From Lama guanicoe (Eukaryota), in the NCBI GenBank assembly GCA_013239625.1, contig MU053881.1, positions 2,914,001 to 2,978,000 of the forward strand: a DNA stretch of 64,000 bases, read 5' to 3'. A model generated the notes under the pieces. The model had not been told where the DNA came from, did no database searches, and worked only from the letters and a program-made list of their open reading frames with translations. Below, in pieces: positions 1 through 64,000 of this stretch. How positions within the stretch are numbered: the first letter of the stretch is position 1; every line of letters begins with the position of its first letter. The position numbers and the translations under genes were made by a program.

Positions 1-2284
1 GTTGATGCTGACGGGCAGAAACCAGAGAGGAGAGAATGTGTGGCTTGGTGAAGTGAAAGGAAGTAACACGTGGACGAGAAGATTCATTCACTGAGTCACT
101 CAGCACCTGCCCTGTGCCAGGCCTAGGCTGGACGCCGAGGGTACAGATGTGGAGATCAGCCAGTCTCTGCCCCAGGAGCCCACAGCCCGGTGTGGAGATG
201 GTGACAGCCCGGTATGAGTGGTTCATAGAAGAGGAAATCAGATCGTGTCTCTCCCTGGCTGAAAACACTCCTGTGGAACTTCCCAGACCTGATCTTCCTG
301 TGCTGTGATCTCTAAAGGGTCTTAACTCACCTCTTCTTTAGTGCCGCTCCCCTTTGCCTCATTGCTGGATCTCTTCTTGCTCGCTGTACATTCATTCAGA
401 GTACTTCTGACCATCAGAAGTTACTCATTTGTTTGCTTGTTTTGTGACCATCTCTCCAGCTAAACTGCCGGTGCCTCTTCTGACAGGTTCGTTGCTTTAT
501 CCCCAATCTCAAGCACCATGCCTGGTACTGCCAAGCAGGTGCTTAGTAAATATGTATTAAATCAATGAATGGATGGGAAAGTAGTAACAGTTTGGGTCGA
601 ATGCCAACCAAGATGGGTAATACTTGCTTTGAGGAGGGGGGCTGTCGGGAGAGCGGAGGAGGGAAAGAATGAGGGTGGCAGGGAAATAAGAAAGGTGAAG
701 CCCTCACTTAACCCTCACGGTGACCCCGACAGGTGGGTGGTATCACCCCCAAGTCATAGTATATGAGACCCCCAAGCGTCACCCCCAGGTGACGGTATAT
801 GAAACAGTCTTAGAGAGCTTGGTTTCCAGTGACGCGGTTCTCAGGCAGGTGAGCAGGGTCTAAACCTCTGGGTGCGGCTCCAAAACCCCAGTCCTTTCCG
901 GTAGGTCAGTTTTTCCTGTCCCTTTCTGTACGTTAGAACCACCTATGTTCAGGCCCCAACGTGTCTCTCCCTGGCTGAAGAGGGGGAGAGGGACGCCAAC
1001 CAAACTACCCTGGGGGATTCTAACGTGGAACTCGGTTGAGAACCACTGTCCTAGGCTCGCTGTTTCTCTGCTTGTAGAAAGGCGGTGACGTCACAAATGG
1101 CGCGGGTGTGCCTGGGAGCGTGGAGGGAGAAGACTTCCTGGAGGCGACATTGGAGCTGGTCCTAGAAGGGTGGGGAGGAATCGGCCAGGCAGCCCTTAGA
1201 AGAGGTTGGAGGCAGAGGGGCCAGGTCTGGGCACGGCTTGGAGACTCAGACCATCCTGGCCTGGGGCAGCTGATGGGAGCAATGGTGGCGAGCTGGGGTA
1301 GGATGGGCTTCGCTTTAAGATCCCTGTATCAGTGGATGTACCCACCCAAGCTTTTGGAATCTTCTGCCTTATCTGTCGTGATCTGACCCGTATCTCCTCT
1401 GGGTGTGGTTACCTGAGGATCCCGGTGGGGCTCTGGCCTCTCCAAGCTCCTGTCACACTGGGATCACAGAAGGAGGTCAGGATGGAGACATGCCCATGAA
1501 GGCTTTTTGGTGGAATCAGCTGGACTTCGGCTTGATGACTCCATTAACTAAAGACCAGAACCTGCGCAGGGAGCCTACGCCCCTTCAGGCATCAGAGCCC
1601 ACAGGCCTGGGGCCCTGGCCCGGAGTCCTAACTGGTTTGGCCCCATGCAGCTTGGAAGTGCCTGGGCTGTGGTGTCAGCTAATCCCAGATGTGGGCTGCG
1701 CGACCTCTTGTCACCTCCCTAAACTTCAGGTACCCATCTGGGCAGCTTGATTTTCCCCCAGGCGAGAGTCCGCTCCATCCCGTGTGCTCAGTACTAGGGC
1801 GGAGCACAAACGCCACACGGAGGGTCCTCCATCAGAGTCAGGCTCTCCTCACGGCCACTTGTGCTTCCCTGGATTTCAGGGCCGTGTGACAGAAGAGGGA
1901 CCGGGGAGGCAGATTGGGTCCAGCTGCGAAGGGGCCCCACCCGGGTGCTAGGGAGCTTGGCCTAAGGCCTTTCAGCAGGTGACAGGCTTTAGACGGTTGA
2001 ACGCTGCGCTTGGGGAAGGCAGCTGGGGCGGTGTGGAGGTGATGCTTTAGGGAGAGAGTTCCTTGCAGCCGCGCGGCCTAATACAGAGCTTCCCAAGGTG
2101 GCCTGCCTCCGACTTTCCCGGCGGGCCTGTTAAAACACACGTCCCCAGGTCCCGTCCCCAGAGGTTTTAGTTCCCTACAAGGGGTCGGGGCTCTGAGAAT
2201 CTGAGTTTGTAACAGACCCCCAGGGGATGTGCTGTTGCTGCCGCTGAAGCCATCAGATACACAGAGGGCCGGCCCAGGGTGCTA

Positions 2285-2480
2285 CTGGGCTTAAACTTTA
2301 GATCTTCCGCATATAGCTAGGCATTTGGCCCTGGCCAAGTTCTCTAACCCATGTGAGCCTCAGTTTCCTCATCTGTAAGTGAGATGCCACCCTACTGCAA
2401 AGGCGGCTGGAAGAATTCAGCGAGACGACGTGTGTACGCACTTAGCACCGTGCCTGCAGTCGGCATCCAGTAGGTTTTAT
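2285..2480 (+). mobile_element. MIR SINE
   Basis: Core GAGCCTCAGTTTCCTCATCTGTAA...CACTTAGCACCGTGCCTG. Confidence 0.75.
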
Positions 2481-2660
2481 ATTTTTTATTAATACCACTG
2501 AGGAGGCTGTTGCCGAGATACAAGGGAGAACTGAAGGAGAGGCTGGGCCAGGCCTGCGGCTGTGGGCTGGAGACGAGGGGATCTGGCTTCCTTCAGAGGC
2601 TCCAAGCCCTGTGAAACCGGCGCTTGGCTCTAGGTTAAAACCTGCCTGTGGGTCCCTGTC

Positions 2661-2679
2661 TGGCCACTAGAGGGCAGCA
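2661..2679 (+). promoter_or_regulatory. CTCF-binding motif
   Basis: TGGCCACTAGAGGGCAGCA matches the CTCF core CCASYAGRKGGCRS and lies in non-repeat sequence. Confidence 0.7.
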
Positions 2680-3496
2680 GAGCCAAGGCCGCATGAGGGA
2701 GGCTGAGAGCCAGGAAGGCTGGCGCTGGTCTGTGCACTCAGCCTTTATTCCTGTATTTGCGTTGACTGTCCCCCTCCCTCCTTGCTCTGTGTACTTGCTG
2801 ACGATTCTGGAAAACACTTCGCATCGCAGGGCACCTCTCAGTTCCTGCTTGTTTTGCGGCCCGGGATTAGCCGTGGCTGAAGTGTCCCACTTTCTGGCAG
2901 CTGTGTTTATTTCTCAAGGGCACAGGCGGAGCAGAACATGGGGGCCTGCGCCCTGCAGCTCAGCAGAGCCTGGTCTGAACCGCAGTTGCTCTTCTGCCAG
3001 TTCAAAACTCGGGACCTGCTCCATCTTGCTTTCCTCCCCCGCTCCCCAGCCCTTGCCTGCACCCTTTGATCTTGTGGGTGGAGAAATAAAGGGAATTTCA
3101 AATCTTTCACCCATTTGGAAGGCTGGCTGGAAGCAGGGCTTTCTAGGGGCCCGGTAAACAGCGCTGGTCGATTCATTTCAGAGCAGTGTGGGTGCACGTT
3201 CAAGGTCATAGAATGTGGTGAGGGGAAGAAAAAACCTGGAAGCAGTTTGATAATATTTGGTGGTGTACCTTGTGCCAAGCCCTGCCTTGATGAGTTAGTT
3301 GCTTTATTCCAAGAGAATAACAAAATGTACCAATGACGCAGCCTACACTTACTGATCGCGTGGTAAGAGCCAGGCCCTGTGCTGAGCGATTTTCACATAT
3401 TTGCTCTTTCAACGCTAACAACTGCCCATGAGGTGTTACTCATTCTGAAGACACTGAGATTTGGAGAGTTTACAATAGGATCCTTAGGGTCAAAGA

Positions 3497-3788
3497 GTGG
3501 TGCTGACAGACTGGGAGTTTGAAATTTGTAGATACTGACAGACACATGTAGACTAGATAAACAAGATTATACTGTGTAGCACAGGGGAATATATACAAGA
3601 TCTTGTGGTGGCTCACAGCAAAAAAAGCATGTGACAGTGAGTGTATGTTTATGTATAACTGAAAAATTGTGCTCTACACTGGATATTGACACAACATTGT
3701 AAAATGACTATAATTCAATAAAAAATGTAAAAAACAAATAAAGTCCTCTGATGGACAAGAAAAAATAAAAGAAATTCCAAAAAAAAAA
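3497..3788 (+). mobile_element. Lineage-specific L1 3' end fragment, inside a MIR
   Basis: L1 3'UTR (AAACAAGATTATACTGTGTAGCACAGGG...AATAAA, A-rich tail) that closely resembles the copy at 49.4-49.6 kb. MIR-like sequence on both sides. Confidence 0.85.
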
Positions 3789-3949
3789 CCTCACTCCAAA
3801 ATCCAAACTCCTTCTGTCCGGAATGATGGGCATGGTCAGTTCCACTTTTAGCCCAGCTTTTTCCAGAAGTGGGGGATGTAGACCTTAGGAAGGAGGAGGC
3901 CAGGCCTATGACAAGCCAGCCTGTTCAGTGCTCATGACCCCACTGCACA

Positions 3950-4160
3950 GTGGACCAGTGAAGAGCCTGGATTTGGAACCAGGTTGCCTGCGTTCCAGTC
4001 CTGAATCTGCCACCTACCGTCTCTGTGACCTTGGTTGGGCAACTTCTTTGACATCTGAGTCTTAGGTTCCTCACCTCCCTAGTTTGCTCTGAGGGTGAAG
4101 TGAGTTAGTACGTGTCAAGTGCTTAGAACATTGGTCGCACAAAGAAGTAACTCAGCGACT
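3950..4160 (+). mobile_element. MIR SINE
   Basis: TGTGACCTTGG...GTGCTTAGAACA motifs. Confidence 0.65.
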
Positions 4161-5372
4161 GTCATTATCGTCATCGTTTTCATGCCACTCTTGGTATATC
4201 ATTGCGTCACTCTTATCATCATTCCTTTTAACCATCATGCTATAGTCACCTCTGTGTTCTCAGTACCTGGCCTCTTTGAGGGCTTGGCAAGTGTTTATCG
4301 AATGAAGTGAGCCCTTGGATTCAGAAAAATATATTCTGAGCTCTGGAGGGTGCCAGGTGCTGGCTCGATACTTGAATGGCTCCATTTTGGATCCCGTCCT
4401 CAGGACCTCCCAGTGGAAAGGAGCGGTCAGACCAGGTGCTAATTACCACACAAGGCACAAACATTCCATGGAGGTCCTGATGCGGGTGAGAGAACTTTTG
4501 GAGTGAGGAAGAGGCTGGCGGCCAGTTTCAGAAGAGACAGCCTCTAAAATAGGTCCTGAAAGATGGTGGAGGAGAAAGAAGGTTGAGCTGGGCCAGAGAA
4601 TTCAGCCTTTAACTTCAACAAAGGGCCATGAATCAAGCTGGAGTTTTATTCATCCAACTGGATGAATTCATCAGGCATGGCTGCAATCAGGCACTGAGCT
4701 GCAGCAGTGGCTTTGAGCCAGTCTCTGTCCTCAAGTGACCTGGGTCTAATGGGTGAACAGCCAAGGGAAAAGGGATGAAAATTCGGTCTGATGAGGGGCC
4801 AGTATTGACTCGGGGACTCTTAGGCCCACGTTAGGGACACTCGGCTCTGACTGGTGTAAGCAGAAAGGACATTCTCATTGGATGTCCTTGGTCTCATGTT
4901 CACTGTGGCCAGGGAGACCCTCTGTCAACCCTGCACAGGATGGGGAGCGCACAGGTGTACCAGTGCCCTCCAAATCACAGGGACGGAGGGGTGGTGGTGG
5001 GCTGTGTTTGGTGTGATTCCCCCAAGACAATTCAGATGAAGTCACCAGAGGGAGGAAGGAAGAATGGATGTCCAGGCAAAATGCACAGACATCCACTGCA
5101 ATTACCACATGGGAGCAGAATAACCCATCAGTGAAGAGCCCTGGCTTGGGGCTCCAGTTCCCCAGGGGTGGAACCCCAGTTCCACCATTTACAAGTTGTG
5201 TGGCCATAGCTGGGTCACGTCACCAGTCAGTCTGAGTCTCAGTGTCCCCATCTAGAAAATGGGAGTAGTAGTCCAGCACTGTGGGCTTGAGTCAGTGTGA
5301 AAGCACATTGTAAAGGCACCAGGCCAGCAGGTGTCACTGCAATTTGGTGTGGCATGAAGTCTGAAGTCTCTG

Positions 5373-6070
5373 ATCCAGCAAATCAACTTCTGGGTATTTA
5401 ATCAAAGGAAATGGAAACACTAACTCAAAAGAGTATCTGTACCCTCATGTTCATTGCAGCATTATTTTCAATAGCCAGGATAGGGAAACAGCCTGTGTCC
5501 ATCGAAGGATGAATGGATAAAGAAATGCAGTATATACGTATATATACATATATACAATGGAATATTATTCAGCTATGAAAAAGAATGAAATCTTACCATT
5601 TGCAACAACATGGATGGAAGTTAAGGGCATTATGCTAAATGAAAGAAGTCAGAGAGAGATTTCACTTATTTGCGGAATCTAAAAACAAAAAACAAAAAAC
5701 AAAACCCCAAACCAAGCTCATAGATACAGAGAACAGATTGGTGATTGTCAGAGGTTGGGGGTGGGGAGTGGGTGAAATGGCTGAAGGAAGTAAAAGGTAC
5801 CTGTTTCCAGTTATAAAATAAATAAGTCCTGGGATGTGATGTACAGCACGGTGACTATAGTTAACAATACTGTATTGCATATTTGAATGTTTCTAAGAGA
5901 GTATATCTTAAAAGTTTATCACAAGAAAAAAATGTAACTATGTATAATGACAGGTATTAACGAGACTCATTGTGGAGATCATTTCACAGTGCATACAAAT
6001 ATCGAATCAGTATGTTGCACGCCTGAAATTAATATGATGTTCTATGTCAGTTATGCTTAAATTTAAAAAA
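5373..6070 (+). mobile_element. 5'-truncated L1 (L1MA-like 3' end) with target-site duplication
   Basis: ORF2 end and 3'UTR motifs (ATGTTCATTGCAGCATTATT, CAATGGAATATTATTCAGC). 17-bp TSD GAAGTCTGAAG(T/C)CTCTG at 5356-5372 and 6071-6087. Confidence 0.9.
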
Positions 6071-7689
6071 GAAGTCTGAAGCCTCTGGATTGTTACCTGA
6101 CCAGGTCTAGGGAACCTGTCCACAGACAGGACAGAGAGCCAAACTCTCCAGGGTTCAAATCCTCAACCTGCCACTAGCTAGCTACGTTTTCTCCTCTGTG
6201 GAGTGAAGATGATCATTCCTGCCTCCCAGGGTCACAGGGAGAAGTGATGAGGTGGTACAGAGACAGTGCCTGGCACATATCAGTCTATAATTAATGACAG
6301 ATGTGTCCTCAGCACAGTGATTACCCGGGAGCACGCCAGGAGTCCAGGTGCAGCTCTGGCAGGACAGACCACGTGCCCTGTGAACAAACCACCGTCCCTC
6401 TGGACAAAGGGTGCGTTTGGCCAGCAGCCAAAGGCCCTGGGAGGCTTTGTGTCGCCCGGCCCTTCCCGCCTTCCTTTCTGCTTGAAATGGGGCCAGCCTC
6501 ACAGAGGCTCATGTTTCAGTCTTAATTACCCCTCAGGCTCTCCTCTCAGCCTGTGTTTCATTTCCGCCACAAGGCTTTCAGCCAGACAGTTTGAACAGAA
6601 CCTCATCTGGAGTGTGTTAACTCTTCTCCCCCGTCCCTGGCAGAGATCTGGGATCAGCGCTGCATCAGGACAAGTTGTAAACAAACACTCGTTTGCTCTA
6701 ATGTGGCCCCTCCTCCCGTCCCGCAGTGTTATCTGAGATCTGCAGAGCGTCGAATCAGGGGAATGTGAGAGTGTTTGGAAAAAACCTAGAGATCGTTGAA
6801 TCCAGTCTATCCATTTTACAGAAGATGTTTGGTTAAATTGCTCATGTTCACAGAGATAACCTGAAGATATAAGCAGAGCTGGGAATCAGGTCTTCCGTGT
6901 CATAGTCCAAAACTTTTACCACAATAACCTGGTCCTTCCATCATTCATTCGCTCCTTCGGGAACATATATTGAGTATCTGTTACTGTATTCCAGACCCTA
7001 TTCTGGGCTCGGTGAAGATGAGCTGAATAAGAAGCAGACTCTGCCCTTGAATTGCTTATGATCTCTCCCCGTCTGTCCATCCATCCATCCGTCCATCCAC
7101 TATCTGTACATCTTCTCATCAGCATGCTTCTCTCTCCACCGATCCATGAACACATCCACTTACCTCTTCATCCATTCATTCAGGCATTAATGTCTCTATA
7201 ATGCCCCAAGTCCCGGCTGGTGCTAGGGACCAAAACAAGTTAAAAACAATTTTGCTCTTTAGGTTTTTCCCCTATTCCATAAAGCTGTCTCTAAGGTACG
7301 TGTGACGGGCTCTGCTTGTGCACAAATGGAGATGTGCAGCTCTGCCTCTTAGTTCTGAGAAGGCTTCATTCTGGGGGTAAAAACAGAGCAGCACCTTGGA
7401 TAGGAGTCTCCAGTGGGGAAGATGGGAAAGAGCCTTCTCGGCTGTGGGAACAATTGGGGCAAAGGCATGAGGATGCCTGGTGGCTTGGGAGGGAGGGGAA
7501 TGCCATTTCATTCGGTGACTCCTTCTAGGAGTGAACTGGCTGGCCAATAATAGTCAAGACAGGATGTCGAAGGCTCTTTTGAAAGGACCTTGAATACCAT
7601 ACCTGGAGCCAGAATGTCATCCTTGGGCATTTGGAAACCACTGCAGGTTTTTTTTTTTTTTTTTTGCAGGGGTAGGGATTGTTTTTTAC

Positions 7690-8030
7690 ATTTTCTTTTT
7701 TTTTTTGAAGTATAGTCAGTTTTCAATGTTGTGTCAATTTCTGGTGTACAGCAGAATGTTTCAGTCATCCATNNNNNNNNNNNNNNNNNNNNNNNNNNNN
7801 NNNNNNNNNNNNNNNNNNNNNNNNNNNNNNNNNNNNCCCCTGACCTCTCCCCCCTGGTAACCACAAGTTTGTATCCTATGTCTAGGAGTCCGTTTCTGTT
7901 TGGTAAATAAGTTCATTTGTATTATTTTCTTAGATTCCACATATGAGTGATGTCATATGGTGTTTTTCTTTCTCTCATTGGCTGTCTTCACTTAGTATGA
8001 TCATCTCCAGGCCCATCCATGTTGCTGCTG
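7690..8030 (-). mobile_element. L1 3' end fragment spanning an assembly gap
   Basis: T-tail followed by TTGAAGTATAGTCAGTTTTCAATGTTGTGTC...TAGATTCCACATATGAGTGA. N run at 7773-7836. Confidence 0.85.
7773..7836. other. Assembly gap (N run)
   Basis: Run of N. Confidence 1.
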
Positions 8031-8049
8031 GTTTTTTTGTTTGTTTTTT

Positions 8050-8600
8050 ATTTGCTTGTTTTTACCAGGAAGTGACTTAGGTCAATGGGCTTAGAAAGAT
8101 CACCCAGGGCAGCTGGGTCAGAGCGAGGAGACTGGAAGTGTTTAAAACCTGTTCTAGCTCCAAGAGAGCTGACATCATGGCCTGAATCAGGGTGTTGACA
8201 GTGGAGTGGGACCAGTGGGGTGGGGTTTGAGCGACATGTGGAGGGAGAATTAATGGACCTTGAATGGGGACTTGTTGTACGTGGGCCTTCAGGGAGAGAG
8301 AGGAGTCAGAGGAGGCTTCCAGATGTCTGACTGGGTGACAGGTGACAGCGCCACTTGCTGAGTTCAAGATTGCTGGAGAAAGAAGATTTGAGGTGGGTGG
8401 GGAACAGGGACAAGAATACATTTAGTGTTAGATGCGCTGCTTTTGAGGCATCTGTGGGGTAGCAGCAGAGATGTGAAGGAGCAGTAAGTTGTAAGATCTG
8501 GGGCTCATGAGAGATGGGCAGTCAATAGAGCGTGGAGTGTCAGTTGCACACAGAGCAGCAGACGTAAAGCAGGAATGGAGGCTGGGGCTTAGACCTGCTT
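8050..8600 (-). mobile_element. L2 LINE fragment
   Basis: Degenerate L2 motifs (TTAGAAAGATCACCC, GAGAGAGGAGTCAGAG, TTTGAGGCATCTGTGG). Confidence 0.6.
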
Positions 8601-9667
8601 GTTAGAGGGGACAGGCCTGCCGGACCACAGCAGGCTGTCCCAGAGAGGGAGGGGGGAGGAGTGGAACTGTGGACTCTGATCGCTGTACCGTGGTTATGCG
8701 AGTTGTTAACATTAGGGGGAACTGGCTGAAGTGAGGGTATTTGGAAACTCTGTGCCATCTTTGCGGCTCTTCCAAAGTGTAAAATTGTTTCAAAATAAAA
8801 GTAAAAAAAAAAAAAAGACCTGAAGTGGATTATAGTGGACGCAGCAGCCAACCATTATTATAAGCATTATCTTTTAAACAAAATTTTTAAAGATATATGT
8901 ATTGACATATAATAAACTACTCATATTAAAAGGCTATGATTTGATGCGTTTTGGCACATGCCGTCTCTTGTGAGACCCATCACCACAGTCAGGGTGGTGA
9001 ACACACTCGTCACTCACAAACATTTCTTCATGTCTTTTTATTATTTCCCTCTTTACCCCCTCTCCCCTCACCAGGTAACCACAGATCAGACTGCATTTTC
9101 TAGAGTTTCAGATAAATAGGATCAGACAGCATGTCCTCTTTTGTCTTGCTTCATTCAAGCTGCATGATTATTTTGAGATAGATCCATGGTGTTGCTTGTG
9201 TTAAACAGTTCATTCCTTTTTTGTTGCCAAATAGTACTCCACGGGTTGGGTACATCACAATTCGTGTATGCATTCACCTGTTGATGGCTGGCTGCGTTGT
9301 TTCCACTTTTTGGTTATTGCAAGCAAAGCTGCTATGAACATCTGTGCATAAGTCTTTGTATGGCTATCTATTTCCTTTTCTCTTGGGTAAATACAGACAA
9401 GCAGAATGCACTGTATAGTAAATGTTTAACTTTATCAGCATGAGAGTTCCAGTTCCTCCATATCTCCACAAAGACTTGCTATGGTCAGCCTTTTAAATTT
9501 CAGTGCCTCTAATGGGTGTGTAATGGTATCTCATTGTCGTTTCAAGGAGCATTTCTCTAATGACTAATGACCTTCTTCATGTGCTTATTTGCCATCTGGG
9601 TAACATCTTTGGTTAAAAGTCTGTTCAAATGCTTTGCCCGTGTTTCCAAAAATTGGGTTGTTTTCTT

Positions 9668-10133
9668 TAAAAAATTTTTTTTATTGAAGTATAGTTGATT
9701 TACAATGTTGTGTTAGTTTCTGGTATACAGCAAAGCAATTCACTTATATATATGTGTGTATATATATATGCACACACACTTATTATATATATTGTTTTGC
9801 GTTTTCTTTTCCATTATGATTTATTACAGGATATTGAACATAGTTCCCTGTGCTATACCATAGGACCTTGTTGTTTATCTATTTTATATATAGTGTTAGT
9901 ATCTGCTAATCCAAAATTCTTATTTTATCCCTCCCCCATCCCCCTTTCCCTTGGTAGCCATAAGTTTGTTTTTTATGTCTGTGAGTCTGTTTCTGTTTTG
10001 TAAATAAGTTCATTTGTATCTTATTTTAGATTCCACATGTAAGTGATATCATATCTTTCTGTTACTTCTGTCAGTATGATAATCTCTAAGTCCACCCATG
10101 TAGCTGCAAATGGCATTATTTCATTCAGACTGT
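9668..10133 (-). mobile_element. Younger L1 3' end nested in the old L1
   Basis: TTTATTGAAGTATAGTTGATTTACAATGTTGTGTTAGTTTCTGG 3' end. 10-bp TSD TTGTTTTCTT at 9658-9667 and 10134-10143. Confidence 0.85.
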
Positions 10134-10801
10134 TTGTTTTCTTAATGTTGAGTTTTGAGAGTTCTTTACTCTGGGTATAAATCCTGTATCAGTTATATGC
10201 TTCACAGATATTTTCTCCCTGTGTGTGGCTCATAGTTTTATTTTCTTAAAAGTGTCTTTCCGGGAGCAGAAGTGTTTATTTATGATGAAGTCCCATTTGT
10301 CAACTTGTCCTTTTATGAATCATGCTTTTGGTGTCAAATGGAAGAAGTCTTTGATGTGCTGTGATACGCAGAGCCACCAAGATTTTTTTTCCCCTATGTT
10401 TTCTTCTGGTGGTTTTATAGTTTCAGCCTTTACATTTCAATTATTGATCCATTTTCGAGTTAATTTTTTATAGCTGTGACAAGGATGGATCCAAGTTTGG
10501 TGTTTGGCATGTGGATAGCCAGTTGTCCCAGCACCATTTGCTCAGAAGGCTGTCTCTTTTCCACTGCATTTCCCTTGAACCTTTGTCAAAAACTCATAAA
10601 TGTGCGGGCCAATGTCTTGGCTGTCTCTTCAACTCCTCTGATCTGTGTGGCTGCTTTGATGCCGATAACGATGCTGTCCTGATTAATGCAGTGTTATAAC
10701 GATTCTTGAAATCAGGGGATCTTAGCCCTCCAATGTTGTTCTTTCTTTTTCAGAGTTGTGTGTGTGAATTCCAGCTCCTTTGTGTTTCCATATGAATTTT
10801 A

Positions 10802-10935
10802 TTTGGAGGGGAAGGGGAGGTAATTAGGTTTGTTTGTTTGTTTGTTTGTTTATTTAATGGAGGCACTGGGGATTGAACCCAAGACCTTGTGCATGCTAAG
10901 CATGTGCTCTACCACTGAGCTACACCCTCCTCCCC
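10802..10935 (-). mobile_element. tRNA-Ala-derived SINE (camelid Vic-1-like)
   Basis: Minus strand GGGTGTAGCTCAGTGGTAGAGCACATGCTTAGCATGCACAAGGTCTTGGGTTCAATCCCCAGTGCCTCCA (A and B boxes), then (AAAC)n and AAACCTAATTACC tail. TSD ATGAATTTTA at 10792-10801 and 10939-10948. Confidence 0.9.
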
Positions 10936-12689
10936 AAGATGAATTTTAGAATCAGTTAGCCAATTTGTACAAAAAGTGGATTGTGTTGAATGTATGGATC
11001 AATGTGGGGAGAACTGGCACGTTAATAATATTGAGTATTCTGACCCAATAACAAGGTGGAATAACTCTGGGTTTACCCTTTTTCCCTTGAGTGCTTTAAA
11101 TATGTTGCTCCACTGTCTCTCTTGCCTGCATTGTTCCTGATGACAAGTCTGTGTTATCCTTATCTTTGGTTTTCTCTATGTGACGTGCTTCCCCGCCCCT
11201 TCCTTCCCCCGCCCCGGCCCCCCGTTTTCAGATTTTCCTCTTGTTTACTGCTTGTGAGCAATTTTTATTACGATGTGTCCTTGGTGTGGTTTTCTTGATG
11301 TTTCTTGTTCTTGGAGTTTGTTGAGCTTCTTGAATCTGTGGGCTTACAGTTCTCATCAAACTCAGAACATTTTGGATGTCATTTCTTTAAATATTTTTCT
11401 GTCCACCCCCTCTTCTTCAGGAACTCCAACGGCATGTCTATTAGGGCCCTTTCAATTGTTGCATGGCTTCTTGGCACTCTTTTAGTTCCTGAGATTTCTT
11501 TTTTCCCTCTGCATTTTCCGTGGCAGGCGGTTCCTATAACTATATTCTTGCAGTTCACTAATATTTGCTGTAAATCCCATCCAGGATATTTTTCACCTCA
11601 GACATTGCAGTTTTCATCTCTAAAACTTCCAATCTTCTAAAAAAAATCTATCTTCCATGGCTCTTGTTAACTTTTTGAAACTATGGAATATTTAAAAATA
11701 TAACAATATAATATAATGTAATATTATTTTAAAATATAATAATTATTTTAATGTCCTTTGCTAATTCTAACAACTGCGTCAATTCTCAGTTGCCTCTAGT
11801 TGATTTTTCTCCTTATTAGGGGCCACATTTTCCTGCCTCTTTTGATGCCTAGGTGCCAAACTATGAATTTTACCTTGTTGGTTGCTGGCTATTTTAATAT
11901 TTCTAAAAATATTCTTGAGCTTTGGAAAGCTGCTGAATTACTAGTTTTATTTGTCTGTTTTTATGAGTTTGTTTTTTGTCGCTGTTTCCAAGATTTGCTC
12001 CATGGGACCAGAGCGTGCAGAGTAGAGGGTTAACTGTTCAATCCTCCCTCACAATGAAGGCAAGACCGCGAGTGTTTTACCAAGCTCTGCAGTCTGGCTG
12101 CTAGGAACCGGCAATATTCCCAGCCCGACGTGATGACTGCCCCTCTTACCCTCCAGAACATTCTTTCTCCCAGCCCCCTCACACCCTGGCATGCACTGCT
12201 CTGTGCTCTGCTGAATGCTCCAGAGACCTCCAGAGTTTCCTTTCTCTCCTCTCCGTGATTCCACGCTGCATCCTGAAGACACCCAGGTCTCTCCCAGTTC
12301 TCAGCTTTGTCTCCTCAACTCAAGTTGTTTGCCAGCCTCTGCCATCCTCCCCACTCCCCTCACCGCAGCCGGGGTTCTCAGTCCAGGCAGTGAGGACGGG
12401 CATTTGCAGGGCTCACTTCATTTGTTCTCTCCCTCTCACAGAGATCATTATCCTTTGTTGCCTTACGCCGACTGTCTTGAAAACTATTATTCCATGTTTT
12501 GGGGCGTTTTGTTTGAGTTTTTTTTTTTTTTTTGTTTGTGTAGTCAGTTCGTTCCATCACTCCATCTTGCTGGAAGCAGAAGAGTGTATTACCTTTTCAT
12601 TCCATTATGTTTCTTTCAAAACCCTCCCTGGAAACAACCTCCCTTTGTAACAACCAACAGCTTGATTAAATGTGTTATCATCCTGTGAC

Positions 12690-12815
12690 TGCTTGGCTTC
12701 ACACAGCAGGCCTGTGACGGGGTGCCAGATCATCCCCATTTTACAGATAAGGGAACCGAGCCTCAGAGAGGAGAAGGGACTTGTCCAAAGTCACATGGGC
12801 CATAAAGGCTTAAGC
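12690..12815 (-). mobile_element. MIR SINE
   Basis: ATCCCCATTTTACAGATAAGGGAACCGAGCCTCAGAGAGG core. Confidence 0.8.
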
Positions 12816-13193
12816 CACATCCCCACTACACTGTGCTGCCCTTGTAGGTCCCAGGAAGAGACACAGAGCCACGTGAAGTAAGGGTTGGTATTGTTATGTT
12901 GTTAAAAGTGTTTTGGAGGAAGGGGGAATGAATAGGTGGGCTCAAGGTCATGGGGCTAGTGAGCCTGGGGCAGGAGAGGTCAGGGGTCTCAGTGAGTGGT
13001 TTTCCTACGGCAGCTCCCCTGACGCACTTCAGAGACGGGGAGTGTGCCTTCCAGCCAGCGCATCCCGCTGGACAGGAGAACTGGGCTTTTTTGCTGGAGC
13101 TGGGGGTCTGGAATTTGGCCTTGCTTTGTGGGCAACCTTGAGAAGTGGAGAGAGAGGGGAGAGAGGTGGGGACTGGAAAGTACTTGATACTCC

Positions 13194-13262
13194 NNNNNNN
13201 NNNNNNNNNNNNNNNNNNNNNNNNNNNNNNNNNNNNNNNNNNNNNNNNNNNNNNNNNNNNNN
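13194..13262. other. Assembly gap (N run)
   Basis: Run of N next to a G homopolymer. Confidence 1.
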
Positions 13263-15037
13263 GGGGGGGGCAGGGGCTGGTTCCAGCCAGTTCCCAGTGT
13301 CTCCTGCCTTGTGCGATTCTCCCTGCTCCCACCTTCCTCCGAGTGAGAAATAAAGGTGGAGAAATAAAATAATGAAGCCGTGAGTAGGTGAGGTGTTAGG
13401 AAGACAGCTTGTCAGGGTGGGCAGCACAGATGACTGGAGGGTGGGGAGGGAGGTGGTGGGAGGCAAACGTGCAGATCCGAGCTCTGAGAGACTGGGTGGA
13501 GGGGGCCCAGCCTGGGTGTGCAGGGCGGCAGGTGGGGACACTGGAGGGTGACACCCCAGGGACAGGTGCTCCCTGGGAAGACGGTGTTATCTTTTTTCCT
13601 GGCCATAGGGGAGGCTTTGGAATGTTCTTGGAGAATTTATTTTTAGTGAGATTCCCTTTTCACTTTTTTTTTAAAGGATGGAATGGAATGTCATATTTAC
13701 CGTTTATTAAGTGCCTGTTGTATGCTCGGAACCTGTTTCCGTGTATCAGCTCAGTTCCCATCACACACAGTGACTCTCTGAGGTAGAGACTATTACTGAC
13801 ACCATCGACAGGTGGGGGATCTGAGACTCAGGGATGTGGTGGCTCACCCGACACCTTCTGCTTTGATTTATTTATTTTAAATGAGAGAGATGTGCATGGG
13901 GAGCCAGAGTCTGCTTAGACAGAACCCGTCTGAGGGTTTTTGTTTTATTATTATTTTTTTTCCAGGATCTGCTCTTCAGTTTGGCGAATTTGGAGCAGGG
14001 TAGGGGTGGGGGGTTGGGAAAGAAATAAGGTATTAGAGACACACTGGATGCCCAAGGGACAAGGAAACGTCACGTACGTGGTCACAACAACCTTGCCTGT
14101 AAGTATCATCGAGATGGCTCCTGTTACCTTGTAAATCCAGCACTCTCCCCGGCTGGGGATGGGAGTTTGGCCCTAGCTGTTCCAGGCATGTATCCCATCT
14201 CCCTGGCCACAGTGATTGCGCCAGGCATGAGCATGTGACCCAAACCAGGGCAATCACATCCTTTCCTGGAATTAAAAAAAACCTGAGGCTGACAACTCTG
14301 TTTAGCCCCTTGGCATAGTGTAACTATCATCTGAAAGACACATTCTTCACCCCGAGACGCTGAAAGAATTAGACAGGCAGAGAGAAGCAAAGGAAAACAG
14401 GAAGTTCTAATGACATTTCTCCCTTCCCAAAGCCCTGAGTTTTGTTTGAAGAGCTATGTGGCTCTGGGAACACTGACTCCCTCGCTTGGCCTGGCCTCGG
14501 CCACTCAGCATGTTTTATTCCCCTACTACAGAAATTGCCAGAGATGGTTCAGCCAGGATGAATTAAGGACATTTACTAAATGCTGGGGCACAGTTTCTCT
14601 TTCCTGTTGGAGAAGGACTAGGAAGCAAATGGCTACCCGGTGCGTGTCCATCTGGGGCTCAGCAAGTAAGGGGGTGTTGGGATGAGGTCAGCAATTATGG
14701 AGGAGATGTGAGCAGAGATTCTGGGTCTAGTTCGTGGATCAGTTCCTCCCTGAAGCCCATCTCCCCAAAGATCCTGTAGATGGAGGACCCGTACGTCTCC
14801 TCTGTGGTTTGGGTGTGCCCACAAGCTTCTCAACTGACCAGTTAGTCCTGGTGCTATTTGGGTCCTGATTCCAATCAACTCAGAAGCCAGTTCCACGGAG
14901 TCTCCCCTGGCCACTGTCTTCTTGTGTGAACCATTATACTTCTTATTTTGCTTCTTTCTTAAAAACTTTAAATGTTATTTAAAAACATTTTAACAGAAAC
15001 TTAAAAACATATAGAGAAGTGGACAGAGTAGTATAAT

Positions 15038-15278
15038 GCATGCATTCTCAACCAGGATGGAGGTGGGGTCAAAGGGTGGCAAAAATGAGTTCTTGGACAG
15101 AGGGGGTGAGTGAATCTTAACTATTATGATTTGTGGTCCTCCAAAGGGCCATGTACATAGACAAATACACAGTATATCCTTGGTACTAAAATTTCAGGGG
15201 TGGAGGAATGATTGGAAAATAATGTGTAAGAAGGCCTTTGGGGGATGGTAATGAAAAACTAGGTTGAGAAACACAGGT
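15038..15278. mobile_element. Non-autonomous hAT/Charlie-like DNA transposon within an old L1 3' end
   Basis: Imperfect inverted ends TGCATTCTCAACC ... GGTTGAGAAACAC; subfamily not assigned. Confidence 0.55.
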
Positions 15279-15789
15279 GTAATGAACCCCATGTAACCAC
15301 TTTTCAGCTTTGACAGCTGTCAACTCATGGCTAATATTGTTTCAGTTATTCCCCTCCTATGCTATTTTGAAGCAAATCTCAAATGTCACATAATTTTATC
15401 CATAAATATTTCAGTACGAATCTCTAAAAGAGACTCTAAAAAATGTAACCACATTGTTATTACACTTAAAATTAAAGATACTTTCTTAACAACACGGAAT
15501 ACCCAGTGAGTGTTCAAGTTTCTAATAAGATGTCTGCATCAGATCCAAATCAGGATTATTATAATTGGTTAATAGATTTCCTTGGCCTAGTTAACATAAG
15601 GTTCCCTGTGGTTCTCTTTCTTTTTTCTTGCCACTTATATTTGAAGAAATTGGGTCATTCACCTGTAGAGTTTTTTACAGTGGATTTTGTGGATTGCAGA
15701 CTTGTGGCATCATTTACTATACTGCTGTGATTTAATTTGAGATATGACTGATATAAAGTAAGCTGCATAATTTATGTAATTTTATAAAA

Positions 15790-18700
15790 TTTGACATGAT
15801 CTTAGGAGGAAAGTATTCAGTCTTTCACTATTAAGTATGATGTTAATTGCAGTTTTTTGCAGATGATTTTTATTAGATTGAGTAAATTCCTTTATATTCC
15901 TTTATATTCTTAGTTTTCTGTGAGTTTTAAAAAAAATCAGAAATGGATATTGAATATTTTCAAATGCCGTTTCTTTCTATGAAAATTATTATATGGCTTC
16001 TGTTTTTGAGTTTGTTAATATTGTGAATTATGTGGATTGATTTTTCAAATATTAAACCAACCTTGAATTCTGGCATAAAATCCACTTGGTCATGATATGT
16101 TATCATTTTAGTATATTGCTAGATTCAAATTGCTGAAGTTCATTGAGACTTTTAAAAAAATCTGTTTATGGGCACTATTGGTCCATAGTTTTTTTTTTTT
16201 TTTTTTTTCCCCTTAGTGTCTTTGTCTGGTTTTGGTATCTGGTAATGCTTGCTTCGTGAAATGAATTTGAAAATGTTACTCTTCCTCAATGTTTTGGAAA
16301 AGTTTTTGTAAAACTGATTTTTTTATTCCTTAAGTGCTTGATAACTTTCATAGGTGAGGCCCGGTGGACCTAGAGTTTTCATTGTGGGAAAGTTTTTAAC
16401 TACAATTTCAATTTCTAAAATATATTGGGAGCTATTCTCTTAACTATATCATCTTGAGTTTTTGTGGTTATATCCTTCAATGAATTTGTCTACTCCATCT
16501 AAGTTTTCAGATATACTGATATAAATGATTCATGGTATTCTCCTATCCTTTCAGTATCTGTAGGACCTGTAATAGTCTCACTTCTCTCTTTTTTGACTTT
16601 GGTAGCTTTTGTTTTACTTTCTTCCTAATCCATCAAGCTAGAAGTATCAATTCTATTGATCTCAAACAATTACTTTTTTCTTTTATTGTTTTTCTCTGTT
16701 ATTTTTCCACTTTGTAGTTCATTGACTTCCACTCTTTATTATTTCCTTTCTTCTGCTTACTTTGGCTTTAATTTCTTTTCTTATTCTAGTTTTATAGCCA
16801 AAATGAACTCAGTGACTTAAAGTTTTATTTTCTAATATAGACACTTAGTGCTATAAATTTCCCACTAAACAGTGCTTTAGCAGCCTCTCACAGATTTTGA
16901 TATGTTGTATTTTCATTTTCATTCAGTTCAAAATACTTTCTAATGTCTTTTTGATTTCTTCTTTGATCCATGTGTTACTTAGAAGTGGGGTATTTAGTTT
17001 CCAAATATTTGATTTTTTTTCCAGGGATGTTCTTGTTACAGATTTTTAATTTAATTATATTTTGGTGAGAAAACACACTTTTTATGGCTTGATTCCTTTA
17101 AATTTATTGAGACGTTTTATGGCCCAGAATGTGGTTTATCTTGGTAAATGTTCCATGTACCCTTGAGAAGAATGTGTATTCTGCTGTTTTTTGGATGGAA
17201 TGTTCTGTAGATATCAATCAGGTCAATTGTTAGTATTGTTCAGGTCTTCTGTCTTCTTGCTGATTTTCAATCTAGTTGTTCCATTAATTATTGGGGTTTG
17301 CAATTTCTGGCTAAGATTGTGCATTTGTTTATTTTCCTTGCAGTACTGTTAGTTTTCATTTTATGTATTTTGAAACTCTGATATTAGGTGCATATTAGGT
17401 GTTTAAGATGGTTATGTTATTTTGATTAATTGGCCCCTTTATTATGAAATGGTCTTTTTCTCCTGTAGTATTCTTGGCTCTGAAATCTACTTTGTCTAAT
17501 ATTAATATACCCACTTAAGCTGTCTTTTGACTTGTGTTAGCATGCTATAACTTTCCTATCTTTTTACTCTTTAACTCTTGGTGCCTTTATATTTCAAGTC
17601 TATTTCTAATAGATAGCATATAGTCTAGTCTGCCTTTTTATAAACTGCTATCTGATAATCCCTGCATTTTAATTAGGAGTGTTTAGATCACCCACATTTA
17701 AAGTGATTATTAATATGGTTACATCATCTTGCTATTTGTGTTCTATTCCTTATCTGTTCTTTGTCCCCTTTTTCCTTTTTTCTGACTTCTTTTGGATTAA
17801 TTTTTGATTATTCTATTATATCATTCACAATAGTAGGTTATTAGCTATATTTTTGTTTAGTTACTTTAGTGGTTATTTTAGGGTTTATAATATACATCTT
17901 TAACTTTTCACAGTCTATATTCAAGTACTATGATACCGCTTCATATATAGTATAGCAAGTTTACAATAATGTTTTTCCATTTTTTTCTCTCCTATTCTTT
18001 ATGCTGTTAGTATCAGGCATCATCCTTTTGCTTATGTTTTAAAATCCAGAATACATTATTATAGTCAATTATCCATTTAAAATTTTCAAAAAAATAAGCA
18101 ATAAATCTTTTATACTTACCTACATAGTTATCATTTCTGTTGCTCTTTATTCTTTTTTGTGGATTCAGATTTCCATCTGGTATTACTCTTCCTTGCCTAA
18201 AGGCCTTCCTTGAACATATCTTGTAGTGTGGGTCTGCTGGGATGAATTCCTTCAGGCTTTGTTTTTAATTTACCTTTTTTTTGAAAAATATTTTCACTGG
18301 GTATAGACTATGTTGACAGGTTTTATCCCCAGTGCTTTAAAGATATTGCTCCACTGTTTTCTTAATTGCCTTAATTTTTATTATAAATCTGTCATCTTAT
18401 CTTGTTCCTCTTAACATGACATGCCTTTTTCCTCTGGCTGCTTTAAATTGTTTTCTTGTTTACTGGTTTTGATAAATTTTATTATAATGTGCATTGTTGT
18501 AATTTTCTTCGGGAATGTGGGGGGTGTGTGTGTGTTTGAGCTCTTTGAGCATCTTGAATCTGTGGTTTTTATTTTTTATCAAGTTTGGAAAAAAATGGTC
18601 ATTGTTTCTTCCATTTTTTTCTGTTTTCTCCCCACTCCAGTCCTTTGGTGCCTTAAATTATATGTGTTTAGGCCTCTAGACCTATTCAGATTATCTATTT

Positions 18701-19860
18701 CTGTCTGAATGAGTTAAGGTAGATTGTGTCTTTCAGGGTACTGGTGTATTTCATCTAGGTCATCAAATTTGTGGGCATAGGTTTGCTAATACTCTTTTAA
18801 TTTTTTTTCTTGTGTTTTATTTTGGGTAGTTTCTATTGCTGTATCTTCAAGTTTTCTAGTCTTCTTCTGCAGTATTTTATCTACTGTTAATCTCATCCTG
18901 TGTATTTCTAAAATTTCAAACATTGTCATTTTCATCTCTGGAAGTTTGACTTAGGTCTTTGTAATATTTTCTGTATCTCTACTTTTTGAAACATGAAGTA
19001 CAGTTGCAATAACTTTTAGTGTATTTCTTTGTTAATATTTTATGTATTTCTTTCATGTAACTTTTAATTATTTCTTTGCATTGGTGTTAGTTCTTGGTCA
19101 GTTTTGATTTATTGATTATTCTCCTCATTATGGTTTGTGTTTTTTCTTACCTGTATGCATGTCTGATAATCTTTTACTAGGTCCTGGATGTTTTGAATTT
19201 TCCCGTTGGGTGCTGGATATTTTTGTATTCATATAAATCCTCTTAATCTCTAATCTGGATTCCAGTTAAGTTATTTGGAAACAGCTTGATCTTTTTGGTT
19301 CTTGCTATTAGGATTGATTTGTTAGAAAGGTCTACAGCAGTGCTCAGTCTAGGTTGAGTTTCTCATAACTCAGGGAAGACCCTTATGAGTGCTCTACCTA
19401 ATGCTCCATGAACTTTTAGGCTTACATTAGGCTGGTGGTAACAGACACTGTTCCCAGCCCTCTGTGGGTGCCAGGCCCTGTTTCCTCCCATCTTTTCAGA
19501 TGATTTTTCCCCCCACAGCCTCAGTTATTTCTCTAGCATGTGTGAGCTGATCACTATTCTATTGTGTACTTCAGGGGGACCCTCTGCATATTTGTGGGGT
19601 TCTCTCTCTAGGCAGCTCTCTTGTCTCTGACACTTTGGTCTAGCAGGTCTAGCTGCCTTGGTCTCCTGGGACTGACAGTTCTATCTCAACTCAGAGAATC
19701 AGCTGGAAGGCCTAAGGTCTGTCTCAATTCAAAATACACTAAGCTGGAACACCCAGAATACATTAAGCTGGCTCATTTTGTTTATTTCCAATCTCTCAGA
19801 GATTACTGTCCCTTGTTGCCTGATGTCCTCAAAAACTGTTGTTTCATTTATTTTGTCTTC
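15790..19860 (-). mobile_element. Old L1 ORF2-to-5' region, degenerate
   Basis: T-rich antisense L1 motifs (TTCAGTCTTTCACTATTAAGTATGATGTTA, CCACTTGGTCATGAT, CTTGAGAAGAATGTGTATTCTGCTG). Confidence 0.85.
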
Positions 19861-20721
19861 AAAATGTATATTTAAATTAAAATTTTAATTATAGTAAAAA
19901 TACATAACATAAAATTTACCATCTGAACCATTCTTAAATGTTTAGTGCAGTAATGTTAAGGACATTTATATTGCTGTGCAACAGATCTCCAGAACTCTTT
20001 ATATCTTACAAAACATGAACCTGATATACATTAAACAATAACTCTTCATTCTCCCCTTCTCCCAGACCCTGGTAACCATTGTTCTACTTCTGTCTCTGTG
20101 AATTTGACTATTCTAGGCTCCTCTACGTAAGTAGAATCACACAATATTTGTCCTTTTGTGACTAGCTTATTTCATTTAGCATAATGTCCTAAGGTCCATC
20201 ATGTGATAGCATGTGGGGGAAGTTCTCTCCAATTTAGGCAGAATAATATTCCACTTTATGTCTATGGCACATTTTTTTTATCCATTCATCTGTCAATGAG
20301 CACTTGGGTTGCTTCCATCTTTTTGCTATTGCAAATAATGTTACTATGAACATGAGTATACAAGTATCTCCTTGAGACACTGCTTTTAATTCTTTTGAGG
20401 ATATACACAGAAGTGAAATTGCTGGATCATATGGTCATTCTATTTTTAATTTTTTGAGAAACCACAATGCTGTTTTCCATAGCAACTATACCACTTTATA
20501 CTCCCACCAACAGTACACAAGGGTTCCAATTTCTCCATATTCTCACCAACATTTGTAATTTTCTTTCTTTTTTTTGGATAGTAGTCTTCCTAAGAGGTAT
20601 GGGGTGGTATCTCATTATGATTTTGATTTTAATTTTCCTCATAATTAGTGATGTTGAGCATTTTTTCACATGCTCCTTGGTGGTTTGTATACCTTCTTTG
20701 GAGAAATGTCTATTTAAGGAT

Positions 20722-20830
20722 ACAGTTCTTCTGTAATCTCAGACTCAACTGTGTAGTATTCACTATTGAAAAAAAAATCTACGGATAAGTGGACCTGTGC
20801 ACTTCAAACCCATGTTGCTCAAGGGTCAAT
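20722..20830. mobile_element. Tigger2-like (Tc1/mariner) remnant
   Basis: ATAAGTGGACCTGTGCACTTCAAACCCATGTTGCTCAAGGGTCAA matches the Tigger2 terminus. Confidence 0.7.
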
Positions 20831-21190
20831 TAGATTAGTATGCTCAGGCTGCCCTAACAAAGTACCACAGACTGATTGGCTTAAACAACAGAAATTTATT
20901 TTCTGCCAGTTCTGGAGGCTGGAAGTCCAAGATCAAGGTGCTGGAAAATTTGGCTTCTGGTGAGGACTCTCTACTTGATTTGTATTTTAGTCACCTTCTC
21001 ACTGGGTTGTCACATGGCTTTTCCTCTGTGTGATGTCCTCTTCTTATGGCACGAGTTGTATTGGATCAAGGCTCCACCTTATTACTTCATTTAACCTTAG
21101 TTACCTCCTTGAAAGTTCATTTCCAAATACAGTCACACTGGAGCTTAGGGCTTCATGTATGAATTTTGGTCACAATTCAGTTTTTAACAA
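20831..21190 (-). mobile_element. MaLR solo LTR (MLT1A-like)
   Basis: GGCTTAAACAACAGAAATTTATT...GTTCTGGAGGCTGGAAGTCCAAGATCAAGG. Confidence 0.85.
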
Positions 21191-22392
21191 AGTTTTCTGT
21201 TCATTTAAAAAATGGGCTGTTTTAACTTTTGTTGTTGACTTGTAGGAGTTCTTTATATATTCCTGTTATTAACGCCTTATTATATATATGATTTGCAGAT
21301 ATTTCCTCCCATTCTGTAGGCTGCCTTTCAATCAGCTGATTGTGTCCTTTGATGCATACAAGTTTTAACTTTTGGTGTCATTCAACTGACCTGTTTTTAC
21401 TTTTGTTGCCAGTGCTTTTGGTAGTATATCCAAGGAATCACTGCCACTACAATGTCATGAAGCTTTCCCTCTGTGTTTTCTTCTAAGAGTTTTTTTTTTT
21501 TTTTTTTGCCACATGGCTTTCCATGCTTACCAACACTGTTTGTTGAAAAGACTATTCTTTCTGCATTGAATGATCTTGGTACCCTTGAAGATTATATGTG
21601 GAGATTTATTGCTGGGCTCTCCGTTCTATTCCACTGGTCTGTACGTCTGTGTTTATGCCAGTACCACACTGTTTTGATCACTGTAGCTTTGTAGTAAGTT
21701 TTGAAATCAGGCAGTGTGAGTCCTCTAGCTTCGTTCTTCTCTATTAAGGTTGTTTTGGCTACTTGGAGTTCCTTAAAATTCTGTATGGATTTAGGATGGA
21801 TTTTTCTATTTCTATACAAACGTCATTGGGATTTTGATAGGGAAGCATTGAATCTATAGATGATCATTTGTAGTGTTCCTTACAATATCAGGTCTTCTAA
21901 TCCATGAGCATGGGACTTTTTTTTTTTACATTTATTTATGTCTTCTTTTGTTTCTTTGAGAAACATTAAATAGTTTTCCGTGTACCAGTCTTTTACCTTC
22001 TTGGTTAAGTTTATTCCTAAGTATTTTATTCTTTCTGATGCTATTGTAAATGGAATTTTTAAAAAAATTTCTTTTTCAGAATGTTCATTGTTAGTTTACA
22101 GAAATGCAACTGATTTTTATGTGTTGATTTTGTATCCTGCAACTTTGTTGAATTCACTTAGTAGTTCTAACAGTTTTCCTGTGGAATATTTAGGCTCTTC
22201 TGCTTATGAGATCATGTCTCTGAACAGAGATGATTTTACTTCTTCCTTTGCAATTTGGAAGCCTTTCATTTCTTTCCCTTGCCTAATTGCTCTGGCTAAG
22301 ATGTCTCGTACTTTGTTAGAAGAAATCCTCCTGCATAATCACAACACCATTATCACACCTTAGACTGTTTAGTCACATCCTGTATTATCATC

Positions 22393-22930
22393 TGTATTAG
22401 TTGTGTACTACTGTGTAACACATTACTCCAAAACATAGAAGATTACAACAGTAAACATTTATCTCACAGTTCCTGAGTGTTAGGAATTTGAGAGCACCTT
22501 AGCTGAGTGATTCCGGTTCAGGGTCTCTTGTGAGGTTGTAATAAATCTGTTGGTTGAAACTGCATTCATCTCAAGACTTAAGTAATGCTGAAGGATTCAC
22601 TTTCAAGCTCATTTCATGGTTGATGTCTGGATGCCTCAGGTCCTTGCTTCTTTGCTCCAGCCACAGGCTACTTGAGTGTTCTCATGGCAATGCTAAGTAG
22701 CTTTGCCCAAACCGAGTGTTTAGTGAGAGAGAGAGTGCAAGAGAGGGCCCAGGATGGAAGCTGTCGTTTTTTATAACCTAATTATGGCAGCGACATACCA
22801 TCACTTCTGCAACATGGTATTAGACACCAGACCAACCCTGCTGGAATGTAGACGGGACTTCACTAGGGTCCTCCAGTTAGGGTGTGGAGGCAGGGTCATT
22901 GTGGTCCATCTTGGAGGCTGTCTACCTCAT
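22393..22930 (-). mobile_element. MaLR solo LTR (MLT1F/G-like)
   Basis: TGTATTAGTT...CCATCTTGGAGGCTGTCTACC; related to the plus-strand copy at 52.6-53.2 kb. Confidence 0.75.
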
Positions 22931-23070
22931 CATCTCATAGTCAATCTATAGTCCAAGTCCCCCACACAGCCTATTATTTTTTTTTAAAACTAGTATCCAT
23001 TGCACTTGGTTGTTATATAGCTTTAGTTTTTAAAATCTAGAACATTGATTTTCTGAAGAGGCCAGGCCAG

Positions 23071-23071
<1 letters not shown>

Positions 23072-23114
<43 letters not shown>
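23072..23114. repeat. (TATC)10 microsatellite
   Basis: Perfect tetranucleotide run. Confidence 0.98.
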
Positions 23115-23175
23115 TTATTTTATTTTTATTTTTTTGTGGGGGACGTAATTAGGTTTATTCATTTATTTATTTAAT

Positions 23176-23510
23176 AGATAACCCATAACTCAGAAAGGAG
23201 ACAGGACCTTTAAAGAGGCAATTAAAGTAAAATGAGGTCATATGAGTGGCCCTGACCCAATATGACTGGTGCCCCTTTAAGAGAAGGAAATGAGGGCACA
23301 GGCAGTGAGAAACACCAGACACTTGGGCAGCAGAGGAAAGACCTCACTGAAGACACAGAGGGGCTGCTGCCTGCGAGCCAAGGGGAGAGGCTCAGAGGGA
23401 ACCAAACCTGCTGGCCCTGGCTCTTGGATTTCTGGCCTCCAGAACCGTGAGGGGGTGAATTTCTGTTGTTTAAGCCACACATCCGTGGTTCTTTGTTATG
23501 GTGGGTCGGA
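23176..23510 (+). mobile_element. MaLR LTR (MLT1A/B-like), 5' part missing
   Basis: AAAATGAGGTCAT...CCAATATGACTGGTG...TTCTGTTGTTTAAGCCAC. Confidence 0.8.
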
Positions 23511-24424
23511 TACAGAGGGGCTGTTATTGGTTTCCTGGCGTCCTTCTTCATTACAGAAATATCAGAGCTGTGTCGGTCCGAGTCAGTGCTATCTTCTGTA
23601 ATAAACATCCCCCAAATATATAATGGGACACACAGAATCAAAGTTTATTTTTGTTCAAAACAGGAATTTCTGATAAATGGGCATTTCCCCTTCCACTGGT
23701 GATGCAGGGACTCATGTTCCAGCCGTTTTGTCCACCACCTTCAAAGCTTGACCTCCAAGATGCTTGTCTGCATCAGGCCATGGAAGCAGATGAAGGGAGG
23801 AGGTGGCAGGGAAGGGCTTTCTGGGCAGTCCTGGAAGTGACACACATCACTTCTGCTCACATGCCTTTGGCCAAAACCCAGTGACCAGACTGCACGGAGC
23901 TGCCTGGGAAGTGTAGCCTAGCTGTGGGACCAGGAGGAAGAGGATGAGGCTTGGGGAAAAACAACAAGTGTTTGTCCCAAGTGTAAGTCATTAGAGAATG
24001 ACCCTCCCCCATCATGTTATCCCAGTCAGATAGGATACTCTGAATGGCTTCTTGAGGCCTCATTTTCAGATAGGACTACCTGGCTCAGCTGTGTTTATGA
24101 AAGCTGCCTTTGGTTCTACAGCTCCTCAGAGACTCTGCACAGAGCCAAAGCAAGCCAAAGCGCAATGCTGGTTCTCATTCTTGGGTTGGGCTGGCATTTT
24201 CTGAATTCATTGACCAAGGTGTCTGAAGGCTTAGTGAAGAACCCTGTGAGGAAGGTATTTTAGGCTCCACTTTAGAGATGCAGAGACAGATGAAGTAAAG
24301 TCATGTAGTTGCACACGGCAGAGTCCAGACTCAAACCAGGGCTGGTTGGCTCAGAGTCTTTGTGCCAGAGTGTAGCTGCAGTGACTCTTGCTTTCAATAA
24401 GTGGAAGCCCCTGTTAGAGGTTTT

Positions 24425-24516
24425 TTCCCCCCCTAATGGAGGCACTGGGGATTGAACCCAGGACCTCATGCATGCCAAACATGTGCCCTGCCACTGAGCT
24501 ATCCACCCCCAGCCCC
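24425..24516 (-). mobile_element. tRNA-derived SINE (Vic-1-like, short form)
   Basis: TGGAGGCACTGGGGATTGAACCCAGGACC...CCACTGAGCTA. TSD GTTAGAGGTTTT at 24413-24424 and 24517-24528. Confidence 0.88.
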
Positions 24517-25669
24517 GTTAGAGGTTTTAATGTATCTTCGGTTAACAGGAATTTATGGTTGAGTCTCAATTCTGTCTCTTATTATCTGTCTGCCTTATTG
24601 TCTCTCTCTTGTCTCTTATCCAAGCTTTGTGATCTTGGTTGGGTTTCTTTGTCTCTTGGAGCCTTTTTCGTCTGTGCTATGGGGATGATAATACCTAACT
24701 CACAGAGGTTTCTTAGGGGCTAAAGAAGATGGTACCTGTGAACAGGCTTTCTACAGTGCTCTGAGCATGTAAGATCGGGGCCCTGGCTCGCGTGACTGTC
24801 GATTTCAAGGCTGGAGGTGGACATAAACCCAGCATAAGAACAGGAAGTCTGGGGCTGCAGGGACTGGAGGGCACATGACAGGGGCCATTGGAAGAGATAA
24901 GAGGCCACTGCAGTTCATTCCCAGCTGACTGTGGGAACTAGATCTCAGCATGTAAACCATCTATTTTCCAAGACAGCCAAAAACCTCAACTTGTTTATGA
25001 ACCCTCTCAACTTTCAAATGTTGGCATCTTATCGAAACGGAAATCATGTGAACCAAACAACAAGTTCTCAACTGCGGATGAGAGGAGATTTTGGTCGTGG
25101 AGCTCCTACAGTGTGCCAGGGTCTGTGCTGGGCCGGCAAGAGGCAAGGCAAGTTGGCCTGCCCTCCCCTGGGAGGCGGTAAACCAGCGGAGAGAGACGCC
25201 TTCTGCAGGGGAGGGGACCCTATAATAGGATTTGGTGTAATGGGATTGGACCCGCATTATCCTTGAACTCCTCAGGCCTGGGTCTGCAGAACACTCTTTG
25301 TAGCTGAAATTGACACTATAAAGCAATTTGCGGGCTTGGAGGGGACGTCTCGGGAAGCGTTTCCAGGGCTTTAGTGTTTCCTGAGGGCTTTCACTATCTC
25401 ATTTGACCCACTCTGTTAAATGGGCAGCAATCCCACTCTCCTGGTGGGGCAGCCAAAGCTTATAGGAAATAAAGGTCTGAGAGTCCCATGAGCTGGCCCG
25501 GGACCCAGGGCTCGTGAATCTGTTTCCCCCACCTTGCCACACAGTGGCTCAGCTAGAGAAGGGAGAATGGGGACCGACCATATCTGAACACCGGCTGTTC
25601 ATACTGATCTGACTGGATCTTCGCTCAACCCTGTGAGATCAGCCTCACTTTCAGTCTCTGTGTGTCTTT

Positions 25670-27007
25670 TTAAAAAAAGCTTATATTTATTTTTATTTTT
25701 TTTATTGAGTTACAGTCAGTTTACTATGTTGTGTCAATGTTTCCAGTGTAGAGCACAATTTTTCGGTTATACATGAACATATATATATTCATTGTCACAT
25801 TCTTTTTTGCTGTGAGCTACCCCAAGATCTTGTATATATTTCCCTGTGCTACACAGTATAATCTTGTTTATCTATTCTGCATATGCCTGTCAGTATCTAC
25901 AAATTTTAATATCCCAGTCTGTCCCTTCCCAGGCCCCTTCCCCCTGGCAACCACAAGTTTGTATTCTATATCTATGAGTCTGTTTCTGCTTTGTATTTAT
26001 GTTCATTTTTTAAAAATTCCACATATAAGCAATCTCATATGGTATTTTTCTTTCTCTTTCTCTCTGGCTTACTTCACTTAGAATGACATTCTCCAGGAAC
26101 ATCCATGTTGCTGCAAATGGTGTTATGTTGTTGTTTTTTTTATGGCTGAATAGTATTCCATTGTATAAATATACCACATCTTCTTTATCCAGTCATCTGT
26201 TGATGGACATTTAGGCTGTATCCATGTCTTGGCTATTGTAAATAGTGCTGCTATGAACATTGGGGTGCAGCTGTCATCCTGAAGTAGGGTTCCTTCTGGA
26301 TATAAGCCCAGGAGTGGGATTCCTGGGTCATATGTTAAGTCTATTCCTAGTCTTTTGAGGAATCTCCACACTGTTTTCCACAGTGGCTGCACCAAACTGC
26401 ATTCCCACCAGCAGTGTCGGAGGGTTCCCCTTTCTCCACATCCTCTCCAGCATTTATCATTTGTGGATTTTTGAATGATGGCCATTCTGACTGGTGTGAG
26501 GTGATACCTCATTGTAGTTTTGATTTGCACTTCTCTGATAATTAGTGCTACTGAGCATTTTTTCATGTGCCTATTGATCATTTGTATGTCTTCCTTGGAG
26601 AATTGCTTGTTTAGGTCTTCTGCCCATCTTTGGATTGGGTTGTTTGTTTTTTTCTTGTTAAGTCATATGAGCTGCTTATATATTCTGGAGATCAAGCCTT
26701 TGTCAGTTTCATCTTTTGCAAAAATTTTCTCCCGTTCCATAGGTTGTCATTTTGTTTTGCTTATGGTTTCCTTTGCTATGCAGAAGCTTGTAAGTTTCAT
26801 TAGGTCCCATTTGTTTATTCTTGCTTTTATTTCTATTGCTTGGGTAGACAGCCCTAGGAGAGCATTTTTGAGATGTGTGTCAGATAATGTTTTGCCTACA
26901 TTTTCTTGTAGGAGGTTTATTGTATCTTGTCTTATGTTTAAGTCTTTGACCCATTTTAGTTTATTTTTGCGTATGGGGTAAGGGAGTGTTCTAGCTTCAC
27001 TGATTTA
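25670..27007 (-). mobile_element. Young 5'-truncated L1 (ORF2 C-terminus plus 3'UTR)
   Basis: Minus ORF 26123-26581 is L1 ORF2p with the CCHC region ([18 protein letters not shown]). 14-bp TSD CTCTGTGTGTCTTT at 25656-25669 and 27008-27021. Confidence 0.95.
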
Positions 27008-27987
27008 CTCTGTGTGTCTTTCCCTCTGAAGTAAGTCTCTTGTAAGTATCATATAGACAGATCTTTTTTTTTTTCAATCCAATCAGCTACCCTATGTCTT
27101 CTAATTGGAGCATTTAGTCCACTGAAATTTAAAGTGGTTATTGACGGGTGTATACTCATTGCCATTTTGTTACCTGTTTTCTGGTTGTTTTTGTAGTTCT
27201 TCTCTGTTCTTTTCTTCTTCTTTCAGTGTCTCCCCTTGTGGATTGATGATTTTCTTTAGTGTTATGTGTGTGTGTCCCCCTCTTTCTAATTTTTGTGTAC
27301 CTATTGTAGATTTTTGATTTGTGATTACCGTGGGGTTCACATGTGTTAACCTATAATGATATCTACTTATTTTAAACTGGTAGTCATTTAAGTTCAAACA
27401 CATTCTAAAATAGCCTCACTTTTCACTCCCCAGCGTTTTGTGTTTCTGATGTCATATTCAATGACGTCTTCCTGTCCACCCCTTAATGGTTTATTGTAGT
27501 TATGATTGACTTTGTACTTTTTGTATTTTTATCTTTGTACGAGGCTTAAGTGGTTGATCCACAGTCTTTACTATATATTTGCCTTGACTAGTTGAATTTT
27601 CCTTTCTTATAAATTCTTACTTCTTGTTGTAGTCTTTTCTTTTCCACTTAAAGAAAATCTTTTACTACTTCTTGTAAGATCAGTTTAGCATTGATGAACT
27701 CTCTTAGTTTTTGCTGGTCTGAGAAGTTGTCTCTCCTTCAATTCTGTGTGATGGCCTTGTGGGGTGGAGTGTCCTAGGTTGTAGGCTTTGCCCTTTCAGC
27801 ACTTTGAATATGTCGTGCCAGTCCCCCCTGGACTGCAAAGCTTCTGCAGAAAAATCAACTGGTAGCCTTTGGGGGTTCCCTTACATGTGATGGTTTGTTT
27901 TTTCTCTTGCTGTCTTTAAAATTCTCTCTTTAACTTTTGCCATTTTAAGTATGATATGTCTTGGTGCCGGTCTCTTTGAGTTCATCT
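27008..27987 (-). mobile_element. Older L1, inverted 5' segment (ORF1 end to ORF2 start; continues at 25642-25669)
   Basis: Antisense L1 ORF1 and inter-ORF motifs. Minus strand ends in CAAGAGACTTACTTCAG...AGACTGAAAGTGAGG, the endonuclease QET...LKV region. Confidence 0.8.
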
Positions 27988-28900
27988 TAACAAAGAAGGG
28001 TATTGTATAATAATAGGAGGATCATTTGAAGAAGATCACATAACATTTGTTAACATATATGCACCCAATATCAGAACACCTTAATACATAAAGCAGATAC
28101 TAACAGACATAAAGAGACAAACTGACAATCAAACAATAACAGGGGACTTTGACACCCCACTTACATCAGTGGACAGATAAATAGACAAGGAAACAGTGGC
28201 CTTAAATACATATTAGGTCAGTTGAACTTAATAGCTTTCTAAGAACACTCCATGCAAAAACAGCAGAATGCACATTATTTCCAAGTGCATATGACATGTA
28301 CTCCAAGATAGGTCACATGCTATGCCTTGTTTAAAAAAACCCACTAATTTGAAAAGAACCCCTAATATTCATAGGAGCGTTATTTACAATAGCGGAGATA
28401 TGGAAGTAACCTGAGTGTCCATCAACAGATGAATGGATAAAGATGTAGTACACATATACAATAGACTACTACTCAACCATAAAAAAGAATGAAATTCTGC
28501 CTCTTGTAACAACATGGATGGACCTGGAGGGTACTATTCCTAGTGAATTAAGTCAGACAGAGAAAGACAAATACTATATGTTAACACTTACATGCCAAAT
28601 CTAAAAAATAAAATGAGTGAATGAATATAACAAAACAGAAACAGACTCACAGATGTAGGAAACAAATTACCGGTTACCAGTGTGGTGAGGGGTGGGGGTA
28701 GGGGATAGGATTAAGAGGTACAACTGCTACATATTAACTAAATAAAATACAAGGGTATGTTGTACATACAGCTCAGAGAATATTGCCAATATTTTGTAAT
28801 AACTTTAAACAGAGTATAATCAATAAAAATATTGAATCACTATTTTGTACACCTGACACTAGTGTAATATGTTAAGTCAATTGACTTCAATAAAAAAGTT
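27988..28900 (+). mobile_element. Older L1, sense segment (endonuclease part joined to the 3' end)
   Basis: ACAAAGAAGGGTATTGTATAATA...ATATATGCACCCAAT...GGGGACTTTGACACCCCAC (endonuclease), then from ~28335 the ORF2 end and 3'UTR with AATAAAAAA. Confidence 0.85.
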
Positions 28901-29149
28901 GATAAATCATTATTTTTACGAGCTAAAATGAATGCTAATAACTAAAAAAATCCCAAATCCATTTAGTGAGGAAATAAGACTCTGCTAAAATCTAATGTAA
29001 AAATATTTAAGTTACTACAGTAGCAAAGAGATTTATGAATTTAGTCCATTGCTAATAGTTGTGAAATCATAGGAAAATCTGTTTTGTCTTACTCTGGAAA
29101 GTTAAAAATGATTAAATGTGTGTATTTTTACATATAAAATGTTATGTAA

Positions 29150-30280
29150 TAAAAAATTACATCTCTCTGTATTATTCATTTCTTTTATTTCTGAGCAAGA
29201 TCCCATTAAATGGATGTACCACAGTTTGTTTATCCATTCCCCAGCTGAAGGACCTTCGTACTTTTTTCCAGTTTTTGATGATTGCAAATAAAGCCACTAT
29301 AAGCAACTGTGGGCAAGTTTTTGTGTTTCAATATGGGTTTTCATTTCACTTGGGTAAATATGTAGAAGTGTGATTCCTGTGTCACTTAAACATAAGTGAA
29401 TGTTTAAGTTCATGAGAAACTGCCAAATTGTTTTTCAAAGTGGCTGTTTGTACAATTTTGCATTCCCACCACCGGTTATGCCCAAGTGTTCCAGTTACTT
29501 AGAAATCTTTGTCAGCACTTGATATTGTCACTGTTTTTTTAAAAAAGACATTCAAATAGATATGTAGTGGTTTTTCATTGTGGTTTTGATTTGCATTTCC
29601 TAATGACTAATACCGTTGAGAATCTTTTCATGTGCGTATTAACCATCTGTGGATCTTCTGTGGTGAAGTGTCTATTCAAATATTTTGTCCATTAAATTTT
29701 TTTTCTCATGATTATGTTCTAAGAGTTCCTTTTTTGGATAACAGCTTTTTGAAATACAATTTGCACTCCATAAATTCATTTATTTAAAGTTTATAACTGA
29801 ATACTTTTTAGTATAGCCAAAGAGTTGTGTAAACATCTCCACAGTCAACTCTAAGACATTTTCATCACCTCAGAAAGAAACCTCATACCCTTTAGCTATT
29901 ATCCACTAACCCCCCTTCGCCAATTCTCTCTCCCTGCCCTAAGCAACCCCTGACCTACTTTCTGTCTCAATGGATTTACCTATTCTGGACATTTCATGTA
30001 GCTGGAATCATCTAATCTGTGGTCTTAAAGATTTCAAGTTTCTTTAGATGGTCAGGATACAAACTGTTCTAAGTCAAATATATGATTTATAAACATGTTC
30101 TCTTAAGTATGCAGTCTTTTGATTCCCTTAACAGTGTCTTTGAAGGGAAGAAATGCTTAATTTTGACGGTGTCCAATTGATCAATTTTTATGGATAATTC
30201 TTTTAGTGTGGTAGCTAAGACTTCTTTACTTAACCCATGATCACAAAGATTTTGTCACATGCTTCCTTGTAGAATTTTTT
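29150..30280 (-). mobile_element. Old L1 fragment with a nested L1 3' end (~29735-30025)
   Basis: Antisense L1 motifs (GAGAAACTGCCAAA, TTTGCATTCCCACCA, TGGATTTACCTATTCTGGACATTTCAT). Confidence 0.75.
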
Positions 30281-30569
30281 TTTCCTGAAGAGAGACTAGA
30301 AATCTGTTTTTCATGTGAAATATCTCAAATTGTAAGTGTTTATACTAAAATATGTTCTCATCACAAGAAAAAAGAATTTGTAGCTACATGTGGTGATGGG
30401 TGTTAACTAGACTTATTGTGGTGACCATTTTACAGTATAAACATGTATCGAATCACTGTTTTATAGCTGAAACTAATACAATGTGATATGTGAAATATAC
30501 CTCAATTTTTAAAAGAGATAATGAAGGATATTATTATATTAATAAAAATAGTTCAATTCTATTTTTTTT

Positions 30570-30631
30570 AAAAGTTTACATGTAAGTGGACCTCCGCAGT
30601 TCAAACCCATGTTGTTCAAGGGTCAACTGTA
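30570..30631. mobile_element. Tigger2-like terminus
   Basis: TAAGTGGACCTCCGCAGTTCAAACCCATGTTGTTCAAGGGTCAACTG followed by TA. Confidence 0.75.
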
Positions 30632-31539
30632 TTGTAGGCAAAATTGCTTTTATTTGCCTGGGTTTTTTTTTTTTTTCAGTTTTATTAGGTAGAGCTGTTA
30701 CAATTTGACTGCATGTTATTTGGCTGTTTTTGATCTGTTAAAACAAGAGTTTTGTAGGTTTCAACTTAGTGCTTTTTGCGGGTTAAATTTTAGGCAACCG
30801 ACTGAGTCACAGTTGTCTGCATGGTAGACTGGCACATCTTGGTCTGTCCTTTTATTTCATTAAAAAAATTTTTTTATTTCTCTGGTCAAGTCCCTTGAGT
30901 TTGCTAAGGCATCCCATGACGGATGAGAAAACCAAGGTCTAATGAAGTGAAGCATCTTATTGGAGGACACCCAGCAGGACTCCACTCAGGTGCATGTGTT
31001 GTAAAGCTCACAGGTCACCGAGCTCGGTGCTCTCCAAAGCAGAGGCCTCCACAAACATCATATTTGAACTTCACATTGTAAATGTGTTTAATTGTTTAAA
31101 CATTGTAATAAATGCAACAAAAACCCTCAGAAGTGTTGCATGCTAAATATTAATATTTCAGAGATGACTAGCAGAGTTTCTTATGCTCTCGGTTACCTGG
31201 GTTGTGTGCAGGCTTGACACAAAAGTTTCTCCTTCTGTCTCTGTGTAATTAAAAAGAATACTGAAATTGCAAAGCAAACTTTTAAATGCCACTAGCATTT
31301 CCACCTCGTATTCCTTGCAACCTGGGATTTTCTTGATATTTACAATTTTAAAAAGAATACGACTTTAAAGTCAGTGCTGAGGTTGAAACATGACTGTATC
31401 TGTCATCCATATCAAATATCTAATTTCCTATTCTCTTTAATCCATTAAAACAACGTCATTGTTCTCAGTGATTGACCTTCTAATAAGTAAATGTTACAGA
31501 GTTTGTGACGGAGTTACCAAAACTTTTTTATCATTTTCC

Positions 31540-31857
31540 TTTTCTTGGTAAAAGAAGGCTGTATTTTCTGGAGCCCCTTGCGTCTGAATTGAGGCAGGTG
31601 ACTGGATACTGAGGACCGATGGGATGTGGGCAGAAGTAGGGTGTGCTCTTTCGTCCCCTTCCACAGAGGCTAGGACTTTATCACAAGATTGTTGGGAGAT
31701 GGATCACTGTCTGGGGGAGAGGGAAATCTGCCAAGAAGAGCTCCCTGACCTGCACTGACCTGTGACATGAATAAGAAACAAACCTTTGTGTGTTAAGCCA
31801 CCGAGACGTTGGGTTTATTTGTTATAATAGCAAATCCTGTTCTACCCTGACTAATAT
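31540..31857 (+). mobile_element. Old MaLR LTR (MLT1H/I/J-like)
   Basis: 3' end AAGAAACAAACCTTTGTGTGTTAAGCCACCGAGA...CCTGACTAATA. Confidence 0.65.
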
Positions 31858-32109
31858 AGGTTTAAACAAATACAGTTTCTACTAAAGCATAGCTCTTATC
31901 TCTTCTATACTGACTAATATAGAATAGTGTTACTTATTGAAAACTAAAAGGTTCTGCTACTAGAAAAGGTCAAAATCAGTGATTGAGTTTAGTGCCTAAG
32001 ACTTGCAGGTGAGGAACTCAAGCGCCAGAAAGAAGCAGCGACTTGTCCAGGGTCACACAGAGGAGGCAGCACCAGAATCCAGTATAGGGACGTCTGTGAT
32101 TTTAGCCTG

Positions 32110-32578
32110 CCCTTTCGTGTAGTAATGGCGGTCAGATATTCCCATTCTCATACTCTGGCTGTACGTTTCATGCAGGACTCATCCCTCATCTTATGTAATC
32201 TATTACTCAGGCCTCAGTGGTTAGCATGATGATGGACATATGACCCAGTCTGGACCAATCAAAGCTAATCCCTGGATTTCTGCTGGAGCTGCTAGAAAAG
32301 TCCCTCTTTATGGGTTGTTGAACCAATAGATATAAGTCTTGAGCTGCTGAGGGACATCTTAATACATCAAGGTTGAGAATGAAAGTAACACAGGGGAAGG
32401 CAGAACTGAAAGATGAAGAGAGATAGATGAGTCTTGATGGTGTTGTTTGAGCACCTGGATCTAGCCATGCCTGAAGCCCAAGCTTTTATTCACATAAGCC
32501 AATAAATTTCCCTTTTTTGTTTATACCAGTTTTGATTGATTTCTGTCACTTGCACCTGAAATTACTCTGACTTCTACA
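32110..32578 (+). mobile_element. Old MaLR LTR (MLT1J/K-like)
   Basis: GGACCAATCA...CCTGGATCTAGCCATGCCTGAAG...GCCAATAAATTTCCC...TTCTGTCACTTGCA. Confidence 0.7.
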
Positions 32579-32894
32579 AACTGTGCTTTTTTCCCCTCCA
32601 CTGACAAACAGGGATTAATATATTTTTCTATTTTACTGATAAGAAATTGGAAGCCCTGCCCATTTGTAAGCAGGTGCTTCACGTCTCACAAGAATCAAGG
32701 CTTGGTAATCCCCTTTTGTCTTGGGAATGTTCCACACAGGAACTTTTTTTGCTTCCAGCCCCTGCCCAGGTGTGAATGTATTTTATCTCAAGTTTCATGA
32801 GCAGTTGCTGAACACAATCCACCATGGAATAGATGCCAAAATACTGTTGAAAAGAAACAAAGAAAGAACACCCCTACCAAAAAAGTGTACAAAG

Positions 32895-33335
32895 TGTATC
32901 TAGAGGCAATTCACAGAAAAAGAAATACAAATGACAAGCGCATGTCTGAAAGATGTCTAACCTCACTAATAATTAAGAAATACAAATAAAATGAGATGCC
33001 ATTTTTCACCTATGAGTTTATCTAAGGGCTAAATGTTGCTTAATACCTGGGGATGGGGAAATAGGCACTTGCAGGAGGTGGGGATAAGGGGGTGGGGAGG
33101 ACGGCACAGCTTCTTTGGAGGGTAATTTGGCAATTCTGTAAGATGTGAACATGCACAAGCCACTTGGCCCCCTGCTTGAAATTTATTCTACAAATAAGCT
33201 CCAACAAATATGCAAAGATGTAGGTAAAAGGACATTCAGTACTGTATTATTTATAATAGCAAACAACTGGAAACAAACGCCCATCAGAAGGAGACCGTGT
33301 AATGAATCACAATACATCCAAATTGCGGAATAAAT
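32895..33335 (+). mobile_element. Ancient L1 (L1ME-like) ORF2 3' fragment
   Basis: GGCAATTCACAGAAAAAGAAATACAAATG...TTTATAATAGCAAACAACTGGAAACAA. Confidence 0.7.
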
Positions 33336-34729
33336 TTCAGCAGCTGAGAGGCACAAGGCGGCCCCAGGTGTGTGGGTGCGGAGAGGTCTCCCAGGTATGC
33401 ACGCCGGGAGGGGAGAGCAGGACGGGCCGCACGATGCTGTGTGTGTTGAAACTAGTGTGAAATCTTGCCCAAGTTAAGATGAGGTTCAGCTGGAAAGCAG
33501 GAGTAGGGGTTGGGGGACTTTCATTTTCAACTGATTCACTCTTCCTTACAATTTGATTTTTTAAAAATTTATGAACAGGTATTACCTTACAATTTTGTTT
33601 ATTCATTTGAATACCTAATAATGTATGAGGTGAAAACATTCAAAAGGGATAAAGGGGGGTACAATTCTCCAGTTCCCCTTTCCTCCGCTTGATGTAGAAT
33701 TAATGTATTCCTAGCACAAATTTATTGTATTTTGGAGGAGGAGGGGGAGGGGAAATTAGAGAGAAGGGTGGAGGACACTGGCTGCCACTCTCTGGCAGGC
33801 ACAGCAGTGGGCTGGCAACCTCGGGGTCACTCTGTCCTTGGCTTCCCAGCCTCAGCCTTCCCGAGACCCCGCTGAAGTGCCGGTGAAGACCTTCAGGGGT
33901 GCCCTGGCCGTGAGTCTTCCAGGTCTGAATCCCAGAGAGTGGCCCCTTTCCTGCCAGCTCCCCTTGGGTGCCTGGCAGACACTCAAACACTCATTAGGAG
34001 AGATGGGGCTGTAGGCAAATATTTATCCCCGTGCAGCTGCAGGCTCAGCCGTCGCGGCAGGTGCGGGGCAGAGTCCTGTTTACCCAGCACTGAGCCAGGC
34101 GGGCGCTGCCTGTTTGCTGAGCTCCCTTCCTGGCCTGGCTTAGACACCAGGCAGAAAGCTGGGGCCGCAGAGGCTGTGCCAGGCGGGGAGTCAGGGGAGC
34201 CTCCTGACCACCAAGCCTTGCACGGGCTTCAGGGGAAAAGCCTGACTCCTGAACTGGTCCACGGGTCATGGGAGGTCGGCATCTTCCTCTCTGCTCTCCT
34301 CTGGCTGCTTGCCAGGGGTGGGTCCTTCTTCCCCACCTCTGCCCCAGGCTGATTCCTGCTCATTCTTGGAGCTCCCTGACCTCCTCCCACCCTAGGGTGG
34401 TGGCCTCATAGCTCATGGGAATCACATGCTCATTTCCCCACTTTCCTGGTTCATGTCTGTCTTCTTGGCTAGACAACAGAAGAGCAGGGACGGGGGCAGT
34501 TTTGTTCTCATTTCCCCAGAACCTCCCGTAGTCCCTGACACCTAGTACGTGCTCATCAAATATTTAAGTGTTAGCCTGAGTGAAGCCAGCAGAAGGAACA
34601 GCACAGGCAAAAGGCAGAGGTGGGACAGAGGGACTGAGAGGGGAGGTACCAGGAGGGAAGAGATTGGAGGCTGGAAAATTACGTAGAGGCTGGGACTCTG
34701 AAAAGCCTTGAATGTCATGCCAGTGAGTT

Positions 34730-35238
34730 TTTTTTTTTAATTTTTAAATTTTTTATTGATTTATAATCATTTTACAATGTTGTGTCAAATTCCAGTGTAG
34801 AGCACAACTTTTCAGTCATACATGAATATATATATATTCATTGTCACATTTTTTTCTCTGTGAGCTACCACAAGATCTTGTATATATTTCCCTGTGCTAC
34901 ACAGTATAATCTTGTTTATCTAGTCTACGATTTTGAAATCCCAATCTGTCTCTTCACCCCCCCCACCCCCTTGGCAACTACAAGTTTATATTCTGTGTCT
35001 GTGAGTCTATTTCTGTTTTGTATTTATGCTTTTTTTTTTTTTTAAGATTCCACATATGAGCGATCTCATATGGTCTTTTTCTTTCTCTTTCTGGCTTGCT
35101 TCACTTAGAATGACATTCTCCAGGAGCATCCATGTTGCTGCAAATGGCGTTATGTTGTCAGTTTTTATGGCTGAATAGTATTCCATTGTATAAATATACC
35201 ACATCTTCTTTATCCAGTCATCTGATGATGGACATCTA
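34730..35238 (-). mobile_element. Young lineage-specific L1 3' end
   Basis: Near reverse complement of 49140-49642. Minus ORF reads [24 protein letters not shown]...LENVILSE. Confidence 0.93.
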
Positions 35239-35339
35239 GTCAGAAATGAGAGATTGTTGGAAGGGAAAGGCAATGTAAATAATACAACAAATAAGAAACT
35301 AGATCTTTCAAGTTGAAGGGTATAAATTCTGAAGTTCTT

Positions 35340-35792
35340 ATGATGGCCCCCAAGGCCCTACATCTGCTGCATCGCCCTGTACTCCCTTTCTGATCATTCT
35401 CCCCTCCCTCACTCCAGCCTCACTGGTCTTGCTATTTCTTGAACACCAGAAGTATACTCCTGCCCCAGGGCCTTTGCACTTGCTGTTTCCTTGGTCTGGA
35501 ATGCTTTTCCTTTCGATATCATGATTTATCTTCATACCTTGTTTAAAATTCAGTTTCCAAGTCAACTTACTGGAGAAGCCCCTTCCATCACCAAAGACAT
35601 AAGAGCCTCGTTCCCCAGGACCCTTTGTTTTGTTTTCCCCTGTAACACATCTGTCTGTCTACTGTCTGTCTCCTCCATAGGCATGTCAGCTCCAAAAAGG
35701 CAGAAATGTCATCTTTTTTGTTCGTTGCTATATCTTCTAAGCCTAGAGCACATACCTTTAGGCATTAGGAATGCTTGTTGAATGAATGAATG
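35340..35792 (+). mobile_element. L2 3' end
   Basis: CAGGGCCTTTGCACTTGCTGTTTCC...TTGTTGAATGAATGAA. Confidence 0.8.
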
Positions 35793-38084
35793 TGTAACAT
35801 TAAGCCAAGCCACCCAAGTCCTGTAATGATGCCTCCCTGGGCCCAGCCCTTTCCTGTTTCCAAAGCCCTCACACGGCCATTAGCTCCTTTGATCTGCACA
35901 TCAGCCAGCTGGGGAGCACAGGACAGGCATGATTATCTACCTTAAAAAATGATTATCTACAGCACAAAAATATCATGATCATGTGGACAGAAACCAGAAT
36001 GAAATGCCTGCGGGCTCATGACTTCAATAAATCAATTTTTAAAATTTGATGTGCAGAAATCGTGGCAAAGAGGGAAGTGTCTGCATTCCGAGGCTGGTCT
36101 TCCTTGCATTTGACTCCCAGCTCGGCCGTGTACTTACCCTGCGACCTGTCCCTTCTCTGAGGCTTGGGTACCCCTTGCACAGAGGCATTTGCATGTGGGC
36201 ATTTCCTGGGCCACACCATGTCCTGTGCATCCTTTTTGGTAGCTGTGTCATATTCCACTGAGTAGAGTCCCCGGCTTTGCTTTATCAACTGACTCTTGCT
36301 GGACTGGGTGACGGTAGCTACCGGTCACTGAGCGCTGGGTCCTGCTGGGTGCCAAGCTGAGTACTGCACCTTCATGAACTCATTTAATCTTTGCAACTCA
36401 GGTCGCTGCGGTTACCTCTCCCATTCTGCAGAGGTTAAATGGCTTGCCCAAGGCCACACAGACTCTAAATTGTCAAGCCTGAGAGCTTTAAGCTAACTGG
36501 GCTCTACTGGGATCTTTGTCCCCATTTTTCAGACAGGGAAAATGAGGCTTAGGGGAGCCAACGCTTGCCCCCAGGCAACCTGGGCAGCTCTGGGATGAGG
36601 CAGAAGCCCTGTCTTCTGGTCCCTGACCTGTATTCTCCTCCAGCCTGCTCCTTTGCACCCGGGGGCCGTGTTCACAGGTCTCATTCCTCCTGAACTGGGG
36701 ACAGTAAGCGGCCAGGGAGGCAGTAGCCTTCTAGTTTCTGCCCCATAACCAGCCAAAGGCTTAAGTCCAGAGGGACTGTCACTGGTGAGCAGAAGAAACC
36801 TGTTTCTCCTCCAGAAACCACACTTCTCTCCCCTCCTCCCTTCTCCTTCCTCCAAGAACTCTGTACCAATTAATCAGCAGACATCCGAGGCTCCAGCAGG
36901 GACCAAGAGGGCTGGACTCATTAGTGCAGAATGATATTAATATCAAAAAAATTTGGAGACAAATGCAATGATTCAGGGCCGCTGCATGAGTCAGGCTGGC
37001 TCCGAAGCTGGTGGGGGCCAAGGAACCGTGGTAAGAGGCAGAAGGGAACAGTGCAGACGTGGGAGGAAAACCAGGCCAGGTTCCCTGGATGCCTGGTGGA
37101 AAGACTGGAGCAAAGCCACAGGGTCCACTCTCCGTTCTCTCATGCAGTCTGACTTGTCCTCCTCCCTGCTCAGGGGGCCCCAGTGGACTGTGCACAAAAG
37201 CATCCAGGGAATGGAATGCCCCTTCCCTGATGGTCGTTATAACCTTGGGCTAAGTGCTTTGCGGTGACTGAGTCTCAGTCTGTCTCCTCTCATCCCTCAC
37301 GGTGTGGCTTTGGGCAAACAGCTCCATCTCTTTAGGGGCTCAGTCTCTCCAGCTGGACCAGGAGGTCATAATAACTGCCTCTCAGGGCTACTGGAGGGTC
37401 ATGATGTGGACTCGCTTTGTGGGATGTGACCCTTCATGCTCTTTAACTTTAGGTACGATAGGGCTCAAGCCAGCCCCTACCGAGAGCCTTAGAATAGAAT
37501 TCTCTTTGTTTCCTAAGGTATTTATTTCTTCACTCACTCAAACATTCACTCCGTTCATACATTCTTCATTCACACTGAGCACCTTCCGTGCACTGGCACC
37601 GACCAGGCACTGGGGATAAAAAGGGGACCGGAACACGATTCCCACGCTAGTGGGGCTCCTAGCCTAGCAGGGATGCCCACAGAGGGGGAGATAATGGCTC
37701 TAATACAGGGTAAGGAGAGCTGTTGATTTCAGAGACTCTCCGCCTGGATTTTCTCCAGATATTCTGATTTCAAATCTACTGTCTCCTGGTCTAAGTTATC
37801 ACATTGCTTATCCCTGTCACAGGATGAGGATGATTATTTTTTAATTTAGGAAATGTGGCCAACATGCCTGCAGCTCCTTGGAGCTGTGGAACGAGGATGG
37901 GTTGGATTGCGCTGCAGCAACGGGCAGCCCCAGCCCCGGGGGGGCGCAGGGGAGGGGCGGTGCTGTCTACCTGGAGCCCATGCCTGTGATCAGGAGCGCC
38001 TGACAGAGGAGAGACCCTGCATCGGTGGTCCCTGTAGTTTCAGGAGGAGTTGACAGGTGGCTTGGGGGCGGGACAGCGGGGACA

Positions 38085-39130
38085 TCATTTATTCCAAAAA
38101 ATAGTTTTTGAGGACCTACTATGTGCCAGGCACCGTTCTAAGTGTGGGGATACAGTTGTGAACAAAGCGACAAATCTCTGCTTTCAAGGAGACGATTTTC
38201 TGGTGGGAGGCGACATTGCTGTGAAGGATGGAGCCCAGCAGAGATGGTGCTTGCTACTTTGTATCGAGTGGTCAGGGCACTAGGTGCCACTTGAGCAGAG
38301 ACCAGAAGAGGCAAGGGAGTCAGCCAAAAGGAGATTTAGGGGAGAGCTCTGACGGCAGAGGGAACAGTCCCAGAGGTAGAAGAATCACTTGACAGGCTGG
38401 GAAGAGCCAGGAGGGCAGAGCTGCAGGGGTGCGTGGTGGGTAATGTGGGTGGAGGGGGCGTGAGGTTGGGCCCAGATCTTCTTGGCTCTGAAATTCAAAT
38501 TGAACTGTGTGTCTTGTACTTTGATTTGCTAAATGTGGCCACCTTCTTCTTTCTAAGACTTTGGGTTGACTCTGCGATGGAACCCACTGGAGGGTTTGGA
38601 GCAGAATAGGGACAAGATGTGACCAGTTTTAAAGGGATCCCCCGGGAGCTGTGTTGTGACCAGACTGCAGTGGGCAGGGGTGCAGGCCAGCGGACCCGTT
38701 GGAGGTGAGAGATGGGACAGGTGCGTCTGGACAGCAGAGCGGAAGGAAGTGGTGAGGGCGAGTCTGGATGGGTCTGGAAGACAGAGCTGGCCCACTTGCT
38801 CATGGGTTGTTGTGGGGCTGGAGAGGAAGAGAGGCATCAACAAGGACTCCAGGACTTTTGGCCTGAGCAGCTGGAAACACTGAGAGGATAGCAGGAGAAA
38901 TGTGCGTGTGTGTGCAGGTGTGTGTGCACTGTGTGTGTGTGTGTTTGGACACATGGTTGAGATGCCTACTTGACAACCAAGATGAGGCATTGAGTATGTG
39001 GCTGGACACACGGGCCTGGAGTTCTGGGAGAAGATTCCATTGGTTTGTCACCAGAATAGACATCATTCAAAGCCATGCCCTTGGCCAAAAACACTTAGGC
39101 ATTGTACAGATGGGAGTGGCCCTACTCCAG
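38085..39130 (-). mobile_element. L2 (L2a-like) fragment
   Basis: TTGAGGACCTACTATGTGCCAGGCAC...CAAGGACTCCAGGACTTTTGGCCTGAGCAGCTGG. Confidence 0.8.
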
Positions 39131-42100
39131 GCACCTGAAAAGCCCTGGAGGCCTGAGAGTTTGGGGTGTGCTCAGGGCACCGGGAGGGGTTGAGTGCAGA
39201 TGGTGAGGTGAGGCCAGGCTAGGGGAAATGAGGTTGGCATGGCCTCGAGGGCCCGAAGTCAGGGAGGCTTCCAAGCAGGGGGGTGTAGGGGGCAGATCTG
39301 CTTGTTACAGGGGCCCCTCCCAGGCAGGACAGAGCGGGACAGAGGGGCGCTGGGAGCGCAGTGAGGAGACTGGGGTGCCAACCCCGGCCAAAAGGGTGAG
39401 GCCTGACCCAGGAGAGAAGCCGGGGTGGGGAGGTGGGGTGGACCAGTGCCCCGGAAGGGAGGTCGGGCTCGTGGCGATGGATGGGGCTGGGTGGCAGGCT
39501 GGATGTAAAGGGTAGGAAGGTGTATGTCCAGAGCCTTCTGGCGCTGTCGCAGGGCTGAGGGAGGTGGGGGGAGGAGTGCAGAAGCTCCCCCCTCCCCAGC
39601 GCCCTGCGGCCCCTGTGCTTGTTAGCAAGGAGCACTCCTCCGAGGGGACATATGTGCTGTTATTTTTAGGTGATTAGCCACACGTCGTGGAGCGTTTGTT
39701 TGCCAGTCCTGGGTAAACAAAAACCATTTGTCAAAATGAGATGCTCTAGCCTCTCCTCCCCTCCGCAGGCCAGTTGCTGCTGTGAATTCCTGCTGCATCA
39801 GCGGCGAGGCTAATTATCTCCGTGGCTCCTGAGTAATAATGGCTGCATTCGCCGAGCGGGGTCTGCCTGCCAGGAGCCTGCAAAAGTGCACACCTTCAAG
39901 TCCCACAAAACTGACAGGTGCATCCTTATTGGTCCCGTTTTGGAGCTGAGGAAACTGAGGCTGGGCGTCTGCCCTCCCCAACGCCGGGAGCGGGACTCAG
40001 CAAGACCACCGGCCCCCCTGGAGCAGCTTAGGTCATCGGACTGACAAGCCTTGTCGGAGGCCCAGTCTGGCCGCTGCGAATTCCACGAAGGGGCCTGCTC
40101 TGTGTCTCCCCTTCCACACGTGCTGAGTTTTTGGGTTCCCGGTCGAGGAGGCCTGATGCTCCAGAGAAAGGAGCTTTGAGCTGGGCGGCAGTCCTGCAGC
40201 TGGTGTCTGCCACTCGGGCTCAGGGGACGACTCTGGGCTGGTGTCCGCGAAGCAGCATGAAGGGGGGTGACTAGGGAATGCTGGAGATCAACATCTGTGG
40301 AAGGGAAGGAACAGACACGGGACGGGCGAAAAGGATGCTGATCTGTGATGCCGTCTCGATGGAAGCGTAAACTCGGCTGGCCCTGCAGGGAGTTCTGAGG
40401 ACAGGATGGCCCTTCAGGGGTCCCGAGTTGAGGCAAAAGGGCTGGGCCTTTTCACCCTATGTCTCACAATTGGTCATTGCATGTAGGCACCAGCCGCCCT
40501 CACGGGAACGGAGTGGGAGTGGCTGACAACCATCTGTCAGGGGCCGCCCAGCAGGTGCGGTGGTAAGTCCTCTATCCCCGCAGAAAGCCCTGGGAGGTGC
40601 TGCACAGAACCTGCCGCAGTCCAGCCCCTGGACCGCCTCTGGGAGACGCTCCCCTGGAGGGAGTTCGAAGGGGAAGGCTGGTAGATGAACTACAGCTCCC
40701 TTGCTGAAGCTCTTGTGGTCTCGGGGCTGCAACCGACACTCCTCAGCCCCCTCCCCCACCACCCTCACTCTCGGGTGTCATCTCTGCAGGGACGGAGACC
40801 CTGGTCCCCACACCCTTTTCAGAGCAGGGTGGCTGCACTTGACAACTGACCATCGAAACGGGCAAGGAAGCACCGAGAGGTGCCCAAGGGGATCACCTAG
40901 GTGTCACCATGTTCTTCCTTGTCCCCAAGTGTGACCTCCTTCTGATGACCGGGGTCAATTGCTCTGGCTAAGCTGGTGACTCCTCTTCTTGCTCTCTGGT
41001 CCCCCTGACACAAGGAGACCAAAGCTCCAAGGAGGCAGCTGTCACTTATAGTTTAAGGGACTCCTGCCGAGTCCACAGGCAGCAGTGTCCTTCCTATGGA
41101 AACAAGGGTGTTTAAACCCACAGAACCCAGAGCTGAGGGATGGGGAGGGCAAATTCTCTAAGTGGGTCCCTGGGGGTGATGGCCGCCACCCCTTGGTTCT
41201 TAGACCCATGCATCCTCCCTGCTGGGGCTCAGTACCGTACAAGGCATTTGATTTCAAGTGATGCTGCACCCTTTAGAATGGTGCCAAAACCTGGTGAATT
41301 CTCTGAGTTGGCTATTCAGCTGTGTCTTAGCTCCACCCCATCATGCTGCTCCACGTGGCCACAGGTTTTGGGTTGTGGGGTGTGTGAAGTTACCAGCAGA
41401 GCCCATGCCTGTGGGCCGGCCCACTCCCACACCCCTCCCCGGGTTATTACTGTAAGATGGGTTGTGTGGTGTGATGGGCTGTTAGGTGGGATCACGTGTC
41501 ACTGGATCAAACCCTTCATAAACCCTTGGGGAGAGAGCCCGTGGGCAGGAAAGGCAAGTCTCTGTCTGGAAACATGTCTCTATTTCCGGTCTTTCCAGGG
41601 TGGAGGGGTCCAATGTAGTCATCTGCCATGTACCAACCCAAACCAATCTAAGGTTTTCTCCTCCTCTTCAGCTGGTGGTGCAGGATCCCTGAAGTGGCCG
41701 TTCGAGCTGAGGGTGCTGATGCGATAGTGATGGGCCTCGGGGGTCTTCTCCCTGCTGTGCAGCTTTCTGGTGAGCTCAGGTCCTGCTCTGTTCACTTTAG
41801 GATGAGTGATGACTTTCTGACTCGGTGGGGCTGACAGACCCAGCTCACAACGTGCAGTTCTGGGTGCATGATCGCTCCACACCCCGTAATTAGGCCCTCT
41901 GCTTTCTGAGAGCTCACCATGACCTGTTTTTCAAGAGGTGTGTAATGCTCTCTCCCAACGAGGGTCCTGACCGTGGGGGAGCAGACCTGCCTTGGCTGGA
42001 GTTGAGCCTTCTTCAGAGCCTGGGATGAGTCTTCACTTTTCCTGCCCTTTGTTACCTTTTTCCAGATCAACTGGGTTTAACAATATCCAACCAACTGGAT

Positions 42101-42288
42101 TGTCCTTATAGTTACTGTTTCTACCCTATTTCTCAAATGTAGCTTCCCCAGGCTGCCGTCCTAATTTATCACCCACGCCAGGGGCTATCTGTGAGAGGGG
42201 CCCCAATGCCGTCTGGGCAGCAGGTGGTTCAGCTCAAAACTCTCATCCCAGTGTCTGTTTCCTTGACCCGCTTTTGGTACTGACTGGA

Positions 42289-42698
42289 TGTAACAGGTTG
42301 GGCTCTCGAAAAGCAGACTCTGTAACAGAATTCAGTGCGTAGGATGTTTATTAAGAATTATTCTTAGAATCAACACCTGCAGAAGGGAAGGGAAAGAAGC
42401 AGTATTGGGCAGAGAGAGAAGTCAAATTATCATACACTGCCAGTCGCAGCCTCAGCTGACCCCAGGTTGAGTTCTGTAGGTGGCATGTCCTGAGCTGGGG
42501 CAAAAGGTTCTGGCCTTTATGCTCCTGTGTTGATCGGTCACTGGATGTTGGAACCTTGGGGGAGATGGCCCTCTTCTAAGGCAGTCTCTGAAGGTGCTGA
42601 CCGATGAGGGCTGTCTGAGGGTGGACTTTCTGCAGCTGGGGTAATAGGTCCTTTATTCCTGAAGGGGCATCTGGGAGATGTATCACCATATCCACCCC
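42289..42698 (-). mobile_element. ERVL solo LTR (LTR16A-like)
   Basis: Minus strand begins ...GTGGATATGGTGATACATCTCCCAGATGCCCCTTCAGGA and ends AATAAACATCCTACGCAC...AGAGTCTGCTTTTCGAGAGCCCAACCTGTTACA. Confidence 0.75.
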
Positions 42699-42809
42699 AA
42701 CGAGTTCACTTCTTTATAAAATGGAGATGAAAAAGTCCTTAGCTAGTGTTTGGCTAATTGAAAAGGATTCTAGAAATGGTAGATATTACCTACTTTATAT
42801 GTGGTTATT

Positions 42810-43255
42810 TGATGATATTTACAAATGATAAAACTTCAACTCAAAATAACTGAAGTAATGGAAGAAATTTACTTGTTCACATAATTAGGAAGCTGGTATA
42901 GACTTCAGGAATGGTTGGATCCAGGAGCTCAAAAGGGTGTCATTGAGATGGGTCTCAATCTCTCTCTCTGCACTCACTCACCTGTCTCTCCATCTGTTGA
43001 GTCCTGATTTCCTCTGCATTAGCTTCAGTCTGAGGGAGTCTGCTCTTTTGCAGGTAAAGATGGCCCCCAGCAGCTCCAGGCTCACCAGCATTGGCAGCCA
43101 CCCTGCTTCGGTGATGAGTAGTTCTAGGGTAAATCACACAGCTGACACTCATTGGCCAGGCCTGAGTCATATACCCATCACTAGAGCTGGGAGGATGAGG
43201 TCAGCCCCTTTTGATGGGAAGGCGGGGAGAGGAGGCTTCCCAAAGGAAAACTGAC
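42810..43255 (-). mobile_element. Old MaLR LTR (MLT1K-like)
   Basis: GACTTCAGGAATGGTTGGATCCAGGAGCTCAA...CATTGGCCAGGCCTGAGTCA. Confidence 0.65.
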
Positions 43256-46200
43256 ATACCATGAGCAAAATACAGGGGAGATGCTGGTAAAAAAAATACC
43301 AAACACCAAAAACCTTTCAACCCCTCCCCCCGCAAAGAGGTATCCATGCCTTCTCCACCTGGGAAGACCTCTTCCATTCTATCCAGGGGATGAAGGGCAT
43401 CAGACAGCTCTTGCCTATGTGAGGTCACGTGCTAAGTTCAAGAGCATGACTCCCATGTCTACATGTGAAATGTGTGTGTGGCTGCCTGACCCACCGGACA
43501 TCGTTCAGGAATCAGGGACTGGGTCCAGGGACTGAGGCTGAATGTGGGTGGATTGAGAGGCCACCTCCAACTCCAATTTGTTTTTAAATCATCCTTTCTG
43601 CCAATCTTGCATCCATTCCATACACATTTTTTAACATCTGCTTTTCCCAGCCCCTGTGCTGAGCCCTGGTGGTGGTGGCTGGGGACCCTTCCCCAGTGAG
43701 GCGCCAAGGTGGCTGAGGACCCTGCCACACTGTGTTCGTGGGACAAGGCAGCACAGGGCTGGGTGGCTGGGGGGTGTGTCTGGCCCCCACCATGAGCAGC
43801 CCCTGAGCCTATCTGGCCCCTGGGTATGCTCTCCTGGGCTGGCATATATTTTAAAACATTTATTTCCATTACCATTACTGCATTATTTCATCAAACGTAC
43901 TATGAGACATTGCAAGGTATGCCTCCATTTTATGTACCATTAAGGAAAAAAGCTCACAAACTCTGATGTGCCAGCAATGGTAAGATGAACCCAACTTCAG
44001 TGGATTTCACATGTGAAAATATGTGCTGTGTTGATGAAACGCAGTAATTACCAACATTTAAAAATGGGGCTATTCCACAGTGAACCCCTATATTCTGCTT
44101 TCTTCTGAATAATTGCAAATTCCAGCAACACAGGGCTCACATCTCTGCATGGCAACAGTCAGCGGGAGATGAATGGGGCTTTCCTCTTTGGCTATTTAAC
44201 ATTTTTAATGTGTTTATTTTAAATAGATAATGCAACCTTAGAGTTCAGAAATCAAAACAATACAGAACAGAATAGAATGAAAAGTCTAAACTCCCACATG
44301 TGGCGCCATCCACTCTGTTCTCAACCCCTCACCACAAATAAACCTCCTGTATTCGATTCTTGTGTATCCTCCTGGTTTTGTTTACAGAATACGAACGAAT
44401 AAGAATAGGTATTCCTTTGACTCTCTTTCATTTATAATAGATTCTGCCCTTGCTCTGATCACTTAATGATGTATCTAGCACATACTTCCAAATCTGTAGA
44501 GAGACGCTGGCTGCCCAGAGGGGCCAGTTCTCTAATAACTGAAGTCTGCCTGACACCAGCTTTCCTTTTTATAAACCCATCGGGCCCCTGGGCCTCCTCA
44601 GTCTGTCCTGGGGACACTTAGTGAGTGGCAGGGCCAAGCAGGCTAGGGGAGGGGGAGCAGAGGGAGGAAGATGGCTAGGTAAATAGGAGGAGGTATTTGC
44701 AAGTTTTTCTTGGCAGTCAGCAAGTGCGTGGATGCTTCTGTCTGGTGTAAAGGTTCTCTGGTGAGTGGATAGAGATGCAGGGATGAACAAGGTCCAAGGA
44801 GTTCAGAGTCTTGTTGAGGGGTGGGGAGGGGAGAACAAAATGAAGCAAAATGGACCAGTATAAGACTAGAGTGGAGGATATGATCTTGAGTAAGTTAATT
44901 AAACTCTTTGAGTTTCTGATGTCTTGTCTGCAAAATAGAGATATTTTAGTCCCCATCTTTTAGGGTTATTGTGCAAGTTAAATGTAGCAGCATAATGCCT
45001 GGCATGTAGTAAGCACCCAAAACATATTATCTCTGTAGGGGCAGAATAGAGAGAATAAGAATGCTTGGAGGTGACACTGAGTGGGGTTTTGATGGCTAAG
45101 TAGGAGTTCAGAAGATGGAGAAGTAGAAGTACACTCTAATAAAGGAAATAGTATGTGATCTCCTGGCTTGCCTTCAGGCATTAACTCCATTTCAAAAAGG
45201 ATGTAACTGAATCTCATACAGAAGATGTGGCCTGTCCAGGGTTAAGCATGCAGGAATACAGAGCTGTGACCCACACCCCATTCTGTCTGACTCTGAACCT
45301 GATGGCCAATGCTCACTTCAAAATGTGTGTGCTGTCACTCTCCAGACTCACTCATGTTGCAACTCAGAGTTTTTAAGTTTCATTGTTGTGGAATGTGGGG
45401 CAGCCTTGCCCTCTGAAGGAGGGGAGAGCTCCAGGTGCTCAAAGACTCAAACCAGTGTCTCTCGCCATGGCTCAGCTCCACACTCCTCTGTGTGAGCTGC
45501 TCTCTCAGGTGGGTGTTAAAATGTGTTTAAGTGGCTGCTGGCAGCTCAAGGCCCTTATTGGGCCAGCTCAGCTGAAGAGAGATGGAGCCTCTTTCCCAGT
45601 GGTTCCAGGAAAATTCCCAGGTAGGGTTCTTACTGGTCAGACAGGGGTCAAGGCCATTGCCAAGCCAATCATGGTGCCTGAGGAATGTGGTCCACTCACT
45701 GGTCACACCTGAGTCACATGACCATCCCTGTACCAATCAAGTGGCTAGAAGGATGTGGCCCTATCATAGGTCAGACCTGGTCACATGGCCACTCTGGAAC
45801 CAATCAAATGGCTAGGGGGTGTGGCCTAGGTCACAGAGCAGACCTAGGTCACCTGATCACACCCGGAGCCAGGGTGTCCAGAACTATAGGAGCTGAGAGT
45901 GCGCGAAAGGAGTTTCCCCAAAGAGGAAGAAGGGGAGATGACTGGCTGGCAAACTTAGGGGTATTTCTCACAGAACCCCAAAGGAGCCCACAGACTGGTC
46001 TATGGGGACAGACCTGTCCATTGGTCTCCTGTGACCCAAGGCTAAGGGAAGTCGGGTGGTCAGGAAGTCCTCAAGCAGTCCTCCAGGGAAGGTCCTCTGG
46101 CCCCAGACAGCAACACACATGGGGTACCATGGCCCCTGACGGTAGAGGCGCTGTGCTAGTGTACTGGCATGGTCATGGTCAGCCTCGTGGATGGGCTGGG

Positions 46201-47639
46201 TAGCATCTTGTTTCCTCCCCACACTGTCCGGATTGCAGTCTGGAGTAAGGAGGTTTAAAGGAAGGATCTGGGCTTCCATGATCTATGGGCCCAACCATTG
46301 ACTCCACGTGACAGGGCCCTCCAGGGATTTGCAGTGATTAAGCAAGAGGAGGAAAAGGGTTTTACGAATTAGTACCAACCCCCAGAGGGACGGAACCAGT
46401 CTATGGGAAGCCAGAGAGGGGAGCCCAGTCCCCGTGGCATCCACTGACCCTTTGTACAGACAAACCTGTGTTTCCAGGGCAACAGCCACATCCTGATTGG
46501 ACACCTGACCTTGCCAAGGAGTGCAGTTTGAAACATTCTGGCATATAATTTATTGCGAACATTCTGTGCCCGAGGCTCTGTGTCAAGTGCTTTACATACA
46601 TGACCTCCTTTCATCCGCCCTGTGTGAGAGGGCATCATTATCCTGTATTTTACGTGCGAGAGAGCCAAGGCTCCAAGAAGCTGGGAAACTTCTTCCAAGT
46701 TCACACACTAGGAGGTAGAAACATCCGTTTAACGCCCAAGCCTTGGCTTTTCTAAGCTGGAACGAACCCATTTGGTGCTGGGGGCCGGAGACCCATGTGC
46801 AGCCGATGCCCCCCCAGAAAGATGGCAGTGGGCAGTGATGCCCGTCTCCTGCAGGCACTCAGCAAACATCCTGAGGCCACTCAAATATGAGGCACGGGCA
46901 AGGACTTTCTGGCCTCAGACAGTTTTCTCATCTGGCGGCCTTTCCTAGAGCCTGGAGTTTTGTTTGTCATCCAAAGCCTGGCAATTTGGGACCCAGAGGG
47001 AGGCCCCCAGTCCTGTGGGCTTCAGTGGGGAGAGTGGGAGGTCTTGGAAAGGGACAGGAGGGTTGGGGAGTAGGTGGGGATGGGCCGGGCTTAGAGCCCC
47101 AGGCCTGGGAAGAGGCAGGAGACAGGAGGCAGCTTCATTAGTCTGTCCCCAGGGTACTTGGCAGCCAGTTATTAAATGCTCCCTAGGATGGTGAGCTTGG
47201 TAGGGGGAGGGAAGAAGACAATTGTGGGAGTTGTGGAAGGTGGTGTGGGGTTGGCTCTGCCTCTGTACTAGGGAACCCCTTCTCATAATATGAGGGGAAG
47301 GCTGAGGTTGGGGGTTCTCTAGGCTTTAAACCGGTCACCATGGTATCAGCACTTCCTTGGCAGCATGGAGGTGTCCTGGGCATCCTCGGATGCAGGCATG
47401 GAGATGTATCAATTCCAGAGCTGGTCCCTAGGCTCCTCCAAGGTGAACCGCCATCCCAGGGTCTCCTTGTCTGCCATGGTGGCTGGGCTGGAGGCTGTGG
47501 TGTCCGTTGGACTCTCAGTCCCTGTCCTGTTTGTCTCGAAGTGTCCTGCCAATTCTGTTTATAGTCTTGAGGCATCTTCCTGCTCGCATATTGTAGAGAA
47601 ATCTGTTAAGTGACTGAGTTGCTCAGGCCCCTCCGCTTC

Positions 47640-48450
47640 TCCCTTCCCACCAGCTCCTTGGGCTGTCAGCTTGTGGGGCCTTGGAGCTCGCCTGTGATGA
47701 CTCAAACCCCTCCCTCCAGCTCAGATTCTCTGCTGAGCAGCTGCCTCCTGGACGTCTCCTGCGGCTGCTTCCAGGTTCCACAGATCACTTGTGCTCATTA
47801 CTCCCCTCAAGCCTGCTCCCCTCCCCACAGCTGTGACTTATTTCACACATCTTTCCTTCTTTCCTAAAGTCTCCACTTTGGTCTCTGAGCCACTGGTTGA
47901 CCCACCTTACTAAGCATCCACATCTCTCTCCTGCTTAAAATTCTCAATGGCTCCCCATGCCTGTGGGTGAAGTCTGTACTCATCCAGGCATTCTGGGCTC
48001 TGCATGGCCTGGCCCTACTGCAGCCTCTGCTTCCATGCCATCCCCATCCCCAACCTTTTGCATGCTCGGTTCCTACAGTGTGCCATATTCCCTCACACTC
48101 TGAGCCTTTGTTCATGCTGTTCCATCTCCCAAGAATGCCTTTCCCTGCTTTTGGTTGTTAGCTCAGCTTTTGACTCCTCCAGGAAATGCTCCCTGAACAT
48201 GTCCCTTCTCCCTTCCTTTGGCAGGTTTAGGTGCCTCTACTGTGGCTCTCATATCACCTCCTGCAGTTCTGCATCACGGCACTTAGCACTGTCCATCAGA
48301 GTCCACTACAGATCTGTCCCCTGCCCTCAGCTGGCTGTGGGAGCCTGGAAGGCTGGGGTCACATGTCTGGCTGGTCTTGCTGTTCCCAGCATCCAGCTTA
48401 GAGTCAGGCATATAGTTAAATGCTCAACCAGGGCTGCAGGAAGAAATGAA
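47640..48450 (+). mobile_element. L2 fragment
   Basis: CCTGCTTAAAATTCTCAATGGCTCCCCA...TGACTCCTCCAGGAA...GTTAAATGCTCAA. Confidence 0.7.
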
Positions 48451-48491
48451 ACGACCAGTTTCTCTAATGCAATGTCAGAGTCCTTTGATGT

Positions 48492-50072
48492 GAATGTTTA
48501 GTTTCCTCTCACTGTTGTAACAAATCACCCCAAACTTAGTGGCTTAAACAACAAACATTTATTCTCCTATAGTTCTGGAGATCAGAAGTCCAATGAGAGG
48601 ACAACCTACGGAATGGGAGAAAATCTTTGCAAATGAAACCAACAAAGTCTTAATCTCCAGAATATATAAGCAGCTCATACGACTTAATAAGAAACAACCA
48701 AACAACCCAATCCAAAGATGGGCAGAAGACCTAAACAAGCAATTCTCCAAGGAAGACATACAAATTATCAATAAGCACATGAAAAAATGCTCAATATCAC
48801 TAATTATCAGAGAAATGCAAATCAAAACTACAATGAGGTATCACCTCACACCAGTCAGAATGGCCATCATTCAAAATTCCACAAATGATAAATGCTGGAG
48901 AGGATGTGGAGAAAGGGGAACCCTCCTACACTGCTTGTGGGAATGCAGTTTGGTGCAGCCACTGTGGAAAACAGTGTGGAGATTCCTCAAAAGACTAGGA
49001 ATAGACTTACCTTATGACCCGGGAATCCCGCTCCTGGGCCTATATCCAGAAGGAACCCTACTTCAGGATGACAGCTGCACCCCAATGTTCATAGCAGCAC
49101 TATTTACAATAGCTAAGATGTGGAAACAGCGTAAATGTCCATCAATGGATGACTGGATAAAGAAGAAGTGGTATAGTCATACAATGGAATACTATTCAGC
49201 CATAAAAACTGACAACATAACGCCATTTGCAGCAACATGGATGCTCCTGGAGAATGTCATTCTAAGTGAAGTAAGCCAGAAAGAGAAAGAAAAATACCAT
49301 ATGAGATTGCTCATATGTGGAATCTAAAAAACAAAAACAAAAAAACCAAAGCATAAATACAAAACAGAAATAGACTCATAGACATAGAATACAAACTTGT
49401 GGTTGCCAAGGGGGCAGGGGGTGGGAAGGGATAGATGGGATTTTAAAATTATAGAATAGATAAACAAGATTATACTGTATAGCACAGGGAAATATACACA
49501 AGATCTTATGGTAGCTCACAGAGAAAAAATGTGACAATGAATATATATATGTTCATGTATAACTGAAAAATTGTGCTCTATACTGGAATCTGACACAACA
49601 TTGTAAAATGATTATAAATCAATAAAAAATGTTAAAAAAAAAAGAAGTCCAATGAGGCTCAGACTCACTGGGCTAACATCAAAGTGTGGACAGGACAAGC
49701 TGCCTTCCTGAGGCTCTAGGGGAGAATCCATTTCTTTGCCTTTTCCAGCTTCTGGGACCTTTTCCACTCTCCTTGGCTTATGGGTACTTTCTCCATCTTC
49801 AAAGCCAGGAACGTTGGGCTAAGTCTTTCTCATGCCGCCATCTCTCTGGTTCTCCCCTTCTGCTTTCCTCTTCTCTAAAGACCCTGGTGATTACACTGAG
49901 CCCAGCTGGATAATCTGGGATAATCTCTCATTTTAAGATCAGGTGATTAGCAAGCTTAATTTCATCTGCAGGCTTAATTCTTCTTCGCTGTATAAAGTAA
50001 AAACACATTCACAGGTTTTAGAGGTTAGGACACAGACATCTTTGTGGAGGGACATTGTTCTGCCCATCGCAG
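48492..50072 (-). mobile_element. MaLR solo LTR (MLT1D-like) split by a young L1
   Basis: TGTAACAAATCACCCCAAACTTAGTGGCTTAAACAAC before the insert and GAGGCTCTAGGGGAGAATCCATTTC...ACATTCACAGGTT after it. Confidence 0.85.
48598..49642 (+). mobile_element. Young 5'-truncated L1 with uninterrupted ORF2 C-terminal frame
   Basis: ORF 48593-49327 (244 aa) is the L1 ORF2p C-terminus ([11 protein letters not shown]...[18 protein letters not shown]...LSEVSQ). AATAAA and A-tail present. 14-bp TSD AGAAGTCCAATGAG at 48584-48597 and 49643-49656. Confidence 0.97.
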
Positions 50073-50231
50073 TGTGGAGGAAGCTGGAGGAACTACCACG
50101 TGCATTTAGGGACACGCTCTTTGAAACTCTAAGCGTGGGGGAGGCCGAGAGCCGAAGGTGAGTGGGAATCAGAGAGCAGGTGATTTGAAGCAGGTAGGAG
50201 AGCTTCTGGGAGAGCCAGAAGGGGACTCTTG

Positions 50232-50700
50232 TCTGTAGTGGTCAGGCTTGCAAGTGACAGAAAACCAACCCAAACCAGCTTAAGCACAAAGGGGATTTAT
50301 TGACTCATGAAGCTTTAAAAACTCACAGGGAGAAATTTCTCTAGGGACGACAGGGTCAAGGGTCAGAGGATTTCCCAGCAAATCCATTTCCGTTCATTTC
50401 TCAGATCTCCTCTCCACCCCAGGTTGGCTTAGTCCTCAACTCTTATGAGATGACAACATGGCAGTAGCCACTCCTGTCCTGTAGTCCCCAAGTTCAAGTG
50501 CACCAGAGCAGCTGCCGGGTCTCAGCAAGTCTCACTGCCTTGCCCTGCCCGGCCTCACCTGCGTGCTGAGTCTAGTCCCCAGCTGATCACAGGACCAGGG
50601 AATACTTGGCGCTGAGTGCAGTGGATTTCGCCCAGATCCTGGGTGGAGAACAGGGTAAGAATGGGTTCCCAAAGGAACTTCTGGGTGCTGTTTTACCAGA
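50232..50700 (-). mobile_element. Old MaLR LTR (MLT1K-like)
   Basis: TTGCAAGTGACAGAAAACCAACCCAAACCAGCTTAAGCACAAAGGGGATTTATTGACTCA. Confidence 0.7.
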
Positions 50701-51596
50701 AGGGTGACTCTCCCCATGCTCTCTTAGGAAGGCAGGACAGGGTAGCAGAGAGAGCACTGGACTAGAGGAGACCTGGGTCCCCATTCTGGCTCCCCTGCTG
50801 ACTCACGGTGTGACCATGAGCGAGTTACTTACTAACTTCTCTGGGCCTGCCTGTAAAACGAGGGGGTGAGGTGGGACGCTCTCTAAGGGACCTTCCAGCA
50901 TCAACAACCTTACCACTCGGGGACCTTTCCCATATGTTTAGTCCATCTGTTTTCTTGTGCCTCTACATACTTGTAGTAAGAATCCTCAGAAAACCCGGTG
51001 GCTTTTCTGTAGGGAAAGTTTCAGAGAGGAGAGCTAAGTCTGGGATCTGCAGCAGGGCTAGAGAGGCTTAACTTACCACATGTTGTGCTGGGTTCATGGG
51101 AGAATTTGGGGCTGTGTAAATGGCCAGGGACTACCAAGACTTAGGGCATGTCAGTCACGGGGGTTAGACCTCACCCTGTGCCTGGTGCCAGGGCTTAGCA
51201 TGTGGCCAGGGCTGGGATCAACGTGAGGCTGGGGTCACCTTGTGGCTGCGGTGAAGACTCAGTTTGGGTCCGGCTGAGGATCAGAAGCTGGTCAGCAGGA
51301 AACAGGGCAGATGCTATAAGCTGGTGTGTGGGTGACCCAGGTGTCATACAAAAGTGACTTCTTAAGCACTTATTCTCAGCTAATATGTTACGTGTTTTCC
51401 TTATTCTTTCGTTTCTCGTCTGCCTCCTTTGACTAGATTGTCGACTCCACGAGGGCAATGACTTTGCTCTTAGTGATATTTCCAGCTCCTAGAACAGTGC
51501 CTGGCACATTGTAGGGGCTCCATAAACAACCATCGAGTGACTAAGTGAATGTGGAGGTACGTGCATGCAGGTGAAGTCACTGCTGTGTGCATTAGG

Positions 51597-51772
51597 CTAG
51601 AGGGTGCCCAACTCTGCTGTGCATTAGAAACACCAGGAGAACTTAGAAGAACCTCAGCGCCCAGGTGTACCCCTTACCAATTGGATCAGAATGTCTGGAG
51701 GCCTGAGCCAGGCATCGGTGCTTTTTAAGGATCCCAGCTAGCTCCACTTTCTGCGAAGTCTGAGAGTCACTG
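51597..51772. mobile_element. MER5A-like hAT element
   Basis: GCATTAGAAACACC...ATCAGAATGTCTGGAGG...GCTTTTTAAG...GTCTGAGAGTCACTG. Confidence 0.65.
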
Positions 51773-52644
51773 TCTGCGTTGGACCACATGCAGCGCGGGT
51801 GTGTGTGTCAGGGAGTGGGGTGGGGCACAGGCTGCCTGGCCAGGAGACACAGAGCTGGCCCCAACACAGGCAGGAGTGGGGAGGGGGCCTGGAGATGAGC
51901 GGCAGTGAGGCTCGGGTCCTGGGTGGCAGGATGGAGACTTTTTGTCCTAGATCTCTATCACTTTCTCCGGACACCTGCCACGGAGGTGATTACTTTGCTA
52001 TCACAGAATGGATTTTGGCTGCGAGTCAAGAAGAGCTCTCACTTCCCAGCTAAACGATGGCAAATCAATTTGAAGTCTCGGCTGCAGCTACTGAATAGGG
52101 CTGGCAGCCAGGGCGCCTCGGGCTGTCAGAGCCACCTCAGGGATCAGCTAGGCCTTTGGGAGGAGGTGACAGGCAGGACCCAGGGGGCAGCCTTGGGGTC
52201 CAAGAGCCCAGTCTTCTCTTGGGGGGCAGGGGAAACCTAGATGGGGCTGCCTGCTGTCCAGATTTGAGAATGTCACCTCCATTTATTTATAGTAATAATA
52301 TTGATCATGTTAGCTGTCATTTACTGAGAGCTTGTTATGTGCTGGGCACAAAAAGATAATTATCTTTTTGTACGGAAGCCCTGAGAGGTGAAACAATGTG
52401 CTCAAGGTCAAATGGCTTCAATGTTACAAGCCAGGGTTGGAAACAGGACTGATGGGAAAAATCCAACTGTTTGCTCACGGTGCTTCCCTGTGTGTTGGTG
52501 TGCGTGTCTGGACGCTCAGGTTGAAAAGGCAGCGCCTAGCCCAGTGTTTTGCCATGGGAAGGTCCTTGGGAAGACCTTGCTGAGTGGATGGGTGTATGAA
52601 GCAGTGGTTTTGACTAGGAGAGGCAGGTGGGCTGAGGTACGCAT

Positions 52645-53182
52645 TGTGAAGTAGGCAGCCTCCAGGATGCTCCCCAGCCTCCAATGACATTTCCTCCTGG
52701 TACTTGTATCCCGTGTAGCATCCTCCCACATTGAATCAGTGCTAGTGTGGGTGAGCAACAGAATACTGCAGAAGGGATGGTGGGTGACTTCTGAGGCCGG
52801 GTCATGAAGATGTTGCAATTTCCACCTTGCTTTCCTGGATCCCTCACTCTGTGGGAAGCTACCTGCCATATTGTGAGGACACTCAGAAAGCCCTCAGGAG
52901 AGGCCTTCCTGGAAAGGGAGCCTTCTGCCAGCAGCCGGCACCTGCTTGCCGGCAATGTGCCTGAGCCATCTTGGAGGTGGAGCCCCTGTCAAACCTTCTG
53001 ATGAGACCACAGCCCCAGTTGCCAATTTGATTGCAACTTCACAAGAGACCTCAATCCAGAACTACCCAGTCAAGCTACTCCGGAATTCCTGACCCACAGA
53101 AACTGAGAGAAAATAAATGTTCATTGTTTTAAGCCACTAAGTTTAGGAGCAATTTGTTATGCAGTGATGAGTAACTAATACA
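52645..53182 (+). mobile_element. MaLR solo LTR (MLT1F/G-like)
   Basis: TG...GGCAGCCTCCAGGATG start; AATAAATGTTCATTGTTTTAAGCCACTAAG...AACTAATACA end. Confidence 0.85.
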
Positions 53183-54599
53183 CATTGCTAAGTCTCTTTT
53201 GAGTTGAAGAGAGCTTCCTGGCTTACTCCATTCTGCCACCTTTCTCACCTGTGACCCTTGCCTCTCAGCTTGTATTGTGTTACAGTGAAAAGACATGAGA
53301 CAGATTTGGTTTTAAGTCCAGGGTTCCCCATTTACTGTTTGGATGACTTGAGGCTTTTTACGGAAACTAATTCTTTTCCTTATACTTTTCACATCTTCTT
53401 CCCCTTTTGCTCTCCTCCTCTTCTTATTTGTCTCCATCAGTCTGTGACAGTGATGTTTTGTAGCAATGGCTGTCACTTTCAAAGAACCTGCTATGTGCCA
53501 GGCACTGTGCTATGGGATTTAGAGACAATCAATTCCCTCAGAAACCCTGGTGGTGGTAGTGAGGTTAAGCATTATTATACTCATTATTTTTTTTAAATAT
53601 AAGGAAACCAAGGTTCCGAGAAATTGAGTCATCTGCCTAAGATCAGACAGAGGGAAACAGGATTCAAAGCCAGGTCTTTATTCCCATTATACACCTCTAT
53701 TTCTGGGCCTCAGTGTTTTCATAAGTAAAGTGGGCATAATCCTGACTTCAGAGATTCTCATCAGGATGAGCAGAGGTGGTGCCTTTAAAGCAACTGGCCC
53801 TGTGGATGGCATGTAGCAGGGGCTCCCTCCCCCTGCCTCATGTACCTTAAGATGGGCTGTCTTGACCCTCTTATAGACAGGGTCATGGCAAGTGCTACTT
53901 ACTATGAGAGCACTGGGAAGTTAATGTGGCCCAGAGCTGGAGACTACTGGGCCTGCGCCAGGACGGGGTGGATGCCCTAGGCCTGGAGTCCAAGGAGATG
54001 ATAATACCAGCCCTGGCCCCACCCACTCAGCCTGTACCAAGTCCTGTCCCACTCAGCTCTGTGCCCAGTGTTGGGTAGTGCTTTGCCCGAGCTCACGCAG
54101 AGAGGAAGGAAGGGCAGGAGTCTGCATTTGTAGCCAAGGCAGTACCCAGGGAGAGGCCAGTGTGTAGGGACAGCTCCAGCTGGAGGATCCCAGCTGAGAA
54201 AACATTGTCCTTGGGGGGTATCGAATCATCTCTCAGATCAGGCAAGAAGCCCCAATTAATTACAAGTGCTAAGTGAGTGGTCTGGAAGCAGGATTTTGCA
54301 GTCAATTAAAGGGATGCTGGTAGAAGCTTCATTAACCCCCTGCCTCTTGGCAGCTTTTGGTTTAGGAGAAAGAAGGGAACTGTCCAATGGTAAGAAGCTC
54401 TCCCACACCGCGGGGAAGGCAAGCAGAGGGCCCTCTACCAAAGATGGCGCAGGGGGACACCTGAGTTGCATGGAAGGATAGATTCGACTTTAAATCCTCT
54501 TCTCATTCCAAGTTTCATGATTTCATGTACTTTGATCTCTATGGTGAAGTAAATGGTCAAGACATCACTCCACTTGAGGGTGAGCCCACTAAACAGGTG

Positions 54600-55420
54600 G
54601 TTTGTGCTCCTCCTGCCTTCCAGACTCCCTGCTGGATTCTCCCTAAGCACCTCAGGCCCAGAGGCCCCAAACCAAACTCATATTTGTCTCCTACCAATGT
54701 TCCAGATCTTGGAGAATGGAATCATCCAAGATGGAGACACTGGCATTGGCCTACACGCCTCCCTCCTCCATGCCCCTCACATCCAGTCCTCAAGTCCTGC
54801 CAATTTGTCCTCCTCTATGGCCTTCGGATCTGCCTACCCCCCCGTCACTCCTTCACCACTGCCTGGGGTCGGTTCTCACCATCTCTAAACCTGATGTTGC
54901 CCCAGTCTTCCTTGGGCTCCCAGTTCACCCTCCTCACAGCCCTAATGATCTTCCTCAGTCTGCATACTTGATCATGTCACAGCTCTGCTCAGCATCCTTC
55001 AGTGGCTCTCCATTGCCTGCAGGCAGAGCCCACGTTCCATTGCACGGCGTCCCACCCTGGTTGATGTCCCCAGGCTCTCAGCTTTTCTCATTCCCCTACT
55101 TCCTCCTCCCTCATTCCCACCACCCATGTTAAACTCTGCCAGCGCCTCTGCCTGGAGTGTCCTCTTTCTCCACCAAGCTGACTCCTCTGCATTTACGACT
55201 CATCTCAGATGTCACCTCCTCCAGGGAGCCTTCCTCAAGTGCCCAGCTTTGCCTATATCGCTGCTCATGATGCAGTGGGTCATTGGTCTGTTTTGCTGCC
55301 TGTCTCTTCTATTATCCGGCAGATTCCTGGATGGTAAGGGCTGTTGACTGGTGTTCATACACTTAGTAGAGTGCCTAGTGAGTGGTAGCAGCTCAGAAAG
55401 TACCATTTAACTGAGTGCAT
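54600..55420 (+). mobile_element. L2 fragment
   Basis: CACATCCAGTC...CCTTCAGTGGCTCTCCATTGCC...CTCAGATGTCACCTCCTCCAGGGAGCCTTCC. Confidence 0.7.
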
Positions 55421-55884
55421 TAAGACTCTTAAGACATTCGGGACCAAAAGTGAGAGGATGCTGGCATTTCCCCACCAGCGATTCACTGACTTTGGGGGAG
55501 CCACTGAGTGTGAAGGAGAGGAGAGTGGGGAGAGGAGAAACATCTGAGTGCCTGGGGGTGGGCTGTTTGCTGAGAAGGGCCGTGGGCTGTGGGAGGACAG
55601 TAGCTGGCATGCTGGTGGAGCACACAGATGGTCTCCCAGGGAAGCCCAACGCCCTGTGTTCTCCTTAACTCCAATCCTCGGGCTTGGAAGGTCCTTGGAG
55701 CTCAGCCTCCAGCTCTGGGAATGGCCTCAGTCTTGCAGAAGCACTTAGGGAACCTGCTGTTGGCCCCTGACCTGCTCTGAGACACTCCCCTCCAACTTGT
55801 GACCGAAGAGGTTTGGGGTCTGGCTCCTCTGAAGCTCTGCTCAACTCCTGCTTCCTTGTAGGGAAGGGGGAATTGCCTCAGCCT

Positions 55885-56438
55885 CTGTGGGGGCAGACAC
55901 TAAGATGTCCCCAGTGATCCCTGTCCTGGTGTTTGCACATTTGTGTCATCCTCTCCCTGTAAGTGTGGTTGGGGTCTGTGACTTCTAACTAATAGGATAT
56001 GGCAAAAGTGACGGGATGTCACTTCCAGGGTCAGGTTACATAACATCGTGGCTTCTATCTTACTAGCCAGTGCTCTCTATTGCTCTCTTGGCTTACATGC
56101 TTTGATGAAGCAAGGTGCCGTGCTGTGAGCTGCCCTAGTGGAGGGACCCACAGGAATGGAGAGCAGTCTCCAGACAACAGCCAGCCAGGAGCTGAGGCCC
56201 TCAGTCCTACAGGAACCAAATCTTGCCAGCAAGCACGTGAGTTTGGCCTGCCCCTCTGAACATTCAGGTGAGACCCAGCCCTGGCCTGAGCCTTGACTGC
56301 AGCCTGGTGAGAGATCTTGAAGCAGAAAACTCAGCCCAGCTATTCCTGGACAAAACCCACGAAACTGAGGTAATAATCACGCGTTGCTTTAAGCCATTCA
56401 GTTTGTGGTCCTTTGTGATGCAGCAATAGATAACTAAT
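55885..56438 (+). mobile_element. MaLR solo LTR (MLT1E/F-like)
   Basis: TGTGGGGGCAGACACTAAGATG start; TTTAAGCCATTCAGTTTGTGG...GCAGCAATAGATAACTAAT end. Confidence 0.85.
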
Positions 56439-58007
56439 CCAGCCCCCCATTGCACGGAGCTCCCCCAGCTCCAAGAGTCCAGGGGGCCTGCTGCCCATCG
56501 TGCACTAGCCAAGGCTCCTGGGGGAGAACAGGCAGGCGGGGTCAGGATTTCCTCTCCCTGCACTTCTAGTAAGAGCAGAGAGTTAAGGGAAAAGTGACTG
56601 TGGCCACCAGGTAGAGGAGATGGAGACTGATCCCTTGGCTGAGTCAGCACTAGGGCTCCTGAGCACCCGTCGTAGGCTAGATTCTGTGGTGGGTGCGGGC
56701 ACTGGGGCACCAGCCAGCCCTGTCCTTACAAAGCTTGCGAGTTAATGAGACAGATGTGCAGTGGCCTCAATTAGAGAGTTTGCACAGTGCCATTCATTGG
56801 ATGCCTGGTACACGGTGCTAAGAGCGTGTGGGCAGCACCTCATTCACTTCCTACGACAACTGCTGAGGTCAGAGCAATTCTTATTATCCTGACTTGCAAT
56901 TCCTGACTTGCGAGCAAACACTCTCAAGGGTTAAGTGGATTCCTCAGGCTCACTCTGCTGGGTGACAGAACCCACCAGCAAAGCCAGTGCTGTCTGAGCA
57001 CTCAGCCGTGATGCTCTGCGTTGTGTGAACACAGCGACAAACTCTGCTGTGGCCGTGGGGATGGGGCTGCATCAGAGGGGGCTTCACACAGGAGGAGACG
57101 TCAGAGCTAGATCTTGAGAAGTTAGGAGTTCACCAGGGAGGCGAAGGGAACCATTCATTCCAGGCAGAGGGGTCAGAATAGGCACATGTGAAACAGCACA
57201 CAGCATGTGTGGGGAGCTTGGAGTGGAGTTGGGTGTGGGTCTGACCCAGCCAGCTGGGGTCATATCACAGAGACTGTTTTGGCAATTTTGATGTTGTCCT
57301 GTAGGCCATTGAAGGGTGCTGGGCAGGGGAGTGACAAGGCTAAGTTTGAGTTTTAGGTGAGTCTTTTAGGTGGGGCAGGGTGGTGGGGAGAGGATGGGTG
57401 GAAGGGAAGAGGTAGAGGCTAGGGGACCAGTGGGTGGGGGATGGGAGGTGCCTATACAAGCGGAGAGAAGGGGCCTAGCTTAAGGCAGGGAAATGGTGGG
57501 GGGGCAACTGAGTGTGGTCTGGTCCTGACTCCTCAGTAAGTCCTGGGATGTATCTGCGTCCAGGAGCAATGCTGAGCGGCACCGTCTCTGTATCCCCAAC
57601 CTCCTGCACACGCCTGGCTGAGGGAGGAACTCCATCAATGTTGGTAGGATGACCAGTGACAGACTTTGCACTGCCATGTGACTTGATTCTGTGCCAAGAT
57701 GCCACACCCAAGGAGACCTGGGGGAAGGGTGGCCAGAGGTAGGGTGTGGGGTGTTGCAATCAGGTTGGACCACCAGCTCTTGGGGTTGTCAGTGGGTTTA
57801 GAAGGAAGGGCAGGAGGTGAGTGGCCCTGAAACTCTGGGGCCAGTCACCACTCTAGCCTGGGTTGGTTTCTGGGGCACTGATGGTGTCCTGGCCAGAAGA
57901 CAGGGTAAAACTGAGCCTCTTGAGCGCTGTGGGTTGGCCCCCATCATTTCAGCTGGTGCCCCATGTAGCCCTGGCGGTGCCGATGGACAGAAGATGACAG
58001 ACCGAGA

Positions 58008-61000
58008 GCTGCTGTACAAGGTCTTCTTTGTTGTCATGATTGGTTTGGTACATCTTAGCATCTGCGTCATACAAAGGGGGAGCAACAGCCATGGCTTTTG
58101 GTCAGGTTCAGGGGGGCTTGGGAGGGCGCCCCTCCCCTCCCCCCAGGCACTGACACATTTAAAGGAGGCAGAGCAACAAGGACACAGCACAGATGTGGGA
58201 AAGGGATTCCCCCGTGCGAGCAGGATGGTCGTCCTCACCTGGGTCTCGCTAGGGCCCTCACCCCAACCCGAAGGCCAGAAGGAGCACCTCCCATTCTCTC
58301 CCCAGTGAAGAGGGTGGGACATAGGAGTGGGAAGGGAGCAGGGGACATGTGTGGGGAGCTTGTCCTCGGGCCTGAGAGACATCCCGCCATCTGAGTCAGT
58401 CTGACCCCCAGCCCCCTGTGCCGTCAAGGCCCTGAGGGATCAGGATGGAGCAGTTGGATGGTGGGCCTGCACCACCCTGCCGGCTGGGTGCCGGGGGCTC
58501 TTTGGGCTAGTAGTCTGCTTCATATTACTCTAGCCACGAGCCTTTGGGGTGGCTGCTTTGCCCACCAGCTGTCCCACCTGAGAGGGGTCTGGGCTGAAGT
58601 GCTTTTGTTCTGCCTCCCTTTCCCCTTCTCTCTCTCTCACACACCCCTGGGAGGGTCTCTTGACCTCCTGTTTGCCTTTGGAAGAGACCCCTTTGTAGTT
58701 AAGGACACCCCCCAGGACCTTCTGGATCTGGAGCAGAGGATATCCAGGCATGGAAATTCTGGCCATTACCAGTGCCCAGCACAGGAGATCCAGGGAGGCC
58801 CTTCCCTTCTCTCTGGCGCTCAGCTCCCAGGCACACAGCCTGGCAGGGGCCTTCCCTGGCAAGCGGGTATTTTGTTCTGTCTTTACTCATGTGCGATGAG
58901 TGCTCCTTCCTACTTCTCTAGCTGGGGGATGTCTCTCTTGTATGTTGTACGTGTGTGCGCTGAATTCTGGGACCTCTCCCTCCCTGTCCCCGCCTCCTAA
59001 GTGTGTCACATGCACACTGCCCCTCGTGTGTGACACACTTCCCCTTCCCATCCATGGGCACAGATATCTCCTGCTCCAGGTGCTTCACGTGAACATCCCT
59101 TCCCTGCTAGAGCACCCCACAAATATTTTGTGCCTGCCCCAGTGTGTTGCATGTGACATCCTCTCTGGGCTACTTAGCCTCTCTCTGCAGTGAGGTCTGT
59201 GTCAGGAATGATGGTCTTCGTGTTTCCCTGGACCCAAGAGTGATCACCTGACAGTGGTTGGAGCCAGGTATGTCCCAGACAGAAATTCTCCCCCTAACCC
59301 TACCTCCAGGAAGAACTCTATCCTGCTGCTCCAAAGCAGGCTGGAGGAGTCTGGGGGAGTCCAGGATGTGCACCAGACTAAGCCAGCCAGTCTGGAAGGC
59401 ATTCTCATATGGGAAAAGCTCTGAGCCTGCTCTGGGGGTGCAGAAGAGCTGTGGAGACCTTGAGAGATGCCCTCTGAGGGTCTGGGGTTTCTCAGGTCTG
59501 CCTGGAATGTCTTGCATGGCCGGGGTCCCCTACTCATCTGAAGCTCCCCCAGCTTCATTCTCTGCTGCCCATCTGGCACTCTCTGTGCCCTGGCACCACC
59601 TTTGATGTCTGGGGGCCCCTGTCAAGATGAACTTTCTGAACACATGGGGTCCACCCCTGTGTCCAGGTGGGGCCCACACAGGGTCTGGGGAGGTCAGGGG
59701 TCCCTGGACTAGACTCTGCCTGTCTCTGCCCTAGGACCCTGGGGCTCCTGAGAATGACCATCCTGCCCAGGATAATAGACACAAACAGACAAGCAGATGA
59801 CAGGGGTGCGAGGTGGCTCCCCATCACAGGCACAGACACAGACACAGGCCCCCTGGGGGGCAGAACACAGGGGCACGGGGGAGGGGGCAGGGGATGGGGA
59901 GAAGGGCAAGTCCAGGGAGCTGGAGCTGCTGAGGCCCTGCTCCCCGGAGAAGGGACAGACCAGGGGATTTTTCTGGTTCCCTAAACATATGGATTGTTTT
60001 CTCTCGTCTTTAAAGTATTGCAGTCTAACTGATATGGCTTTAACTATTGGAAACAGACAGAGAAGACACATGTCTCTCTCTGAAATAAAAGCATAAATTC
60101 ACTAAAATGGAAAACCTGCAGAATGCAAATGGGGGTCAATGGGGCAGGGGCTTCGGGGCAGGCAAGTCGCCCCCTCCCTGGCCCCTGCTTTTGGGGTAGG
60201 CCCTGGTAGGGGCCCAGCATGGCTTCTTGAGGCTCTGCCTGTGTCCATCCCAGTGGACTTCTGAGAACTTCAGGCAGGAACCCCCCAAGGGTGGGACAAC
60301 TCTAGGCCAAGGACAAAGCCTCCTGTTGGATGTGGCCACTTGTCACTAAAGATTTGTGGGCCAAGAGAGGGCGTCTTACCTATGTTCCTTCTCCCCAAGC
60401 ACATGTCCTGCTCACAACTGCCTTTTCAGAGCCACTCACATGCACACAACATTCTCATTATTCTCACACAACTCTCTTAAAGACACACTTCTTCAACACC
60501 TAACACATACCCATCACTCCTGACATACATGCTCTTTTTGAAAACCAGTGCAGATACAACCTAGCATATGCAAGCTCTAACACACATATGAGATGGCTAG
60601 CACACACACAAGACACAATGTCAACTCACACACACCACCTTAAACAAGCATACACACACAAGGCTACCTAACGTACATGGTCTCTAACATGGGGATGATG
60701 ACTAACACACACACGCACAGTCTCAAGACATGCAAACACTCTAGCCATAGACTTACATGTACAATGTCTGGACACACAACTGCTGATGCAGTCTCTGCCA
60801 TGCACACTCATGCAGGCCTTGGACACACACTTTCCTCTCTCATTTGCTCCGTGGCTCCCCAGTTCTCATGCAACTGCCTGAGCAGGAGGCCTTGACAATT
60901 TGGGATGGGGGAAACCAGTGCCAGTCTCACACATCCCAGAGGAGAGTCTGTTCTTGGCCAATGAGACGAATGGACAGATGTCTTCTGTCAAGTGGGGACT

Positions 61001-61976
61001 GGCTTCTTCCCCAAAACTTGGGGCTTTGACCAGGAAGGGTCCACCTGGGGACCACACGGCCCTGGAAGCACATGAATAGGACAGGGTGGGGAAGAGAGGT
61101 GGATAGGAATGGGGGCAGCTTGGCTGCACCAATGGAGGGTTCCCGTGGCACACACCATCACTGCCCGATGGCTCCGAGTGTTTTCTGTGGGTCCTGGGCA
61201 GCCCCTTGGCTGGGTAAGTTGGGGCCAGCCTGGCAGTGGGGCCCCAGGACCTAAGTAGAGTTGGGGGAGGAAAAAGGGGCTGCCCTACCCTGGGGCCCCT
61301 CCACAGATGAGTTAAAGTCCACAGAGGATCCATTTGGAGGGACTGGCTTGGCAGGGGTTATGCCTTTGTGGGTAGGGACTGAGGGAGGGTGCTTCTGGAC
61401 TGGGTGTCATCGGAGGGAGGGAAGAAGGAGAGCCCCAGCCTCCTGCCCAGACCCAGGCCTGGCCAGACCGGGATTGGCCAGCCTCAGGCTGGGCCCTCTC
61501 AGGGCAGGCTTACCCTGACTCCCTTCCTCAGAGCCAGGCCACTTGACGTCCCTGCCGTGACCTGGAGGTCCACTGGGGATTAGAGGCCAAAGGTCAGCAT
61601 GCTGGGCAGGGCTGGAATGTGTCATTACTTTGGCTGGCTGGGGACAGTGGTCCTCCTGGCAGTGGGGTGCATGAAGGAATGTATGGGGATTAACACAGTA
61701 AGCATAGACCTTAGGATTCCAGAGGGGGTGGGGGGCCAGTGCCTTCTGCACTGGGGTCAGTGCTCCCTGCTGGAGAAACGATGTCCTTTCTTTTTCGAGC
61801 AACTTGGGGATGAGGTGGAGGCTGGATCCCCTGGGATGAAGGAGGTGTGAGGGAGTGCCGAGGGGGAGGAGCCCCTGGCCAAGGAAGGAGGGCAGAGGCC
61901 AGCTGAGGTTTTCCCCTTCAGAACTGAGACTTAACTGAATAAAAAGAAAAGAAAGAACCAAAAAAAAAAAAAAAAG
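58008..61976 (-). other. CPLX2: Probable long 3'UTR of CPLX2
   Basis: About 4 kb directly downstream of the last exon with no recognisable interspersed repeat, unlike the flanks. Ends at a TGTA/AACAAA cluster. The 3' end is inferred. Confidence 0.7.
60430..60830. repeat. CA-rich low-complexity tract (UG-rich in CPLX2 mRNA)
   Basis: Many interrupted ACACAC runs. Confidence 0.75.
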
Positions 61977-62144
61977 AGGCAGGTATTTGAGCACCGTGTC
62001 CAGGATGCTCTCCTCCTCCTCCTCCTCCTCGTCCCCGCAGCCCGCCGGGATGGCCTTCTTGGGCCGGGTCAGGCTCCCCTCGCAGGGCTGCTCCAGGGCT
62101 GCCTTCTCCTCAGCCTCCTTCTCCTCCTTCTTCTTCAGCCCGTA
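61977..62144 (-). CDS. CPLX2: Complexin-2, last coding exon, homologous part (ends ...KYLP; canonical last 9 aa and stop absent, frame open to 61407)
   Basis: Acceptor CTCCAG, then [56 protein letters not shown], which matches complexin-2. The sequence then enters a T-rich UTR-like tract. Confidence 0.96.
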
Positions 62145-62888
62145 CTGGAGAGGGGAAGGATGGAGAGCAGCATGAGCGCAGGGCAAAGAGAGAGCTGGGT
62201 CTCAAGGTCATGCACACGTGGCCGGGGCAGCTTGTGAAAACCCCTCAGCCTTGGTCCTCTCATCTATAAAATGAGGGTAAGGACACCTTCCTCAGCGGAT
62301 GCTCAGTAAGAGGAAGAGAGATGGTGCCTAGGGTTTCCTCTAAAATCAAGTCCTGCCCACCCACATAATTCCTCTATTCTTCCTAAATCCTCCAAGATCT
62401 GAAAACTGAACGTTCTCCCATACACTTGGAGCCAAATTTTGGTGACAAAACTGGACTGGAACTGATGGAAGGCTACATATAGCCTTGATTTACTGCAGTG
62501 TGAGCAGACAAGTATCGAACTGCTGGCATAGGGTGGCAGCTACAGACTCGCTGGGAGTGACACGTAACAGTGCTCACTATGGCACTTCCCAAATATCCCC
62601 ACATTCTGGGTTCCAAACTTGTTTCGTCTCCAGGATTTCGGGGACACGGTCGTGGACCTGGAGCAGCACACATTAGGGGGCACTTACCATGGGCATCATC
62701 TTATTTAATCCCCATAACGGCCCTTGAGGGAGGTGTTCCTGTGACATGCATTTTTCCAATGAGTCAGGTTCAGAGAGAGCTAGGTGTAAGGCGAGGGCTG
62801 GAATTCAGGGAAGCCCGAAGCTGAAGCCGGGGGTTGGGGGGACCCTTTAACCCCTACGCTCCGAGGTGGGCAGGAGGGCGGCGCTGAC

Positions 62889-63064
62889 CTTGTCCCGGAT
62901 CTGCTGCCGGACCTTCTCGCGCTCCGCCTCCATGCGCGCGTGCTTGGCCTTGCGCTCCTCCTCCTGCTGCCGAAGTGCCTCCTGCCGCTCCTCCTCCTTC
63001 TTCTGCGCGTCAGGGTCCTTCTCCTCCTCTCCCCCCAACATCTTCCCCATGTCCTTGGTGGCCC
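62889..63064 (-). CDS. CPLX2: Complexin-2, second coding exon (176 nt; accessory and central SNARE-binding helix)
   Basis: Encodes (G)[58 protein letters not shown]. Acceptor CCCCGCAG and donor GTCAGC; 31+176=207 nt keeps frame. Confidence 0.98.
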
Positions 63065-63200
63065 CTGCGGGGAGTGGGTTGGAGAGGAAGAGGGCGGGGT
63101 CATGGGGGTAAGGATGGGAATGGGGATGGGGGCCGTGATGCGCTGTGGCCCCTCCCCCCTGGCTCTGGACTGGGTGAGGGGTGCAGGGCCGGGACCTCAC

Positions 63201-63231
63201 CTCCGAGGGCCTGCTTCATGACGAAGTCCAT
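63201..63231 (-). CDS. CPLX2: Complexin-2, first coding exon (coding part; whole exon about 63201-63322)
   Basis: Minus strand reads ATGGACTTCGTCATGAAGCAGGCCCTCGGAG|GTGAG = [10 protein letters not shown], the complexin-2 N-terminus. Kozak context GGCATGG, GT donor at 63200-63199, upstream acceptor TTTTGCAG ending at 63323. Confidence 0.97.
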
Positions 63232-63248
63232 GCCTACGACTGCTGCGG

Positions 63249-63281
63249 TTAGTGTGCCCTAGCCAGCAGCCGAATTTGCAT
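63249..63281 (-). promoter_or_regulatory. uORF (MQIRLLARAH*) in the CPLX2 5'UTR, overlapping an octamer motif
   Basis: ATG at 63281-63279 and in-frame TAA at 63251-63249, 17 nt before the main ATG. ATGCAAAT at 63281-63274. Confidence 0.7.
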
Positions 63282-63589
63282 GCAGCGCTCCAGGCAGGCC
63301 TGGCTCTGGGAGACGTGGCAACCTGCAAAAGAGGATTTGGGGGTCAGATGGGAGAGCCTTCTGCACAGGCAGGGCGGTGGAGTGAGACGAGAGCCTCACC
63401 CTGGTTCAGGCATCTGGCACCATCAGTCTGAGGCCAAGAACCAGTGCCGGGTACCGTGGGGATAGGAGATGGAAAGGGGCTATTTCCTGAGCACTTGCTA
63501 TGTTCCAGGCACATATGTGCTGCCAATGGCTTCTGATCCATATTTTAAAACTTTCATCTTGACCTTATTGCTTTAATTTGGTAGAAGCC

Positions 63590-63770
63590 AGGAGCGTTGG
63601 AAAGAATCTGGAATTTGGATTCAGGCAGAGCTGGGTTCTAATGCCACTCTAACTCTTGTCATGTGAATTTCATGTGACTTTCATGCAGGTTATCCAACCT
63701 CCTGGAGCCCCGGTTTCCTCCTCTGAGAGATGGCAGTGCCTCCTTGCTCAGGGCTATTGTGGAGACTGGA
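63590..63770 (+). mobile_element. MIR in a CPLX2 intron
   Basis: GAGCTGGGTTCTAAT...GGAGCCCCGGTTTCCTCCTCTG core. Confidence 0.6.
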
Positions 63771-64000
63771 GAGAATTCCAGCCTGGGCCACTGGATCAAC
63801 CCCTAGGGGGCGTGAGCTTGCCCTCAGGGCTCCAGCAAATCAGAGGTGGATGGAAAAATGAGACCAGCTAGCTTGGCTGAACATATCCAGACTTCTGAAA
63901 TTAGGTAAGTGGAGAAATAAGTTATTTTTATTGCAGCATACACGTAAGTTTTGTGTTTTATAGCTTAATATCGATTTTGATTTTGAACTACACGTAGGGA

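Follow-up and report, generated by a model that had tools for sequence, protein, structure and literature searches.

Background

Complexin-2 (CPLX2) of vertebrates (Synaphin family PF05835; UniRef100 RepID CPLX2_HUMAN) is a protein of 134 amino acids with the C-terminal sequence GPLQDMFKK, and its exact canonical sequence forms a UniRef100 entry of its own (n=282 UniProt entries). A study on mouse chromaffin cells (PMC11589869) reports that the hydrophobic face of helix 115-134, composed of L117, L121, L124 and L128, prevents premature secretion, that truncation or the double substitution L124E-L128E removes the complexin clamp, and that an unrelated amphipathic helix restores it. Mice devoid of Cplx2 have been described as viable and fertile in PMC6680196.

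Two other bodies of work bear on an apparent loss of this C-terminus. PMC10364623 describes the SGTA-BAG6-RNF126 route and GCN1-linked mRNA decay (GCN1-CCR4/NOT) as removing read-through proteins whose tails are hydrophobic. False exon losses and indels, which showed a GC bias, have been found (PMC9516821) to hit approximately 26-60% of the genes in older vertebrate assemblies.

In this work we have analyzed the CPLX2 locus in a 64,000-nt stretch of the guanaco (Lama guanicoe) genome assembly, referred to as the window. An earlier note on this DNA stated that CPLX2 'has lost' its C-terminus and runs on into a novel segment of 189 amino acids, and preferred an assembly mis-join to a real deletion as the cause. 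The analysis presented here indicates that the assembly does contain the run-on and that the animal probably does not.

Results

The CPLX2 gene as assembled

The coding part of the gene and the region of the break comprise the following features.

63201 to 63231, minus strand: coding part of the first exon, 31 nt, ATG at 63231, GT donor
62889 to 63064, minus strand: middle coding exon, 176 nt, match to Pfam PF05835 (Synaphin), E 2.5e-16
61977 to 62144, minus strand: last coding exon as assembled, 168 nt, residues 70-125, ends KYLP
61976 to 61978, minus strand: break point, about 59-64 nt absent in comparison with other mammals, exact edge ambiguous by a few bases
61960 to 61975, minus strand: T16 tract of the proximal 3'UTR, the length of which fixes the run-on reading frame

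All four splice sites are of the GT/AG type and the three coding exons, intact in this respect, sum to 125 codons. The PF05835 profile scored over the Pfam cut-off for two of them: the middle exon, which we take to encode the accessory and central helix region, and the last exon, aligned to profile positions 74-133 of 142. Over these 125 residues no mismatch separates the window from records of cattle, goat and penguin (P0114, P0115, P0010 and P0014 of the protein collection), and a single one separates it from the emu record P0007. Judged by its Synaphin/complexin domain and by CPLX2 as the nearest sequence, the gene at 61977-63231 (minus strand) is assigned to complexin-2.

The window thus agrees with vertebrate complexin-2 in residues 1-125, which are identical, and in the three coding exons, and its proximal 3'UTR has homologous counterparts in other mammals. 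It differs in that the assembly has no codons for residues 126-134, no stop codon and some 30 nt less of UTR, so that helix 115-134 does not reach its GPLQDMFKK end and the frame continues into the UTR.

The break point and the missing piece

The codon for Pro125 (61979-61977) is followed by a single C (61976) and then by T16 (A16 at 61960-61975 on the plus strand). Re-reading of the sequence confirmed the anatomy described in the earlier note, i.e. an exon ending KYLP, the T16 tract and a frame open to 61407, as well as the absence from the assembly of nine codons, the stop and some UTR, which can now be sized at about 59-64 nt against three mammals. The size was obtained from codon counts between anchors shared with three mammalian records, P0093, P0061 and P0135, which hold 59 (75 vs 16 nt), 64 (81 vs 17 nt) and 61 (78 vs 17 nt) more bases than the window, respectively; hence about 60 nt are missing at the break. 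This corresponds to 30 nt for the nine codons and the stop plus approximately 30 nt of UTR, with 30 nt as the minimum and a camelid figure that may differ from the three-mammal estimate.

Degenerate translations of other mammals, the only source in this respect, suggest that the lost piece may have had a short repeat (CCTGCC or ACCTG) at both ends: P0093 and P0061 give PPA/IPA readings there and the motif CAC[C/T]TGT fits both. No long repeat was found at the break in a repeat scan of 61700-62300. Neither a GT donor nor an N run is present at the junction.

The surroundings of the break are error-prone. It adjoins the sole homopolymer of at least 12 nt between 35044 and 64000 (the A16/T16 tract), the flanking exon DNA is 72% GC, and two N gaps interrupt the window, at 7773-7836 (64 bases) and 13194-13262 (69 bases); a run rich in C or G borders either gap on one side. 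Since the window contains two such gaps, the assembly is a gapped draft. The gaps match the missing piece in size, which is suggestive only.

The run-on frame and the 3'UTR

Downstream of the break the following features were recognized.

61407 to 61976, minus strand: 189-codon open frame in the 3'UTR, TGA at 61409-61407, no Pfam family in the part scanned
61803 to 61973, minus strand: part of the extension matching conserved CPLX2 3'UTR, 41 of 57 residues identical to the off-frame record P0093
61926 to 61982, minus strand: hydrophobic stretch of the run-on, residues 124-142, Kyte-Doolittle 19-residue mean 2.39 vs at most 0.23 in canonical CPLX2
61830 to 61856, minus strand: possible acceptor site within the UTR, composed of a pyrimidine tract and a CAG ending at 61831

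As assembled, the predicted run-on protein comprises 314 amino acids (125 of CPLX2 and 189 of the extension). No Pfam family was detected in the first 139 residues of the extension (61976-61560; the last 50 lay outside the scan). Comparison with mammalian records identifies the extension as conserved proximal CPLX2 3'UTR read as protein, not as novel sequence. P0093 translates the last exon out of frame; its reading continues past the canonical tail and stop and thereafter agrees with the extension of the window (72% identity over 57 residues). P0061, frameshifted at residue 119, also traverses the canonical tail into the UTR and ends like the second frame of the window. An antisense-frame protein search gave seven matches among 30 candidates, six of which carry the antisense of the canonical tail; P0135, a match from this search, extends from the UTR into the exon.

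The dependence of the extension on the homopolymer, stated in the earlier note, was borne out: T16 gives 189 residues, T15 gives 14 and T17 gives 19. Among the relatives compared for frame conservation (P0093 and ruminant models, none of them camelid), the homologous UTR frame of P0093 closes once the 57 matching residues have been read, and that of the goat and cattle models 45 residues past position 134. These early closures, together with the failure to find a protein record of the read-through, provide no sign of a selected extension, and the claim of a novel 189-amino-acid segment could not be upheld: it is ordinary UTR. When the 1.5 kb downstream were resampled 5000 times (first-order), an opening of 189 codons arose 7 times; a frame of this length is uncommon here and counts against an assembly artefact. 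The long open frame is nevertheless a property of the UTR however the junction arose, and a random join enters it one time in three.

No AATAAA or ATTAAA occurs on the CPLX2 strand in 55001-62000 (minus strand), i.e. within the 7 kb past the last coding exon; the CPLX2 poly(A) site is either non-canonical, more distant or affected by the assembly. Long open frames are present at 48548-49324 (plus strand) and 26662-26126 (minus strand), presumably resembling C-terminal fragments of LINE-1 ORF2. A crude ORF list gave no sign of a further protein-coding gene over the 61 kb that follow CPLX2.

Ruminant models extending past the stop codon

Four predicted cattle and goat models (P0003 and P0114-P0116) keep GPLQDMFKK and then continue into the UTR frame of the window. 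The frame is the same as in UniRef models A0A4W2I184, A0A3Q1MFN7, A0A4W2C521 and A0A8C2NZF2, which read HLTPKLLEK where the window reads HLIPKLLEK. Translation suggests that the ruminant models enter the UTR through a splice that skips the stop codon, whereas the window has neither the tail nor the donor. Four other records (two from cattle, one each from emu and platypus) end MFKN followed by a different tail. The continuation past MFK(K/N) in all these records (P0003, P0114-P0116, P0010, P0117, P0007 and P0019) fits a donor that would overlap the CPLX2 stop codon and be joined to downstream acceptors. The candidate acceptor at 61831 in the window, itself deduced from the sequence, matches the one implied by the cattle and goat models; it is in the 189-codon frame, the stop of which lies 140 codons further on. 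Such a stop-skipping splice would give, from a camelid gene that is intact, a product of about 274 amino acids (134 + 140). It is possible that a splice over the CPLX2 stop into the UTR frame represents a real, unstudied alternative C-terminus in mammals; no paper on an alternative CPLX2 C-terminus was found among the open-access main texts searched.

Protein, cluster and read surveys

A CPLX2-type exon start is present in 122 of the 217 proteins in the collection, that of the window not counted. Their tails are GPLQDMFKK in 103 records and near-identical to it in 12; one record has another tail and six diverge earlier. The LFFF tail of the window was found in none of these 122 records, a redundant set to which birds and fish contribute many members. 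A 314-amino-acid or similar read-through protein was absent from the 97 matches obtained from 1326 candidates of 134-429 amino acids, and no read-through CPLX2 occurred in the 92 matches from 225 candidates of 99-2000 amino acids. The statement that CPLX2 'has lost' its C-terminus goes beyond the data; no protein record recovered in these searches shows the read-through.

The matches listed in three protein searches and three cluster look-ups included no camelid-named CPLX2 record, intact or broken; in the two large clusters, 40 of 117 and 40 of 201 members were read and 15 listed from each. An intact tail is present in the records of cattle, goat and sheep, the relatives compared, none of which is camelid. 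If camelid annotations are in the collection, a fixed camelid change should have left a read-through gene model there.

Metagenome scans gave 597 pattern matches with the exon-4 protein, none of them confirmed, and no match with a 24-nt UTR pattern. No contig ORF with a camelid-like intron-3 start was found (9 of 15 residues at best). In a sequencing-run index the stretch 61000-62400 was present in 20 of 24 rows; for 147 sampled words the best two rows reached 0.97 and twelve rows 0.95, and none reached 1.00. The shortfall of 4-5 words is what one 30-45-word event would give, but a SNP, an unrelated base error or filtered words would have the same effect, and the index is therefore given no weight as evidence.

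Several mammalian CPLX2 records in the collection are aberrant (lynx P0021, black bear P0099, and P0090, P0097 and P0061) and diverge at residues 105-120. The aberrant tails of black bear and lynx match downstream non-coding DNA of the window at 58619-58539 and 42710-42553 (minus strand), with 61% and 51-67% identity. Such records may reflect assembly or gene-model trouble in the last exon, at the end of which difficulties of this kind seem to recur; they carry no weight in the interpretation given below.

Discussion

The reading that best accommodates these results is a collapse of about 60 nt beside a homopolymer in a gapped draft. On indirect evidence it is likely, in our estimation, that the CPLX2 gene of this animal is ordinary, and the earlier preference for an assembly mis-join over a real deletion is supported to the same degree. 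According to this proposal the guanaco gene would encode the usual 134-amino-acid protein, and a piece of some 60 bases, situated between the codon for Pro125 and the proximal poly-T tract of the 3'UTR, would have gone missing in the assembly. The assembler or a gap-closer would have joined the two sequence ends without a gap at the GC-rich exon end beside the homopolymer, and the join would land by chance in a long open UTR frame, producing the apparent 314-amino-acid protein. We infer both the placement of the loss in the assembly instead of the animal and the mechanism of the join. The proposal is supported by the strong constraint on the gene (125 of 125 residues identical to ruminants, all splice sites intact) and by the fact that one T more or fewer abolishes the long extension. 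The junction without an N run speaks against it, and the short repeats at the junction also fit a microhomology-mediated deletion.

The locus resembles the false gene losses in draft assemblies described in PMC9516821 in having a small coding loss in a GC-rich exon of an otherwise intact and conserved gene within a gapped draft. The errors reported there were confirmed by read mapping, whereas the one proposed here is deduced from the assembled sequence. The bias presented in that paper concerns GC-rich 5' regions, in contrast to a last coding exon beside a T tract, and CPLX genes occur nowhere in the part of its text available (0 occurrences).

A genuine deletion of about 45-64 nt, either private or segregating, which would probably be heterozygous and formed by microhomology-mediated end joining or by slippage at the T tract, is unlikely, yet it is the alternative to be taken most seriously. 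Because the junction is free of N and mice without Cplx2 survive and reproduce (PMC6680196), such an allele could exist in a living animal, and the short repeat that may flank the lost piece (the PPA/IPA readings and the CAC[C/T]TGT motif) would suit its formation. Against it stand the very high conservation of the tail and the position of the site at a homopolymer in a gapped draft. No published report of a camelid CPLX2 variant was found among the open-access main texts searched; camelid variant tables in supplements could bear on this reading.

The product of such an allele would consist of residues 1-125 followed by a hydrophobic UTR-derived tail of 14, 19 or 189 amino acids, depending on the true T count. 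The assembled CPLX2 keeps L117, L121 and L124 and has lost everything from L128 onward, with a uniformly hydrophobic stretch in its place. With the amphipathic helix cut after L124 the clamp would presumably be weakened, in keeping with the chromaffin-cell data of PMC11589869, where loss of helix 115-134 or the L124E-L128E substitution abolishes clamping. The hydrophobic tail would probably direct the protein to SGTA-BAG6-RNF126 degradation, given that BAG6 clears hydrophobic read-through tails (PMC10364623), and the net effect would be hypomorphic or null. If the junction is real, the window shares with those stop-loss and read-through proteins of PMC10364623 a 3'UTR-encoded extension starting with a hydrophobic segment. 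It differs from them in that nine native residues are lost as well, and in that the hydrophobic part opens a long tail instead of lying at the very C-terminus. By this analogy the run-on product would probably be a substrate of quality control and a clamp-defective hypomorph. The likeliest outcome would be an allele of weak or null effect instead of one with a new function, since the helix is cut and hydrophobic tails are cleared.

Much less probable still, and in our opinion very improbable, is a deletion fixed in South American or in all camelids, by which soluble complexin-2 would have become an expressed, membrane-anchored form of 314 amino acids, with half of the clamp helix replaced by a UTR-derived, transmembrane-like segment at residues 124-142. 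It would draw on the UTR frame that the ruminant models seem to enter through a stop-skipping splice. The hydropathy of 2.39 over 19 residues falls exactly at the position of the former helix, and the open frame is long for the local DNA. An unrelated amphipathic helix can substitute for the native one in mouse cells (PMC11589869), and CAAX-anchored complexins are known (PMC5445133), to which the anchored form would be loosely alike on the basis of its hydropathy. The new segment is, however, uniformly hydrophobic and not amphipathic, the tail is plain UTR with a frame not kept open in other mammals, no matching protein model is present in the collection, and the unstable T16 would be required to remain at 3n+1 bases.

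A shift of the last nine codons to a separate downstream exon, restored by splicing, can be dismissed as scarcely credible: the sole tblastn match in the window, LQDMFK at 18226-18209 (minus strand, the same as CPLX2), reads PTLQDMFKEGL-stop in AT-rich and probably LINE-1-derived DNA 44 kb away, is devoid of the preceding GP and of KK-stop and is regarded as a chance match, and with no GT donor at the break the idea is contradicted within the window itself.

If the break is the assembly artefact that we favour, it matters only as a warning that some 60 coding bases can vanish from this assembly with no N run to mark the loss, and therefore its other apparent lesions need read support. Were the allele real, a synaptic protein that hardly varies would have a naturally occurring C-terminal mutant, cut in the helix that prevents premature fusion (PMC11589869), and the allele could be relevant to animals with neurological signs. 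The membrane-anchored form, if true, would offer a natural test of whether the C-terminus of complexin-2 needs amphipathicity or mere membrane tethering.
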